Assembly (NCBI GenBank): GCA_951406725.2
Contig: OX597823.1
Coordinates: 112,344,001-112,408,000, forward strand
Length of the DNA stretch: 64,000 bases
Source: Octopus vulgaris
Lineage: Eukaryota
Direction of reading: 5' to 3'
Part shown: piece after piece, positions 1 to 64,000 of the stretch
Layout of the letters: every line of letters starts with the position of its first letter
How positions within the stretch are numbered: position 1 is the first letter of the stretch
Notes under the pieces: generated by a model
Told to the model about the DNA's origin: nothing
Database searches by the model: none
What the model saw: only the letters and a program-made list of their open reading frames with translations
Program-made: the position numbers and the translations under genes

Positions 1-141
1 TTTACCTATATTGAAGATCACCTCAGGTGAGTAAGGGGGTGTAAACCAGATGATCTTCCTATTTCTATTTTACCTCTTCTTTACTGTTGGGCTAGTAACA
101 GGTGTATAATTTATTTTTTCACTAAAAAAATGTATATATAT

Positions 142-360
142 AGTTAATCCAAACATGAAAACACAAAGAGAAAACACAACAATGTGAGGACGTGGAACAA
201 GTATAGTGTTATTGGACGCTCAGGAAAGGAAAGAAAGAAGAAGGGTTTAACGTTTTGAGCGGAGCTCTTCGTCAGAAACATAGGAAAAAGAAAGATTCAA
301 GGAAGGGAAGACGGAGGGAAAAAAAATCACCAACGATACATACGCGGTCACATTTTGAAA
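142..360 (-). mobile_element. Solo PLE pseudo-LTR-like element, family A, in (TA)n
   Basis: Flanked by TA repeats. Near-identical copies at 36061-36245, 44136-44350 and 53753-53972. Shares the gctcaggaaa motif and hammerhead layout with the 3' end of the PLE at 20735-20960. Confidence 0.75.
245..279 (-). ncRNA. Minimal type I hammerhead motif (family A), G12A-mutated
   Basis: Minus strand reads GUUU-CUGACGA-A-GAGC-UCC-GCUC-AAA-ACGU-U-AAAC. The GAAA has become AAAA in this copy. Confidence 0.7.
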
Positions 361-1159
361 ATATATATATATATATATTCAAGGCATGGAAACATTACTG
401 AAATAGTAAGGGAATGATAGAACTTTATGTTATTCAGGAGAAAAAGTGTTGACAGGGACCCTAAAATGCGAGGGGGAAAAGGTATGAGAGTATGCCAGCA
501 GCCAGAGTGACACAAGTTGATGAAAGGCTGTAGAGAAGGAAACAGAGAATGTAGAGTGAGTTGGGACCCAAGTGGTCCGATCTAGTTTCCCAGTCCATAA
601 GCCTCAAGACGGGGATCAAGTGATGAGACAGGTGGCAGAGGTGCCCAGGAGTGACACAGAGGAGAGTTGCGGACAAGATCTGAATAGGTGCAGTAGCACC
701 TTAGTTACACAAGCATTAGTGTACAGCAGACGGAAGAGATCTTGTGCCACTGTCAGCCACTGCGGAAACTCAGCAATCGGAGCTGCGAAGAGAAAAGAGT
801 GATCGAGAGATCAGTAATAGGTATGGATGAAAGAATGCAATATAAAGCATACACAATATAAGCAATAAAGCATGTGTGCATGTGTGTGTATGTGTGTGTG
901 TGTATTCATGAGAATATATGTATATGTATTTATATATGTGTGTGTGTTTGTGTATGTATATGTACATACATATATAGAATAGTCTGTTTCTGGAGAAGCA
1001 AAAAAATCTTCACCAGTTACACCCACACACACATACACACATACACACAATCACAGGAGCACTCATCCCTTATCATGAAGACTTCTTCTCTACTCCTATC
1101 CCATAACACCACTACCTGATAATATTGGCCATAAATAACCCTCCCATTCACACACACCC

Positions 1160-1333
1160 TCCCTACCACCACCACTACTGTCACTGCCACCACCACCACC
1201 ACCACCACCGCCGCCGCTACCACCATCACCACCACCACCACCACCATCACCAGAATCACCACCAAAATGAAACTGGAGTATATGATAAATTATATGATTC
1301 ACATGGCTGAGGTGGGTGGATATAGAATGATAC

Positions 1334-1385
<52 letters not shown>

Positions 1386-1450
1386 GGAGAGAGAGAGAGA
1401 GAAAGAGGGAGAGAGAGAGAGAGAGAGAAAGAGGGAGAGAGAGAGAGAGA
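1160..1450. repeat. (ACC)n and (AG)n microsatellites
   Basis: Direct reading. Confidence 0.95.
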
Positions 1451-2186
1451 AATGATATGAAGGCTGCAAAATAAATAGTTTTGATTTATTTCTGTGCGAA
1501 TGTTTACTACTGGAGCAGAGTGGAACAGCAAGTTAGATCTGGGTGAGTGAATTCTGAAATATGGTTTCAATTCCAAGTTGAAGACAATTCATTTCATTTA
1601 CAAATTCACCTAATGAATTCATTTTACCTTATCTAATTCTTGCACTGCCAGGAATGATGAGATTCAGAACCCTGGGAGATGAGGCAACTACTATGTGGTC
1701 ACTTGAAATGCTAGAAATAACAGCCAATTAACTTCCCGTCACAACTGACTGTCTTAAAAACAAAATGAAGGACACGTTAGATACTGTCGTCATAAAAGTA
1801 TGTTAGGATGGTCATAGCTGGAATGTCATTTTTTGGATTACTAGGTCTGTTTGGTCAGAGCTGACCTGAGATGGGACAAAAGTGGTTCTTTGTAAATACT
1901 TTGGTCCATGCAGTGTACCAGACAAATGGGTGTCAGTAACTTTGTCACACTCTTTAGAATTTTCATCCGGTTACAATTTAATTATACCACACAACATGGA
2001 GCAGTACATATAAGTATGTGTGTGTACATATATACGCATAAGGGCATCCAGCCATAGAAACCATGCATAGGCTGCTCGTCAGCTGGCCAGCTCCTGTCAA
2101 ACCGTCCAGCCCATGCCAACATGGAAAATGGACGTTAAATGATGATGATGATAACAGTCTCAACCAAAACCCTAATTTAAATATAT

Positions 2187-2417
2187 TTCTTTACTACCCA
2201 CAAGGGGCTAAACACAGAGAGGACAAACAAGGACAGACAAACGGATGATTAAGTCGATTATATTGACCCCAGTGTGTAACTGGTACTTAATTTATCGACC
2301 CCGAAAGGATGAGAGGCAAAGTCGATCTCAGTGGAATTTGAACTCAGAATGTAACAGCAGACAAAATATGGCTACGCATTTCGCCCGGCGTGCTAACGTT
2401 TCTGCCAGCTCGCCGCT
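2187..2417 (-). mobile_element. tRNA-derived SINE family 2 (GCCTTTCATCCTTTCGGGGTCGAT core)
   Basis: Head ggcgagctggcagaaacgttagc with gagttcaaattc B-box. Further copies near 2505-2660, 6137-6370, 11950-12180, 19262-19490, 20363-20520, 28810-28970, 33380-33610, 52124-52335, 52440-52580, 61670-61870 and 62863-63070. Confidence 0.85.
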
Positions 2418-3202
2418 TTCATAATTTAAATTCAATTATTACCCTAATTTAAATATTAAGACTTCTCATCCTGTCACAACACTTAAGTTTTAATAATGAT
2501 AATAATCCTTTCTACTCTAGGCACAAGCCTGAAATTTCGGGGAGGGGATTAGTCGATTATGTCAACCCCAGTGCATAACTGGTACTTCATTTATTGACCC
2601 TAAAGGATGAATGGCAAAGTCAACCTCAGCAGAATTTGAACTCAGATTATAAAGACGGATGAAATGGACATTAAATGATGAAGATGATGAGGAGGATTTT
2701 CTTTCAAGTTGTACTTTTTCCTCTGCACCCGTAATTTTTCCCTCATCATACAACAAGGAGTGGTGCTACTGGTTATTGCAGTAAGGTAACAAAGAGTTGT
2801 GAAGAGGGGAGACTGGTATTCATGGGTGATTTCTGGTGGTTTCTGGGTGATTTCCACAAACAACCTTGCTCAGGCTTGTGTCCCAGAGGGAGACTTTCTG
2901 GGTGTGGTCCCATAGTTATTCATGATCGAAAGGGGTCTTTACCCTTCTACTCACAAAGAATATCAATTTCTGATGTTAGAGAGTCTGTAGATAATTCCTA
3001 AAACGTATTCTTTGAATATTCATAACCATTTAACAAAGAAAGTTGACTTTGGTAGAATTCGAACTCAGAACTTAAAAGTAGAGAACTAGATATATACTAT
3101 TTTGTTACCCCTAGTACATCGATACAAAATTTGGGGAAGGGTATATTCCGTTACAAAGACTGTACTAATTGATTGGTACTTGTTTTATTAGCATCCTGGA
3201 AG

Positions 3203-3630
3203 CAGTGCCGGATTAAGACCCGTAGAGGCCCTAAGCACTTAAAAGGTTTTGGTGCCCTCAAGTATATATAAATGGTTCAAAATGTAAGCAAAAATAATTT
3301 TAAATGTAAACAATAATAAACCATAAAATAAATTTTCAGTTTTCAAAATGAAACAAAATTAACAGAAAGATGGAAAACAATGTTTATTTTTTTGTGCTTC
3401 CACTTCATTTATATTTGGAAAGTTTCCTCCGTTTTGATCAGATCCTCAAAATTAATTTTACATAAAACTTCTACTTCTATACTTAATAGAGATAAGGGCA
3501 CCCCAAATATTATTTTAGCAAGTTTAAAGTGATGTCTTTCATGCCATAAACCATTTTCGTTTCAGTGGTGCCCGAGGCCTTTGATGCCCTAAGCACTTGC
3601 TGATTTTGCTTAATGGTTAATCCAGCACTG
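3203..3630. mobile_element. Non-autonomous hAT-type element (MITE / deletion derivative)
   Basis: TIRs CAGTGCCGGATTAA and TTAATCCAGCACTG. 8-bp TSD cctggaag / actggaag. Minus-strand remnant LSLLSIEVEVLCKINFEDLIK resembles a hAT transposase C-terminus. Confidence 0.85.
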
Positions 3631-4414
3631 ACTGGAAGGATGAAATTCAAAGCTAACCTTAGGATTATTTGAACTCAGAAACTAAATGAATCTGCATTTG
3701 GTCATATACAGACTCTGCCAGTTCAATAATCTGTTACTCAACAGTAATTTCCAATTTAGGTCCAAGGCTAGCAATTTTAAGGTAGTTGGTGCCATCCACC
3801 TTAATACTTGAGTGATGCTTTATTTTATCAACTCCCAAAAGATGAAAGACAAAGGTAAACTTGCTCAGATTTGAAACCTCAATGTAAAGAGCCAGAAGAA
3901 AGACCACAAGGCATTTTTTTTCTGACAATCAAACAATCTTGTCAGTTCACCAATAATGTTGACATTTTCTGACACGGCAATGCTATAAATTTTGAAAATG
4001 AAGGACATAATCCAATGAACAAATTCCTACTTCATATCCTCAAAGATTTAAGGCAGTATAGGATATATAATCTGCAGTGGGTGACTTGGCTTTCATACTA
4101 CAAGGACCAATAAAGTACTGATCGATTAAGTGAAGTATAAGGAGTTTGAGCCAGTCCTTTGTTCACATCTTCAAAGAGTCCACTGTCTTTGTACTTGTGT
4201 AAGAGATTACTAATGGTAGTAACAGTAATATAATGGGGTTACTGAAATGTAGGTCTCTCAGTTTCTTCCCTCGCCAGACATTCAGGTACTTTGTAGGATC
4301 TGAAACTGAATTTTATGTGGTAAGAGATTTGATCATCCTTTCCAAAATTGAAGAAGACATTTGCAAGTGAGTGGATTCAACAAACTTCGAACAAACTAAT
4401 TGTTTACAAAAGAT

Positions 4415-4464
<50 letters not shown>

Positions 4465-5429
4465 CTTTGCACTAACTTCTCAAAAGAATGAATGAATACA
4501 ATTTATATATGAATTATTAAATTTTCATCAAACTTCTCCAAATGTCAGAACTTCAGATGGAAATTTGACTGCAATTAAGTATGGTTTTCTGGTACCAAAT
4601 CTTGAGTTATTTACTACGTTTGTTAACAGAAACAAACTTGGCTTCCTCAATACATGTCCTTCCTATAAATGCTAACATGTCATAAAAGACAATAAAAGTT
4701 GAATAAAGAATCAGATTTATATCAAATCGCTTTTATTTCTTCATAACTTTGGAACTTCCATCAAAAATTATCTCTATTTCTTTTTCTTTATTTTCTGACT
4801 TTTCCTTTTATCTTTTTGTTCTTTTAATTTGTTGCTGCTGCTCTATCTGTTTTATATTTATATACTATATCTGAATGGTCAATCCAAAAATTTGGCCAAA
4901 AGAAGGTACGAGGCGATGAACATTGGCGGGAATGAGAGTGTGGTAGGGGCATAAAAGAGAGAGATGTGATGAGATAGATAATAAACATTCTTTTTAGCTA
5001 AAATCTTTCTTCTTAAATGTTCTAAATATAATATATGTACTGTTAGATTATGAAAACAAAAGATTAAATATGGCTGCGTATCAAAAATTTGGGCTGCCTC
5101 TGAAAATTTGAAGGAATGAAACACCAAAGGTTGTTTGAGAAAGAGATTGGCTGAATTAGGATTACGTATTTTTGGCAGTCAGCTATCTTAAACATCATGT
5201 TTTATAAGGACAAGATCACAACAAACAAACAGCAGAATTTCAGATGAACAAAACGATGGATCGATTGATGTGTGGGGGTTGGCTGGGTGTGACAAACTGC
5301 GATGCGTATATAGGGAGGTGTATCCATGTAACTGTGTAACTATGTGATGGTGTATATGTATATATATATGGATGCTTTGGTGTGTGTGTATGTGTATGCA
5401 CTCGCATGTTCTTGTGAATGTATTTGTGT

Positions 5430-5703
5430 AATTATATATATATATAATATATATATATATATATAAATATAAATATATATTATATATATATATATATATA
5501 AATATATATATGTATTATATATATATATATGTATTATATATATATGTATTATATATATGTATTATATATATATATCATATATATATTATATATATATATA
5601 TATGTAATATATATATACGTATTATATATATATATGTATTATATATATACGTATTATATATATATGTATTATATATATATATATGTATTATATACATATG
5701 TAT

Positions 5704-5737
<34 letters not shown>

Positions 5738-5870
5738 GCATACATACATATGTATATAAATATATATGTATGTATATAACTATCTATCTGTCTATGTATT
5801 TATCTATCTTTCTATCTATCTATGTGTATGCATGTATATATATACAGAGAGAGAGAGAGAGAGAGAGAGA
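5430..5870. repeat. (TA)n-derived low-complexity tract plus (AG)n
   Basis: Direct reading. Confidence 0.95.
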
Positions 5871-6988
5871 GGCAATAGATATTTGAAGGTTCATGGGCAT
5901 GTGTTTAGTGTGTTGCCCTCACAGTTGCATGATCATAGCTTCAATTCCCACATCAACAGGGATTGTGTTCTTGAGCAAAACACTTCATTTCACATTGCTC
6001 CAGTTCACTCACCTGAGATTGTATAACTCTGCACTGGACCAGCATTCAAAGGGAAGGTGGGCTTGCCTGCCAAGCCAGTGAAGTACAATTGCAACTTGTA
6101 ACCATCTTGTACCTCATGGCATAGTTAATAGGGAAAAGGTGGCGAGCTGGCAGAATCGTTAGCACGTCAGCTGGAATGCTTTGCAGTATTTCGGCTGCCG
6201 CTACATTCTGAGTTCAAATTCCACCAAGGTCGACTTTACCTTTTATCTTTTTGGGGCCGATTAAATAAGTACCAGTTACACACTGGGGTCAATAAAATTG
6301 ACTTAATCCATTAGTCTGTCCTTGTTTGTCCCCTCTGTGTTTAGCCCCTTGTGGGTAGTAAAAAAATAGGTATAATTAATAGGGTAGGTGGTGTCCCAGT
6401 ACAGCTGCAGTTTTATGACTGACGCCAGAGAAAGAAAAATAAGAGAATATGAGGCAGAGAATTGCCTGAGTCAGAAGAGCGTTGATTGTATAGATTGCTT
6501 CACATATTTTATTCCAGTTTTCTATGCTCTGGGTTCAAATCCCATGGAGGTGAACTTTGCTTTACATCCTATCATGCTCAATAAAATGCCTGTCCTTGAT
6601 TCTTCAGTGTTATTCTTTCTATTTTGGTCTTGCAGTCATTCTTCCTACTTTCATTTTTATCATTTACTTTTTTCTATCATTGAACTGTGGCCATTCTGGG
6701 GCACAGTCTTTGAGGGTTGAGTCGAGGAAATTGACCCCAATGCTTATTCCTTTTAAGTCTGATACCTTCTAATTTATGAGCAAATCGAGCCCAGGACTTA
6801 CTCTTTGTAAGCCTAGTACTAATTCTAGTTCTTATTCTATCAATCTCTCTTGACAAACCACTAAGTTATGAGGATGTAAACATACCAGCATCGGTTGTCA
6901 AGCGATGCTGGGGGTACAGACACAGACACACAAAAAAGAACGCACATACACACATATATATATATATTATGTATATATGCATATACAC

Positions 6989-7019
<31 letters not shown>

Positions 7020-8146
7020 CCATGGGCTTCTTTCAGTTTTTGTCTACCAAACCCACTCACAAGGCTTTGGTCAGCTTGAGGCTATAGTGGAAAACACTTG
7101 CCTAAGGTGCCACACAGTGGGACTGAACCCAGAACCATGTGGTTAGTAAGTAAGCTACTTACCACACAGCAACACCTAAACCAACATCAATTATTGAGTG
7201 GTGTAAAGGGATCAGTAACAAACTGGACAAAATACTTAGTGGCATTTCGTTCATCATTACGTTCTGAGTTCAAACTCTACTGATGTTAACATTGCCTTTT
7301 ATCCTTCCAGGGTCTTTAAAATGAGTACCCGTTAAATATTGGGGTTGATGTAATATGTATGTATGTGCTTTTACTATTTTACTTGTTTCAGTCATGTGCC
7401 TGTGGCCATGCTGGAGCACCTCATTTTAGTCGAGCAAATCGACCCCAGGATTTATTCTTTGTAAGCCTAGTACTTATTCTATCGTTTTTTTTTTGCCAAA
7501 CCACTAAGTTACGTGGACGTAAACACACCAGCATCCGTTGTCAAGTGATGTTGGGGGGGGGGGGGGACAAAAACAGACACACAAACATATACACACACAT
7601 ACATATACATATACATATATTGATAACGAATTATACATATATACGATGGGCTTCTTTCAGTTTCCATCTACCAAATCCACTCACATGTCGACCCAAAATT
7701 TTAGTCGACCCAAAATTTCTACTCTTGTTCTAAAATTTGAAATCAGATTTTGATCAAGGTACTGTAGTGTAGGACTGAGACTGAAAGAGCATGAATGCAG
7801 GAAGGGCTTCTTAACTACACAGCCATGCCTTCAGATCTAGAGAGAGAGATGGGTTCTGTCACATGTGTAAAATTCCCCAAAACCACATGCTATATCACTG
7901 TAGTGGCCCTTCAATATCATTAGGATATGAGGGCCCAAGGTAATAATGCACAGTGCATGAACATATGTATATATACGTTTATCTGATTGAATATATTAGT
8001 GTGTTTGTGTGTGTGTGTGTTTACAGCTGTTGGTACACATATACACATACACACACATAGAAACACACCTCATGACCACACACACACATATTTCATATGT
8101 ATGTGTCATAAGGATCTCTACATTGTATACATGATTTTTCCATGTT

Positions 8147-8177
<31 letters not shown>

Positions 8178-8192
8178 ATATATGTGTATAGG

Positions 8193-8590
8193 GGTAGGAG
8201 TGGCTGTGTGGTAAGTAGCTTGCTTACGAACCACATGGTGCTGGGTTCAGTCCCACTGCGTGGCACCTTGGGCAAGTGTCTTCTACTATAGCCTCGGGTT
8301 GACCAAAGCCTTGTGAGTGGATTTGGTAGACGGAAACTGAAAGAAGCCCGTCGTATATATGTATATATATATATGTATGTGTGTCTGTGTTTGTGTTTGT
8401 GACCCCCCACCAAGATCGCTTGATAACGAATGCCGGTGTGTTTATGTCCCTGTAACTTAGTGGTTTGGCAAAAGAAACTGATTGAATAAGTACTAGGCTT
8501 TCAAAGAATAAGTCTCGGGGTCGATTTGCTCAACTAAAAGGCGGTGCTCCTGCGTGGCCACAATCACAAGACTGAAACAAGTAAAAGAGT
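8193..8590 (+). mobile_element. tRNA-derived SINE family 1 (octopus-type, CORE-like CCTTGGGCAAGT motif, central TA/TG microsatellite)
   Basis: A-box TGGCTGTGTGG, B-box GGTTCAGTCC, tail gactgaaacaagtaaaagag. About 20 copies, e.g. 6780-7170, 7366-7685, 14918-15078, 18041-18440, 27455-27846, 30078-30491, 38720-39045, 42305-42570, 43075-43495, 44915-45235, 48495-48907, 50171-50557 and 50785-51196 (minus); 49643-49813, 58443-58848 and 61141-61590 (plus). Confidence 0.9.
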
Positions 8591-8605
8591 ATATATATAT
8601 ATATA

Positions 8606-8940
8606 AAAGACCCCCTTCGGTCAGGCACTGACCATGGGTTTGCACCTAGAGAGATACCCTCTGAGGCACAAGTCTGGGCAAGGTTGTTTTATGGAAGACC
8701 AGCAGTCGCCCATGCATACCGGCCTCCCCTCTCCACGTCACCGATGTTGTCCAAGGGAAAGGCAAGGGCCGATACAGCTTGGCACCTGTGACGTCGCAAC
8801 TCATTTCTACAGCTGAGTGAACTGGAGCAACGTGAAATAAAGTGCCTTGCTCAAGAACACAACACGCAGCCCCGTCCGGGAATCGAGCTCACAACCTCAC
8901 GATCGTAAGCTCGACGCTCTAACCACTGAGCCATGCGCCA
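8606..8940 (-). mobile_element. tRNA-derived SINE family 4
   Basis: Minus-strand head TGGCGCATGGCTCAGTGGTTAGAGCG...GAGCTCGATTCC, then ttgtgttcttgagcaaggcact. Older relatives near 5890-6030, 24040-24170 and 56480-57020. Confidence 0.8.
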
Positions 8941-9199
8941 TATATATATATATATATTTATATATACTATAAGTGTGTCTATGTATATATGCATGTATGT
9001 ATATGTGTTTATGCATATATTTGTATGTTCATTTGCATATGTATATATTTTATAAGTGTGTATATGTATATGTATATATATGCATACATATGCATATACA
9101 CACACAAATAGCATACAGCATGTATGTGTGTACACTTGTTAGTGTCTGTGTTCTTTGGGGAAGTATTTGAGCACCAAATTAAATGTTCAAATGGCAAGT

Positions 9200-9403
9200 A
9201 TTGTTTTATTGTTTTATTGTTTTATTGTTTTATTGTTTTATTGTTTTATTGTTTTATTGTTTTATTGTTTTATTGTTTTATTGTTTTATTGTTTTATTGT
9301 TTTATTGTTTTATTGTTTTATTGTTTTATTGTTTTATTGTTTTATTGTTTTATTGTTTTATTGTTTTATTGTTTTATTGTTTTATTGTTTTATTGTTTTA
9401 TTG
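9200..9403. repeat. Perfect (ATTGTTTT)n octamer array
   Basis: About 25 uninterrupted 8-bp units. Confidence 0.97.
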
Positions 9404-9519
9404 CGATGGTTTCTATTGTTTGTGTTGTTTTGTTAATATAGTGACTTATGATTTAGTATATTTGCATAGCAGCTGGGAGGGAGGTGTGTGGGTGGAGATA
9501 AGGGAGCTGGAGGAAACTA

Positions 9520-9572
9520 CCACAATAACAGCTATAACATCAACCACCACCACCACCACCACCACCAAGGCG

Positions 9573-9605
<33 letters not shown>

Positions 9606-9990
9606 TCTACTGCTACCACCACCGCCACCACCACCACCACCACCACCACCACCACTACTAGTACTACTACCACACCACCACCACCACTACTACTACTACT
9701 ACTACCAACAACAACAACAAGAACAACAAGAACATCACCACCACTACTACTACTACCACCACCACCAACAGCAAGAACACCACCACCACCATCACTACTA
9801 CTACAAACATCACCGCTGCCGCTACCACCACTGCTGACACCTATGCCACCTCCACCACCAACAACATTACCCTCTACTACTACTACTACTACCATTGCCA
9901 CCACCACTGCTGCTACTGCTGCTAAAAAGCAACAGCAAATGCTACAACAACTATGACAAAAACAACAGCAACAACAACAACAACCTGACT
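9520..9990. repeat. (ACC/ACT/AAC)n trinucleotide mosaic
   Basis: Direct reading. Confidence 0.9.
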
Positions 9991-10302
9991 AAATATTAAC
10001 AAAGCACCACAAATGTAACAGTAACTGCCAAAGTGAAACCAGAAGAACAGAATCAGCAACAAACATACATATACACACACATATATACATGTGTATATGT
10101 TAGTATGTATATATGTACGTATGTTCGCATGTATGTATGTGTGTATGTATATTTGTGTACATGTATGCATCAAACTGGAGTCTGGTGCAGCCTTCCAGCA
10201 TGCCAACCCAGTCAAACCGTCCAACCCATGCCAGCATGGATAACAGACACTAAATGATGGTGATGATGATGATATATAGATGTGTGTATGTATATGTATA
10301 AA

Positions 10303-10350
<48 letters not shown>

Positions 10351-10379
10351 TATACACACACATTTATATATATATATAT

Positions 10380-10429
<50 letters not shown>

Positions 10430-10447
10430 TTTCATATATATATATAT

Positions 10448-10478
<31 letters not shown>

Positions 10479-10506
10479 CACACACGCACACACACATATA
10501 TATATA

Positions 10507-10547
<41 letters not shown>

Positions 10548-11469
10548 ATATATAAATATATATTAGAGGGAGATGGAAAGAAAGGGGGAGAGAGCAAGAG
10601 GGAGAGATAGCTACATGCATACGGGAACTCGTATATAGATGTAAATATATACAAACACATGAACCAAAAAACAAACAACGCCTCCATTACTCTGATGTCA
10701 CCCTCCATCCTCTCTCTCTCTCTCTCTCTCTTTCTCTTTCTCTCTCTCTCTCCTTTTCGCTCTCTCTCTCTCTCTCTTTCCCTCTCGTCACAAAATCTCT
10801 CATTCTCATAAACATGCAGACAAATACATACATACATACATGCATGGATGTGCACATTCTCATATACACTTGCATACACAATTTATTCCCCACCCCCATC
10901 ACCAATCTCCATTCCTACCCAATCACCAAATATTATTGAAATATATCAGGTGAAAGGTCATCATAAAGATGTCTCACTTTTTTTATATACATTTTTTTTT
11001 TCTTTGTTTGATTGTATTCTGTTGTTATTTTTATATTTTGCTATTCTCAATCTGTGTAGAGATTGAAGGACCTGCAGAAAAAGCGATAAAACATAGTATA
11101 TGTATACATACACACGCACACACTCACATGTGTACATAAACACACACACATATACACATACTTACACACACATATCATCATCATGATCTTCTTCAACAAT
11201 AACAATATTTTTTGGTTGGCTGGAATTTTTGAGGCAGTGCTTTACAGTTGGATACCTCTCTTGGTACCAGTCCTTTTGTACCTATACATACACACAAACA
11301 CACACACACATTACTTTCGCACCCCTTTGTACCACTGGTCACCACTATCCTTCTCTTCTTCTTATCTATCATGCAGGCTCCCCACCTCACATGCTATAAC
11401 TTTAAACCACCTTTATCAGTTCTTTGGATACCTCACCAACCACTCCACCTACCTATATACTACTTGGGG

Positions 11470-12645
11470 TAGTTCTGATGTCATTCCCCAGCGATCGTTG
11501 CCAAGTCGATGTTCAGATGACATATCTTCACCTTGGTTTCTTCTGACTTGTGGCATCTGAATGTGTCCATGTGTCCAGGAGATTCCTTCTCTGATGCAGT
11601 CCACTGATATGCTTCCCCTACACAACCTGAAGTCAGGCCTCGATGAGTGCCTGTTCCATCCCACCTTTTGCTTGACCTTGAAAGATGACCCCTTCCAGAA
11701 ACTTGATGTCTTTAGGTAGTGTCTTCCTCTTGAAGACGACATACGGTAGCATCTTTCTTCCATCAGCCATGTAACCTAGCATCACTGTAAACCAGTCCTT
11801 CTCATGACCCATCGTGATGATTTCCCCTGTCTTCTCCCCATTCTCAGCAACACTTCTCACGATCGGAAGATTGAACATGAGGGGAATATGGACTGTGTTA
11901 CCAATGTGGATCAAAGTGCATTAAGGCCATTTACACAGGTTGATGATAAGGCAGAGAGCTGGCAGAAACGTTAGCATGTCGGGCAAAATGCTTAGCGGTA
12001 TTTCGTCTGCCGTTACGTTGTGAGTTCAAATTCCGCCAAGGTCGACTTTACCTTTCATCCTTTCGGGGTCGAAAAATTAAGTACCAGTTACGCACTGGGG
12101 TCGATGTAATCGACTTAATACCTATGTCTGTCCTTGTTTGTCCCCTCTGTGTTTAGCCCCTTGTGGGTAATAAAGAAATAGGTTGATGATAAACTGCTGG
12201 AACTTCTCAGTCTTTTTGTCAAGATCTGGCAGCTGCTGTGCAATGTGGGTGCCACGCCTGATAGACAGATCATGCCTGCACATAAACCAGAAAGCCCATG
12301 ATGTGCTGGAACAGAAGTCTCTGATGCCGATGTCTTTGGTGCTCTTATTAGCCTCGATTTGAAGGGTGAGTGTCAACACCTTTTGTCCCACCATCCTCTT
12401 CTCCTTCACCCATCTGAGAAGCCTCTCCCCCAATTCCAGCCACTGCGCTGTCTTGCCCTTAATCACCTTCTTCTTCTTGGGCATCAGCTTGATTGTGGCC
12501 TTATTGGAGCACCATCATTGGACAACAGATTCATCAAACCCAAAGTGATGGCTCACTGCATGGTTTCCAAACTCCTCAGCAAACCTGGAAACTGAGAGCT
12601 TGAAGGTGGCTGTGATTGCTCATCTCAGCATGATGACTTGGCCAT
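11470..12645 (-). pseudogene. Decayed pogo/Tigger-family (POGK-like) transposase
   Basis: Brinker-like N-terminus (ATFKLSVSRFAEEFGNHAVSHHFG), CENP-B-type HTH (WLELGERLLRWVKEKR...WAFWFMCRHDLSIRRGTHIAQQLP) and DDE_1 region (GHEKDWFTVMLGYMADGRKMLPYVVFKRKTLPK). It has stops and frameshifts, and is split by a SINE at 11950-12180 with 13-bp TSD AGGTTGATGATAA. Confidence 0.9.
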
Positions 12646-12769
12646 CTTTGAACCTGAAGAGCAAAGTAGATGAGTCAGTAAATCTAATTACAGGCCAAAC
12701 AATAGGATGTAGATTGAAAGATTCCTTTGATCATTACCATTTTCTTTATGTGTTTACGTAGATATATCT

Positions 12770-13089
12770 CTGTGCCGGTGGCACATAAAAAGCACCATTT
12801 GAATGTGGTCAATGCCAGCGCCGCCTTGACTGGCTTCCGTGCCAGTGGCATGTAAAAAGCACCAACCGATCGTGGCTGTGGCCAGCCTCGCCTGACACCT
12901 GTACCGGTGGCACATAAAAAGCACCCACTACACTCACGGAGGGGTTGGCATTAGGAAGGGCATCCAGCTGTAGAAACACTGCCAGATCAGACTGGAGTCT
13001 GGTGCAGCCTCCTGGCTTCCCAGACACCGGTTGAACCATCCAACCCATGCTAGCATGGAAAACAGACGTTAAACGATGATGATGATGAT
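12770..13089 (+). mobile_element. Retroposon family 5 (RTE-type tail ending in (GAT)n, with internal tandem gtgccggtggcac units)
   Basis: ttaggaagggcatccagctgtagaaac...catggaaaacagacgttaaacgatgatgat. Copies at 2041-2152, 10175-10272 and 13290-13788 (plus); 14103-14540, 17508-17720 and 25531-25650 (minus, the last with 16-bp TSD TTTTCTTGTAATAGAT). Confidence 0.85.
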
Positions 13090-14734
13090 ATTACACAAAA
13101 CAAACAAACCAGTGCACTTACCACTACTTTAAGGTATGGTGATGAAATTCCAGTTGACTTGATTTGTATTCCTTTGTAGCACTGGTGATGGCGATGAAAC
13201 TTACCTTTCCCTGTTCAAGATGATGCTGAATAAATGCACTTATCTCCCCTTACATGAAATAATTTTTCATATTCCATTTTAATTTACTTGTTGACATGAG
13301 TGTGATCATTGACAGAGCGGCTAACTGGTTTCTGTGCCAGTGGCACTTAAAAGGCACCATTCAAGTGTGATCGTTACCAGCGTCGCATTACTGGCATTTG
13401 AGCCCTGTGCTAGTAGGGTATTAAGAGCACCATCCGAGCGTAATCGTTGCCGGAGCGGCTATCTGGCCTCCGTGCCGGTGGCACGTAAAAGACACCATCT
13501 GAGCATGATCGTTACCAGCATCACCTTACTGGCACCTGTGCCGGTGGCATGTGTAAAAGATTCGAGCGAGATCGTTGCCAGTACTGCCTGACTGGCCTCG
13601 TGCCAGTGGCACATAAAAGCACCTACTCCACTCTCAGAGTGGTTGGCATTAGGAAGGGCATCCAGCTGTAGAAACTCTGCCAGATCGAAATTGAAGCCTG
13701 GTGCAGCCATCTGGTTCGCCAGTCCTCAGTCAAATCGTCCAACCCATGCTAGCATGGAAAGTGGACGTTAAACGATGATGATGATGATGTTACCTAGTAG
13801 ATACATTTCGTCAATCATGTTCAAGAATAAATCACAGGTCTCCCTCTCTCTCCTTTCCCTATACAGCGAGTGAAGTCATACATCCAGGTCACCAGACAAT
13901 AGTCGTTTACATTGTAGACCTGGGAATTACTGAACATGGTAAACCAGAAGATGAGTGGAAATTGCAATCAGCTGTCAATCATAGTGGATTTGTCAAACAA
14001 AGGGTAGAAATCTTGGCTACTTTTCTACCCACACATGTCCCTCTTCTACAGGGCTGCAGTACCATCGAAGTGGAGGCTGCAACTGAGACAACACCTGCAC
14101 ACATCATCATCATCATCATCGTTTAACGTCTGCTTTCCATGCTAGCATGGGTTGGACAATTTGACCGAGGTCTGGCAAACCAGATGGTTGCCCCAGACTT
14201 CAATCTTGATCTGGCAGAGTTTCTACAGCTGGATGCCCTTCCTAATGCCAACCACTCCAAGAGTGTAGTGGGTGGTTTTAGATGTCACTGGCACAGGGGC
14301 CAGTCAGGCAGTAATGGCAACGACCTTGCTCGAATCTTTTTACACATGCCACCAGCACAGGTGCCAGTAAGGTGATGCTGGTAAGGATCACACTTGAATG
14401 GTGCCTTTTACGTGACACCGGCACAGAAGCCATTTAGCCACTCTGGCAACGATCATGCTCAGATGGTGCTATTAGCACCCTATCAGCATGGTGGTCAAGT
14501 GCCAGTAAGGTGACGCTGGTAACGATGACACTCAAATGGTGTCACAATGGCTTGAAATGTATAATGCCATAAGAGCGTATGACAGACAAAATGTATGACA
14601 ACACTGAAATAGGAATACTAAGATAGGTTTTTTTTTACTCGTTTTAATGACAAAATTTGTAAGGGAAGCTAGTACCACATGAATCTTGGATAATTACATG
14701 AAATAATGTTCGTGTTTTAGACGAACTTTTCCTT

Positions 14735-14810
14735 GTACCAGTGTATAAACCACACCCCAGTTTTCTGGATTTTTCCAGCAGAAAAAGTGCGGTTAATACA
14801 CCGGAAAATG
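14735..14810 (-). mobile_element. Probable 5' terminal repeat region of the pogo-type element
   Basis: Minus strand ccattttccggtgtattaaccgcac with a subterminal inverted gtgtataaaccacac, resembling pogo/Tigger ends. Confidence 0.55.
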
Positions 14811-15091
14811 GAGAAATCTTTTAGCATTCAGATCCCTCTGTCAAAAGTGATGCTTATTTATTCATATTGTTTTGAATTAATCCTACATTACCATGTAGCT
14901 TTGAGATTTTGATGGTGTACTCTTACTCTCTCTTTAACTCTTGCACTTGTTTCAGTCATTTGACTGCAGCCATGCTGGAGCACCGCCTTTAGTCGAGCGA
15001 ATCGACCCCAGGACTTATTCTCTGTAAGCCTAGTACTTATTCTATCAGTCTCTTTTGCCGAACCGCTAAGTTATGGGGATTCTAGCAAAAA

Positions 15092-15129
15092 CTGTCCGAT
15101 GAACGGCAATGGGAAACTCAGAGTAACAG
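15092..15129 (+). ncRNA. Degenerate type I hammerhead motif in a short element (about 15080-15232) ending at (TA)n
   Basis: CUGU-CCGAUGA-ACGGCAAUGG-GAA-ACUCAGAGU-A-ACAG. Stems I and III pair, but there is a U4C change and stem II is broken. Confidence 0.6.
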
Positions 15130-15230
15130 GTTTTGTTGAATTTTCTGCTGCTTTAAATAAAGTATATTACTCTACCACTGGTATTTGAGTACTCTTTTTT
15201 CCAACTTGTTTCACATTTATGTGTTTACTC

Positions 15231-15277
<47 letters not shown>

Positions 15278-15313
15278 CATACATACACACACACTCTTTC
15301 ACTCTCTCTCTCT

Positions 15314-15399
<86 letters not shown>

Positions 15400-15594
15400 T
15401 GTGTGTGAGTGTACGTACATGTCTGTCCAAGAAATAATCACAAATCTCATATCTACATATCTTGTAATATTATAATAGCCAAGCTGTCAAAAGTCTGTGA
15501 TCCCATCACAACCAGATTTGATCTATGGTTATAAGCCTTTACCCCCTATTATTAAACAAAACAAGATTTCTCTTTCTGATATATCTATTTGTAT

Positions 15595-16100
<506 letters not shown>

Positions 16101-16984
16101 CATATACAAATATAGAACCACCCACATATATACACAAAAGGGAAAGTCTGTGTGCATCTATCTATCTATCTTTCTACCTATCTATACATATTTAGATACA
16201 TATGCACATACATATACACATACATACATGTGCACACGCTCACAAACACGCACACACACACTTATTCACCCAGGCACATGTACACACACTCACATGCGCT
16301 CACACAGACAATTGTATATATTTCTAATTGCACTCTTTCACCTCTATATTTTCATTGATATGACTCCCTTTTTCCCTTAAATGTTTTATTGATTATGTTA
16401 TTTTTTTATATTCATTCATAATTATTGGATTTTTTTTTTTCTATCTTCCCTATAATTTTCAAAATTGGTATTGCCATTTTCTAGCACACACTGTTCCTGA
16501 CCCTTTATTTTCAGATTAAAAAGTTATATATTTTTTGCGATTTTTTTTTTTAGTCTCTCTTATCTTTATTGCTTATGGTTTTTAATTGTTTCTGTATATA
16601 TTTTTTTTTCATCTCAACTAAAGTGAAAAATGCAAAACATCACAAAAATTCGTGTCTTTCATTTTGCAATTATTTTTCTCTTACTTTGAATCTGTTTTAT
16701 TCATTGAATGTATGCGTGTGTGTATGTGCACATGTGTTCTAGTATGTATGCATTTATGTATGCACATACACACACACATATATATATACACACACATATA
16801 TGTATACATATATCAATATACATATTATGTCATATAGATTATGTATATCATATTTATTATATATATCTTCCTTTATCAATAATTTTGATAAATATATCAA
16901 AGTCTCTATGATTTTATGCACACACACACATGTATATATGTCTGTGTGAGTGTGTGTGTGTGTGTATACATATATATATGGCTG

Positions 16985-17040
<56 letters not shown>

Positions 17041-17058
17041 TATGTGTATATATATATA

Positions 17059-17141
<83 letters not shown>

Positions 17142-17473
17142 TATTATATATATATGTATGTATATATATATCATTATATATATATGTATATATACATATA
17201 TGTATATATATATATGTATGCATATATGTATGTATATATATATATATATATACATACATACATGTACATGCACACTACATACAATATATATATGTATATA
17301 TATGTATATATATATATATACAATATGTATATATATACAATATATATATGTATATATACATATATGTATATATATATATGTGTGTATACATATATGTATT
17401 TATATGTACATACATACATGTACATGCACACATATACAATATAGATATATATATTTATCTACATGTATGTATA

Positions 17474-17504
<31 letters not shown>

Positions 17505-18244
17505 GTTATCATCATCGTCGTCATTTTGCATCCATTCTCCATGCACACATGGCTTGGAGATTTTGATGGAATCCACCAAGCTGCAAAGCCATATCAAGCT
17601 TCAGTGTAAGCCTTGGCTGGGTTGTTTTTGTTACGTAATGCCAACCACTTTACAGAGTTGACCTGGATGCTTTTTGTATTATTTCTTCGTGCCACTGGCA
17701 CTAGTGAGGTTTCTGTGTAAACTTGCAAGATAGAAAAAGAACAGGGCAAAAAGGAAAAGAAAGAAGCTCCAACTACTAAGATGGGTGTATTTGTGAGAAG
17801 AAAGTGGAGGGGCATCCCTCTGTGCTAGATGTCACAAGGCTAAAGTATGATAGAGGGGCAAGCACAGGTGTCTTGGTGTTGGGGAAATACATGCCTGAAG
17901 TGAATTAACAAATAGTAGTGATGAGGTGCTAGAGCAAACTCTCGTGGTACAAGAGGGTGAGCATAAGAGAGGATACAGACAGTGGGTCATAGGAGAAGAT
18001 GAGAGAGGGGATGATTTCATAAGAGAGTGAGTGAAGGGTAACACTCTTTTACTTGTTTCAGTCATTTGACTGTGGCCATGCTGGAGCACCACCTTTAGTC
18101 GACCAAATCGACCCCAGGACTTATTCTATGTAAGCCTAGTACTTATTCTATCGGCCTCTTTTGCCGAACCGCTAAGTTACAGGGACATAAATACACCACC
18201 ATCGGTTGTCAAGTGATGTTGGGGGAACAAACACAAACACATAA

Positions 18245-18279
<35 letters not shown>

Positions 18280-18763
18280 CATATATACGACGGGCTTCTT
18301 TCAGTTTCCGTCTACCAAATCCACTCACAAGGCTTTGGTCGGCCCAAGGCTATAGTACAAGACACTTGCCCAAGGTGCCACGCAGTGGGACTGAACCCGA
18401 AACCATGTGGTTCGTAAGCGAGCTACTTATCACACAGCCAGTCTTGCCCCTATCATGATTAAAGATGAGGGTAAAGGTAAATGTCAAGCGTGGTGAACAA
18501 GGATGGAGATGCTGTTGAAGAAAATACAAGGATGGAGAGGAGTAATTTGAGAGTGGCTCAGGAAGAGGAATAGATCAAAAGTATGAGATGATGTGCAAGG
18601 TGTAGGAGCAATGGAGAGGGGAAGATATAGTGGTACGTAAGGGGCTATAGTAAGTGGGGTGTGATGAAAGATATGAGGGAGAGCATTGTGAATATCAGCT
18701 GATAAAAGAGGTATTGAGAATGGTGTATAGCGAAGGGGAGAGATCAGAGTGTTATATCGCAAT

Positions 18764-19152
18764 CGATCGAAGCACTCCGTCAGTTACGACGACGAGGGTT
18801 CCGGTTGATCCGAATCAACGGAACAGCCTGCTCGTGAAATTAACATGTAAGTGGCTGAGCACTCCACAGACACGTGTACCCTTAACGTAGTTCTCAGGGA
18901 TATTCAGCGTGACACAGAGAGTGACAAGGCCGGCCCTTTGAAATACAGGTACAACAGAAACAGGAAGTAAGAGTGAGAGAAAGTTGTGGTGAAAGAGTAC
19001 AGCAGGGATCACCACCATCCCCTGCCGGAGCCTCGTGGAGCTTTAGGTGTTTTCGCTCAATAAACACTCACAACGCCCGGTCTGGGAATCGAAACTGCGA
19101 TCCTATGACCGCGAGTCCAATGCCCTAACCACTGGGCCATTGTGCCTCCACA
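18764..19152 (-). mobile_element. tRNA-derived SINE family 3 (full length)
   Basis: Head GGAGGCACAATGGCCCAGTGGTTAGGGC...GTTTCGATTCC. 10-bp TSD ATATCGCAAT at 18754-18763 and 19153-19162. Second copy at 34631-35012. Confidence 0.9.
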
Positions 19153-19959
19153 ATATCGCAATACTACACAGTGGCTGTGTGAGCATCTCATCCTCGTTGC
19201 CACTGTTGTCGCACATTCGGATGACCTCTACTCAACTGTTCTCCACTCTGCTCTGTTCTCATTTCTCTACAATCCACAAGGGACTAAACACAGAGGGGAC
19301 AAACAAGGACAGACAAAGGGATAAAGTCGATGAGATCGACCCCAGTGCGTAACTGGTACTTAAATTATCAACCCCGAAAGGATGAAAGGCAAAGTCAACC
19401 TCGGCAGAATTTGAACTCAGTTGAAACGGCAGACAAAATACGGCTACGCATTTCGCCTGGCGTGCTAACCGTTCTGCCAGCTGGCCACCTTCATAATAGA
19501 CTCTACTCTGTTCTAGTCTACTATGACTGCTACTGTTCTCTCTCCGCTACTCAACTCTTCTCTACTCTGACATCTAGGCTTCTCCCTCTATATCTACATA
19601 TTGGGCTAGTCTACTTCATCGTCTGGGGGTGTCCACACAACACAGTGGCTGAAGGCAGAGCAAGGAAATGGCTGGTGGAAATAGCATAGGCATTGATGAC
19701 GTTGAGGAATGACAGGGGTTCCTAAGGGAAAAGAGAAGAAGGAGGTAACCAGAAGGGAGGGGATTTAATGTGTGTAAATTCTGGTCCCAAAGTGATTACA
19801 GCAGCTGAGTGGTACCATAGAGAAGTGATAGGGGATTGAGGGTAAGAATTATTGGAAGTACTTGACAGGGCAAAGAGAGAGAGAGGGGGTTCGGAGCAGG
19901 GCTCTGTATACAAGCATACCAAGTAGTTTTAGGATATCGTTTTGCTGTGATGGATGGGT

Positions 19960-20325
19960 TTTCTTGAGCACAACAGATCACCACTCATCTCAGTCCGCTG
20001 TCATCTTTGTAAGGCTCAGAATCCTGATATCAACTTTCAATTCTTTGTCTTATATCTTCCTGGGTTTCCCTCTTCCACCAGTTCCATCCAGTCTAAATGA
20101 ACAGCACATCCTTAATGAACTGTTCTATCCATATACATCCCATGACAAAACCAACACTTGCAGCCTATATCTGATTCTTTTTATGTCAAACTTTTCTCTC
20201 AGCATGTTAACACTTTGTCATACATGCACACTGACATCACACAACCAACAGAGCCTAATAGCTTCATTCCTCTCTAGTCTTCGCATATCCTCTGCATTCA
20301 TGATCCATGTTTCCCTACCATGTGG
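19960..20325 (-). pseudogene. RTE-clade LINE 3' fragment
   Basis: Minus translation GRETWIMNAEDMRRLERNEAIRLCWLCDVSVH...GGRGKPRKI matches RTE RT C-terminal motifs (GSETW, RGRPRKTW). Confidence 0.8.
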
Positions 20326-20693
20326 CCTTGTTTACAATTTGCCTTTCATTCAGAGAGAAAGATCAAATTCCGCCGAGGTCGACTTTGCCTTTCATCCTTT
20401 TGAGGTCGATTAAATAAGTACCAGTTACGCACTGGGGGCAATATAATCGACTTAATACATTTGTCTGTCCTTGTTTGTCCTCTCTGTGTTTAGCCACTTG
20501 TGGGTTGTAAAGAAATAGGTTGTTGCCAACAAAGATAATACCTTGTGTGGTATGTAGCTTGCTTGCAAACCACATGGTTCCAGGTTCCGTCCCACTGCGT
20601 GGCACCTTGAGCAAGTGTCTTCTACTATAGCTTCGGGCCGACCAAAGCCTTGTGAGTGGATTTGGTAGACAGAAACTCAAAGAAGCTCGTTGT

Positions 20694-20735
<42 letters not shown>

Positions 20736-20863
20736 CGGGAAGCTTTATGAAAATAGACAAAAGACGAAGGCAAGTTTACAGAAATAAACAAAAGACGAAG
20801 GCAGGTAGAATACAAACAAACAATTGTATTAGTATGGCGCTCAGGAAATATAAATAAAACAAG

Positions 20864-20901
20864 TCTTTAACGTTTCGAGCCTACGCTCTTCAACAGAAAG
20901 A
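20864..20901 (-). ncRNA. Minimal type I hammerhead motif in the PLE pLTR (family B, A6U core)
   Basis: UCUUU-CUGUUGA-A-GAGC-GUAG-GCUC-GAA-ACGU-U-AAAGA: perfect 5-bp stem I, 4-bp stem II, palindromic ACGU stem III. Confidence 0.8.
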
Positions 20902-21512
20902 TACACAGAGAAAAAAATACAGAAAGAAGGAGAGAAAAAAATATGCGTGCAGAAGCTAGCGAATCAACATGGCGATCTGATTTCGGCCAGAAGTCAAAGA
21001 TCAAACATGAGATGCAAGAGCGAAATTAGGGGAGATAATAGGGTTGAATGACCTCACTCCAGCATAAGAGTGTGTGTGTGTGTGTATGAGAAGAGTGTGT
21101 GTATGAGAGAGTATTAGTGCGTATGAGAGGTCTGGACGTGTGTATGTATATATGATGTGATGTGTAAAGTCGTATGGTGTAGTGTAGAGAGAGGAGAAGA
21201 GGGGGAGGGGAGGTAAGGGGGGGGTGAAGGAGAGGAGAAGAGGTGGGGGAGAAGGAAGGAGAGGAGGGGAGAGGGAAGGGGGAGAAGGAAGGAGAGGAGA
21301 AGAGGAGGGGGAGAAGGAAGGAGAGGAGAAGAGGAGGGGGAGAAGGAAGGAGAGGAGGGGAGAGGAGTAGGGAGGATAGAGGGAGAGGGGAGAGAGAGAG
21401 AAGGGAGGGAGGGAGAAAGAGGGAAGAAGGGAAGAGGAGTAGGGGTGAAAGGATGAAGGACTGAAGAGAAGTAGGGGTCGGGAGGAGGTTAGATGAGGAG
21501 GGGGAGAGGGGG

Positions 21513-23234
21513 TTAGATGAGGAGGGGGGGAGAGTTGAGACCAAATGGCGTATAAGAGCGAAGAGAGAAGATTAATTCCTGTTCACGGCGCAAACGGGAA
21601 TCTGGATGGCCTCTGTGTAAGGACAAACCGAACACAGACAGGTGTTGCAAAGAGTGACCAGTGGAGTGGAAATGGCGTGAGACCGGTGTGTCGTTCGCAA
21701 GGCGGATGTCACAAAGGTGTTCCGCGAACCCGTCAGCCAAGCGGCGTCCCGTTTGTCCGATGTACAGGGAATGGCAGAGAGAGCAAGAGACGCAATAGAT
21801 AATATTGCTGGAGGTGCAGGTGAAGGAGTTGATGATGCGATAGGGTCGATGATGGGTGCCAGTGAGGAGGGTGGTGTTGGAGAGGTAAGGGCAAGTGCGG
21901 CAACGTGGGCGGGAGCAGGGGAACGAGCCAGGTTGGGAGGTAGGGTCAGGGAAGGAGCTATGGACCAAAAGGTCTCGAAGGTTATGGGCTCGTTTGAAAG
22001 AGGGGAGGGGTCGGTTAGGGAAGAGGTGTGAAGTGGACGAGTCGGACTGGAGATGACGGAAAGCTCGAAGAATGGTGCGTTGGAGAGGTAGGGTCGTGGG
22101 GTGGTAAGTGAGGGGAAAAGGGTGGCGGGAGACTACAGGGTGGGTTCGGGGAGAGAGAGCAGATACACGGTCCACGGAACGTGCTCTGGCAAGGGCGGTG
22201 TGGATAGTGGTGAGGGGGTATCCACGTAGGATGAAGTGGTGAGCCATACGTTGAGACTGAGTCTCAAAGTCATGGTCGTTATTACAGAGCCTACGTAGAC
22301 GGAGGAATTGGGAATAGGGGATGGAAAGCTTGGTGTGTTCTGGGTGGGAGGAAGAGAAGTTGAGGTATGAGTGTGAGTCTGTGTGTTTGTAGTGAATGGA
22401 GGTGGTAAGAGTGGAGTGAAGAATGCTAACCGAAATGTCGAGGAAGAAGACAGAGGTGTTGGAGATAGTGGAAGTGAAGTGGAGGGCTGGATGGAAAGAT
22501 TGAATGAAAGAGAGGAAGGAATCTAGATGTTCACGGGAGAGTGAGGTGGCACCGATAATGTCGTCAATGTAACGACCATATAGTTCAGGAGTGGGACCAG
22601 TGAAATTAGAGAATATTTGGGCCTCAACATAGCCAACGAACAGGTTCGCATAGTTGGGGCCCATTCGCGTTCCCATGGCCACTCCTGAAACCTGATGGTA
22701 GAACTCGCCCGTGAACGAGAAGCAATTAAGAGTAAGGTCAAGTTCGGCCAGACGAATGAGTGTGGAGGTGTCAGGTTCAGGGTTGGAGCGGAGGTCAAGA
22801 AAGTGTTGAAGTGCCTGCAGTCCTTCGTGGTGAGGGATAACGGTATAGAGGCTCTGAATGTCCATAGTAAAAAGGATTTTGGAGGAGCCGGGAGGAAAGG
22901 AGAAAGAGTTGAAAAGCCGGAGAGCATGGTTGGTATCGTGGATGTGGGAGGGAAGAGATGCCACTAGGGGGGCAAGGACACGGTCGAGGTATTTAGAGAT
23001 GAGCTCCGTGGGGCAGTTACAGGCGAAGACGATGGGGCGGCCAAGGTTGTTGGGTTTGTGGATTTTGGGGAGGAAGTAAATGGTGGGGGTACGTGGGGTT
23101 CGTACAATTAGGTTGGATGCGGTGTGGGGGAGACGGGAGGACGAGATGAGGTCGCGGACAGTAGAGGATACCGTCTGTTGGTAGCTACGTGTGGGGTTAG
23201 AGGACAGAGGGGAGTAGAAGGAGGTGTCATTGAG
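21513..23234 (-). CDS. PLE reverse transcriptase - GIY-YIG endonuclease polyprotein (573 aa, N-terminally truncated)
   Basis: Motifs LPKIHK, GRPIV, TMDIQSLYT, GVAMGTRMGPNYANLFV, RYIDD, FLD, SSSHP, linker PCSRPRCRTC, IIY..CSLC..YIGQTGR, REQELI and GLN. No internal stops. The first 26 aa of the listed 599-aa ORF come from the flanking SINE. Confidence 0.95.
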   Translation of the reverse strand, partial: LNDTSFYSPLSSNPTRSYQQTVSSTVRDLISSSRLPHTASNLIVRTPRTPTIYFLPKIHKPNNLGRPIVFACNCPTELISKYLDRVLAPLVASLPSHIHDTNHALRLFNSFSFPPGSSKILFTMDIQSLYTVIPHHEGLQALQHFLDLRSNPEPDTSTLIRLAELDLTLNCFSFTGEFYHQVSGVAMGTRMGPNYANLFVGYVEAQIFSNFTGPTPELYGRYIDDIIGATSLSREHLDSFLSFIQSFHPALHFTSTISNTSVFFLDISVSILHSTLTTSIHYKHTDSHSYLNFSSSHPEHTKLSIPYSQFLRLRRLCNNDHDFETQSQRMAHHFILRGYPLTTIHTALARARSVDRVSALSPRTHPVVSRHPFPLTYHPTTLPLQRTILRAFRHLQSDSSTSHLFPNRPLPSFKRAHNLRDLLVHSSFPDPTSQPGSFPCSRPRCRTCPYLSNTTLLTGTHHRPYRIINSFTCTSSNIIYCVSCSLCHSLYIGQTGRRLADGFAEHLCDIRLANDTPVSRHFHSTGHSLQHLSVFGLSLHRGHPDSRLRREQELIFSLRSYTPFGLNSPPLLI

Positions 23235-23544
23235 TGTATATATGTGTGTGTGTTTATGCTTGTGTGTCTGTGTTTGCTCCACCCCCCCACACACACACAC
23301 ATCACTTGACAACCAATGCTGTTTTGTTTACATCCCCGTAACTTAGCGGTTCGGCAAAAGAGACCGATAGAATAAGTCCTGGGGTCAATTTGCTTGACTA
23401 AAGGTGGTGCTCCAGCATAGCCACAGTCAAATGACTGAAACAAGTTGAAGAGTAAAAGAGTATTTTAATTTTAGCAACTATATTTTCTGGACAGGAGCCT
23501 CCAGGGCTGAATGCCAGGAAGCCATACCTGTTTTTAAATGATTC

Positions 23545-24015
23545 CTATTGGGTAAAAGATGACTTAATATTCAGTATACCCATGATAAGCTTCACACAAA
23601 TGGAATCACTAATCTTGATAGATTATCCATCTTGAGTACCATAAAATATGTAAACACCCCAACAAATCAGATCCGTACAGGGATGATGACATGGTAATCT
23701 TAAACCATATGAACAACCACACCATGTGTAACTTCATGAAGAATCTCATCAATGTTTTCAAAGAATTTGGCCTAACTATAACTGTTATCATCATCTAAAG
23801 AAAGGTTAACTTCCTTGATATCATTCAAAGCCTCAAAAGAGTTAAGTACTACTTCTACACAAAGCCTAATAAGGAAATTGTTTATAGCTTTAGAAACTCC
23901 AGCCAACTCCTGGCTGTAATTAGAAATGTTTCCAGGTGCTAGTAGAAGAATTTCCACTCTATTGGTATACATAGAGAGATATTCAACAGAGCCATACCCC
24001 ACTATGAAACATCCA
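23545..24015 (+). pseudogene. Decayed RT of a second PLE lineage (YRDD type)
   Basis: Fragments WVKDDLIFSIPMISF, YRDDDMVIL...KNLINVFKEFGLTITV...KVNFLDI...YYFYTKPN and EIFNRAIPHYE, with stops and frameshifts. Confidence 0.8.
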
Positions 24016-25669
24016 GCCCTTCACAAGATTACTCACTTTTACCAGTGAAGCAACATGAAATGAAGTGTCTTGCTCAAGAAGACAATGCATAATCCAGTCC
24101 AGGAATCAAAGCCATAATCGTATGATCATGAGTGTAACACCTTGATTGCTAAGCCACACACCTCCACACAGCCCTGTTATAATGATGTACAAGTGAGGAA
24201 ATATGATACAGATAAGGTAGTGTACATGGTGGATCCCTACCCCTATCTTTAAACTTTAAAAAAGTCAGAAGTAGAAAGTAATCTGGTTTAATCCTCTATT
24301 CAATCTAAACGCTTCAATTAATATTGGTAGATTTCTGTTGTTAAAGTCTTTAATTTCCATAATGTTAAGATTAGTTACTTGAGCTCAAACAACGTCTCTT
24401 ACAACAATAAATACTATAACAGAAGCAAATTCATAGCCACATGGTCTTCACCTTATATACCACTACCAACAACAACAACAGCAACAAAATGGAAAAGACA
24501 TTCTCTTTATTTCAGAAACTAATGTTACCCTATATGTACATCATTAAGATCATAAAGAAACAGTAATTTTCAATAAGAGATCCTCAATCTCTGAATTCTA
24601 TTTGCAATTTCATCAACAAGATTTGCATCCTCCCTTTTTCTATCTTATTTCTGTTGAAATACTCTGCTTTTGTTTAAATTAATTTTCAAAATAATGAAGA
24701 ATTTAGTTAAATATCTTTGTGTGATGGAAGATATTATTTTAGATCACTTTGAAGCAGAACCTTTCTCTCATAGAAACAGGAGCTGTCTCAAGTGAGTTGA
24801 TGTCAAAAAGGTTAAAATATTGTCAAGCTGTATGAACGAAAATACATATTTCAAAATTTTACCCTATGCCTTTATTTTAGGATCTACACAAAGCTTTCAT
24901 GGTCATGGGTGACTAAGATTGCCAAATTTATCAAGATTTATTCTGAAGCTAACATGTCACATGGCACCAAAATTTATCTACATATGTTTGAAGATCTTTT
25001 TCATTGTCTACAACAATAGCCCAGTCCAAGGCCATCTTTGCAGCATTAATGGCTCTTGGGCAAATCATTGCCCTGGGGCCAATGTTATTTACTTATCTAT
25101 AGATAATAAATTACACAATACATGGGTCAGAATTAGATCCCTTGATTCATGAGGTCCCCAGGCAAAGGCCCAGTGTCTTCATGCCTTAAGACAGCACCGT
25201 TGTATTCCCCAAAGTTTGAGGTTTCTAATCAAAGACACAACAGTAAGTGATTTAGAATGAAGCTATTTGAGATTGAATAACTCATCTGTTATGTGGTAAT
25301 ATATATAAATGCCTTCAGAGCAATCTTGTGAAGTATATAGTTTATAGACAAGGAGCACACTCTCATACCATCATCAAAGGATGTGATAATGTATGTAAAC
25401 AGATTAGAGCAGCTAAATTTTGTGAGAATTGGGCATTATGCTTCATGCTGCCCTGAATCAATGTCGTTAGTGCAATCAGCAAAGCAATTATAGAGATTAA
25501 CTCCCTGATCAGTGCCTTTTCTTGTAATAGATCATCATCATCATCGTTTAACGTCCATTTTCCGTGCTAGCACCGGTTGGACAGTTCGACTGGGGTCTGG
25601 GAAGCTGGAGGGGGGGGGGCACCAGCCTCCAGTCTGATCTGGCAGTGTTTTCTTGTAATAGATGAATGG

Positions 25670-25890
25670 AAAAAAAAAATCATGTGATTTGTTTTGTTGT
25701 CCAGTGTAAAGCTCCTGATTGACACTCCGGAGGAAGGAATATCACATGTTGAATGAGCCGACCATGAATAATTCTGGTCAATATTTTTTTGCAAAAAACT
25801 GAGAACAGTTGAGAATTACCACATACGCGTTTACCACTTTTTCTTTTGTAAAACACATTCTCGACAGTCTTAAGAATTCGCCAAGTACAA
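25670..25890 (-). pseudogene. RTE/BovB-like LINE RT fragment
   Basis: VFYKRKSGKRVCGNSQLFSVFCKKILTRIIHGRLIQHVIFLPPECQSG resembles the RT N-terminal motif (YKRKG..CGN.RGISLLS..GKIL.RI...RL...LPESQCGFR). Confidence 0.75.
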
Positions 25891-26114
25891 AATGAATACA
25901 GATATACATCCATAATATCCATATATAATTTACATACATTATATACAAACATGGCTGCTTAGTTGATGTTGTCTATTTTCCAATAAAGGAGACTTGATTC
26001 TAGGTTAGAGACCAGTTCTTTCAGTATTGGAAAAAAGTTAAAAAATATAACCGGTTCATAAAAATAAACACTTGTGCATACATACATACATACATACATA
26101 CATACATACATACA

Positions 26115-26146
<32 letters not shown>

Positions 26147-26934
26147 CATATATACATACTGGACTTACTTATAATATCTAATATTACAAATTTTTTTATT
26201 GAATTTCTTTGGACAAATCAAATACCAAAGAAAAAAATAACAACCTCACAAATATATATATATATATAAACATATGTGCATACACAAACACGTGTATGCA
26301 TGCAAACACACACATACACATACAGACATACACAAATTGAAGAAAAAAATAACAAAGGAAAAATAAAAGTTATATACGAATGTATGTATGTTAGTATGTA
26401 TATAAGCAACAGGAAAATATTTAAAAAAAAGAGAAAACAAAAAAGGACACACATATAAGCATATGAGCATGATATATATATATATATAATATATATAAAT
26501 ATATATTATATATACGTATAATTATCAAATAAACAACATTGCAATTTGCATTTTATTTATTTGATTTTTCCCTTATTTTTTTATTTCTGTTTCAGGAAAT
26601 ATATAGAGAAAAAAGAGAAAATGAATAAAAAATTGTTTGCGGCAATAATGCATTTTATTCACTGCCAAATAATGATTTTACAGTCTTGTAATTTTCCAGA
26701 GAAGAAACAAGAATTGATTTTTAACCAAAGAATTATATATATTGGCAAAGAATATCATCAATTGTCTCTTTTTTCTCCTTTTTAAGAGATGTTTTTGTTT
26801 GTTTTTTTTTCAAATTTTATTCTTTTGTATAATTTGATCTTTTTTTTTATTTTTCATGTTTCTAAATGATTTATTATTCAATATGACGTACAAGAAGTTT
26901 TATAACCTGATATAACGATGAGTGAGAGAAGACT

Positions 26935-26994
<60 letters not shown>

Positions 26995-28994
26995 GAGTGG
27001 CAGCTGGCTGATTGGTTAATATGTCAGATCTCTGACTCAACCAGGATAGCAGTTTGTTTGTTCTTTATTGTTGTTGTTTGACACCCAGATCAGTTCTGAT
27101 TGAGCTAAAGATATTTCAGTCAAAATCCTTCATCTTCATGAAAATCTAATGCGTCTTTTTAATTTAGTTTTAAATGTGTAAAATGTTATTTCAAGGCTTC
27201 ACATCTCTTTCTCAGAGGTTTGGCAGCCAATGTAACAGATCTCTCATTGACCATTCTTGTTCAATTGTATTCATAATAGCCAAGTTCTGACATTTAACCC
27301 TGAAATAAAAACAGTAGAAGCAATGGAAATTAACAAGTGTTTTATTGCTTTGGTTAAAAGGTAAAAAATACAAACTAGAACTCTTTATAAACACTGAATG
27401 GATGCATATTTATGTTCACCTGTGATGCATTAGAGTGTATGCTAATCACTCATATACTCTTTACTCTTTTACTTGTTTCAGTCATTTGACTGCGGCCATG
27501 CTGGAGCACCGCCGTTAATCGAGCAAATCAACCCCAGGACTTATTCTTTTTGTAAGCCCAGTACTTATTCTATCGGTCTCTTTTTGCCGAACTGCTAAGT
27601 AACAGGGATATAAACACACCAGCATCGGTTGTCAAGCAATGCTAGGGGGACAAACACAGACACACACACACGCATACATATATATACATATATATGACGG
27701 ACTTCTTTCAGTTTCCTTCTACCAAATCCACTCACAAGGCTTTGGTCGGCCCGAGGCTATAGTAGAAGACACTTGCCCAAGGTGCCACGCAGTGGGACTG
27801 AACCCGGAACCATGAGGTTGGTAAACAAGCTACATATCACACAGCAACTTCAACATATAATCAACCCTTTACCTGGATGTTTAGTAAAGGTGTTCTTCAC
27901 AAACCATAAGGACTTCCTCTAAGCCCCTTTGTAAGCTTAGAAAAGTAATCAATTTAAAAAAAATTTTAACCCTTATTGTTAATTACCTTTACCTGTACGG
28001 CATTACCTGTACGGAATTATTCTCAATTCTCAAAGATAATTATCCAACTGTTTTTGGCAATTTCAATCCTGCAATTCCTCATTCCTACATTATTTCTTCT
28101 TTTGCTCTTTTTAGCTCTTTCACCCTAAAAGTTTGTGTTTCTTCACTTTTAATCTTTAACACTTTATTTGCGAATTTTGTTTCTAAATTTCATTACATGA
28201 GATATTAGCCTATTATCCCCTAATCCTTTACACAGCTTCATTTATTTATAACAGCATGGAGTAACAGCTTCTGATAATAGGGTTTCCTAAGTTATGTAAT
28301 TTAATCCATGTCTCTAATCATTTCCTTCCATTCAGTTGTTTTGTAATAGCGGTAGAGGCTGTGTTTCCCCATCCCTTGATTGTTTATTTAATACTTAGAA
28401 CTATTTATTGAATACATAGAGTTTTGTTGTTGTGTATAACCATTCATACTTGCTTCATTTCAACCCCTTATTTTCGTCATTACTCCCAATCAAGTAGCTG
28501 CATTATTAACTCCCTATATTTTAATACAGTAATTTTAAATAACAAATTTACAAAGCTAGCTAGTGAATAAGCTATTTGTTTTACTAAATACTTAATCAAG
28601 CTAAAATTAATTTTTTAAATTTTATTAATTCACTTGTGCCAGTGAACCCAGTGTATTAATTTTCCCTTTATATTCCATTTTTCTGGGTTCAAATATCGCT
28701 GGGATATGTTTTGATGTGTCAGACAAACCAATTTATCAAGCTTCAATCGAATATCTAACAACTGTTGTCTATAAAAAGTTTATTATCATTACCTTGATCA
28801 CTAGCACCACTACTTCTGCCTGTCTACGTTCTGAGTTCAAATTCTGCTGTGGTCAACTTTCCCTTTCATCCTTTTGGGGTCGATAAATTAAGTATTAGTT
28901 GTGTACTGAGGTCAATGTAATTGACTGGCCCCCTCCCCCAAAATTTAAGGTCTTGGCCTATAATAGAAAGGATTATTATTATTGTCATTATAAT

Positions 28995-29328
28995 TTCTTT
29001 TTATCTCAGGTTTTGTTGGAGCTCTTGGAGTCTTACATGAGTAGTGGACTTGCTACCTGCAGCCTACAGTACCATACTATTCATTCTTTACAGCTCTCTA
29101 ATACTTTCCTGATTATTCTGGCTGTGTCAAGGAGGAAAACCTTTTGTAACATTTCTACTGGGCACTCTATTCGAATTTCCTTTATATTCCCCTTGATGCC
29201 TTCTGATACTGTTTCCAAGGACCCAACAGTAATTGGCACTATCTTCACCTTCTTCATTTTCCATAGCCAGGCTATTTCATACTTAATTGGGTTGTATTTA
29301 TCTTTTTTCTTGCCTTCCTTCTTGACTA
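28995..29328 (-). pseudogene. R4/Dong-like non-LTR retrotransposon 3' fragment (restriction-like endonuclease end)
   Basis: KEGKKKDKYNPIKYEIAWLWKMKKVKIVPITVGSLETVS...MLQKVFLLDTARIIRKVL, flanked by (ATT)n on both sides. Confidence 0.8.
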
Positions 29329-29423
29329 TTATTATTATTGTATAAAGGATCGTGGGTAACACCAAAACAATGCAAAATAAATGCAAGAAAACAAATATAT
29401 GAATTAATGTAGACTTACCTTGT

Positions 29424-29461
29424 ATTCAATATTTCGGGGTTATGACCCCATTTTCAAGAAA
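29424..29461 (-). ncRNA. Minimal hammerhead motif with a U3-A8 core
   Basis: UUC-UUGAAAA-U-GGGG-UCAUAA-CCCC-GAA-AUAU-U-GAA, inverted immediately upstream of a PLE GIY-YIG fragment. Confidence 0.6.
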
Positions 29462-29499
29462 TTAATGCATGTTGCCAATGTGCATCTTTTCAAGGACTT

Positions 29500-29800
29500 G
29501 ACATACAGATAGTGCACACTGGCCCTTCCCTGAGAAAAGCTCTGTTCAAGAACAACACCTCTCACTACTCTGAGGAGTGCACATTATCGAACTGCCCCAT
29601 CAATGACCCTGAATTGTGCCAGAGGACCTATGTTGTATATGAGATCATCTGTGGCAGATGTGACGCATCCTACATGGGAAGCACAATGAGAAAACTGCAT
29701 ATATGCATTAAGGAACACATGCAGATGCAGGCAGACGCTTCCGTGAAGAAACATCTACAGAAATGCCAGATCCAGGAAATTACAGTGCACATCAAGGCAA
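29500..29800 (+). pseudogene. PLE GIY-YIG endonuclease fragment
   Basis: CTLSNCPINDPELCQRTYVVYEIICGRCDASYMGSTMRKLHICIKEH...SVKKHLQKC (VVY..CxxC..YMG..EH). Confidence 0.85.
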
Positions 29801-29849
29801 CACACACACAAACACACACACACACACACACATATACATATATATTTAA

Positions 29850-29998
29850 AGGTATTTTTATGTAAGCTTAAAGCTTATAGCGATCAGTGTGCACTGACTA
29901 AAGAAAATAGCCTAATAACAGGACTATTTTCCTTGGTCATTTGCCATAAGCTTTTTCCTTGGTGGTCACCATAAGCTTTAAGCTCATCTAAAAACACC
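29850..29998. mobile_element. Short foldback / MITE-like element
   Basis: About 36-bp imperfect terminal inverted repeats (ggtatttttatgtaagcttaaagcttat / ataagctttaagctcatctaaaaacacc) plus an internal hairpin. Confidence 0.65.
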
Positions 29999-30652
29999 AT
30001 TATTATTATTTACAGGTTTGTAAAATACTGTGCTGTATAACAAAACCATTCACACTGAAAGCATATATTTATACATATACTCTTTACTCTTTACTCTTTT
30101 ACATGTTTCAGTCATTTGACTGCGGCCATGCTGGAGCACCGCCTTTAGTCGAGCAAATCAACCCCGGGACTTATTCTTTGTAAGCCCAGTACTTATTCTA
30201 TCGGTCTCTTTTGCCGAACCGCTAAGTGACGGGGACGTAAACACACCAGCATCGGTTGTCAAGCAATGCTAGGGGTACAAACACAGACACACAAACACAT
30301 ACACATACATACATATACATATATATACATATATACGACAGGCTTCTTTCAGTTTCCGTCTACCAAATCCACTCACAAGGCATTGGTCGGCCCGGGGCTA
30401 TAGCAGAAGACACTTGCCCAAGATGCCACGCAGTGGGACTGAACCTGGAACCATGTGGTTGGTTAGCAAGCTACTTACCACACAGCCACTCATCCCCGTC
30501 TTTCTGTCTATCTACCTATTTATCTATCTGTCTGTATGTATGCATGTATATGTGATTTTGTATGTATATAAAATTACAAAAGGAAATCAATGCTACAAAC
30601 ATATCAACATGCTACCAAACACACACATAGGAACATGCTTGCACACACATTC

Positions 30653-30753
<101 letters not shown>

Positions 30754-32267
30754 TGTTATGTATTTATGTTTGCATACACTGACACACACATGTATGAGTG
30801 TGCATGTTTGTGTATGAATGTGTTTGCATGTGTGTGTGTACTTGTGTGTGTGTGTATTTGTTTGTAATGTATATGTGAGTGGTAGTGTATTTTTATATAT
30901 TTTTATATTAATTTTCTTTAGTAAGCTTACCTTATATTTTTCAATATTCTTTATATTTTATGAAATTCTGTTATTGATTATTTCATGCATGATAGACTTC
31001 TAAGTGGGTGTAGCACTGGAACATTGTGCATATATGTTTGTGCATATGTCTTCATTGAAGGATATTATATACATGTGCATGTATGCGTGTTCCATCATTA
31101 TAAAATCTTTGTTTGCAAAAACAGAAAAAAAAAATGAAAGAAAAATAAAGCTAAATATATAATAAAGAAAGAAAAGGCAACAGAAAACTTAGAACCAACA
31201 TGGATTGCTAATAATTATAATTAAAAAAGTAGCTAACAAATATTTCTTAAAACCAGCAACAAAAGTTTAAATAAGCATATATTAATTCATATAAAATATA
31301 TAAAAAAAATTTAATGTATACAAAAATAACGAAACTTAGGAAAATAAATGGTAATGAAGGATTTTTTCAATGAAAACAAGACAAAAAATATTATTATAAA
31401 TAAAAAAGCAAATTGCAATTATAAGTTAATTTGTGAAGAAAAGGCGTGAGTAGAAATATTTTAGCAAAATATCCTTCTTTCTTACTGCCATTTTGCTGTT
31501 TTTTCTCTATTTTCTTTTTTATTGTGTTAGTTCATTTTCTTTCTTTCTATCTTCCTTCTATATATCTTACCTATTTTTATTTCATTTTGCATGCTCACAT
31601 GAATAGGTGTGTGTCTGGGCGAGTATCTATATGCATGTATGTACGCATATATGCTTGCGGCGATATGAGTATCCATGGCTCATATTAGTATATGACTTAA
31701 TATCTATGGTTACACACATATCTGTAATTTTCATATTTCTCAAATTTGTTTTCTTTTTGTATGTCTGGTAACTTTTAAATGGATTTACAGTATGGAATAA
31801 GAAGACTCTTCTAGGTAAGTGCATGGGGAAGGTCATTTGTGGGTGGGGCATTTGCAAGATGAAGTTAGTGTAAGGGTTCTTTCAGAGTCAATAACTTAGT
31901 TCAATAAATGGTTCATTTCACTTTATATTCACTCTGGCATGAAAGCAATTGAAATTGTCATAGATTTCTTCCTGTGAGAAACAGATATTTGCATTGCTGT
32001 TAGAATTATTATTATTATTGTTGTTGTTGTCATCATTGTTGTAGTTATTGTTGTTGTTGTTGCTGTTGTTGTTGTTGCTGTTGTTGTTGTTGCATTGGAA
32101 GGTAGAAGCAGTTTCATATTCACAACCAGTGGATAAGAACACTCAAAAGCAGAAGTAGAGTTTATATGTAATGTATATTTTATTTTCGAAACTGATAACT
32201 TGACAAGTGGAAGCATGAAAGTTAAGTTATTCTGTGGAGTTACCAACTTTTAAAAGTAGTATAAAAC

Positions 32268-32402
32268 GTGTGTGTTTATGTGTGTGTGTGTGTGTGTATG
32301 TATGTGTGTGTGTGTGTTTGTGTGTGTATGTGTGTTTGTGTGTGTGTGTGTGTATGTGTGTTTGTGTGTGTGTGTGTGTATGTGTGTTTGTGTGTGTGTA
32401 TG

Positions 32403-32435
<33 letters not shown>

Positions 32436-32552
32436 ATGTGTGTTTGTGTGTGTGTGTGTGTATGTGTGTTTGTGTGTTTGTGTGTGTATGTGTGTGTTGT
32501 GTGTGTGTGTGTGTGTATGTATGTGTGTATGTGTGTGTGTGTGTGTGTATGT

Positions 32553-32619
<67 letters not shown>

Positions 32620-32654
32620 TTTGTGTGTGTGTGTGTGTGTGTGTATGTGTGTAT

Positions 32655-32706
<52 letters not shown>

Positions 32707-32966
32707 GTGTTTGTGTGTGTGTGTGTGTATGTGTGTATGTGTGTTTGTGTGTGTATGTGTGTTTGTGTGTGTGTGTGTGTGTGTTTGTGTGTTTGTGTGT
32801 GTATGTGTGTTTGTGTGTGTGTGTGTGTTTATGTGTGTGTGTGTGTGTATGTATGTGTGTATGTGTGTATGTGTGTTTGTGTGTTTATGTGTGTGTGTGT
32901 GTGTATGTATGTGTGTATGTGTGTGTGTGTGTGTGTATGTGTGTGTGTGTGTTTGTGTGTTTGTGT

Positions 32967-33006
<40 letters not shown>
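32268..33006. repeat. About 740-bp imperfect (TG)n tract
   Basis: Direct reading. Confidence 0.97.
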
Positions 33007-33008
<2 letters not shown>

Positions 33009-33736
33009 CATGGTTGAATGACTGAGAAATTTGCTTCACAGTTATAAAGTCCCAGGTTATATCCTTGCATTTGGCATCTGTTTCGCCTACCCAAGCCTTG
33101 TGCTTAAAACTGGTTGGATGGTGGAAGCGGTGCCAAAACCCATGGAGGGATTGCAATCGTATTTTTTTAAAGCTTGGGACTTTATTATATCAGTCCCCTT
33201 TACCAAACTGCTAAGTTATGGAAATGTAAACAAACCAACATTTATCAAGAATTGGCAGGGTACAAACAGAAACACACACACACACACACATGTATAGATG
33301 TATACATATAAATATGCATGCATATGACAGTCTTCTTTCAGTTTCTGTCTACAAAATCCACCCACAAGGTATTGGTCAGTGGCGAGCTGGCAGAATTGTT
33401 AGCACGCTGGGCGAAATGCGTAGCCGTATTTCATCTGCCGTTATGTTCTGAGTTCAAATACCGCCGAGGTCGACTTTGCCTTTCATCGTTTCGGGGTCGA
33501 TAAATTAAGTACCAGTTACGAACTGGGGTCGATATAATCGACTTAATCCGTTTGTCAGTCCTTGTTTGTCCTCTCTGTGTTTAACCCCTTGTGGCTAGTA
33601 AAGAAATAGGTATTGGTCAGCCCAGGTTTATAGTAGAATAAACTTGTCCCAGATGCAGTGAAGTGAAAGTGATTTCCTCTTTTTTAGAAGTTACTAACAG
33701 CTACTAATAAGTTTTTGTTTTATTTTTTCCAAATTC

Positions 33737-35338
33737 AAGGGTCAGCTGAAAGGTCCATATGTTAACCCTGATATTCTCTTGGAATGTGACCAAATGAAGT
33801 TTATTTTCCAACATAGTTCCACTTGTGATTCACACACTTCTTTTATTGATGTTGCAGTGTATGGATGCAATTGATGAAGAAGCTTTCACCCTGTTGGTTA
33901 AAAAAAAAGCACCAACAGCAAATATGACGTCATCTTCACGGTGATACTGGCTCCCAGCTAAGTGGGTTTTTTTTAATGCTGTGGAACAAATGATAGATAG
34001 ATGGAGCTAAATCAAGAGAATAAGGAGGCTGGTCAACCCTTTCAAAGCCATGGTCACTCACAGCAGCCATTGAAGCCAAAGACTCGTGTGCTGGAACGTT
34101 GTCTTGATGAACCAAGACACCTTTCATCAGTTTTCCTGGATATTTGGTCTTAATAGCGGTTTGTAAATGCCACAGCAAGTTGGCATAGTACTCTTCATTG
34201 ATGGTGTGGCCCTTTAGAGATAGTCAATGAACACAATCCCTTTTGCATCCCCAAAAACTGAGGCCATCACCTTCCCTGCAGATGAAACAACCATGACCTT
34301 CTTTGGAGCAGTTGGTGGTGGTGGGGGTGTTTCTACTACATAGATTGTTCTCTTTGGCTCTGGTTACTCAAAGTGATGTAACCAACACCCATCCTGGCTT
34401 AGGAAACGTTCAAGAAAACCATCTGTATCTGCTCAAGCAATGTCAGCTTCTCCCATGATGTGATCAGCTTGGTCCACTTTTGATCGGTTGTCAGAAAACA
34501 TGGCACCCACTGAGCAGAAACTATCATCATACCAAGTTCCTTAAATGAAATATTCTCAACCCTTTCATAGGATATGCTAACAGCATTGGCTAATTAATTC
34601 ATAGTCAGTCATGTGTTATCCATCATCATAGTGGAGGCGCAATGGCCCAGTGGTTAGGGCAGTGGACTCGCGGTCGTAGGATCGCGGTTTCAATTCCCAG
34701 ACCGGGCGTTGTGAATGTTTATTGAGCAAAAACACCTAAAACTCCACGAGGCTCCGGCAGGGGATGGTGGTGATCCCTGCTGTATTCTTTCACCACAACT
34801 TTCCCTCACTCTTACTTCCTGTTTCTGTTGTATTTGTATTTCAAAGGGCCGGCCTTGTCACTCTCTGTGTCACGCTGAATATTCCTGAGAACTACGTTAA
34901 GGGTACATGTGTCTGTGGAGTGCTCAGCCACTTACACGTTAATTTTACGAGCAGGCTGTTCCGTTGATCGGATCAACCGGAACCCTCGTCGTCGTAACCG
35001 ACGGAGTGCTTCCATCCATCCATCATCATGTGGTGAACACAATCAATGTTTTCCTCGATGGTGGCAATTTCAGGAGATGTCCAGACAATGGGTCATCTTC
35101 AAGACGCTCCTTTCCTCTCCTAAATTCAGTTGTCCTCTTTTGCACTGTTGATAAACCTGGAGTGTCGTCCCCCAATGTAGTAACCATGTCAACATGAATG
35201 TTGTTGGTAGGTGGGGGGCTAAACCTTTTTCTGCGGGTACTTGATAGCAGCACGATGCTAAATTTTGTCCGTTTTCAAGAGAACTCACCACTTTTTTTTT
35301 TTTGAAGTCTTCTTTTGAAGAATCAAATGTCAGTCTAC
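33737..35338 (-). mobile_element. Decayed mariner transposon with nested SINE family 3
   Basis: N-terminal NIHVDMVTTLGDDTPGLSTVQKRTTEFRRGKERLEDDPLSG and C-terminal VLVHQDNVPAH...QPPYSLDLAPSIYHLF (YSPDLAP motif). TIR-like end at about 33737-33765. Confidence 0.9.
34631..35012 (+). mobile_element. tRNA-derived SINE family 3 inside mariner
   Basis: Matches 18764-19152. Flanked by the direct repeat atccatcatcat. Confidence 0.9.
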
Positions 35339-36029
35339 CTGGAAAGAAAAAATACAGCTATTAATAATCTAAAGGAAGTATGGAGTCAAAGCAAAATATG
35401 GTCCCCCTACCTACATTGTGATTTTAAAATGGGATGGTCATAGTAGAATTACTAGATCAAATGTGAATTTTCATTATAGTAGAATTTCTAGACCAAATTG
35501 ACCTGTAGCTAGACTATAACAACTGGTTGTTGACAAGTGTACACTCTGCTGTAACCTGATCAAAAACATACAGTACATACACATTCTCTCTCTATCTCTC
35601 TCACATACCCAGAAGCACACACACACACACACACACAAACACAAACACACAAACACACACACACACACATACTTTCAAATCTATTTGTGAAAAGATTTGT
35701 TCTGAGAAATTCCATAAGAATATTTCTTCCTTGGGGTCAAAACTCCGAGGAAAGGCCAACTGCACAATAATCATTTTATGAGAATTGGTCTCATGTATGA
35801 ATTGCTGAATAATGTGATGTGAGGTGCTCTTACTTAAAATACACAATGTATATGCTTGCAAACATACATACATATATATATATATACATGTGTTTTTGTG
35901 CTTATGCATGTGACAACCATTAGGTTTGAGACTCAGTCCCGCAATTCAAGATATTGGACTTGTACTTTGGCCCTTGGTCTACCAAACCTTTATGAGTAGA
36001 TTTGGTATATGGAAATTGAATGATATCGG

Positions 36030-36060
<31 letters not shown>

Positions 36061-36064
<4 letters not shown>

Positions 36065-36245
36065 ATAAAGTTAATCCAAACAAGAAAGCACAAAAAAACA
36101 CAACACAAGGACGTGGAACAAATATTGTATTATTGGAAGCTCAGAAAAGAAGGAAAGAAGGAGGGTTTAACGTTTTGAGCGGAGCTCTTCGTCGGAAACA
36201 TAGGAGAAGGAAAGATCCAGAGAAGGGAAGACAGAGGAAAAAAAA
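36061..36245 (-). mobile_element. Family A pLTR-like element with degenerate hammerhead (36165-36199)
   Basis: GUUU-CCGACGA-A-GAGC-UCC-GCUC-AAA-ACGU-U-AAAC. It sits in the TA core of a decayed SINE. Confidence 0.7.
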
Positions 36246-36547
36246 TATATTTATGCATCTAAGCATGTGTGTGTGTGTTTGTCTTGACTAGTCTTCATAT
36301 TATTTACTAATTGTAAACAAATGTCACTATTGTATAAGTAGTGTAATTAATTTACAATCTACCTTGAGAATATAACTATCTGTTGTACTGTTAATGACTA
36401 AAGTACTCGGGTAATATTACTTTTCTTGAAAAATTGTAAGGGTAGGTGACAGGAAGAGCATCTCAGGAAAGCCATAGGAAATTTGCCTTCACCAAATTTT
36501 TCTGACCCATGCAATCATGGAAAAGCAGATAGTAAAACTGTTGTCCA

Positions 36548-36740
36548 ACACACACACACACACATTTACATACGTACATACATACATACATACATACATG
36601 CATACATACATACATACACACATACATACACACAAACATACATGCATGCATACATACATATACATACATACATACACACATGCATGCATGTGTGCATGCA
36701 TACATATATATACATACATACATACATACATATACATACG

Positions 36741-36772
<32 letters not shown>

Positions 36773-37165
36773 TACATACATATTTACGTACATACATACA
36801 TACATGCATACATGCATACATACATACATACATACATGCATACATACATACATACATACATACATACATACAAACATACATACATGCATATGTATGTACG
36901 TACATACATACATACATACATACATACATACATACATACATACATACATACATACATACATACATACATACATACATACATACATACATACATACATACA
37001 TACATACATACATACATACATACATACATACATACATACATACATACATACATACATACATACATACATACATACATACATACATACATACATACATACA
37101 TACATACATTCATACATACATACATACATACATACATACATACATACATACATGCATACATATTC
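36548..37165. repeat. (CATA)n microsatellite
   Basis: Direct reading. Confidence 0.97.
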
Positions 37166-37471
37166 ACACTCAACCAAGATTTTTTTTCAGAAATAAATAT
37201 ATTGCTTCAAATTACATTTCATCAAAATTTTCTTTAATATTGCAATATATTTTCTTATATAACATTTGATTATTTTAAAAATAATGTAAGACCTTGTAAT
37301 TCCTTTGGATAAATTCCATATTAAAATGCAAACCTTGCTTGTTTATATATTTAGCTTTATTTCCTTTGTCAATTTTGGCAATATTGCATTCATTGATGGC
37401 TTACATATACACAAATAAATATATACATACATACATACATACAGATGCAGAAACATACACAAATACAAAGT

Positions 37472-37505
<34 letters not shown>

Positions 37506-37823
37506 CAAGCACACATGCATATATAGATATGTACACAGCAAAAACGAAAGAAAGAGAGAGAGAGGGGGGAGGGGGGTAAGTGCGTGTCATACATATGTAT
37601 GAGCAAAAATATTTTCAAACATAACCAAGTAAACGAGTGTATTTGTATGTGTAACTTTATACCTAAAATTATACATTCATATTCATACAAATATATAGTC
37701 TACAGGCTTACACAAGAATACAACACTGTTATGCATAGGTATGTGTGTGTATCTATATATGCATGTATGTGTACGCATATATGTATATATTTGTGTATAT
37801 ATACATATAAATATTATTTTTAA

Positions 37824-37924
<101 letters not shown>

Positions 37925-38132
37925 ATGTATTTAAGAAATAGCATACTCTATGCATGCTAATGAAATTTCAAGCAGAGAAATCTAATCTGCTGCATTGCCG
38001 AAAGTTATGGACTGGAATATATATACATATATATATACATATACATACATATATATATACATATACATACATATATATATATTTACTGTGACACTGTAGA
38101 TGAAGTTATTGTCTGCAGACAGTTCTAGCAAT

Positions 38133-38265
38133 GTCATCATCATCATCATCAGCATCATCACCAACATCATCAATCTCATCATCATCATCGTCATCATCAT
38201 CATCACCACCACCACCACCACCATCATCATCATTATCATTGTCATCATCATCGTCGTCGTCGTCG

Positions 38266-38298
<33 letters not shown>

Positions 38299-38367
38299 CC
38301 ATCATCACCACATGCAGCACACCTCCACTGCCACTGTTGGCACCAGTCATGGTCATTGCATTAGTTG

Positions 38368-38419
<52 letters not shown>

Positions 38420-38420
38420 C
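38133..38420. repeat. (CAT)n/(CAG)n trinucleotide mosaic
   Basis: Direct reading. Confidence 0.92.
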
Positions 38421-39137
38421 GTCACCTTTTTCGCTTTTATTGCGTTCTGTGTTCAAAACATACTGAGGTCATCTTTACTTAACATCCTTCTGGTGGTGGT
38501 GGGGTGGGGTCTACAAAATGAAGTACACACTGAGGTCAATTCCATCAGTTATGGGGGCTTGAAGTAACCGACTACCTGTTTGCACCAAAATCTTTATCTT
38601 CCTGCTTATGTTTCAAACTAGCAAGGTTCCTTGGTTGCCCTGGGGCCTCAGTCCCCACCTATACCAAATTTATTCACATTCAGTGGTCGTTGCTTTTATT
38701 GTTTACATATGTATTCTTTTATCCTTTTATTCTTTTACTTAGTACTTAGTACTTTAAGCTTAGTACTTATTCTATCAGTCTCTTTTGTTGAACCGCTAAG
38801 TTACAGGGATGTAGACGCACCAACACCGGTTGTGAAGCAGTGATGTGGGGACAAACATAGACACAAAGACATACACACACAAACACACACACACACATAC
38901 AATCGGCTTCTCTCAGTTTCCATCTACCAAATCCACTCACAAGGCTTTGGTCAGCCCATGGCTATAGTAGAAGACACTTGCTTAAGGTGTCACAGAGTGG
39001 GAGAGAACCCAGGGAAGCAAGCTTCTTACCACACAGCCATGCCTGCATCTATCTTAGATAAATCCCCACCATTTTTTAATATTTTTATTGTCATAAATAT
39101 CAATTTGTCAGCCCCTGTGGCTAATAAATTATTATCA

Positions 39138-39180
<43 letters not shown>

Positions 39181-39182
39181 CA

Positions 39183-39545
39183 TTAAAATTTTCATTAAAA
39201 TCTTTGAAAAAATTTTCCAAAGTTTTCACCAAAATTTTTGAAAAGATTTTCAAAATTTTCATCTTTCATCAAAATTTTTGAAATATTTTCAAAACTTTCA
39301 TCAATTATTTTAAGTTTTTCCAAAAATTTTCATTAAAAACTTTGAAAAGTTTTTCAAAATTTTCATCAAAATGTTCAAAATGTTTTTTCCAAAATTTTTA
39401 CCAAAATTTTTGAAATGTCTTTCAAAATTTTTATCAAAATCTTTGAAAAGTTTTTCCAAAATTTTCACCAAAAGTTTTGAAAATTTTTTCAAAATTTTCA
39501 CCGAAATCTTTGAAAAGTTTTTCCAAAATTTTCAGCAAAATCTTT
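39183..39545. repeat. AT-rich minisatellite, about 33-34-bp unit (caaaattttcaccaaaatctttgaaaagtttttc)
   Basis: About 10-11 degenerate tandem units. Confidence 0.85.
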
Positions 39546-40500
39546 GGCATCACGAATTCAAATGTGGTCGGACATCGATGGAAACTGCTCCTCTTCCCGG
39601 ACAACCACATTCCACTACTACTGATGTCACAATCCATAAAGTGGAAGCCATCGTTTTGGAACATCGATGTATCACTATTCAGCAACAAGTTCAAGAAATG
39701 AAGATAAGTGTAGGGTCTGTGGAAAAAATCATTCATGACCATTTGCACATAATTTTCTGGATACTCACATCTTTTCAGAAGCAGGAATGAGTCAATTGCT
39801 CCTAGGCTCTTTTGGTAATGTGCCAAGAAAATGAGGACTTTTTTGGTAGACTTATCACACAGGATAAAAGATGGTTTCATCACTATGGTCCTGAGTTCAA
39901 TCGAAGCAATGGAATGATAATAACTTACCACCTCCAAAGAAGGTTTGTGACCAACCCTCTGCAGGCAAGGTGATGCTCACAGTCTTTTGGCACCAGCACA
40001 AAGTAGTGATGATGGATTTTCTGGCGAAGGACACCACAATCAACAGGGCATGTTATGCTTCTTTGTTGCAGAAATTGTAGGACACCATCAAACCAGAGAG
40101 GTGTGGCCTACTGACCAAAAGAATTTGCCTCCTCCAAGACAATGCCCCAGTTCACAATGTGCATGTTGCCCAGAAGAATGCACACTCCTGCGGCTATGAA
40201 ATCCTTCCTCATCCCCCTTACTCTCCTGACCTCACACCATCTGACTTACACCTCTTCCAACCATGAAGTCTTTTTTGAAGGGGAAGCAATTTTCAGATGA
40301 TGATGAACTTATTTCTGAGGTAAAGTCTTGGTTCCAGACACGACCTACTGACTTCTACAGATGAGGTCTTCACATCTGTATAAAGCAATGGGAGAAATGT
40401 GTTACCATTTTTGGTGGCTATGGAGAGAAGGGCTAATAATCATGCCAAGTTTCGTTTATCCCAGTCCTTGGGAAGTGAGCCCGAAGAAATCTTTAATGAA
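39545..40500 (+). mobile_element. Decayed mariner transposase (5'-truncated)
   Basis: WHHEFKCGRTSMET...EKIIHDHLH, LITQDKRWFHHY, SAGKVMLTVFW, LLQDNAPVH and LPHPPYSPDLTPSDLHLF. Confidence 0.92.
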
Positions 40501-41985
40501 CATGCCTCATATGCCTAGCAGCTGTTGTCAAGTATGGGATGGATGCAACTGTCAGTAGAACCTACAGTGACACTTGAATCACATTCTTTGATAGGAAAGA
40601 ACTACTTAGGGTGGTTATTGTAAAGGAAATTGAATGACAGTTGTAGTTCAAAGGTTTGCTCTAATCCTCATCCATGCCTTCATCTACCACTTGAGAAGGA
40701 AAGTGAAAGTAAGAAGGAAAGTTCTACTCACAGGTAAATTTTATGAAAGGGGGGGGGTGAATATGACGAAAATTGCATGGCTAAATGGACCCATATTAAT
40801 TATTGCTTTTCATGTTGTTTCTGCTGTTGTTGTTGCTACTTCTGTCATTGGTCTTGTTGTTGCTACATTGTTGTTGTTGCTGTTATTGATATCCCTGCTG
40901 TTGCAGTTACTGCTATCGATGTTGTTGTTTACTGTTATTATTTGCTATTTTTGTTATTTTTGTTGCTACTATAATTGTTGTTGTTGTTGCTACTGCTGCT
41001 ATTCGTGAGATTGGTATCGTTGGCATCACTGCTGTTGCTATTGCAGTGGTTGCTATAGTTGCTTTTGTTGTTGCTATTCTTGTCGCCGTCGTTCAGATTT
41101 CTGCTGTGTTGTTGCTATTGTTATTGTTGTTGTTGCTATTGTTTTTGTTGTTGCTATTGTTTGTAATTTCCTTAATGCCTACATTACAATCACTGTTTTA
41201 CTATTTATTGATGTTTAATATTTTTCATGTTGCATTATTTCCACTACACTGGCGGTCTCAGTTGTCATTATTGTTATTGCTGTTGTCATTGACATTGCTA
41301 TTGCTGCCTCAGCCGTCATCATCATTTCATTCAATTCTATGTGATATGAGACGGACTGTGTCGAGGCTAGACAAGCAGAGACACAGATGAGCTTGTAGCC
41401 AAAAGACATGATATCCGTGATATCACATGTTGTTTGTGTTATGATAACCACTGGGAATTGCTTTTCTTCATCCTTTATGTATATAGAAAGATGAGAAAGT
41501 CAACATAAGACACATTTCTCTTTGGCTTTCTCTTTTATCTTTTATTATTTCTTTGCTTTTATTTAGTTTGTTTTCTTTTTCTACAAGACAGATTTAGTTT
41601 TACAGTTCTACAACTCTACATTCTCAATAAACTGGCCTTTGGCAAACTTTGTTAGAAAGCTGAGACCAGCTTCTCATACTTTTGTACTATAGTTGTTTAA
41701 TGTTATTGTTGTTGTTGTTGTTGTTGCTCTTGTCATCATTGCTGTTGTTGCTGTTGAAACCGATCATTTCCTCCTCCTCCTCCTCCTCCTTGGTGTTGTT
41801 GTTTTGTGGCTGTTGTTGTTGTTGTTAGTTATTGATGGAAGTGTATTCAGCTTCATAAAACTTTAAAACATGGTTTTGTTAATAATAATCTATAACACAT
41901 TGTTAGACATTGATTAGAAATGTGACTGATGGAATTACAGTAAAATATATATATACACATATATATACATACATACATACATACA

Positions 41986-42044
<59 letters not shown>

Positions 42045-42106
42045 ATATATATATACATATATATATACATATATATATACATATATATATACATATATAT
42101 ATATAC

Positions 42107-42174
<68 letters not shown>

Positions 42175-42179
<5 letters not shown>

Positions 42180-42245
42180 AACTAATGCATTTGTTTGTTG
42201 TTTACACACTCGTCTTCATCTTTTATTTTTTTGTAAATTCTCACT
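42175..42245 (+). mobile_element. Extreme 3' tip of family B pLTR between (TA)n tracts
   Basis: Matches 45607-45678. Confidence 0.7.
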
Positions 42246-42573
42246 ATATATATATATTTATGTAGATAGATATATACGTATATAAATTATATATATATAT
42301 GCATATTTGTTCTTTTATTCTTTTATTTGTTTCGGTCATTTGACTGCTGTCATACTGGATCACTGCCTTTAGTCAAGCAAATCGACCCCAGGAGTTATAT
42401 ATATATATGACGGGCTTCTTTCAGTTTCCGTCTACCAAATCCATTCACAAGGCTTTGGTCAGCCCGAGGCTATAGTAGAAAGACACTTGCCCAAGGTGCC
42501 ACGCAGTGGGACTGAACCTGGAATCATGTGGTTGGTAATCAAGCTACTTACCATACAATCACTCCTACACCTA

Positions 42574-42614
<41 letters not shown>

Positions 42615-42869
42615 TTATATAAATAAGGATAAGATCGTTATTTAAATACTGATCTTATCAGGTGGCCAGCATGGGAATAAAAACCTTCAAAGGTAATAAT
42701 TATTATTAAAATTATAATTTAGAGCATCTAAGAGATACCACCACGCTGGAAATAGCAGCCAAAACTTGACTCTAAAACCACATTAAAAGTTTATACAGCA
42801 CTAGGAGAGAAGCCGAGACAAAATAAACTAACAAAAAAAATTACCGGATAATTCCAGATCTCGGATTTC

Positions 42870-43043
42870 CGACTCTGTTTTGACAGCATCTTTTTCAGGA
42901 GCTTTGTTTGTTTGCATCAGTTTGAGGGCCCTTTTGATTTCACTGATCAGAAGAGGTGCCACCTGTTCCAGCAATTGTGGAGGTGTGTGATTAAACTTTA
43001 CTGAGGATTTAAAAAGTTTGGAGGTTTTGCGTACCTCCTCCAT
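42870..43043 (-). pseudogene. LINE (RTE-like) fragment preceding the RT domain
   Basis: VAPLLISEIKRALKLMQTNKAPEKDAVKTE (KAPG.D motif). Confidence 0.7.
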
Positions 43044-43286
43044 ACACACACACACACACACATACATATATATGTACTCTTTTACTCTTTTACTTGTTTC
43101 AGTCATTTGACTGCGACCATGCTGGAGCACCGCTTTTAGTCAAGCAAATCGACCCCGGGACTTATTCTTTGTAAGCCCAGTTCTTATTCTATCGGTCTCT
43201 TTTTGCCGAACCGCTAAGTGACGGGGACGTAAACACACCAGCATCGGTTGTCAAGCAATGCTAGGGGGACAAACACAGACACACAA

Positions 43287-43323
<37 letters not shown>

Positions 43324-43992
43324 CATATATACGACAGGCTTCTTTCAGTTTCCGTCAACCAAATCCACTCACAAGGCATTGGTCAGCCCGGGGCTATAGC
43401 AGAAGACACTTGCCCAAGATGCCACGCAGTGGGACTGAACCCGGAACCATGTGGTTGGTTAGCAAGCTACTTACCACACAGCCACTCCTGCGCCTATATA
43501 TATATATATATATACATAAATATCTCCAATATTTCATGAGTATAACCTCACCCACTAAGATGTCTAGAGAACTCATATGTATTTATATGATGAGTACGGG
43601 ACACTTTTATCTGCTGCAATTTTTGCAACTTGTAATAAAGCCTGTCTTTGTATGAAACAATTGTACTAAAAACTAATCCATTCTTGTTGCTTCTTTCTCA
43701 TATATACATAAATATATATATATACACACATTGAGTCAAACCAGGGGCAGCTGATGAAGGGGAATATTCCTTGTATTGTTTGTCTTGTACTCTGTTTTTT
43801 TGTTGTTAAAAAAAGTCCGTTTCCTTGTTTGATTTTATGTTTTCATTTCTCGTTGTGTTCTACGTTTATTTGTGGTGTCCTGTACTCATATATATATATA
43901 TATATATATATATGCATGTATATATACATATAGATGTAGGTATGTACATATATGTATGTATGTATGCATATGTTTTATTTATTAAATTGTTT

Positions 43993-44062
<70 letters not shown>

Positions 44063-44082
44063 TATATATATATATGCATATA

Positions 44083-44116
<34 letters not shown>

Positions 44117-44135
44117 TATATATATATATATATAT

Positions 44136-44350
44136 AGTTAATCCAAACATTGAACAAGCAAGAAAAAACAACAATGCGAGGACGTGGAATCAGTACAGTG
44201 TTATTGGATGCTCAGGAAAGGAAGAAAAAAGAAACATGATTTCACGTTTCGAGCGGGGCTCTTCATCAGAAATATAGAAAAGGTCCAAGGAAGGGAAGAC
44301 AGAAAGAAATTCGCCAACGATACACACATACACAAGCGGTCACACATTAA
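44136..44350 (-). mobile_element. Family A pLTR-like element with hammerhead (44239-44273)
   Basis: AUUU-CUGAUGA-A-GAGC-CCC-GCUC-GAA-ACGU-G-AAAU. The core is intact but the cleavage triplet is GUG. Confidence 0.78.
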
Positions 44351-44622
44351 AATGACCAGAAGGGAATGGGTGAAGAAAAAGTTCTTTCAAATACAGGAGA
44401 GTGCAAGAGAAGGAGATATGTATGTGTGTGTATGTGTATGTGTGCAGGTCTGTGTGTGTGTAATGATAACACGTGTTTGTGTGTGTATGTGTGTGTGTGG
44501 TTGTGGTTGTTTATGTATGTGTGTGGTTGGACTTTAAGGTCTTTGTGCCTTTAAGGTCATAGAAAGAATTTATAATAAGAATTTCAGTAGGAGTGGCTGT
44601 CTGTTGTGTGTCTACCAACACA

Positions 44623-44793
44623 AGAAATAGTAGTATGACAAGGCACCGATGTATGCTGGTAATAGCAGTTGATAACAATACAACGCTATGTAAATCTTCA
44701 CTGAAATATATATTGTGAAGCTTTACAAAGCGTCATATTGTCATTGATTGCTATTTCCAGCAAACATTGGTGCCTTGTTATAGCACTATTTCT
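44623..44793. repeat. Imperfect 171-bp foldback (about 79-bp arms, AT-rich loop)
   Basis: agaaatagtagtatgacaaggcacc...cttcac pairs with gtgaag...ggtgccttgttatagcactatttct. Confidence 0.85.
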
Positions 44794-45268
44794 CATTTAT
44801 AATTCTACCCATACAGTGCTTTATTTGACTGGAAAGTAATACTATTTTATGGCAATGGTATTTAAAATCTTATATCACTCACCCATGTATGTGCTATATG
44901 CATACATACATATTCCCTTATTCTCTAACTTGTTGCAGTCATTTGACTGTGGCCATGCTGGAGCATGGTTGAACAAATTGACCCCAGAACTTATTTCTTA
45001 AGCCAAGTACTTATTCTATCAGTCTCTTTTGCTGAATCGATAAGTTACAGGGACATAAACACACCAGCACTGGCTATCAAGCAGTGATGGGGCCAAAGAA
45101 GGCACAAAGACATGCACATACACACACACAGACACACACACATACACACACACACACAGACACACACACACACGCACACAGACACACGCACAGACACACA
45201 CACACACACACAAATTCTGTCTACCGAATCCACTGTCAAAACTTTGAGCAGCTGAAGGCTTTTGTAGC

Positions 45269-45320
<52 letters not shown>

Positions 45321-45321
45321 T

Positions 45322-45353
<32 letters not shown>

Positions 45354-45516
45354 CATACATACATACACACATATATATATATATATGCACAGAAGTGGCT
45401 ATGTGGTAAGAATCTTGCTTCCCAACCACAAGTGTCTTCTACTATATCCTCAGCTGACCAAAGCCTTGTGAGTGGATTTGGTAGATGGAAATTGAAAGAA
45501 GCTGGTTGTATATATA

Positions 45517-45677
45517 TTTTCTATTTTCTCTCCCTGTTTATTTCTCTGTTCCTTTCTGTCGAAGAGCATAGGCTCGAAACATAAAAGACTTTCTCACTTC
45601 CTGTGTGTTAAACTAATACATCTGTTTGTTGTTTACACACCTGTCTTCGTCTTTTGTTTTTTTTTGTAAATTCTTAC

Positions 45678-45714
<37 letters not shown>

Positions 45715-45905
45715 AGGGGAAGAATTCACAAAAAAAAAGACGAAGACAGGTGTGTAAACAACAAACAGATGTATTAGTTTAACACACAGGAAGTGAGAAA
45801 GTCTTTTATATTTCGAGCCTATGCTCTTTGACAGAAAGGAACACAAAGAAATAAGAAAAGAAAAGAAAGAGAGAAAATAAAGAATGTGTAGTGGCTAGTG
45901 ATCTA
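45517..45905. mobile_element. Tail-to-tail pair of family B pLTR-like elements inside a family 1 SINE
   Basis: Inverted copies at 45517-45678 (+) and 45716-45905 (-) around a TA/TG tract. Hammerhead motifs at 45552-45587 (+) and 45803-45838 (-). SINE halves at 45388-45510 and 45905-46122. Confidence 0.85.
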
Positions 45906-46122
45906 TGTATATATATATATATAAATGTATGTATTTGTGTCTCTGTTGGTGTGTTTATGTCACCCGTTACTTAGCAGTTTGACAATAGAGACCAATAGAA
46001 TAAGTATTAGAATAAATACTAGGCTTACAAAGAATAAGTCCTGGGATCGAATTGTTGAACTAAAAGGTGCTGCTCCATCATGGCCACAGTCAAATGACTG
46101 AAACAAATAAAAGAATAAGAGA

Positions 46123-46176
<54 letters not shown>

Positions 46177-47799
46177 GTGCAATGTAAATATGATACATGT
46201 ATGACACTGTGAATACCACACTTCAAAATTCTTCAGTTTTCGAACTGACTCTTAGAACAACTTCACAAATATCCAATAGATACAAGGAGTATATATTATC
46301 TGCGCTAGCTTTACAGTACTTACCCGCATTGTACAGTATTTATTCCTTCTCCACAGAACCTACCCTTATACTGAGTACCAGCTCAATCCATTCTTCTATG
46401 TTTTGTATGAAGCTTCTTTTTTTTTTTTTATATAAGTTCCCAATAAGTAAAAATACAGATATTGATTAGTTAATGAAATTATGTATATGTGCTTGAGTGT
46501 ATGTATATATGCCTGTGTACACGTATATATCTGCATATGTGCATCACACATACACACACATACATGCACACTCATACACGTGCACACACACACACACACT
46601 CACACACACTCATACACATAACATACATGCACGCTTTAATCCTCGTGCTTACATAGTATACGTATATTATTTGAACATAAGAAACACAAGAAGTGTGTTG
46701 TTTTGCCAATGAGGGACAAGAGCAAGGATGAGGGAAAGAAAGAGAGAGAAAGACGGAGAGGGAGAGAGAAAGAGAAAAAGAAAGAAAGAAAGAAGGAAAG
46801 AAAGAGAAATACCTTAGAAATAGAATTAAAATATCAAAACTAATGAAAAATAATGTATATATCATAATCTAACAGGAAATAAAAATGAAGAATAAAAAAA
46901 CTTTCAACTCAATTTTTACATCATTTTTCTTCTTATTCAAAGGGAAAAAAAATAATTCTGGCAATTATTTCCTTTATTTTTTTCCAGTTATTATATTTAT
47001 ATTTACCCATAAGATATGTGTGTAATCTCATAATGTGTATATTTTCATACATGTGTAAATGCCTATGTGGGTGAGTGTAAGCATAACTACTTATTTTGTG
47101 GATATGTGTGTATATATATATGTGTGTGTGTATAAGAGAGAAAATGACAGAAAATCTCTCTCTCTCTCAGCATGTGTTACATATATATGGATGTGTGTGT
47201 GTATGTGTGTTGGTGTAGATTATATATACACACATATATATATGTGTATGTGTGTGTATGCCAGCATGGAAAGCGGATGTTAAATGATGATGATGATGAT
47301 ATATAAATATGTATAATATATATATAAATATATACACACACTTCAAGCACATATATACATACATATACATATTTACATTTACATACACCCTAAAAGAAAG
47401 GAGTTTTCAAAGTAAAAGAAATAAGAAAAAGAAGGAAAGGAAGATTTTGTAAAATGAAGTGAAAAGGGGGGGGGGGTGAGAAAGGGGAGGGGAGAGAAAT
47501 CGAAGCGTGACAGCAGCGGAACTGAAGAAGGAGGTGTACAAAGTAAAAGAAAGAGACTAAGCAGAATGGTAACAAACAACTGTTTGAATGCCCCATGGTG
47601 GGATCGAATAGATTTAATATCATTTTTTTTTTGCGTATGTTTCCTTTTATTTTATATTTACCATTAGTTTGTAATTTGTTAAGAAGAGAAATATTGAAAA
47701 AGTTCAATTTCCTGTTTGTAAAACAAACTCACTGTAATATAAACCATTAAATATAAAGAGTAAAATTATATACGTACGTGTGGGTGTATGTGTACATAC

Positions 47800-47887
<88 letters not shown>

Positions 47888-48233
47888 GTATATATATATA
47901 CATATATATATATATATGCACCTACACACATATATATATACATATGTGTGTGGATGCACATATATATACATATATATATTTATATAGCCACATACACATT
48001 CATGTATGCATATATATATGTGTGTATGTATGTATGTATGTATGTATGTATGTATGCATATATATGTGTGTATGTAGTTATGTAGGTAGGTATTTATGTA
48101 TGCATGTGTGTGTGTATGCATGAATGATTTGTATATATTGTGTACATGGATGCACATACATGTATATATAACCAGTTAAAATATGTTTATAGAGAGTGGG
48201 TATATATATATATATATATACATACATACATAC

Positions 48234-48279
<46 letters not shown>

Positions 48280-48327
48280 ATGTGTGTGTGTGTGTGTATA
48301 CTCATAATATATATGCATGCACATATA

Positions 48328-48364
<37 letters not shown>

Positions 48365-49130
48365 TAATTAATCAATCGACATTTATTCTTTACAAAATTT
48401 AACAGTGAAAATAGTGTTTTTCAGTCACCCACTCATACATAATCTCACTTATTAATAAACATATACATACATGGTACTATGTAGAAATATATATTCTCTT
48501 TTACTCTTTTTACTCTTTTACTTGTTTCAGTCATTTGACTGCGGCCATGCTGGAGCACCGCCTTTGATCGAGCAACTCGACCCCGGGACTTATTCTTTTA
48601 TAAGCCCAGTACTTATTCTATCGGTCTCTTTTGCCGAACTGCTAAGTAATGGGGACATAAACACACCAGCATCGGTTGTCAAGCAATGCTAGGAGGACAA
48701 ACGCAGACACACAAACACACACACGCATATATATACATATATACGACGGGCTTCTTTCAGTTTCCGTGTACCAAATCCACTCACAAGGCTTTGGTCGGCC
48801 CGAGGCTATAGTAGAAGACACTTGCCAAAGGTGCCACGCAGTGGGACTGAACCCGAAACCATGTGGTTGGTAAACAAACTACTTAGCACACAGCCACTCC
48901 TACGCCTATGTATACATTCATACATATATATGTATGTGTGTACATACATATGTGTGTACACGTATACATGTGTGCACATGTGTATATTTGTGTGTGTGTT
49001 GTATTAGTAGGTGACCTTAGCATTGCATTACTTAAAGTTTTACATTTTCAAAATTCACTTCTGATTGTTCAGAAGTTTAATACAAAATTTTGACTATTTG
49101 TTTCTAGTGTCTGTCTCCTACTTTCTGTAC

Positions 49131-49233
<103 letters not shown>

Positions 49234-49286
49234 CTCTATAATGTTGCTACTTGATTTGAAAATTTTTGTATTAATGGAAAACCTTA

Positions 49287-49379
49287 TAATTGGCTGATGA
49301 GTACTCAACATCTTAAATCTGTTGTAATACTTACAACATTTAATAAAATTATGTTGTACGAAACGATCGTACCAAATTA
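49287..49379 (+). ncRNA. Canonical type I hammerhead ribozyme with long stem II
   Basis: UAAUUGG-CUGAUGA-GUAC...(UGUUGUAA/UUACAACA inner helix)...GUAC-GAA-ACGAUCGU-A-CCAAAUUA. GUA cleavage triplet, cut after 49371. Lies within a TA-flanked element at 49230-49508. Confidence 0.9.
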
Positions 49380-51355
49380 CCAGAGCCATTCTTGTTGCTT
49401 TTTTTTATTATAATCACCCCACAGATTTTTATGGATAACACCATACAAAATTCTGGTGCATCTAAATTAAGTACCATATTCATTTGAATCTAAATTTTTG
49501 CTGAACTTATATATATATATATCAGTTGAATAAAGTTAAAACAGTCTGGTTTTTATGTTTTTTATTATAGCATTTTAACAAAATTAACTCTTTCATACTT
49601 AAAGTGTTGTCTTTTGGGATGGGCGTTTAAAAATTTTTTTGCCAGATGCTGGTGTGTTTATGTCCCCGTAACTTAGTGGTTCGGCAAAGAGACCGATAGA
49701 ATAAGTACTAGTCTTACAAAGATTAAGTCTTGGGGTCGATTTGCTCAACTAAAGGTGGTGCTCCAGCATGGCCGCAGTCAAATGACTGAAACAAGTAAAA
49801 GAGTAAAAAGAGAGTATACACATGCACTGTGTAGTCGTCCTTCCCTCGTTTATTACCGTTCCTATTCTAACTCACGTCCATTGTCTGGAAATCTTTCGTC
49901 ACACATCTGTGACCTCCTCAGTGTCACTTTCCATCTTCGTGTGTGTTCTTGCTTGGCTTATTCCATTCATATATATAGATGATGATAATGATGATGGATT
50001 CTCTTGTCATGATTAACAAATGTGAGTTCTGTAAAATAAAGCAGTAATCATGTTCTATGGACATGAATGTGTCTCTTGAAGCTTGCTGGTGCCTTGCAAA
50101 CCTTTTGGCAAATAGAACAAGTCGAGGACTCAATTTGCTTGTGAATCATTTACACTCATGCACATACATATACTCTTTTTAACTCTTTTACTTGTTTCAG
50201 TCATTTGACTGCGGCCATGCTGAAGCAAATCGACCCCGGGACTTATTCTTTGTAAGCCCAGTACTTATTCTATCGGTCTCTTTTTGCCGAACCGCTAAGT
50301 GATGGGGACGTAAACACACCAGCATCAGTTGTCAAGCAATGCTAGGGGGATAAACACAGACACACAAACATACATATATATATATACATATATACGACAG
50401 GCTTCTTTCAGTTTCCCTCTACCAAATCCACTCACAAGGCATTGGTCATCCCGGGGCTATAGCAGAAGACACTTGCCCAAGATGCCACACAGTGGGACTG
50501 AACCCGGAACCATGTGGTTGGTTAGCAAGCTACTTACCACACAGCCACTCCTGCGCCTTATTATTAATATGCTTATTATTTTTATTAATATTAAAGCAGT
50601 AAGCTGGGAGAATTGTTAGCATGGCAAAGTGTTCTGTGCCATTTCTTCAGACTTTTTACTTTGTATGTTCAGAGAAGTACAAGCTGAAGTATACCAAGAT
50701 TGAAGGAGGAGATGGAAACTTATTACACAAAGTACAACTGGGATTTCCTTTGATTCAGTCTACACATGGCTAAAGTTCTGTGGTTACTCTTTTACTCTTT
50801 TACTTGTTTCAGTCATTTCACTGCGGCCATGCTGGAGCACCGTCTTTAATCGAGCAACTCGACCCTGGGACTTATTCTTTCGTAAGTCCAGTACTTATTC
50901 TATCGGTTTCTTTTGCCGAACCGCTAAGTGACGGGGACATAAACACACCAGCATCGGTTGTCAAGCAATGCTTGGGGGACAAACACAGACACACAAACAT
51001 ACACACATACATATATATATATATATACATATATACGACGGGCTTCTTTCAGTTTCCGTCTACCAAATCCACTCACAAGGCTTTGGTTGGCCCGAGGCTA
51101 TAGTAGAAGACACTTGCCCAAGGTGCCATGCAGTGGGACTGAACCCGGAACCATGTGGTTGGTAAACAAGCTACTTACCACACAGCCACGCCTGCGTCTA
51201 TAAAAAGTGTGCGAGACAGCGCCAGTGGTTTTCAGGGTATGAAGAATTCAACGAGAGTTCAGATTAACAAAGTAACCACATGGCTAAGCCCACACAGTAT
51301 GCCTTTGTGGAAAAATTTGAAACCATTATTATCATCATCATCATTATTATTACTA

Positions 51356-51386
<31 letters not shown>

Positions 51387-51429
51387 TATTATTATTATTA
51401 TTACTATTATTATTATTATTATTATTATT

Positions 51430-52043
51430 GAGTGAGAGAGCAGTTCATGCCATCAAAGTGACACTGGGGTAAAATATACGAAGCCCAATATACCCATCAT
51501 GACTACCCGTCTGATAAGGGTACACCAGGCACATGCATCACAACCATATGTGCGCGACAGGGTGATCTCATATCAAGATAAACAGCACATGACCTTGCAA
51601 GGTGGGGCCCAGTTAGAATTTTCTTCAGGTTGAGTAGCTCATCCCACTCAAATGGTCCCTGAATAAGGGTTGGTTAAGGATGTTGAAAGAACCACCTATG
51701 TTTCCAGAGGCGAATTATTCAAACCCCAAAGAATCCCTCTCAACACATGGCTATGATGCTCCCCCACTACTTCTGCTTGTGATCAGAGATGCACATATCG
51801 TCAGCCACTAAGGGACATGCTCAACTGGTTAAGGTCAAACAACTGACAAGCCAAATCTGTGGTATTGAGCAGAATATTTGCTGTAGCCCATCTTTTATAC
51901 CAAGACAAAACAATGTACATGATAACACTTCCAATCAGTTAAGATCAGAAGCCATGAGAGCCACTGCCTGGTACTGCATCAGGGCAAGAGCCACTGCCTG
52001 GTACTGCATCAGGGCAGAGCCACTGCCTGGTACTGCATCAGGG

Positions 52044-52045
<2 letters not shown>
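51430..52045. mobile_element. About 615-bp non-coding element inserted in (ATT)n, with a triplicated 29-30-bp terminus
   Basis: Complex sequence bounded on both sides by (ATT)n. agagccactgcctggtactgcatcagggca occurs three times at 51957-52045. Confidence 0.7.
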
Positions 52046-52124
<79 letters not shown>

Positions 52125-52376
52125 GGTGGCAAGCTGGCAGAAGCATTAGCATACTGGGGGAAATGCTTAGCAGTATTTTGTCTGCTGCCACATTCGGAGT
52201 TCAAATTCTGCCGAGGTCGACTTAGCCTTTCATCCTTTCAGAGTTGACAAAATAAGTACCAGTTGAACACTGGGGTCGATGTAATCAACTTAACACCTCC
52301 CCCAAAACTGCTGCCTTTGTGGAAAAATTTGAATCCCTTATTATTATTATTATCATCATCATCATCATCATCATCA

Positions 52377-52431
<55 letters not shown>

Positions 52432-52805
52432 GATTATTAAGGTGGCCAACTGGCAAAATTGTTAGTATGCTGGATGAAATGCTTAGTGGTACTTTGCCTG
52501 TCACTATGTTCTGAGTTCAAATTCTACTGAGGTCAACTTTACCTTTCATCCTTTCAGGGTCAATAAATTAAGTACCAGCAATCAGACAGGTGAGTTAGTG
52601 GAATAGCAATGTAGATGAAGCCTTCAAAGCTAAGAGACAGGCCAGAAAGATGAGAGAAAAGAGAATAACAGAGACTAAGGATATATTGGATTGCAATGCA
52701 GTTTACTCAAGAGAATTGAGAGCTGAGAGTTCAGAAGTTTAATACGAAATTTTGACTATTTGTTTCTTTTAGTTATATTATTGTCTGTCTCCAACTTTCT
52801 GTACA

Positions 52806-53430
<625 letters not shown>

Positions 53431-53513
53431 TCGACATCAGTGGCAGACGCCATTAGAAAAACTTATATAGGTTTGCAAAGCAGCCTTCACTTTCATCACG
53501 ACCTGGTGGTTAC

Positions 53514-53556
53514 CGCCCTTTGACGAGGGACAACAATCCCGAAACTAGTTCGAGCG
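53514..53556 (+). ncRNA. Degenerate hammerhead motif (C3U) in element 53431-53722
   Basis: UUGACGA-GGGA-CAACAA-UCCC-GAA-ACUAGU-U. Stem I is only partly paired (cgccct / cgagcg). Confidence 0.6.
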
Positions 53557-53752
53557 TATAACTCAGGCTTGCGAGTAAGGGATGGCCTCCCTTTGCAAAT
53601 ACTCCAAGGACACTGATATTGTGTCTAAAGCCAGCTAGAGACGAAGATCTCTTGGGGCTATAACGCTACAGTAACACCCCCTCCCCAATGTGGTTAGCCA
53701 CGATAAGATGGCTTCTATACTTTATATATATATATATATATATATACGTATA

Positions 53753-53972
53753 AAGTTAAACCAAACATGAAAACACAAAGAGAAAACACAACAACGCGAA
53801 GACATGGAACGAGTATAGTGTTATTGGACGCTCAGGAAAGCAAAGAAAGAAGGAGGATTTAACATTTCAAGCAGAGCTCTTCGTCAGAAACATAGGGAAA
53901 AGAAAGATCCAAAGAAGGGAAGACGGAAGAAAAAAAATCGCCAATGGTACACATGCGGTACACCCGCGGTCA
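53753..53972 (-). mobile_element. Family A pLTR-like element with hammerhead (53857-53891)
   Basis: GUUU-CUGACGA-A-GAGC-UCU-GCUU-GAA-AUGU-U-AAAU, with TA flanks. Confidence 0.78.
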
Positions 53973-54021
53973 CATATATATACATACACATAGCCATACT
54001 TACATACATATATACATACAT

Positions 54022-54070
<49 letters not shown>

Positions 54071-54261
54071 CAATTGAGGATAAAATCTTTAAAAGAAATT
54101 ATCAGTAGTTTTATTCCGAATAGACAATTTGTAACCGAAATGCATTGCGAATAAGCCCGCCATTTTCATAGATATGTAAAGATAAACATTCGGACATGCT
54201 ACGACGAATTCTACGGTTGGCTATCGAGCTTGTAATGTTATGTTTTTCTCTTATATTTCTT

Positions 54262-54340
54262 GAGTTTGTTGCACTGATGAACATAAAAATGCATATTCTG
54301 CATTTAAATGCGAAATCACATGTGATATGTAACTGAATTC
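54262..54340 (+). ncRNA. Type I hammerhead motif in TA-flanked element 54067-54457
   Basis: GUUGCA-CUGAUGA-ACAU..AAAUGCA/UGCAUUU..AUGC-GAA-AUCACAUGUGAU-A-UGUAAC. 12-nt palindromic stem III. The closing pair of stem II is an A-C mismatch. Confidence 0.82.
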
Positions 54341-54682
54341 TTTTTTAAAATGATGTGTTTTGAAGTTTTGCATTCGGTAAAATTTTGTTTATTTAGTAGT
54401 TTTGACCGCATTGGTCCCTCTTAGCGTGTTGGTATCTACGAATAGTAGTACCCTCAATATAATATATATATATATATATAAGTAGACAAATGAATTATCT
54501 TATTACGGATAATTCGAAAGATAACCGATACCTGGGTAGCAAACTCACAACAGAAAGGGCACGGTTGAAGTTACGACCATAGGGCATAAAATCCGTGCCT
54601 TAGTGCGGAAATTTGAAGTATCATATATTAAGTATAGGAAAGAATGGAGCTGAACAAAGATTTAACAAAATTCCTTTATTTT

Positions 54683-54768
54683 ATTTTCGACATATGTTTC
54701 GAAGTCTGCAAAGCCTCTAATTCCGAATGAATAAGGAGTCCATTATGCAGCTTTCTCTTCAGGAAAAT
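54683..54768 (-). ncRNA. Canonical type I hammerhead ribozyme (left arm)
   Basis: AUUUUC-CUGAAGA-G...long stem II...C-GAA-ACAUAUGU-C-GAAAAU, GUC triplet. Confidence 0.88.
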
Positions 54769-54901
54769 CCAGGAACTTAATTCTTTTCGACAACTGCTCA
54801 CGAGGAGCCCATAAAAATAATGATCCATTATTTTTATGGGCTCCTCGTGAGCAGTCGTCGAAAAGCTTGTTGTGCATTTTGTTGGAGAATTAAGTTCCTG
54901 G

Positions 54902-54987
54902 ATTTTCCTGAAGAGAAAGCTGCATAATGGACTCCTTATTCACTCGGAATTAGGGGCTTTGCAGACTTCGAAACATACGTCGAAAAT
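54902..54987 (+). ncRNA. Canonical type I hammerhead ribozyme (right arm)
   Basis: AUUUUC-CUGAAGA-GAAAGCUGCA...UGCAGACUUC-GAA-ACAUACGU-C-GAAAAU, GUC triplet, cut after 54981. Confidence 0.88.
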
Positions 54988-55041
54988 AAAATAAAGGAAT
55001 TTTGTTAAATCTTCGTTCAGCTCCATTCTTTCCTATACTTA

Positions 55042-55092
<51 letters not shown>

Positions 55093-55840
55093 ATACATAC
55101 AGCCATATATCCATGCACTGAGACATATAAATTCTTAGATTATTGAAATTTTTCATGCTTGTGATGTATTGACAGCCTCATGTACACACACATGCATGTG
55201 CATGCATGCAATCACACACATGCACACACAGACGCAGCAGTCTGTTATAAAACTTAAAAACAATCCAAAATTATACAGCGCCTCTTTAACGGAAGAACAT
55301 GAATTCAAGAATTTATTCAATAACTAATGTATTTCCCATTTTGTTGTTGTTCTCATTATTGATTTTTTTTTTCTTTTCTCCATTTCATTTTAGGATTTTA
55401 AATAATTTTTTTCCTGTTATTCCTTTACTTCTTTTTCCATTCTTACTTTTATTAATCTGCCCTCATCCGTTGCACTGGTGGAAATAAAAGACGATGTTGT
55501 TGTTGTTGGTGTTATTACATTTTTTTTCCTCTCTTCTCATTCCTTTGATTCAGTTTGTTGAAGATTTTAAAGTTGTTATTGTTGCTGTTGCTGGTGTTGC
55601 TGATGATGTCTTCATTGTTGTTGTTGTTGTTGTTGCTATCCTTGTTGTTGCTGTTGAAGTGTTTTTATATTATTCTTTATAATTGCATTCAAGTTCTCAC
55701 CATTTCATTGTTGTTTATAATGAGTAAACAGTGAGATTTTTGAGCATCCATCCTTGTTACATGTATTACATTATTATGTTCAAGTACATGACAATATAAA
55801 TGGTTGATATCATTGCCCATTAAAAAGCTGGCAATATGTC

Positions 55841-56449
55841 GGTTGCAGTGGTGAGGGTTGCTGGTATGAGGGTTGTAGCGATGAGGGTTGCAGTGATGAG
55901 GATTGCAGTGATGAGGGTTGCAGCAATGAAGGTTACAATGAGGAGTGTTGCAGGGATGAGTGTTGCAGGGATGAGGGTTGCAGGGATGAGGGTTGTAGTG
56001 ATGAGGGTTGCAGCAATGAGGTTTGCAGGGATGAGTGTTGCAGTGATGAGTTCTGCAGCAATGAGGGTTGCAGTGATGAGTTCTGCAGCGATGACAGTTG
56101 CTGCGATGACGGTTGCAGCGATGAGGGTTGCAGCAATGAGGGTTACAATGAGGAGTGTTGCAGTGATGAGGGTTGCAGCGATGAGGGTTGCAGGGATGAG
56201 GGTTGCAGCAATGAGGGTTGCAGGGATGAGGGTTGCAGCAATGAGGTTTGCAGCAATGAGGGTTACAATGAGGAGTGTTGCAGTGATGAGTGTTGCAGCG
56301 ATGAGTGTTGCAGTGATGAGGGTTGTAGCAATGAGAGTTGCAGCGATGAGGGTTGTAGCGATGAGGGTTGCAGCGATGAAGGTTACAATGAGGAGTGTTG
56401 CAGTGATGAGGGTTGCAGTGATGAGGGTTGCACATATGAGAGTTGCAGT
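55841..56449. repeat. 15-bp minisatellite (GATGAGGGTTGCAGY), about 40 units
   Basis: Direct reading, with a recurring variant ggttacaatgaggagtgttg. Confidence 0.95.
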
Positions 56450-59197
56450 TGATTTGAATGAAAGGAAATTAAATTGGAAGTTATTGAGCACTCCGCAGGC
56501 AAGTATAGTTCTCAGGGAGATTCAGTGTGACTCAGAATGTGACAAGGATAGCCCCATTTGAAATACAGCTACTACTTATTTTTACCAGCTGAGTAAGCTG
56601 GAGCAACATGAAATAAAATGCGTTGCTTAAGGGCACATAACACCATTGGGAATTGAACTCACAACTTCATGGATGATGTCTCAAATACCCTAACCACTAA
56701 GCCATGCACCTTCACATCATCACCCATAGTTACACACTTACACATAGATCACATGATCATGTGACCAACCAGGCTATCAGATATTGTTACACATCACTGG
56801 CCACAATGTGCTTTTGCATTATTTTAGCCTTCAAGCGACACCACTCTGCTGGTTAAGTGAGCAAGCCAACATTCTCCTGTGATTGAAAGGGGGACTTGAA
56901 CTATGTGAAATGAAGTGTTTTGCTCAAGAACACAATGTGCCGCCCAGTCAGGGAATCGAACCCACAATTTGGTGATCATGAGTGCAACAGACTAACCACT
57001 AGGCCACATGCCTTCACATGTATATATACACATTTATGCACATCTATGTACACACAAACACACAAGTGCCTGCTCACAATTTTTGAATGTGTGTGCATAT
57101 ATCACAGTATCACAGTATCAACCAGACCACCAGATGCTATAGTACACTGCTGGTCACAATGCACTTCCAATTCTGTCTTGAATTTTCTATTCTCTTCTAT
57201 CTTGGCCCAAATTACCCGACTAAATCATCTTCCCATCATTGTAAAAGCTTTCCAAGTGCCCCTTTGCACTCACTTGGATATTTCTCGGCACCTTGCATGG
57301 GTCTACTTGTTGCCTGTAAACCTTGCGACATGTCTAGCTTAATACAACTTGTGCTTTCAGTGTTCTGTGAGAACATAGTTCACACCAATCCATTTTTGAA
57401 TTATCTCATTTCAAATATGATTCCATAATAACAATCTAAGCACATGCGCGAGTGTGGGGTGGGGAGTGAGGTGAAAGAGAAAGTAAGAAAGAAGAAAGGA
57501 AGAAAAGAGTAGAGAAAAAAAGGGAAGATAAAATAAGAAGTAAGTAGAAAAATTGATAGAAATAAATAAAAGAAAAGAAAAAGAAGCAAGAGATGGAAAA
57601 GAGAAAAGAGGAGAAGTATAGAGAGAAAGGGAATAAATAAAATAAATAAAAAAGTACAGGATGGAAAGTGAAGAATGTAATACGACACTAGTGTCGAACA
57701 GTGAGAATTAACTGGAAAGATAGAATCATGATTGCAACCAAAATGAAATAGTCTGGACTAATAATGAAGGATGCATTTTCTCTCATTTATGCAAGCAGTG
57801 AATATCTCAGGTTTTGGATTTTGGTTTTGTCTGTGTATAAGTGAAATGTTTTGTACATTCTCAATAATCTCCATCTAATATCATAATCTACTTTATTTCT
57901 GTTTCAAAAGACATACTTGGTCTGTGTCAAGATGTTCCATATTGTATCTCCTGAATGAGGCAGTGTAATGAGCAGTCATTTCTCCACTATCTTAAATGTA
58001 GCCCATCAAATAGTGTGCATTATTTAGATCTTTCTTTCATCCTTTTGTTCCTTCGTTATCCCTGTTTAACGTTCTCAAGCTTTTACTCATATATCCCAAG
58101 TTACAATAATTATCAAAACAGGAGTCATAAAACATCAGGTCTGAACACTGAATTATTACACTTCTGCTAAAAATAAATTTTTCGCAACTCTGAAAAGAAT
58201 TTTGCTTTCAGACATGCACAGCAGGACTACCTGTAATTTCCTCCACACCTCCACATTTATAAGGTGTCCCGGATCTCTTCAAACACAATGAATAGCCACA
58301 AGTCATTACTTGTGAGAAATTGACAATATTTAATATTAACTTTGTATGATCATTACACACACACAGACAAACACACATACTTATGTATGCATGTATATGC
58401 ATACATACAAACAGACATACATAAATAGCCACATCTATATATAGGAGTGGCTGTGTGGTAAGTAGCTTGCTTACCAACCACATGGTCCTGGGTTCAGTCC
58501 CACTGCATGGCACCTTGGGCAAGTGTCTTCTACTATAGCCTCAGGCCGACCAAAGGCCTTGTGAGTGGATTTGGTAGACAGAAACTGAAAGAAGCCCGTC
58601 GTATATATGTATATATATATGTATGTGTCTATGTTTGTGTGTCTGTGTTTGTCCCCCTAGCATTACTTGACAACCGATACTGGTGTGTTTACGTCCCTGT
58701 CACTTAGCAGTTTCGGCAAAAGAGACCGATAGAATAAGTACTGGGCTTACAAAGAATAAATCCCGGGGTCGATTTGCTCGACTAAAGGCAGTGCTCTAGC
58801 ATGGCTGCAGTCAAAGGACTGAAACAAGTAAAAGAGTAAAGAGAGAGTATATGAGATAGAAATATACATATATAAAAATGTATATGTATTGTATATATAT
58901 TGTATAAATATGTACGTGCATTATGCATATGTGTATGAGTGTATATATATATATCAATGTTTCTGTATGTGTATAGACAAATATTTCAATTTTTCTGTTA
59001 GGAAACTTAAATGTTCAAGAATGTATTTATTTTCCAATCTTTTACTCCGGTTCCATTTCATTGATTTAGACATTTTTTTCCCTAAATTTTCAGTATTTTT
59101 GCTCCTGTTATTATTGACATATTTTCTTGTTTGTGTAATATAATAATAATAATAATAATATACATGTGTATATATCTATATATATATATATGTATAT

Positions 59198-59239
<42 letters not shown>

Positions 59240-59837
59240 ACACATACACACACATATATATACTTATATAAATATACATATACATAAATACACATATTCA
59301 CATAAAGAAATATACACATTTATATACATAGATATTTATAGATGCGTATGTGCATTTATATACTACATATATATATATATGTATATATATACATACATAC
59401 ACACACACATATCTATATATACATATCTATATATACATACATACATACATATGTATGTATATGTGTGTGTGTGTGTGTGTATTTACATATATATGCATAA
59501 ACCTCCACACGGACACACACATGCATATAAACGTATTCATATGTGTATATAAGTATATATATATTTTATGGTTTATCTCTGTCTTTCTGGTGATATCTTT
59601 GATGTTCGATATTTCGGTGGTGACAACAAAGAAGCGAAGACGGAGGAAGGTAATTTTAGTTTATTTTCTACTTTAGCTCATGTATTTATTTTTAATTCCG
59701 TTAAATTATCTTTTGACCAACTTGGCACAGAATTCCGTTTAATTTACGACACTTTGGCACAACACGTACTCTCTCTCCCTCTCCCTACCAACTTTCTATC
59801 TCTCACTAAATCAACACAAACTAAACATGAAGTAAGT

Positions 59838-59860
59838 AGATGATGATGGTGATGTTGATG

Positions 59861-59906
<46 letters not shown>

Positions 59907-60132
59907 GTAGTAGTAGTAGTAGGAGTAGTAGTAGTAGTAGCAGCAGTAGTAGTAGTAGCAGCAGTAGTAGTAGTAGTTGTAGTAGTAGTCATCATCGTTG
60001 TAGTAGCAGCAGCAGCAGTAGTAGTAGTTGTTGTTGTAGTAGCAGCAGCAGCAGTAGTAGTAGTAGTTGTTGTAGTGGTAGTAGTAGAAGCAACAGCAGT
60101 AGTAGTGGTAGTAGCAGTAGGAGCAGCAGTAT
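59838..60132. repeat. (TAG/CAG/TTG)n trinucleotide tract
   Basis: Direct reading. Confidence 0.93.
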
Positions 60133-60374
60133 AGGCTGTAGGAGTCACAAGAATAAATATAATAATTCTGATCTTTATGATAACAATGTTGTCATATTTT
60201 AACCACGAGTCGACTCTAATAGGGCAGAACTATGATCAAAGGTATTCCAACCATGACCATCCTATTTATTTAGAAATTACCTAAAACATCATCACACTAT
60301 ACATCGTTTTTTTTCTTTTAAGGGAATAGGATATGATTTGAGGTGAGATTTAAATGCTCTTTGCATTACCCTGA

Positions 60375-60377
60375 AGA

Positions 60378-60408
<31 letters not shown>

Positions 60409-60503
60409 AATGATGACAATAATTATGATGGTGAGGGTGATGATGATGATGATGATGATAATGATGATGATGATGGTGGTGATGATGATGAAGATGATGA
60501 TGG

Positions 60504-60548
<45 letters not shown>

Positions 60549-60715
60549 AGATGATGATGGTGATGATGATGATGATGATGATGATAATGATGACGATGAT
60601 GATGATGACGATGATGATGATGGCAATGATAATGATGACAATAATTATGATGGTGAGGTTGATGATGATGCTGATGATGATAATGATAATGATGATGATG
60701 GTGATGATGAGGACA
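60375..60715. repeat. (GAT)n tract
   Basis: Direct reading. Confidence 0.93.
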
Positions 60716-61306
60716 ACGAGGTCGGAGCAGGGAAATGATTTTGAAATGAGAAGAATGATGGAAAATTTTTGAATGTGAGATTGAAAAATGAGCGAAAGAG
60801 AGATTAATAGAGTGTCTGTAGGTTGTGTTTGTGAAGAGAAAATTAGAAAGAGGAAGAAAGAAAGAAACAGATAGAGAGTTGGCAAATGAAGAAGAACAAA
60901 GAAAAAGGGTAAAAAGAAAAAGAGAGAGAGTTAGAGAATGAAAAAGGGAGGGAGGAAAGAATTAAACAATTTCTTCTCTGTGAAAGACGTTGTAAGTTGC
61001 CAAAATAAATTATACTTTCTGTATTGTTGACTTTCATCACCATTCTTCTTCTTCTTCTTCTTCTTCTTCTTCTCCTCCTTCTCCTCCTCCTCCTCCTCAT
61101 CATCATCATCATTGTTATTGTGTATTATTAATATTATTATAGGCGTAGGAGTGGCTGTGTGGTAAGTAGCTTGCTTACGAACCACATGGTTCCGGGTTCA
61201 GTCCCACTGCATGGCACCTTGGGCAAGTGTCTTCTACTATAGCTTCGGGCTGACCAAAGCATTGTGAGTGAATTTGATAGACGGAAACTGAAAGAAGCCT
61301 GTTGTA

Positions 61307-61378
<72 letters not shown>

Positions 61379-61628
61379 TATGCATGTTCTTATGTTTGGG
61401 CGTCTGTGTTTGTCCCCCAATATCGCTTGACAACTGATGCTGGTGTGTTTACGTCCCCGTAACTTAGCAGTTCGGCAAAAGAGACTGATAGAATAAGTAC
61501 TAGGCTTACAAAGAATAAGTCCCGGGGTCGATTTGCTCAACTAAAGGTGGTGCTTCAGCATGGCCACAGTCAAATGACTGAAACAATAAAAGGGTAAAAA
61601 AAAAAAGAATATTATTTATTATTATTGC

Positions 61629-61669
<41 letters not shown>

Positions 61670-61889
61670 GTGGTGAGAAGCTGGTAGAGTTGTTAGAATG
61701 TTGCAAAAGTGTTTTCCGGTGTTGCTTCTAACTTTTCTCTTTCTGAGTTCAAATTCTACCATGGGAAACTTTACCTTTCATCCCTCAGAATTTGATAGAA
61801 TAAAATACTAGTTAACAGAATAAAAATAGTAAAGCTGGTGACATTGGATGCCATACCCCAACACCTCAAACTGCTGGCCTAATGACCAA

Positions 61890-61930
61890 ATCATCATCAT
61901 CATTATTATCATTGTTGTTATTATTATTGC

Positions 61931-61999
<69 letters not shown>

Positions 62000-62020
62000 C
62001 ATTGTTATTATTATTATTGC

Positions 62021-62083
<63 letters not shown>

Positions 62084-62212
62084 CATTGTTATTATTATCA
62101 TTGCTAATATTATTATTATTATTATTATTATTATTATCATCATTGTTATTATTATTATTGCTATTATTATTATTATTATTATTATTATCATCATTGTTAT
62201 TATTATTATTGC

Positions 62213-62278
<66 letters not shown>

Positions 62279-62280
62279 CA

Positions 62281-62371
<91 letters not shown>

Positions 62372-62379
62372 CATTATCA

Positions 62380-62440
<61 letters not shown>

Positions 62441-62448
62441 CATTATCA

Positions 62449-62488
<40 letters not shown>

Positions 62489-62512
62489 CATCATTGTTAT
62501 TATTATTATTGC

Positions 62513-62564
<52 letters not shown>

Positions 62565-62586
62565 TCATTGTTATTATTATTATTGC

Positions 62587-62631
<45 letters not shown>

Positions 62632-62639
62632 CATTATCA

Positions 62640-62688
<49 letters not shown>

Positions 62689-62696
62689 CATTATCA

Positions 62697-62745
<49 letters not shown>

Positions 62746-62753
62746 CATTATCA

Positions 62754-62835
<82 letters not shown>

Positions 62836-62846
62836 TATCATTATTA
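61890..62846. repeat. About 950-bp (ATT)n array with periodic atc/gtt/gct interruptions
   Basis: Direct reading. Confidence 0.97.
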
Positions 62847-63074
62847 GTGTTAATAAAACTTTGAGCTGGCAGAATCGTTAGCAAGCTGGATGAAACGCCT
62901 AGTGGTTTTTCACCCGTCATTATGTTTTGAGTTCAAATTCCACCAAGATCCACTTTCCCTTTCATCCTTTTGGGGTCGACAGATTAAGTACCAGTGAAAC
63001 ACTGAGGTCGATGTAATGGACTAATCTCCTCCCAACAAATTTCAGGATTTGTGCTTTCAGTAGAATGGACTTAG

Positions 63075-63146
<72 letters not shown>

Positions 63147-63195
63147 GTCATCATCATTATCATCATCGTCATTATCATCATCATCATCATCATCA

Positions 63196-63850
63196 AGCTA
63201 GTACATGCTAATTTAATTAGTGAGAGTGTTGTCTTGAGGTTTGGTGAAAACAAGTCTCCTCAAATCTCAATAAATTTTCTTAGCATGCTTGCAGAATATA
63301 GGATGATACTTTTCAATAAGTTGACAATGAATGTCTCAATTTCAATATCTTTCAGTCGCTTTTGTACCATTTTGGGTGTTGGGCCAAGTGCACCAGTCAC
63401 TTTAGGAACAATTATGCTGTTAATCTTCTACAGTCTTTTCAGCTCTCTAGCTAGATTCTGATGTTTCTCAATTTTTTCTCCATTTCTTTGGTATTTATTC
63501 CATTATCATAGGGAATTGCAAATTCTATGATCTTACACTGTTTATTTTTCTCTATATAATTATATCAGGTCTTCTTGCTTGAATTGTATGGGCACCATTT
63601 ATAGGGAGATCCTATCCGATAATTCTCATTTTCTATCAGCACCTGGTACATACTTATACTTACCTGTTATTTTGAAGCCACATATTCAACTAACATCTAA
63701 ATCACTCTTTTATCTACATAGTCATACCTGCACTTATACTCTTTTTATGTCAGCTTACTGCACTCACTTAAGAGACAATTGATAATTTCATCTCCTTTCC
63801 TGCAGATTCTACATTTGCTGTTTAATTGAGTTTTGTCGATTTTTATCATT
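63196..63850 (-). pseudogene. R4/Dong-like non-LTR retrotransposon 3' fragment
   Basis: Zinc-knuckle remnant KIDKTQLNSKCRICRKGDEIINCLLSECSKL and C-terminal GALGPTPKMVQKRLKDIEIETFIVNLLKSIILYSASMLRKFIE, flanked by (ATT/ATC)n. Confidence 0.8.
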
Positions 63851-64000
63851 ATTATAATTGTTATTTTTGTTGTTGTCATCGTTATCACCACCACCACCAC
63901 CACCATTATCATCATCATCACCATCATTATCATCATGCATTTCATGAGTATTATTGATTCTTGAAAAGTACACAAAATGTATTCATTTCTCTCTAAAGCC

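Follow-up and report, generated by a model that had tools for sequence, protein, structure and literature searches.

The window analyzed here is the whole 64,000-nucleotide stretch of Octopus vulgaris DNA (contig OX597823.1). Its focus is the 3′ end of a Penelope element (PLE), whose pseudo-LTR (pLTR) contains a minimal hammerhead motif with U at core position 6. pLTR copies of two families are present, family A with A6 and family B with U6:

20735–21064, minus strand: 3′ pLTR, ending in a (TA)n tract
20864–20901, minus strand: B1 hammerhead motif, minimal type I, subfamily B1, with U at core position 6
20901–20897/20868–20864, minus strand: stem I of the B1 motif
20896 (C3), 20893 (U6), 20892 (N7), and 20890 (A9), minus strand: core of the B1 motif, with a bulged A at 20889
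20888–20885/20880–20877, minus strand: stem II of the B1 motif, 4 bp with a GUAG loop
20876–20869, minus strand: 3′ side of the B1 motif, with G12 to A15.1 at 20876–20873, the palindrome ACGU at 20873–20870, and N17 at 20869
21065–21512, minus strand: CT-/CA-rich low-complexity spacer from ORF stop to pLTR, a putative 3′ UTR
21513–23234, minus strand: ORF with RT, Zn-finger linker, and GIY-YIG, 5′-truncated (Pfam RVT_1, E = 1.7e-7)
42176–42245, plus strand: family B pLTR tail, a fourth B fragment, without hammerhead and between (TA)n tracts
44103–44347, minus strand: family A pLTR copy, the A6 comparator
105–348, 36037–36246, and 53723–53977, minus strand: other family A pLTR copies
45517–45670, plus strand: B2 pLTR fragment of family B, motif at 45551–45588 with U6 and C7 (22.1 bits with the A6-relative model)
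45731–45880, minus strand: inverted arm of the B2 insertion, motif at 45839–45802 with U6, and with G8 and C15.2 changed (CpG-type decay)

The element and its U6 motifs

Full-coverage protein relatives of the ORF share 43–56% identity with it, and its best named relatives come from coral, snail, sea urchin, and crinoid (44–57%); full-length PLE proteins measure ∼889–930 aa. In an alignment of 16 sequences the ORF starts at column 360 of 950, with ∼330 N-terminal residues missing. Its frame opens within a microsatellite and has no start codon, and at least five changes fall at columns conserved at 90% or more. The ORF is a 5′-truncated, decaying copy with an open frame; on these grounds, the first-pass annotation's description of the ORF attached to the motif as intact does not hold.

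A CX2-5CxxC linker separates the RT from the C-terminal GIY-YIG domain, and both CSRPRCRTC and the endonuclease motifs align with those of relatives. Linkers of this type are a Neptune or Nematis feature (PMC8557442). The linker fits Neptune or Nematis alike, and the element is probably Neptune-like, with indirect support from the hammerhead motif of the relatives L030–L032 (see below). Scanning viral contigs at the protein level yielded no confirmed relative. The hammerhead motif lies in the pLTR next to the RT-EN ORF, ∼610 nt 3′ of the ORF stop and on the same strand; we infer continuity from ORF to pLTR across the low-complexity spacer.

Core positions 3–9 read CUGUUGA at 20896–20890 (minus), CUGUCGA at 45556–45562 (plus), and CUGUCAA at 45834–45828 (minus), confirming the CUGU letters and coordinates first reported at all three sites. 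Each of the three U6 motifs retains the complete minimal-hammerhead frame (bulged A, 4-bp stem II, GAAA, NUH, and stem I), and in B1 the palindrome step is C15.2-G16.2, followed by U16.1. The motifs at 45556 and 45834 are inverted relative to one another and identical at 110/113 columns, and they therefore represent one insertion. The annotation's detail of three separate copies is wrong: Only B1 and B2 count as independent U6 copies in the window. B1 and B2 are ∼74% alike over 160 bases, and the probability that two independent copies both decayed from A to U by chance is ∼0.001, with 10% divergence assumed.

Elsewhere in the window, a candidate U3-A8-type minimal hammerhead (29457–29432, minus) lies inverted just upstream of a GIY-YIG remnant (29545–29757, plus; tblastn E = 2.5e-5), and the pair appears to represent a second, more distant PLE family. 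Other hammerhead-like sequences include a decayed motif at 53520–53544 (plus) in which stem II has 4 bp and GAAA is followed by an ACUAGU palindrome; a CUGAGGA core with a 6-bp hairpin and GAAA, without adjacent stem I, at 49921–49894 (minus); and a weak model match at 50655–50626 (minus; 16.6 bits, E = 0.018), whose core reads CUGAAGA and which may have a stem I. An Rfam Vault RNA match at 51205–51295 (minus; 42.9 bits vs. a gathering score of 34) heads a copy of an abundant SINE-like repeat and could represent a pol III head instead of a vault gene. We take the abundant SINE-like repeats of the window to resemble octopus SINEs; the frame at 33936–34223 (minus) presumably resembles a mariner transposase remnant, and that at 29081–29425 (minus) presumably a non-LTR RT C-terminus.

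Position 6 across family B and its relatives

Public contigs were placed on the pLTR (20745–21064) at 80% likeness, and differences were listed from 8%. Four of 24 listed runs, carrying three organism labels, were used: X1 (organism A; 10,585 contigs placed), X2 (organism B; 21,729), X8 (organism D; 4,775), and X11 (organism A, possibly RNA and for that reason not counted as evidence of expression; 2,417). The window itself may derive from the source of X1, and X2, X8, and X11 come from three other studies. At position 20893 no letter other than U reached 8% in any of the four runs, where percentages refer to depth, not copy number, and contigs lose rare variants. The summed depth beside this position was 0.9–9.5 million at the neighboring base, and none of the 23 substitution rows, at 22 places, fell on 20893. 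Pile-up coordinates agree with the checked window letters, and the C7 row corresponds to the state of the B2 copy.

An alternative reading, named by the first-pass annotation as its refuting condition, would make the window copies outliers of a family whose consensus is A6. It can appeal to the presence of only two independent copies in the window and to possible under-counting of clipped divergent contigs: Family A is probably too distant for placement, and any A6 copies that differ further nearby might have been clipped or left unplaced. However, with all depth missing at 20893 counted as A6, U6 still makes up ∼55% of peak depth, a majority even in this worst case, and the depth dip at 20893 resembles that at N17 and more likely reflects assembly bubbles. 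Together with the lack of any alternative letter at 8% or more in 4/4 runs, this already largely refutes the outlier reading, to which we attach almost no weight. U6 is the family consensus in the pile-up, and we are close to certain that it is family-wide and inherited, as the first-pass annotation had proposed.

Family B is very abundant in the pile-up and comprises at least two subfamilies. Depth is at its maximum over the motif, and hundreds of contigs come loose at 20861 and at 20899–20900, some with B2-like flanks; several flank types, and more than one subfamily, therefore share the U6 core. Within the 38-nt motif, only N7 and N17 vary at 8% or more. In X1, X2, X8, and X11, respectively, N7 is C in 24, 13, 19, and 17% of depth and A in 17, 11, 21, and 22%, whereas N17 is A in 87, 55, 61, and 70%, with G not among the rows at 8%.

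The related family A has C3 at 275, 36195, 44269, and 53887 (all minus) and keeps A6 in 4/4 copies; the CUGA attributed to this family is correct as to A6, with one copy reading CCGA. The copies at 275, 36195, and 53887 (minus) show a CpG-type change at C11.1 or G12 and are, judging by their letters, probably inactive.

More distant relatives were sought in a metagenome scan with positions 6 and 7 left free, which returned at least 121 matches in at least 120 loci; these were filtered by hammerhead context (NUH and stem I), a filter blind to position 6. Among the matches listed, those that passed carried A6 in 59/59 cases (49/49 distinct). Another 62 listed matches failed, 18 of them with a non-A letter at position 6 (three with T), all lacking the combination of NUH and stem I. 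Three PLE loci (L030–L032; 55–61% protein identity) each carry an A6 motif ∼120 nt past the ORF, which equals the published Acropora Neptune row except for U4C. The animal-type PLE ORFs and hammerheads of these three loci sit inside bacterial-MAG contigs, probably as host contamination. Published PLE representatives have A6 in 56/56 rows of Fig. S3 (PMC4209133), motifs obtained with a descriptor requiring the core, a bias that the authors note. A pattern scan of viral contigs gave no match, and 29 pattern matches in prokaryote genomes were dismissed as chance, none having hammerhead context. At 20869, family B prefers A17 (GUA, 55–87% of depth), and A6 relatives have C17 in 56/59 among the matches listed.

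Because family A, the metagenome relatives, and the published PLE representatives keep A6, U6 is, on this comparative evidence, the derived state, which was then amplified.

Relation to known hammerheads and predicted folding

Set against the definition of the PLE minimal hammerhead (min-HHR), the B motif has type I topology, with a short stem I closing the junction (5 bp in B1, 4 bp in B2), an unpaired base between A9 and G10.1, and a G10.1-C11.1 pair closing stem II. Intramolecular stem III is absent and positions 15.2–16.2 are palindromic, as required (ACGU in B1); the palindrome positions show no variant at 8% or more in the pile-up and are lost in the B2 copies by CpG-type decay. The NUH cleavage triplet is GUU in B1 and GUA in 55–87% of pile-up depth. 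The departure lies in the core, where the consensus YUGANRA has A6 and the B motif has U6, both in 3/3 window motifs and as the family state. The B motif is accordingly filed as a variant homologue of the min-HHR, not as a consensus member.

Rfam hammerhead covariance models gave no match at E ≤ 10 in 20760–21050, and no hammerhead family appeared among 150 of 409 rows for the whole window, which also contains the A6 family A. A model built from 33 A6 motifs placed B1 second in the window, among family A copies (26.8 bits, E ∼ 1.5e-5), a score that is partly circular, the search pattern having been derived from window letters and the motifs filtered on stem I pairing.

The closest published row is that of the Acropora digitifera Neptune element (PMC4209133, Fig. 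S3). Family B has in common with the metazoan PLE min-HHRs the type I form, the short stem I, the bulge ahead of stem II, the G10.1-C11.1 pair, a tetraloop-capped 4-bp stem II, a CG palindrome replacing stem III, the NUH triplet, a site 3′ of a truncated RT-EN ORF, and an inverted second copy nearby (PMC4209133). It differs in having U6 instead of A6; the U3-A8 core variant described in PMC4209133 is compensatory, whereas A6U has no evident partner. A natural pyrimidine at position 6 also occurs in the hammerhead of phage Bcep176, which is slow in Mg2+ but active (PMC3088659, PMC7151607). The two cases differ in the base (C6 in Bcep176) and in scale: Bcep176 is one phage sequence (PMC3088659), and family B is a high-copy animal retroelement family in which U6 is fixed.

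No natural A6U hammerhead was found in the literature searched, although U6 families could be present in the Lünse et al. 2017 alignments; the available portions of bioRxiv 2026.07.22.740005, PMC6155905, PMC11014351, and PMC2553840 contain nothing on A6U. One A6U string match in the literature proved to be a twister ribozyme, not a hammerhead, and a CUGUAGA match came from a design paper that writes CUGAUGA elsewhere for the same segment.

The B1 monomer is predicted to form a rod of −10.8 kcal/mol with U4-G16.2, G5-C15.2, U6-A15.1, and U7-A14 pairs. Such a structure would suit a non-cleaving role in which the motif is a fold or a protein-binding site, for example the rod with its U6-A15.1 pair, and Cervera and De la Pena leave functions other than cleavage open (PMC4209133). 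The rod is not unusual when compared with shuffles, however (z = −1.8, 9/200), and A6 relatives form inactive rods of equal stability in another register, with A6 paired in 21/26; the gap between rod and open core has a median of 2.65 kcal/mol in 26 A6 motifs vs. 2.4 kcal/mol in B1. Moreover, C7 and A7, which make up 24–42% of depth, break the U7-A14 pair, and in the one PLE tested the insertion RNA is the ORF start region and hammerhead cleavage is dispensable (PMC11167929). We regard a purely structural role as unlikely.

Three further proposals were set aside. That U6 acts as a special lock on the inactive rod was rejected, since A6 relatives form rods of like stability. An alternative register with the downstream UUGAAGA as core leaves one pair in stem II, a stem I that is not adjacent, and a variable position 4. 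RNA editing was rejected because U-to-A editing is not known to occur.

Cleavage, constraint, and meaning

Our preferred reading, held tentatively, is that the U6 motif is a strongly slowed ribozyme whose hammerhead fold is still maintained; its cleavage is probably very slow or absent. An ancestral A6 minimal hammerhead in the pLTR of a Neptune-like Penelope would have changed from A6 to U in a master copy, and the resulting U6 lineage (family B, at least two subfamilies) would then have been amplified. Family B RNA would fold as a hammerhead, either with the ACGU palindrome joining two copies in a shared stem III or with stabilization by the element's protein, and would cleave after GUA/GUU at a rate far below that of an A6 core in Mg2+. 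U6 would thus slow an already weak ribozyme, and the spread of family B would be independent of fast cleavage: Slow or assisted cleavage would be sufficient, since PLE insertion would not depend on cutting the template.

Several published observations bear on this reading. Natural A6C is slow but active, at <0.1 per min (PMC3088659). Counting against a maintained ribozyme, A6C brought one hammerhead down from 0.3 per min to 3.55e-6 per min at 0.3 mM Mg2+, which may be functionally zero; A6C rates are very low in Mg2+ but return almost to normal with Mn2+ (PMC7151607). As monomers, metazoan min-HHRs show no activity, and their dimers are weak (PMC4209133). The hammerhead of the Anolis Poseidon element PAc, like that of family B, lies in the pLTR of an endonuclease-bearing PLE; it cleaves only with protein, and insertion by its mutants in vitro is unaffected (PMC11167929). 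This protein-assisted cleavage, dispensable for insertion in vitro, is our working model for family B, from which PAc differs in belonging to the Penelope/Poseidon clade; the mutants described for PAc are C3 and G8 changes (PMC11167929).

A strong rival, missing from the functional options first offered for the motif, is that A6U abolished cleavage at no cost and that a dead ribozyme is carried passively, not yet eroded. The normal in vitro insertion of hammerhead mutants fits this rival, as does the lack of RNA-seq ends at the cleavage site (PMC11167929), and Naiad PLEs reach high copy number without canonical hammerheads (PMC8557442). A type III hammerhead mutagenized in all pairwise combinations had low activity with any one substitution in CUGA, and the C3-G8 swap alone gave rescue (PMC9901934). 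Zero variant rows at the other 12 core bases of family B carry no statistical weight by themselves, being expected by chance (P = 0.41).

Passive carriage is harder to reconcile with the pattern of variation: N7 has three states, N17 is A or U, and no other motif position varies at 8% or more. Hammerheads leave both of these positions free; the chance of both variable sites falling on free positions, calculated post hoc, is 0.001 (two free positions) to 0.03 (seven free). B1 and B2 also agree at more motif than flank columns (33/38 vs. 91/130; Fisher P = 0.027), although neutral causes may account for faster change in these low-complexity flanks. Constraint on the remaining motif is thus suggestive, not proven, and we consider a dead ribozyme the main rival, somewhat less likely than the slowed one.

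Compensation is a further alternative, in which A17, the GUAG loop, or another metal ion offsets U6 and restores a rate close to that of family A. The Mn2+ restoration of near-normal A6C rates (PMC7151607) and the A17 majority of family B (55–87% vs. C17 in 56/59 listed A6 relatives) lend themselves to this idea. Yet U17 accompanies U6 in B1 and, as far as the A row of the pile-up indicates, in most of the remaining 13–45% of depth, and no double mutant apart from the C3-G8 swap rescued CUGA changes (PMC9901934); we judge near-normal activity to be quite improbable.

A more far-reaching interpretation, for which we see some but limited likelihood, is that an uncompensated core change has been fixed in a high-copy animal retroelement with the rest of the core under selection, as a conditional ribozyme or a reused non-cleaving fold. 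In the conditional version, the ribozyme would stay off unless activated by a partner copy, another metal ion, or the protein that the element encodes. If this conserved-core interpretation is true, consensus-based searches would miss such families entirely.

Two homologous families in one genome, A with A6 and B with U6, provide a natural paired test of the need for PLE hammerhead cleavage. If U6 is dead, the family was amplified without a working ribozyme, which would support dispensable cleavage in vivo; if U6 cleaves, the hammerhead core would tolerate more change than mutagenesis indicates. In both cases, descriptors with CUGANGA fixed under-count such motifs.

Follow-up and report, generated by a model that had tools for sequence, protein, structure and literature searches.

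Introduction

Penelope-like elements (PLEs) of metazoans carry hammerhead ribozymes in their pLTRs. As described by Cervera and De la Pena (2014, PMC4209133), these motifs belong to type I and have a short or palindromic helix III (palindromic loop III), a helix I of 4–6 bp and an enlarged helix II; most are solo truncated copies, thousands per genome, and opposite-strand pairs lie a few hundred base pairs apart (100–700 bp). Endonuclease-positive (EN+) PLEs with a CX2-5CxxC linker, of the Neptune/Nematis type, are described with (TA)n targets and with an inverted 5′-truncated copy (Craig et al. 2021, PMC8557442). A common PLE arrangement is the head-to-head pair with a palindrome at its junction (PMC3846280), and insertion into or beside earlier PLE copies has been reported (PMC6765202). 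AT-rich DNA is cleaved by PLE proteins, which also prime reverse transcription; according to the same source, insertion in vitro does not require the hammerhead, whose own cleavage depends on the protein (PMC11167929).

Two further systems are close. SaTar arrays of plants are composed of MULE DNA transposons with terminal inverted repeats, in which microsatellite targeting gives rise to rows of uninterrupted, mixed-family elements with (TA)n links between them (Valdes Franco et al. 2018, PMC5907723). Non-LTR retrozymes are short, non-coding elements of low GC content with a type I hammerhead, a proposed origin from PLE pLTRs and a head-to-tail tandem arrangement of one monomer (PMC7229834; bioRxiv 10.64898/2026.07.22.740005). 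For Octopus vulgaris, recently active Penelope families are described in a study whose main text does not mention ribozymes (PMC13282606), and 235 hammerhead-1 loci are given for the giant squid (PMC6962438). A literature search, which left aside most subscription papers, Repbase and supplements and is thus no proof of novelty, returned no study of mixed-family arrays of hammerhead-bearing PLE ends in cephalopods; published supplementary family lists may already include the motifs described below.

The locus compared with these systems is a block of about 1.6 kb in a 64 kb window of Octopus vulgaris DNA (the window being the whole stretch analysed), composed of five units, U1 to U5 from left to right. 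Its motifs are of the PMC4209133 kind in type, in helices and in the presence of an opposite-strand pair; it differs from the hammerheads described there in a helix II of 31–55 nt with internal loops (U3, U5) and in having four families within 1.6 kb. An ORF elsewhere in the window has the reverse transcriptase (RT)-CX4CXXC-GIY-YIG-type order of EN+ PLEs, a likeness of domain layout, and (TA)n targets and an inverted 5′-truncated copy are shared with them as well. The stacked units themselves lack an ORF, and sequence links U2 alone to the one elsewhere. Unlike SaTars, with which it shares uninterrupted mixed-family elements linked by (TA)n, the block is made of animal retroelement ends with hammerheads. 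Its interpretation as a non-LTR retrozyme was rejected, there being no head-to-tail copies of one monomer: neighbouring units are non-homologous and of mixed orientation, U5 is inverted, and the units are at most retrozyme-like monomers. What they have in common with retrozymes is a short, non-coding sequence of low GC content and a type I hammerhead.

In our judgement, the block very probably consists of 3′ ends (pLTRs) with hammerheads, piled up by separate insertion into (TA)n and derived from four, perhaps five, families of endonuclease-positive PLEs. U4 is best read as a core-less remnant within this stack.

Layout of the block

All tests were confined to the window, which is AT-rich DNA of animal type with many SINE-like dispersed repeats; 24 % of it is masked as short tandem repeats. 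A repeat search of the whole window was swamped by microsatellites, and copies were therefore compared by using masked self-blast. Other features of the window include a fragment of a Tc5 transposase DNA-binding domain (12125–12514, minus strand; Pfam E 1.6e-5), an Rfam Vault RNA match (51205–51295, minus strand; 42.9 bits, gathering score 34) that is followed by a T run, has a single copy in the window and is plausibly a genuine gene for vault RNA, with a SINE-like repeat beside it, and a 15-bp minisatellite of about 40 copies that is open in several frames (55841–56448).

Re-reading of the positions on the sequence placed the five units at the coordinates given in the earlier note (Table 1). 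Of the four inner spacers, described there as mostly (TA)n, two are clean (TA)n, one is mixed TA/CA, and ATATAT alone separates U4 from U5. The array to the left of U1 is preceded by an 88-nt repeat end, which also precedes an (ATCT)n(TA)n tract and a hammerhead element at 49 kb. Sequence inspection and self-blast gave a modular, microsatellite-linked order of mixed families in which no unit is interrupted by another. Since U1, U2, U3 and U5 are without significant mutual blastn similarity (best E 0.16), the claim of four different families was right, as was that of motifs on both strands (three plus, two minus).

Terminal inverted repeats were absent from U1–U4 in the masked self-blast. Neither a target-site duplication nor a 30–40 bp tail was seen; the flanks are microsatellite, and both U5 arms end at the same base. 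Six-frame translation of U1–U5 gave no ORF for RT plus GIY-YIG endonuclease, as expected of solo or truncated ends. A search of sequencing runs gave 24 rows with part of the block; the 20 among the matches listed came from 10 studies, with a best share of 0.52, a result that shows neither joined order nor expression and was not used as evidence.

Table 1. Positions of the units, spacers and motifs of the block and of the Penelope-like element in the window.
Feature	Position	Strand	Description
5′-truncated PLE	20735..23222	-	RT (RVT_1), CX4CXXC linker, C-terminal GIY-YIG-type endonuclease
(CTAT/CTGT)n array left of U1	52805..53430	.	not TA; likely seed microsatellite
U1	53431..53722	+	PLE-end-like cassette, family 1; single copy in window; 3′ end against (TA)n
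U1 hammerhead-like motif	53514..53556	+	core UUGACGA (C3→U), GAAA 53541, H17 53550
(TA)n, 24 bp	53723..53746	.	common to U1 and U2, placed tail to tail
U2	53747..53974	-	dispersed non-autonomous element or solo pLTR, ~225 bp
U2 minimal hammerhead	53857..53891	-	core CUGACGA intact, GAAA 53868, H17 53861
Mixed TA/CA spacer, 93 bp	53975..54067	.	between U2 and U3 5′ ends
U3	54068..54457	+	PLE-end-like cassette, family 3; single copy in window
U3 hammerhead	54268..54333	+	core CUGAUGA, GAAA 54312, H17 54327
(TA)n spacer, 23 bp	54458..54480	.	
U4	54481..54622	+	structured cassette, 140 nt
ATATAT	54623..54628	.	sole U4–U5 spacer
U5 left arm (U5L)	54629..54822	-	
U5L hammerhead	left arm	-	core CUGAAGA at 54762, long stem II, loop CAUAUG, H17 54689, 6-bp stem I
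Loop, 3 nt	54823..54825	.	head-to-head junction of U5 arms
U5 right arm (U5R)	54826..55041	+	
U5R hammerhead	right arm	+	core CUGAAGA at 54908, loop CAUACG, H17 54981, 6-bp stem I
(TA)n	55042..55083	.	closes stack on right

Detection of the hammerhead-like motifs

The five hammerheads that had been claimed are present as type I hammerhead-like motifs, with C3 at 53520(+), 53887(-), 54274(+), 54762(-) and 54908(+), but the two in U5 are arms of one inverted repeat. H17 lies 60–172 nt from a 3′ end in U1, U2, U3, U5L and U5R, and 134 nt in the PLE. The core CUGANGA, GAAA and UH are complete in U2, U3, U5L and U5R; the set is incomplete in U1, which has uridine at position 3 opposite G8, and in U4, from which the core is absent. 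The G10.1-C11.1 pair at the base of stem II is kept in U1, U5L and U5R and is replaced by G·U in U2 and by A·C in U3.

Three descriptors were needed, none of which caught all five motifs: the first matched U1, U3 and U5L, the second U2, and the third U1, U2, U5L and U5R, with U3 missed on account of the A·C at its stem II base. When the third descriptor was run on 2000 unit-wise dinucleotide shuffles, one match was obtained in 20 of them and two in none, compared with four in the real block. Rfam hammerhead models gave no match in the window at gathering score, nor at E≤5 in 48–56 kb; no other Rfam ribozyme model matched, and the matches over U5 were hairpin look-alikes below gathering score.

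Pattern scans returned no U2 motif in viral contigs or prokaryote genomes, no U5 motif in viral contigs and no U3 motif in prokaryote genomes. Five metagenome matches of the U2 motif were dismissed as chance 21-mers, none with flanking similarity. The collections scanned are poor in animal DNA, and these blank results are therefore uninformative as to whether the block occurs elsewhere as one composite element.

State and folding of the motifs

The U1 motif, with a 4-bp stem II on a G-C base, the palindrome ACUAGU and four of six pairs in stem I, is decayed. U2 departs from its family majority by C11.1→U and by CG→UG in the loop, a decay of CpG type; its three sister copies have G-C at 10.1–11.1. 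The U3 motif combines a long stem II, whose base has lost G10.1, with a 6-bp stem I and the 12-nt palindrome AUCACAUGUGAU, and its loop III would be able, in a monomer, to close a stem of 4 bp. The U5 pair, in which loop III of U5R is an imperfect palindrome, is the only one to retain the core, G10.1-C11.1 and the 6-bp stem I together.

For each motif the active fold lies 2–6.5 kcal/mol above the minimum-energy fold, and the hammerhead regions fold no better than shuffles (z -1.1 to +0.9). On either strand, U5 in its entirety forms a hairpin of ~200 bp (about -330 kcal/mol), in which read-through RNA would, according to the folding model, bury both motifs. No two motifs of the same family lie on one strand within the block; loop III segments of different families on the same strand pair weakly (+0.8 to -2.3 kcal/mol).

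The earlier note had called the locus a ribozyme hotspot. With decay in each of U1–U3, no same-family dimer partner on the same strand and the predicted burial of both U5 motifs, it is a motif cluster and not a demonstrated ribozyme hotspot; as a functional statement, the term is not supported. The hammerheads are probably, as judged from sequence, passengers from the source elements and mostly inactive in place. That they form a selected cluster of working ribozymes processing a host or chimeric transcript is extremely unlikely: the 6-bp stems I and long stems II of U3 and U5 and the potential monomer stem of U3 would suit such a role, but C3→U in U1, the CpG-type decay of U2, the loss of G10.1-C11.1 in U3, the U5 hairpin and the barely pairing cross-family loops speak against it, as do the reports that PLE hammerheads cleave poorly alone (PMC4209133) or need protein (PMC11167929).

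In U4, the hairpin followed by GAAA without a core, noticed earlier, was found as an 8-bp hairpin (54492–54515) with a G-C base and GAAA at 54516–54519. A hairpin directly before GAAA arose in 6 of 5000 shuffles, for a pattern that was chosen post hoc. U4 has no palindromic loop III. It is tentatively read as a probable PLE end that was truncated immediately above stem II. Inspection by eye led to its rejection as a type II or III hammerhead, there being no room for a core, and as a minus-strand hammerhead, the minus strand having no GAAA. The minus strand of U4 folds well (z -3.3).

The U2 family and the Penelope-like element of the window

The PLE of the window contains an open frame of 569 aa (21516–23222, minus strand) with RVT_1 at E 1.5e-7. 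The CX4CXXC linker and the GIY-YIG-type C terminus were read by eye, the GIY-YIG domain not being called by Pfam. Atlas neighbours of the ORF (0.97) are eukaryote-rich clusters with RVT_1, GIY-YIG and HTH_animal; NCBIfam gave weak RT matches, and a PDB sequence search no match. At its 3′ end the element has a hammerhead-like motif with the core CUGUUGA at 20896, and it stops at (TA)n (20701–20734). This core is an A6→U variant, and related arms at 45.5–45.9 kb read CUGUC; from these sequences, A6→U may be a core variant at the level of the family. A second PLE remnant is probably represented by the isolated GIY-YIG-like endonuclease fragment with a cysteine linker at 29509–29829 (+), judging from its sequence, for which tblastn similarity to the PLE ORF is weak (E 0.002).

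The similarity of U2 to the PLE 3′ end amounts to 70.5 % over 95 nt (E 9.8e-5), with the hammerhead and a downstream motif aligned. The window holds three further copies of U2, each standing alone and 10–24 % apart in pairwise comparison. The 3′ end at (TA)n is common to all four copies and the 5′ end to three of them; such boundaries, common to lone copies, define U2 as a non-autonomous element or solo pLTR. No match to the single PLE of the window was found for U1, U3, U4 or U5, nor a second copy in the window (masked self-blast), nor a linked ORF (six frames). Their assignment to PLEs is consequently an anatomical one, based for U1, U3 and U5 on a type I motif 60–172 nt upstream of a 3′ end on TA.

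These results bear on the proposal that the whole block moves as a single composite element, which we regard as very unlikely. Capture of unrelated DNA between pLTRs has been reported (PMC3846280), four of the five units are single-copy in the window and none interrupts another, all of which a composite would accommodate; yet U2 occurs three more times without its neighbours, and the units are non-homologous, of mixed orientation and devoid of a common terminal repeat or flanking duplication.

The inverted pair U5

U5 is a near-perfect palindrome of 413 bp flanked by TA, in which the arms stand head to head around a 3-nt loop with no internal region. As one head-to-head inverted insertion, it accounts for its two hammerheads by one event, and the five independent ribozyme events of the earlier note are reduced to four. 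Alignment of the arms over 196 bases shows 5 differences, in addition to one 22-nt indel; all five substitutions are transitions, three at CpG. In each of them the right arm has C or G and the left arm T or A, and the 22-nt segment is also missing from the left arm. Decay so one-sided has a probability of about 1 in 16 by chance, and the arms may have been copied from different templates. A-to-I editing is not favoured as the source of the differences, which are on mixed strands with three of five at CpG.

Non-identity of the arms identifies U5 as a real, aged inverted pair and argues against a fold-back artefact. Misassembly, whether of U5 in this way or of repeat fragments joined through TA tracts, has very little probability in our estimate: all junctions are of low complexity and inverted PLE structures trouble assemblers (PMC8557442), but only 6 bp of TA lie at the U4/U5 junction, and the same architecture recurs at 43.5–44.3 kb and 45.5–45.9 kb. 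It is also improbable that some units, chiefly U5, are TA-targeting DNA transposons of foldback or MITE type, as in plant SaTar arrays, with inherited or incidental hammerheads. The TA-flanked palindrome, the Tc5-type fragment in the window and the published modular (TA)n-linked arrays of MULE elements (PMC5907723) would fit this reading; against it, each U5 arm is a full outward-pointing hammerhead 60 nt from the end, as in the other units and the PLE, no internal region separates the arms, and U1–U4 lack terminal inverted repeats.

Clustering and other stacks in the window

PLE-type ends were listed by hand, with U5 counted once; the strict list has 13 ends, and the loose list of 15 adds U4 and the half-core element at 43730–43887. 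Under uniform placement in the window, 4 of 13 ends within 1620 bp correspond to P 0.033 and 5 of 15 to P 0.005, values that overstate significance because the window was picked for the cluster; the clustering is modest and post hoc. Of the 3′ ends listed, 13 of 16 have a TA tract no more than 12 bp away, compared with 9 % of positions; this comparison is partly circular, because the tract itself was taken as the end, by eye, in some cases.

The 15 ends occupy 8 microsatellite sites, and 10 of them share a site with another end. Without reinforcement, such sharing has P 0.04, 0.0008 and 0.0000 (rounded) for 20, 40 and 70 available sites (30 000 trials); with one new target per insertion, P is 0.41, 0.038 and 0.003. 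Reinforcement fits better at each of these three assumed numbers of usable sites, but poorly at 70; since one added target per insertion under-predicts the sharing there, something more may act. The earlier view of unrelated cassettes inserted separately between simple repeats is supported by the three lone U2 copies with common ends, by the site sharing of 10 of 15 ends and by the better fit of the added-target model.

The site is not unique, as other stacks lie at 43.5–45.9 kb. Between TA tracts at 43495–44345 there is a second stack of three, consisting of a hammerhead element of the 49294 family, the 43730–43887 element (CUGAUGA present, GAAA absent) and a U2-family copy. At 45520–45873, two copies of one PLE-end family, 87 % alike, face each other tail to tail across a central (TA)(TG)n; this family is also represented by a 69-bp 3′ fragment between TA tracts at 42176–42244. 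With this second stack and the tail-to-tail pair, stacking is a habit of these elements here.

A full-core hammerhead element at 49230–49507 (+; C3 49294) has a stem II region of 59 nt and a perfect CGAUCG loop III, and, like the main stack, comes after the 88-nt repeat end and an (ATCT)n tract. A possible half hammerhead at 49880–49921 (-) consists of CUGAGGA, a perfect 6-bp hairpin and GAAA; there is no stem I beside it. An nhmmer profile built from an alignment of 7 copies was set aside as independent support, as it recovered these input copies by construction and one weak fragment.

Discussion

For a PLE pile-up, the following course may be envisaged. A PLE RT-endonuclease encoded elsewhere would nick (TA)n and prime reverse transcription there, as in the literature. 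Short solo-pLTR or 5′-truncated copies would be deposited so that their 3′ ends rest on the microsatellite, an anchoring that is observed, and a single event would produce a head-to-head inverted pair of the structure seen in U5. TA repeat would be left on both sides of each insertion, so that unrelated later families would land beside, not inside, earlier ones, as site occupancy favours. The copies would later decay by C→T and G→A, changes that are observed in U2 and U5. Gain of the units was, we infer, stepwise.

The block is real, beyond chance and explained by known PLE biology. What it contributes is a set of new families and a case of unusual density; the kind of system is a known one. 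Earlier publications already cover PLE hammerheads, (TA)n targeting, inverted pairs and modular microsatellite arrays, and the block is mostly ordinary repeat DNA.

Two bolder readings go further. The milder and likelier one, which we put forward tentatively and at less than even confidence, is that stacks of this sort occur throughout the genome, are still growing and are polymorphic between individuals, as an animal counterpart of the SaTar arrays of plants. The other, which we think quite improbable, is that mixed-family stacks process themselves: plus-strand read-through RNA would be cut by two unrelated hammerheads, that of U1 at 53550 and that of U3 at 54327, possibly assisted by PLE protein, and the chimeric RNA of ~780 nt so released could circularise and be re-mobilised. 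If this were true, microsatellite piles would breed new composite retrozymes.

The value of the locus lies mostly in repeat annotation, as short PLE ends escape Rfam and the hammerhead variants with a long stem II could extend descriptors. If stacks of this kind grow stepwise, the order in which several PLE families were inserted would be recorded in each, and self-reinforcing (TA)n targeting could be tested directly in an animal.

Follow-up and report, generated by a model that had tools for sequence, protein, structure and literature searches.

The locus presented here raises the question whether two hammerhead ribozymes standing back to back in a long palindrome form a new RNA device, or whether they are the by-product of a transposon insertion. 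Positions are given in the 64,000-nucleotide stretch of Octopus vulgaris DNA that was analysed, hereafter the window. Alignment of the two arms placed them at 54623-54822 and 54826-55047, around the 3-nt loop ATC (54823-54825); with the ATG and CAT on its two sides this loop makes up the fold-back centre (54820-54828). The arms differed at 5 positions per about 200 aligned bp, by transitions only, and 22 nt (54864-54885) were unique to the right arm, at a distance of 38 nt from the centre. The full palindrome was predicted to fold into a rod of -328 kcal/mol (z -40), and none of 100 shuffled sequences was as stable. A scan of the 64-kb window for non-simple hairpins whose perfect arms measure at least 20 bp matched this centre alone, and no second copy of the palindrome was found within the window. 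The original prediction of a 425-bp palindrome with a 3-nt loop and one GUC-cleaving hammerhead per strand was confirmed by the arm alignment, by folding and by motif scans.

The position predicted for the palindrome, 54623-55047, was right, but it was too narrow as the boundary of the element. The insertion starts at 54482 and reaches to 55047 (566 bp), exceeding the palindrome by 141 nt on the left, and this tail is contiguous with the arm in contigs of public sequencing runs. A minus-strand copy of 341 nt, which includes the 141-nt tail, and a plus-strand copy of 222 nt without tail stand head to head inside a TA run. The target microsatellite reads (TA)9 on the left side (54463-54480); on the right side (TA)n extends over 55041-55082 and overlaps the terminal ATATAT of the arm. 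The tail (54482-54622, minus strand) is a 3' extension of the left copy beyond the palindrome. Close to its end an 8-bp terminal hairpin was predicted (54492-54515, minus strand), which is a candidate signal for RT initiation or recognition. The left arm (minus strand) is part of a copy truncated at its 5' end that has lost 22 nt between 54784 and 54785, where AG microhomology bounds the deletion, as judged from the arm alignment and the family cover described below. The right arm (plus strand) belongs to a 5'-truncated copy with a short 3' end.

The family to which this sequence belongs was followed in public sequencing data. Contigs of four runs (X1, X3, X6 and X10, with three organism labels) were aligned to a 556-bp stretch at an identity of at least 85%, and 1151, 150, 870 and 261 contigs fitted in the four runs. 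Thus the sequence of the palindrome is a high-copy repeat family. A shared-word search found part of the stretch in 20 of the 24 runs listed (9 studies, 4 organism labels) with a best fraction of 0.41; none of these 24 contained half of its words. None of the runs containing it was listed as RNA; X3 may be RNA. Exact sequence patterns gave no match in metagenome contigs.

Both ends of the insertion could be compared with those of other copies. Among the 32 of 2448 pieces listed, the border between tail and arm (54622/54623) was bridged by at least three (X6 records 25, 27 and 30) with at least 31 letters per side, and was crossed with fewer letters by three further pieces. The summed contig depth in the tail matched that of the arms. 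Loose ends at 54488-54489 entered (TA)n in 13 contigs of X1 and 6 of X6, so that family copies also reach TA runs there, and at 55032, about 15 nt short of the end of the right arm, 22 X6 contigs departed from the reference and went on in AT-rich letters. Because of these two sets of loose ends we conclude that the family has two 3' ends, a long and a short one. The stem of the tail hairpin was kept in all three loose-end consensuses listed at 54522, with identical stem letters and a differing loop.

The depth reached its minimum at the centre of the palindrome, with values of 3-4 in X3 and X10, whereas the arms had hundreds to thousands. Relatives ran upstream past the centre into non-palindromic sequence, as seen from loose ends at 54836 in X1, X3 and X10, and in X6 record 31 the match began at 54826 and was followed by 48 further letters. 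The X1 loose-end consensus of these non-palindromic relatives carried the same micro-hairpin of 3 bp and 3 nt and the X10 consensus one of 2 bp, so that the micro-hairpin may have predated the inversion. These observations bear on whether the palindrome itself could be the mobile unit, as a non-autonomous MITE or foldback DNA transposon with TA targets or as a palindromic mini-element dependent on a Penelope-like element (PLE). Such a unit would explain the long inverted arms between TA flanks and the multicopy arm sequence, but not the low depth at the centre, nor the relatives that proceed upstream of it into other sequence. As the left copy also extends 141 nt past the palindrome, other junctions listed have different centres and a second copy is lacking in the window, we consider a mobile palindrome highly improbable.

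No contig bridging the centre of this very locus was among the 32 of 2448 pieces listed, which is evidence neither way; a sceptic might take it as a sign of an assembly artefact, through a read made chimeric by fold-back or the wrong joining of a repeat, and PMC8557442 notes that insertions of this kind trouble assemblies. Against an artefact, the arms differ by five transitions, a pattern with a chance of 0.004 under uniform errors, and by a deletion with microhomology at its borders. Each arm is derived at one diagnostic site and agrees with the family majority at another, and the tail is absent from the right arm. An artefact is in our opinion very unlikely.

The differences between the arms were polarised with the family cover. 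The palindromic form of loop III is the family majority (76-98% of depth in all four runs), which makes the right arm derived at 54978, and G at 54954 is the majority as well (88-100% in the three runs with cover), which makes the left arm derived there. The mismatches at 54856 and 55014 are polymorphic in the family, and at 54943 the family majority is unlike either arm. With one derived state in the right arm, one in the left and three that are mixed or uninformative, the mismatch pattern is unlike that of one-way editing. Since derived states occur on both arms, we set aside ADAR editing of a retrotransposed intermediate. The asymmetry of the arms had been predicted to be part of the fold-back. 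It measures 22 nt, and since the family covers 54864-54885 deeply, it is rather a later deletion by which the left arm lost these letters.

Both arms share departures from the family majority at 54925, 54931, 54946, 54956 and 54957 and a 5-nt insertion, which points to arms that derive from one template or that underwent homogenisation by arm-to-arm conversion. Stem II of the hammerhead is affected as well, with 5 of its 14 pairs being non-Watson-Crick in the window copy. Family variants at all five of these pairs restore pairing (three as majority, two as minority), so the family conserves the ribozyme fold, and stem-loop II of this particular copy has decayed in both arms. Within the core, the only variant among those listed was a minor C-to-A change at the cleavage base.

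Shared decay of stem II would also be expected of an aged copy that was duplicated at the DNA level, by a fold-back during double-strand-break repair or a replication template switch that copied part of an older PLE insertion, and DNA repair could make equal use of the micro-hairpin at the centre and of the TA microhomology found at the right end. The shared changes are, however, also explained by a diverged source element or by gene conversion between the arms. Moreover, the right end coincides with the ends of other family copies, and inverted junctions recur at other breakpoints (all nine joints listed, see below), so that a duplication of this kind is improbable. With the clock of 0.09 per 25 Myr taken from PMC13282606, the five differences give the arms an age of about 3.5 Myr (range 1-8), which is a minimum if arm conversion occurred. 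The recent origin that had been concluded from the few mismatches holds only in the sense of roughly 1-8 Myr on this borrowed clock.

Motif scans placed the two hammerheads, both of type I with a GUC triplet, at 54683-54768 (minus strand) and 54902-54987 (plus strand), each lying on its own strand within the 3' arm. The former has a self-complementary 8-nt stem/loop III and a predicted cut between 54689 and 54688; the latter is predicted to be cut after 54981 and has lost the palindrome of loop III through the derived C at 54978. The cores of both consist of CUGAAGA, the pair G10.1-C11.1, GAAA and GUC. An equally good motif was found in none of 5000 shuffles of the arms, and a relaxed motif in 4 of 5000. 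The original prediction called these hammerheads canonical, which applies to the core but not to the periphery: stem-loop II measures 55 nt, stem III has 2-3 bp, and Rfam does not match them, with no hammerhead at gathering score in the window nor at E≤10 in 53000-55500. Matches to Rfam miRNA families in 53000-55500 were sub-threshold and were ascribed to the hairpin.

A sister subfamily, seen at 54973-54987 from loose ends at 54993 in X3 and X10, kept GAAA, the short stem III and stem I; its loop III differs and its triplet is GUA.

Whether the ribozymes could be active depends on the transcript. Forcing the hammerhead fold costs 123 kcal/mol (plus strand) or 131 kcal/mol (minus strand) in the full insertion, and these computed costs support the predicted rod that sequesters both ribozymes in full transcripts. 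In a single arm, whose predicted fold is not more stable than that of shuffled sequences (z -1.9 and -0.1), the cost is 3-6 kcal/mol, and for plus-strand transcripts starting from 54765 onward it is 5-8 kcal/mol, with 24 kcal/mol at 54755. Transcripts starting centrally had been predicted to cleave. Their fold is indeed accessible in the calculations, at 3-8 kcal/mol for starts from about 54765 onward, but the cleavage of a free arm would probably be poor or slow, because type I motifs with a short or unstable helix III act as dimers and a single minimal motif showed no cleavage (PMC4209133). The computed self-duplex of stem III amounts to -7.0 kcal/mol for the left arm and -2.1 kcal/mol for the right arm, so by this model an intermolecular stem III is feasible with the left arm and hardly so with the right.

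A hammerhead on each strand of a rod-like fold brings to mind a viroid-like circular RNA, integrated or incipient, whose two polarities both carry ribozymes, or else a tandem retrozyme giving rise to circular RNA. In such an RNA the near-perfect self-complementarity would, according to the folding, hide both ribozymes, and one hammerhead per strand cannot free a unit-length circle. Head-to-tail joints were absent among the nine joints listed, and the exact 22-nt pattern had no match in viral contigs. We regard this origin as extremely unlikely. Head-to-tail tandem units were found neither in the window nor among the nine joints listed, where the contigs are short and arrays of longer units could escape. 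The non-LTR retrozymes described in bioRxiv 10.64898/2026.07.22.740005 consist of such tandem units; they resemble the octopus sequence in their type I hammerhead and in being PLE-related, and differ from it in that the octopus locus is arranged head to head and has an apparent ORF end.

This probable ORF end lies at 54825-54893 (plus strand), where an open frame may represent the last 22 codons and the stop of the parent ORF. Two upstream loose ends of relatives translate as IDRQFVPFI and IQRNYVPFI, in frame with PLFLWAPREQSSKSLLCILLEN-stop of the window; of the changes between them, two are synonymous and three replace the residue (the agreement within the X1 consensus was 0.72). A variant at 54870, present in 40-66% of depth, is also synonymous. 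Because two of the loose-end differences and the 54870 variant are synonymous, the data weakly suggest that an ORF ends here, 9 nt ahead of the inner helix I of the hammerhead. The ORF stub had no Pfam match, and a search for linkage to RT or GIY-YIG domains, a weak one with a 40-residue window query and two candidates, gave no match at E≤10.

Inverted junctions were not restricted to this locus. All nine joints listed ran from a minus copy into a plus copy at breakpoints differing from those found here, and their depths of 17-104 were within the ordinary range of single contigs. In element coordinates, four of them were symmetric within 14 nt, four had an inverted partner consisting of tail only, and in one the partner started 3 nt inside the short end. 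The shorter side of a joint comprised 22-30 letters at the 85% cut-off in AT-rich DNA, which is error-prone, and the junction letters are known for three of the nine.

In four of the nine joints listed the forward arm began 0-16 nt past the predicted cut, at 54982, 54990, 54991 and 54998. One joint, from 54688 to 54982 with two letters between (a single X6 contig of depth 29), was exactly symmetric at the cleavage site, its arms starting from the very base with which the 3' cleavage product begins. This clustering has a naive P of about 0.005, with the interval around the cut picked post hoc. It would fit a hammerhead that cuts the template RNA in vivo, so that the RT runs off at the cut end and folds back and the palindromes record the cleavage site; we hold this as a doubtful, though conceivable, reading. 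Several points speak against it. The stretch after the cut is AT-rich, best conserved between the subfamilies and easiest to align, and a common 5-nt deletion blurs the positions near the cut; a detection bias could account for the junctions found there. The palindromic loop III could by itself seed a fold-back beside the cut. Furthermore, the centre of the present locus lies 156 nt upstream of the cut, and the exact case is one contig. A steep increase of depth after the cleavage site was also considered as evidence for cleavage and was rejected, since divergence between the subfamilies sets in immediately upstream (loose ends at 54993). A literature search for template 5' ends defined by cleavage in vivo turned up only PMC11167929, which found no read ends at the cut site. 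If true, a record of cleavage in the palindromes would provide evidence from the genome that PLE hammerheads have a role.

The arrangement found here was compared with known systems. Like the insertions of EN+ PLEs (Pen2a of Adineta vaga and others; PMC3846280, PMC8557442), it combines a head-to-head inverted 5'-truncated copy and a palindrome at the junction with a one-sided tail, a (TA)n target and a hammerhead near the 3' end. In PMC3846280 the pLTR is inverted and may bear a tail at one end, and head-to-head palindromes are ascribed to self-priming; PMC8557442 gives the same insertion scheme with (TA)n targets and calls the function of the hammerhead in EN+ PLEs unclear. Unlike insertions of the Pen2a type, both octopus copies are stumps (341 and 222 nt) without ORF body. 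The tail of 141 nt contrasts with 30-40 nt in the PLE literature, and no target-site duplication is readable within the microsatellite.

In their type I topology, their core, the pair G10.1-C11.1 and a short palindromic helix III the octopus hammerheads are like the PLE motifs of PMC4209133. Their placement as two nearby motifs on opposite strands also resembles the pairs which that paper reports from Schistosoma mansoni, 100-700 bp apart. They are unlike those motifs, with helices of 4-8 bp, in having a stem-loop II of 55 nt, and helix I comprises 6 bp and a predicted distal extension. With Poseidon PAc of Anolis carolinensis (PMC11167929) the octopus family shares AT-rich targets and a tail that is defined by two alternative 3' ends. 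In that study the tail was tied to two RT start sites, and mutants indicated that the hammerhead was dispensable in vitro. The hammerhead of PAc overlaps the ORF start and its tail is short, whereas the octopus hammerhead comes after the apparent stop codon.

As to the identity of the family, the octopus elements Naiad_Obim, Naiad_Ovul, Naiad_Omin and Hydra-1_Obim (PMC8557442 supplement) have the same preference for (TA)n. Naiad was considered following the entry 'HHR_half_core' for Naiad_Ovul and was rejected, as the 3' ends of the three Naiad elements in the supplement mismatch in a comparison by eye. Hydra-1_Obim has the same CUGAAGAG core; its identity with our family was likewise rejected, because the hammerhead listed in the supplement does not otherwise match this sequence. 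Four strings of 11-14 nt gave no match in the supplement, where line breaks might conceal one. According to PMC13282606, O. vulgaris has 190 Penelope-like families, and the present family may already be catalogued in its repeat library.

Another PLE was found in the window itself. A 5'-truncated copy at 21513-23327 (minus strand) contains a 604-aa frame with an RT (Pfam RVT_1) and a GIY-YIG-like end, which is followed by a minimal hammerhead-like motif (20896-20872, minus strand) and by a (TA)n junction at about 20735. It is unrelated in sequence to the palindrome, but has the same order of ORF, hammerhead and (TA)n, and we counted this in favour of a PLE origin. A GIY-YIG-like fragment at 29446-29865 (plus strand) matched the frame of this PLE with E 1e-5 and is a transposon remnant, as is a Tc5-type DNA-binding domain at 12122-12514 (minus strand). 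Five further minimal hammerhead-like motifs, picked by eye among 28 matches of a loose scan, are probably 3' fragments of PLEs: 275-245, 44269-44239 and 53887-53857 on the minus strand and 45556-45580 and 53520-53545 on the plus strand. Those at 53887-53857 and 53520-53545 lie tail to tail on either side of one (TA)n run at about 53725.

The window is rich in microsatellites. It also contains a 15-bp minisatellite (55722-56450) with open frames on both strands, one of them of 214 aa and rich in Cys and acidic residues, for which the only Pfam match was sub-threshold. Vault RNAs are known mainly from deuterostomes. The Rfam vault RNA model (RF00006) matched at 51205-51295 (minus strand) with 42.9 bits versus a gathering score of 34 (E 3.5e-6), followed by a run of five T, and in a cephalopod this match may be of interest. 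None of the papers listed in a literature search around it mentions 'vault RNA'.

Returning to the question raised above, we consider it very probable that the locus is one dead insertion of two head-to-head stumps from a hammerhead-bearing retrotransposon family, which is high-copy and probably Penelope-like. Four structural features of EN+ Penelope-like elements are present, namely a type I hammerhead near the 3' end, an inverted 5'-truncated copy, a one-sided tail and a (TA)n target. The origin by fold-back as inverted pLTR, as originally predicted, is upheld by a high-copy family that ends in (TA)n, by the one-sided tail, by the nine of nine joints listed that are head to head, and by a layout as in PMC3846280 and PMC8557442. 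Most likely this type of insertion is already described, and the back-to-back ribozymes are its by-product and not a new RNA device.

We infer the enzyme, the fold-back step and the order of events as follows. The endonuclease of the element would nick a (TA)n run, and the RT would begin at the far 3' end, which includes the tail, and copy about 360 nt of the RNA. It would halt near the end of the ORF, where the 3-bp micro-hairpin would let the cDNA fold back and be copied outward; alternatively, two cDNAs from one source may have annealed at the centre. The second arm would end at an internal TA-like stretch and connect with the opposite side of the TA run. The outcome would be a head-to-head palindrome with a one-sided tail and one outward-pointing hammerhead per strand, in which five substitutions and one 22-nt deletion were presumably acquired afterwards. 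On either strand a read-through transcript would meet the antisense arm first and form the rod, and for this reason the ribozymes would be silent in it unless transcription started near the centre; even then stem III would need a partner RNA. No host function is required.

The locus itself is of little weight, as it represents a textbook by-product of PLE insertion. The family may be of wider use. Its tail is about four times as long as published ones and ends in a conserved hairpin. Its hammerhead with a 55-nt stem-loop II was missed by Rfam, which means that length-limited searches may undercount PLE ribozymes. Finally, the many inverted junctions of this family provide a dataset for the question whether the position of 5' ends in PLE copies is determined by ribozyme cleavage.
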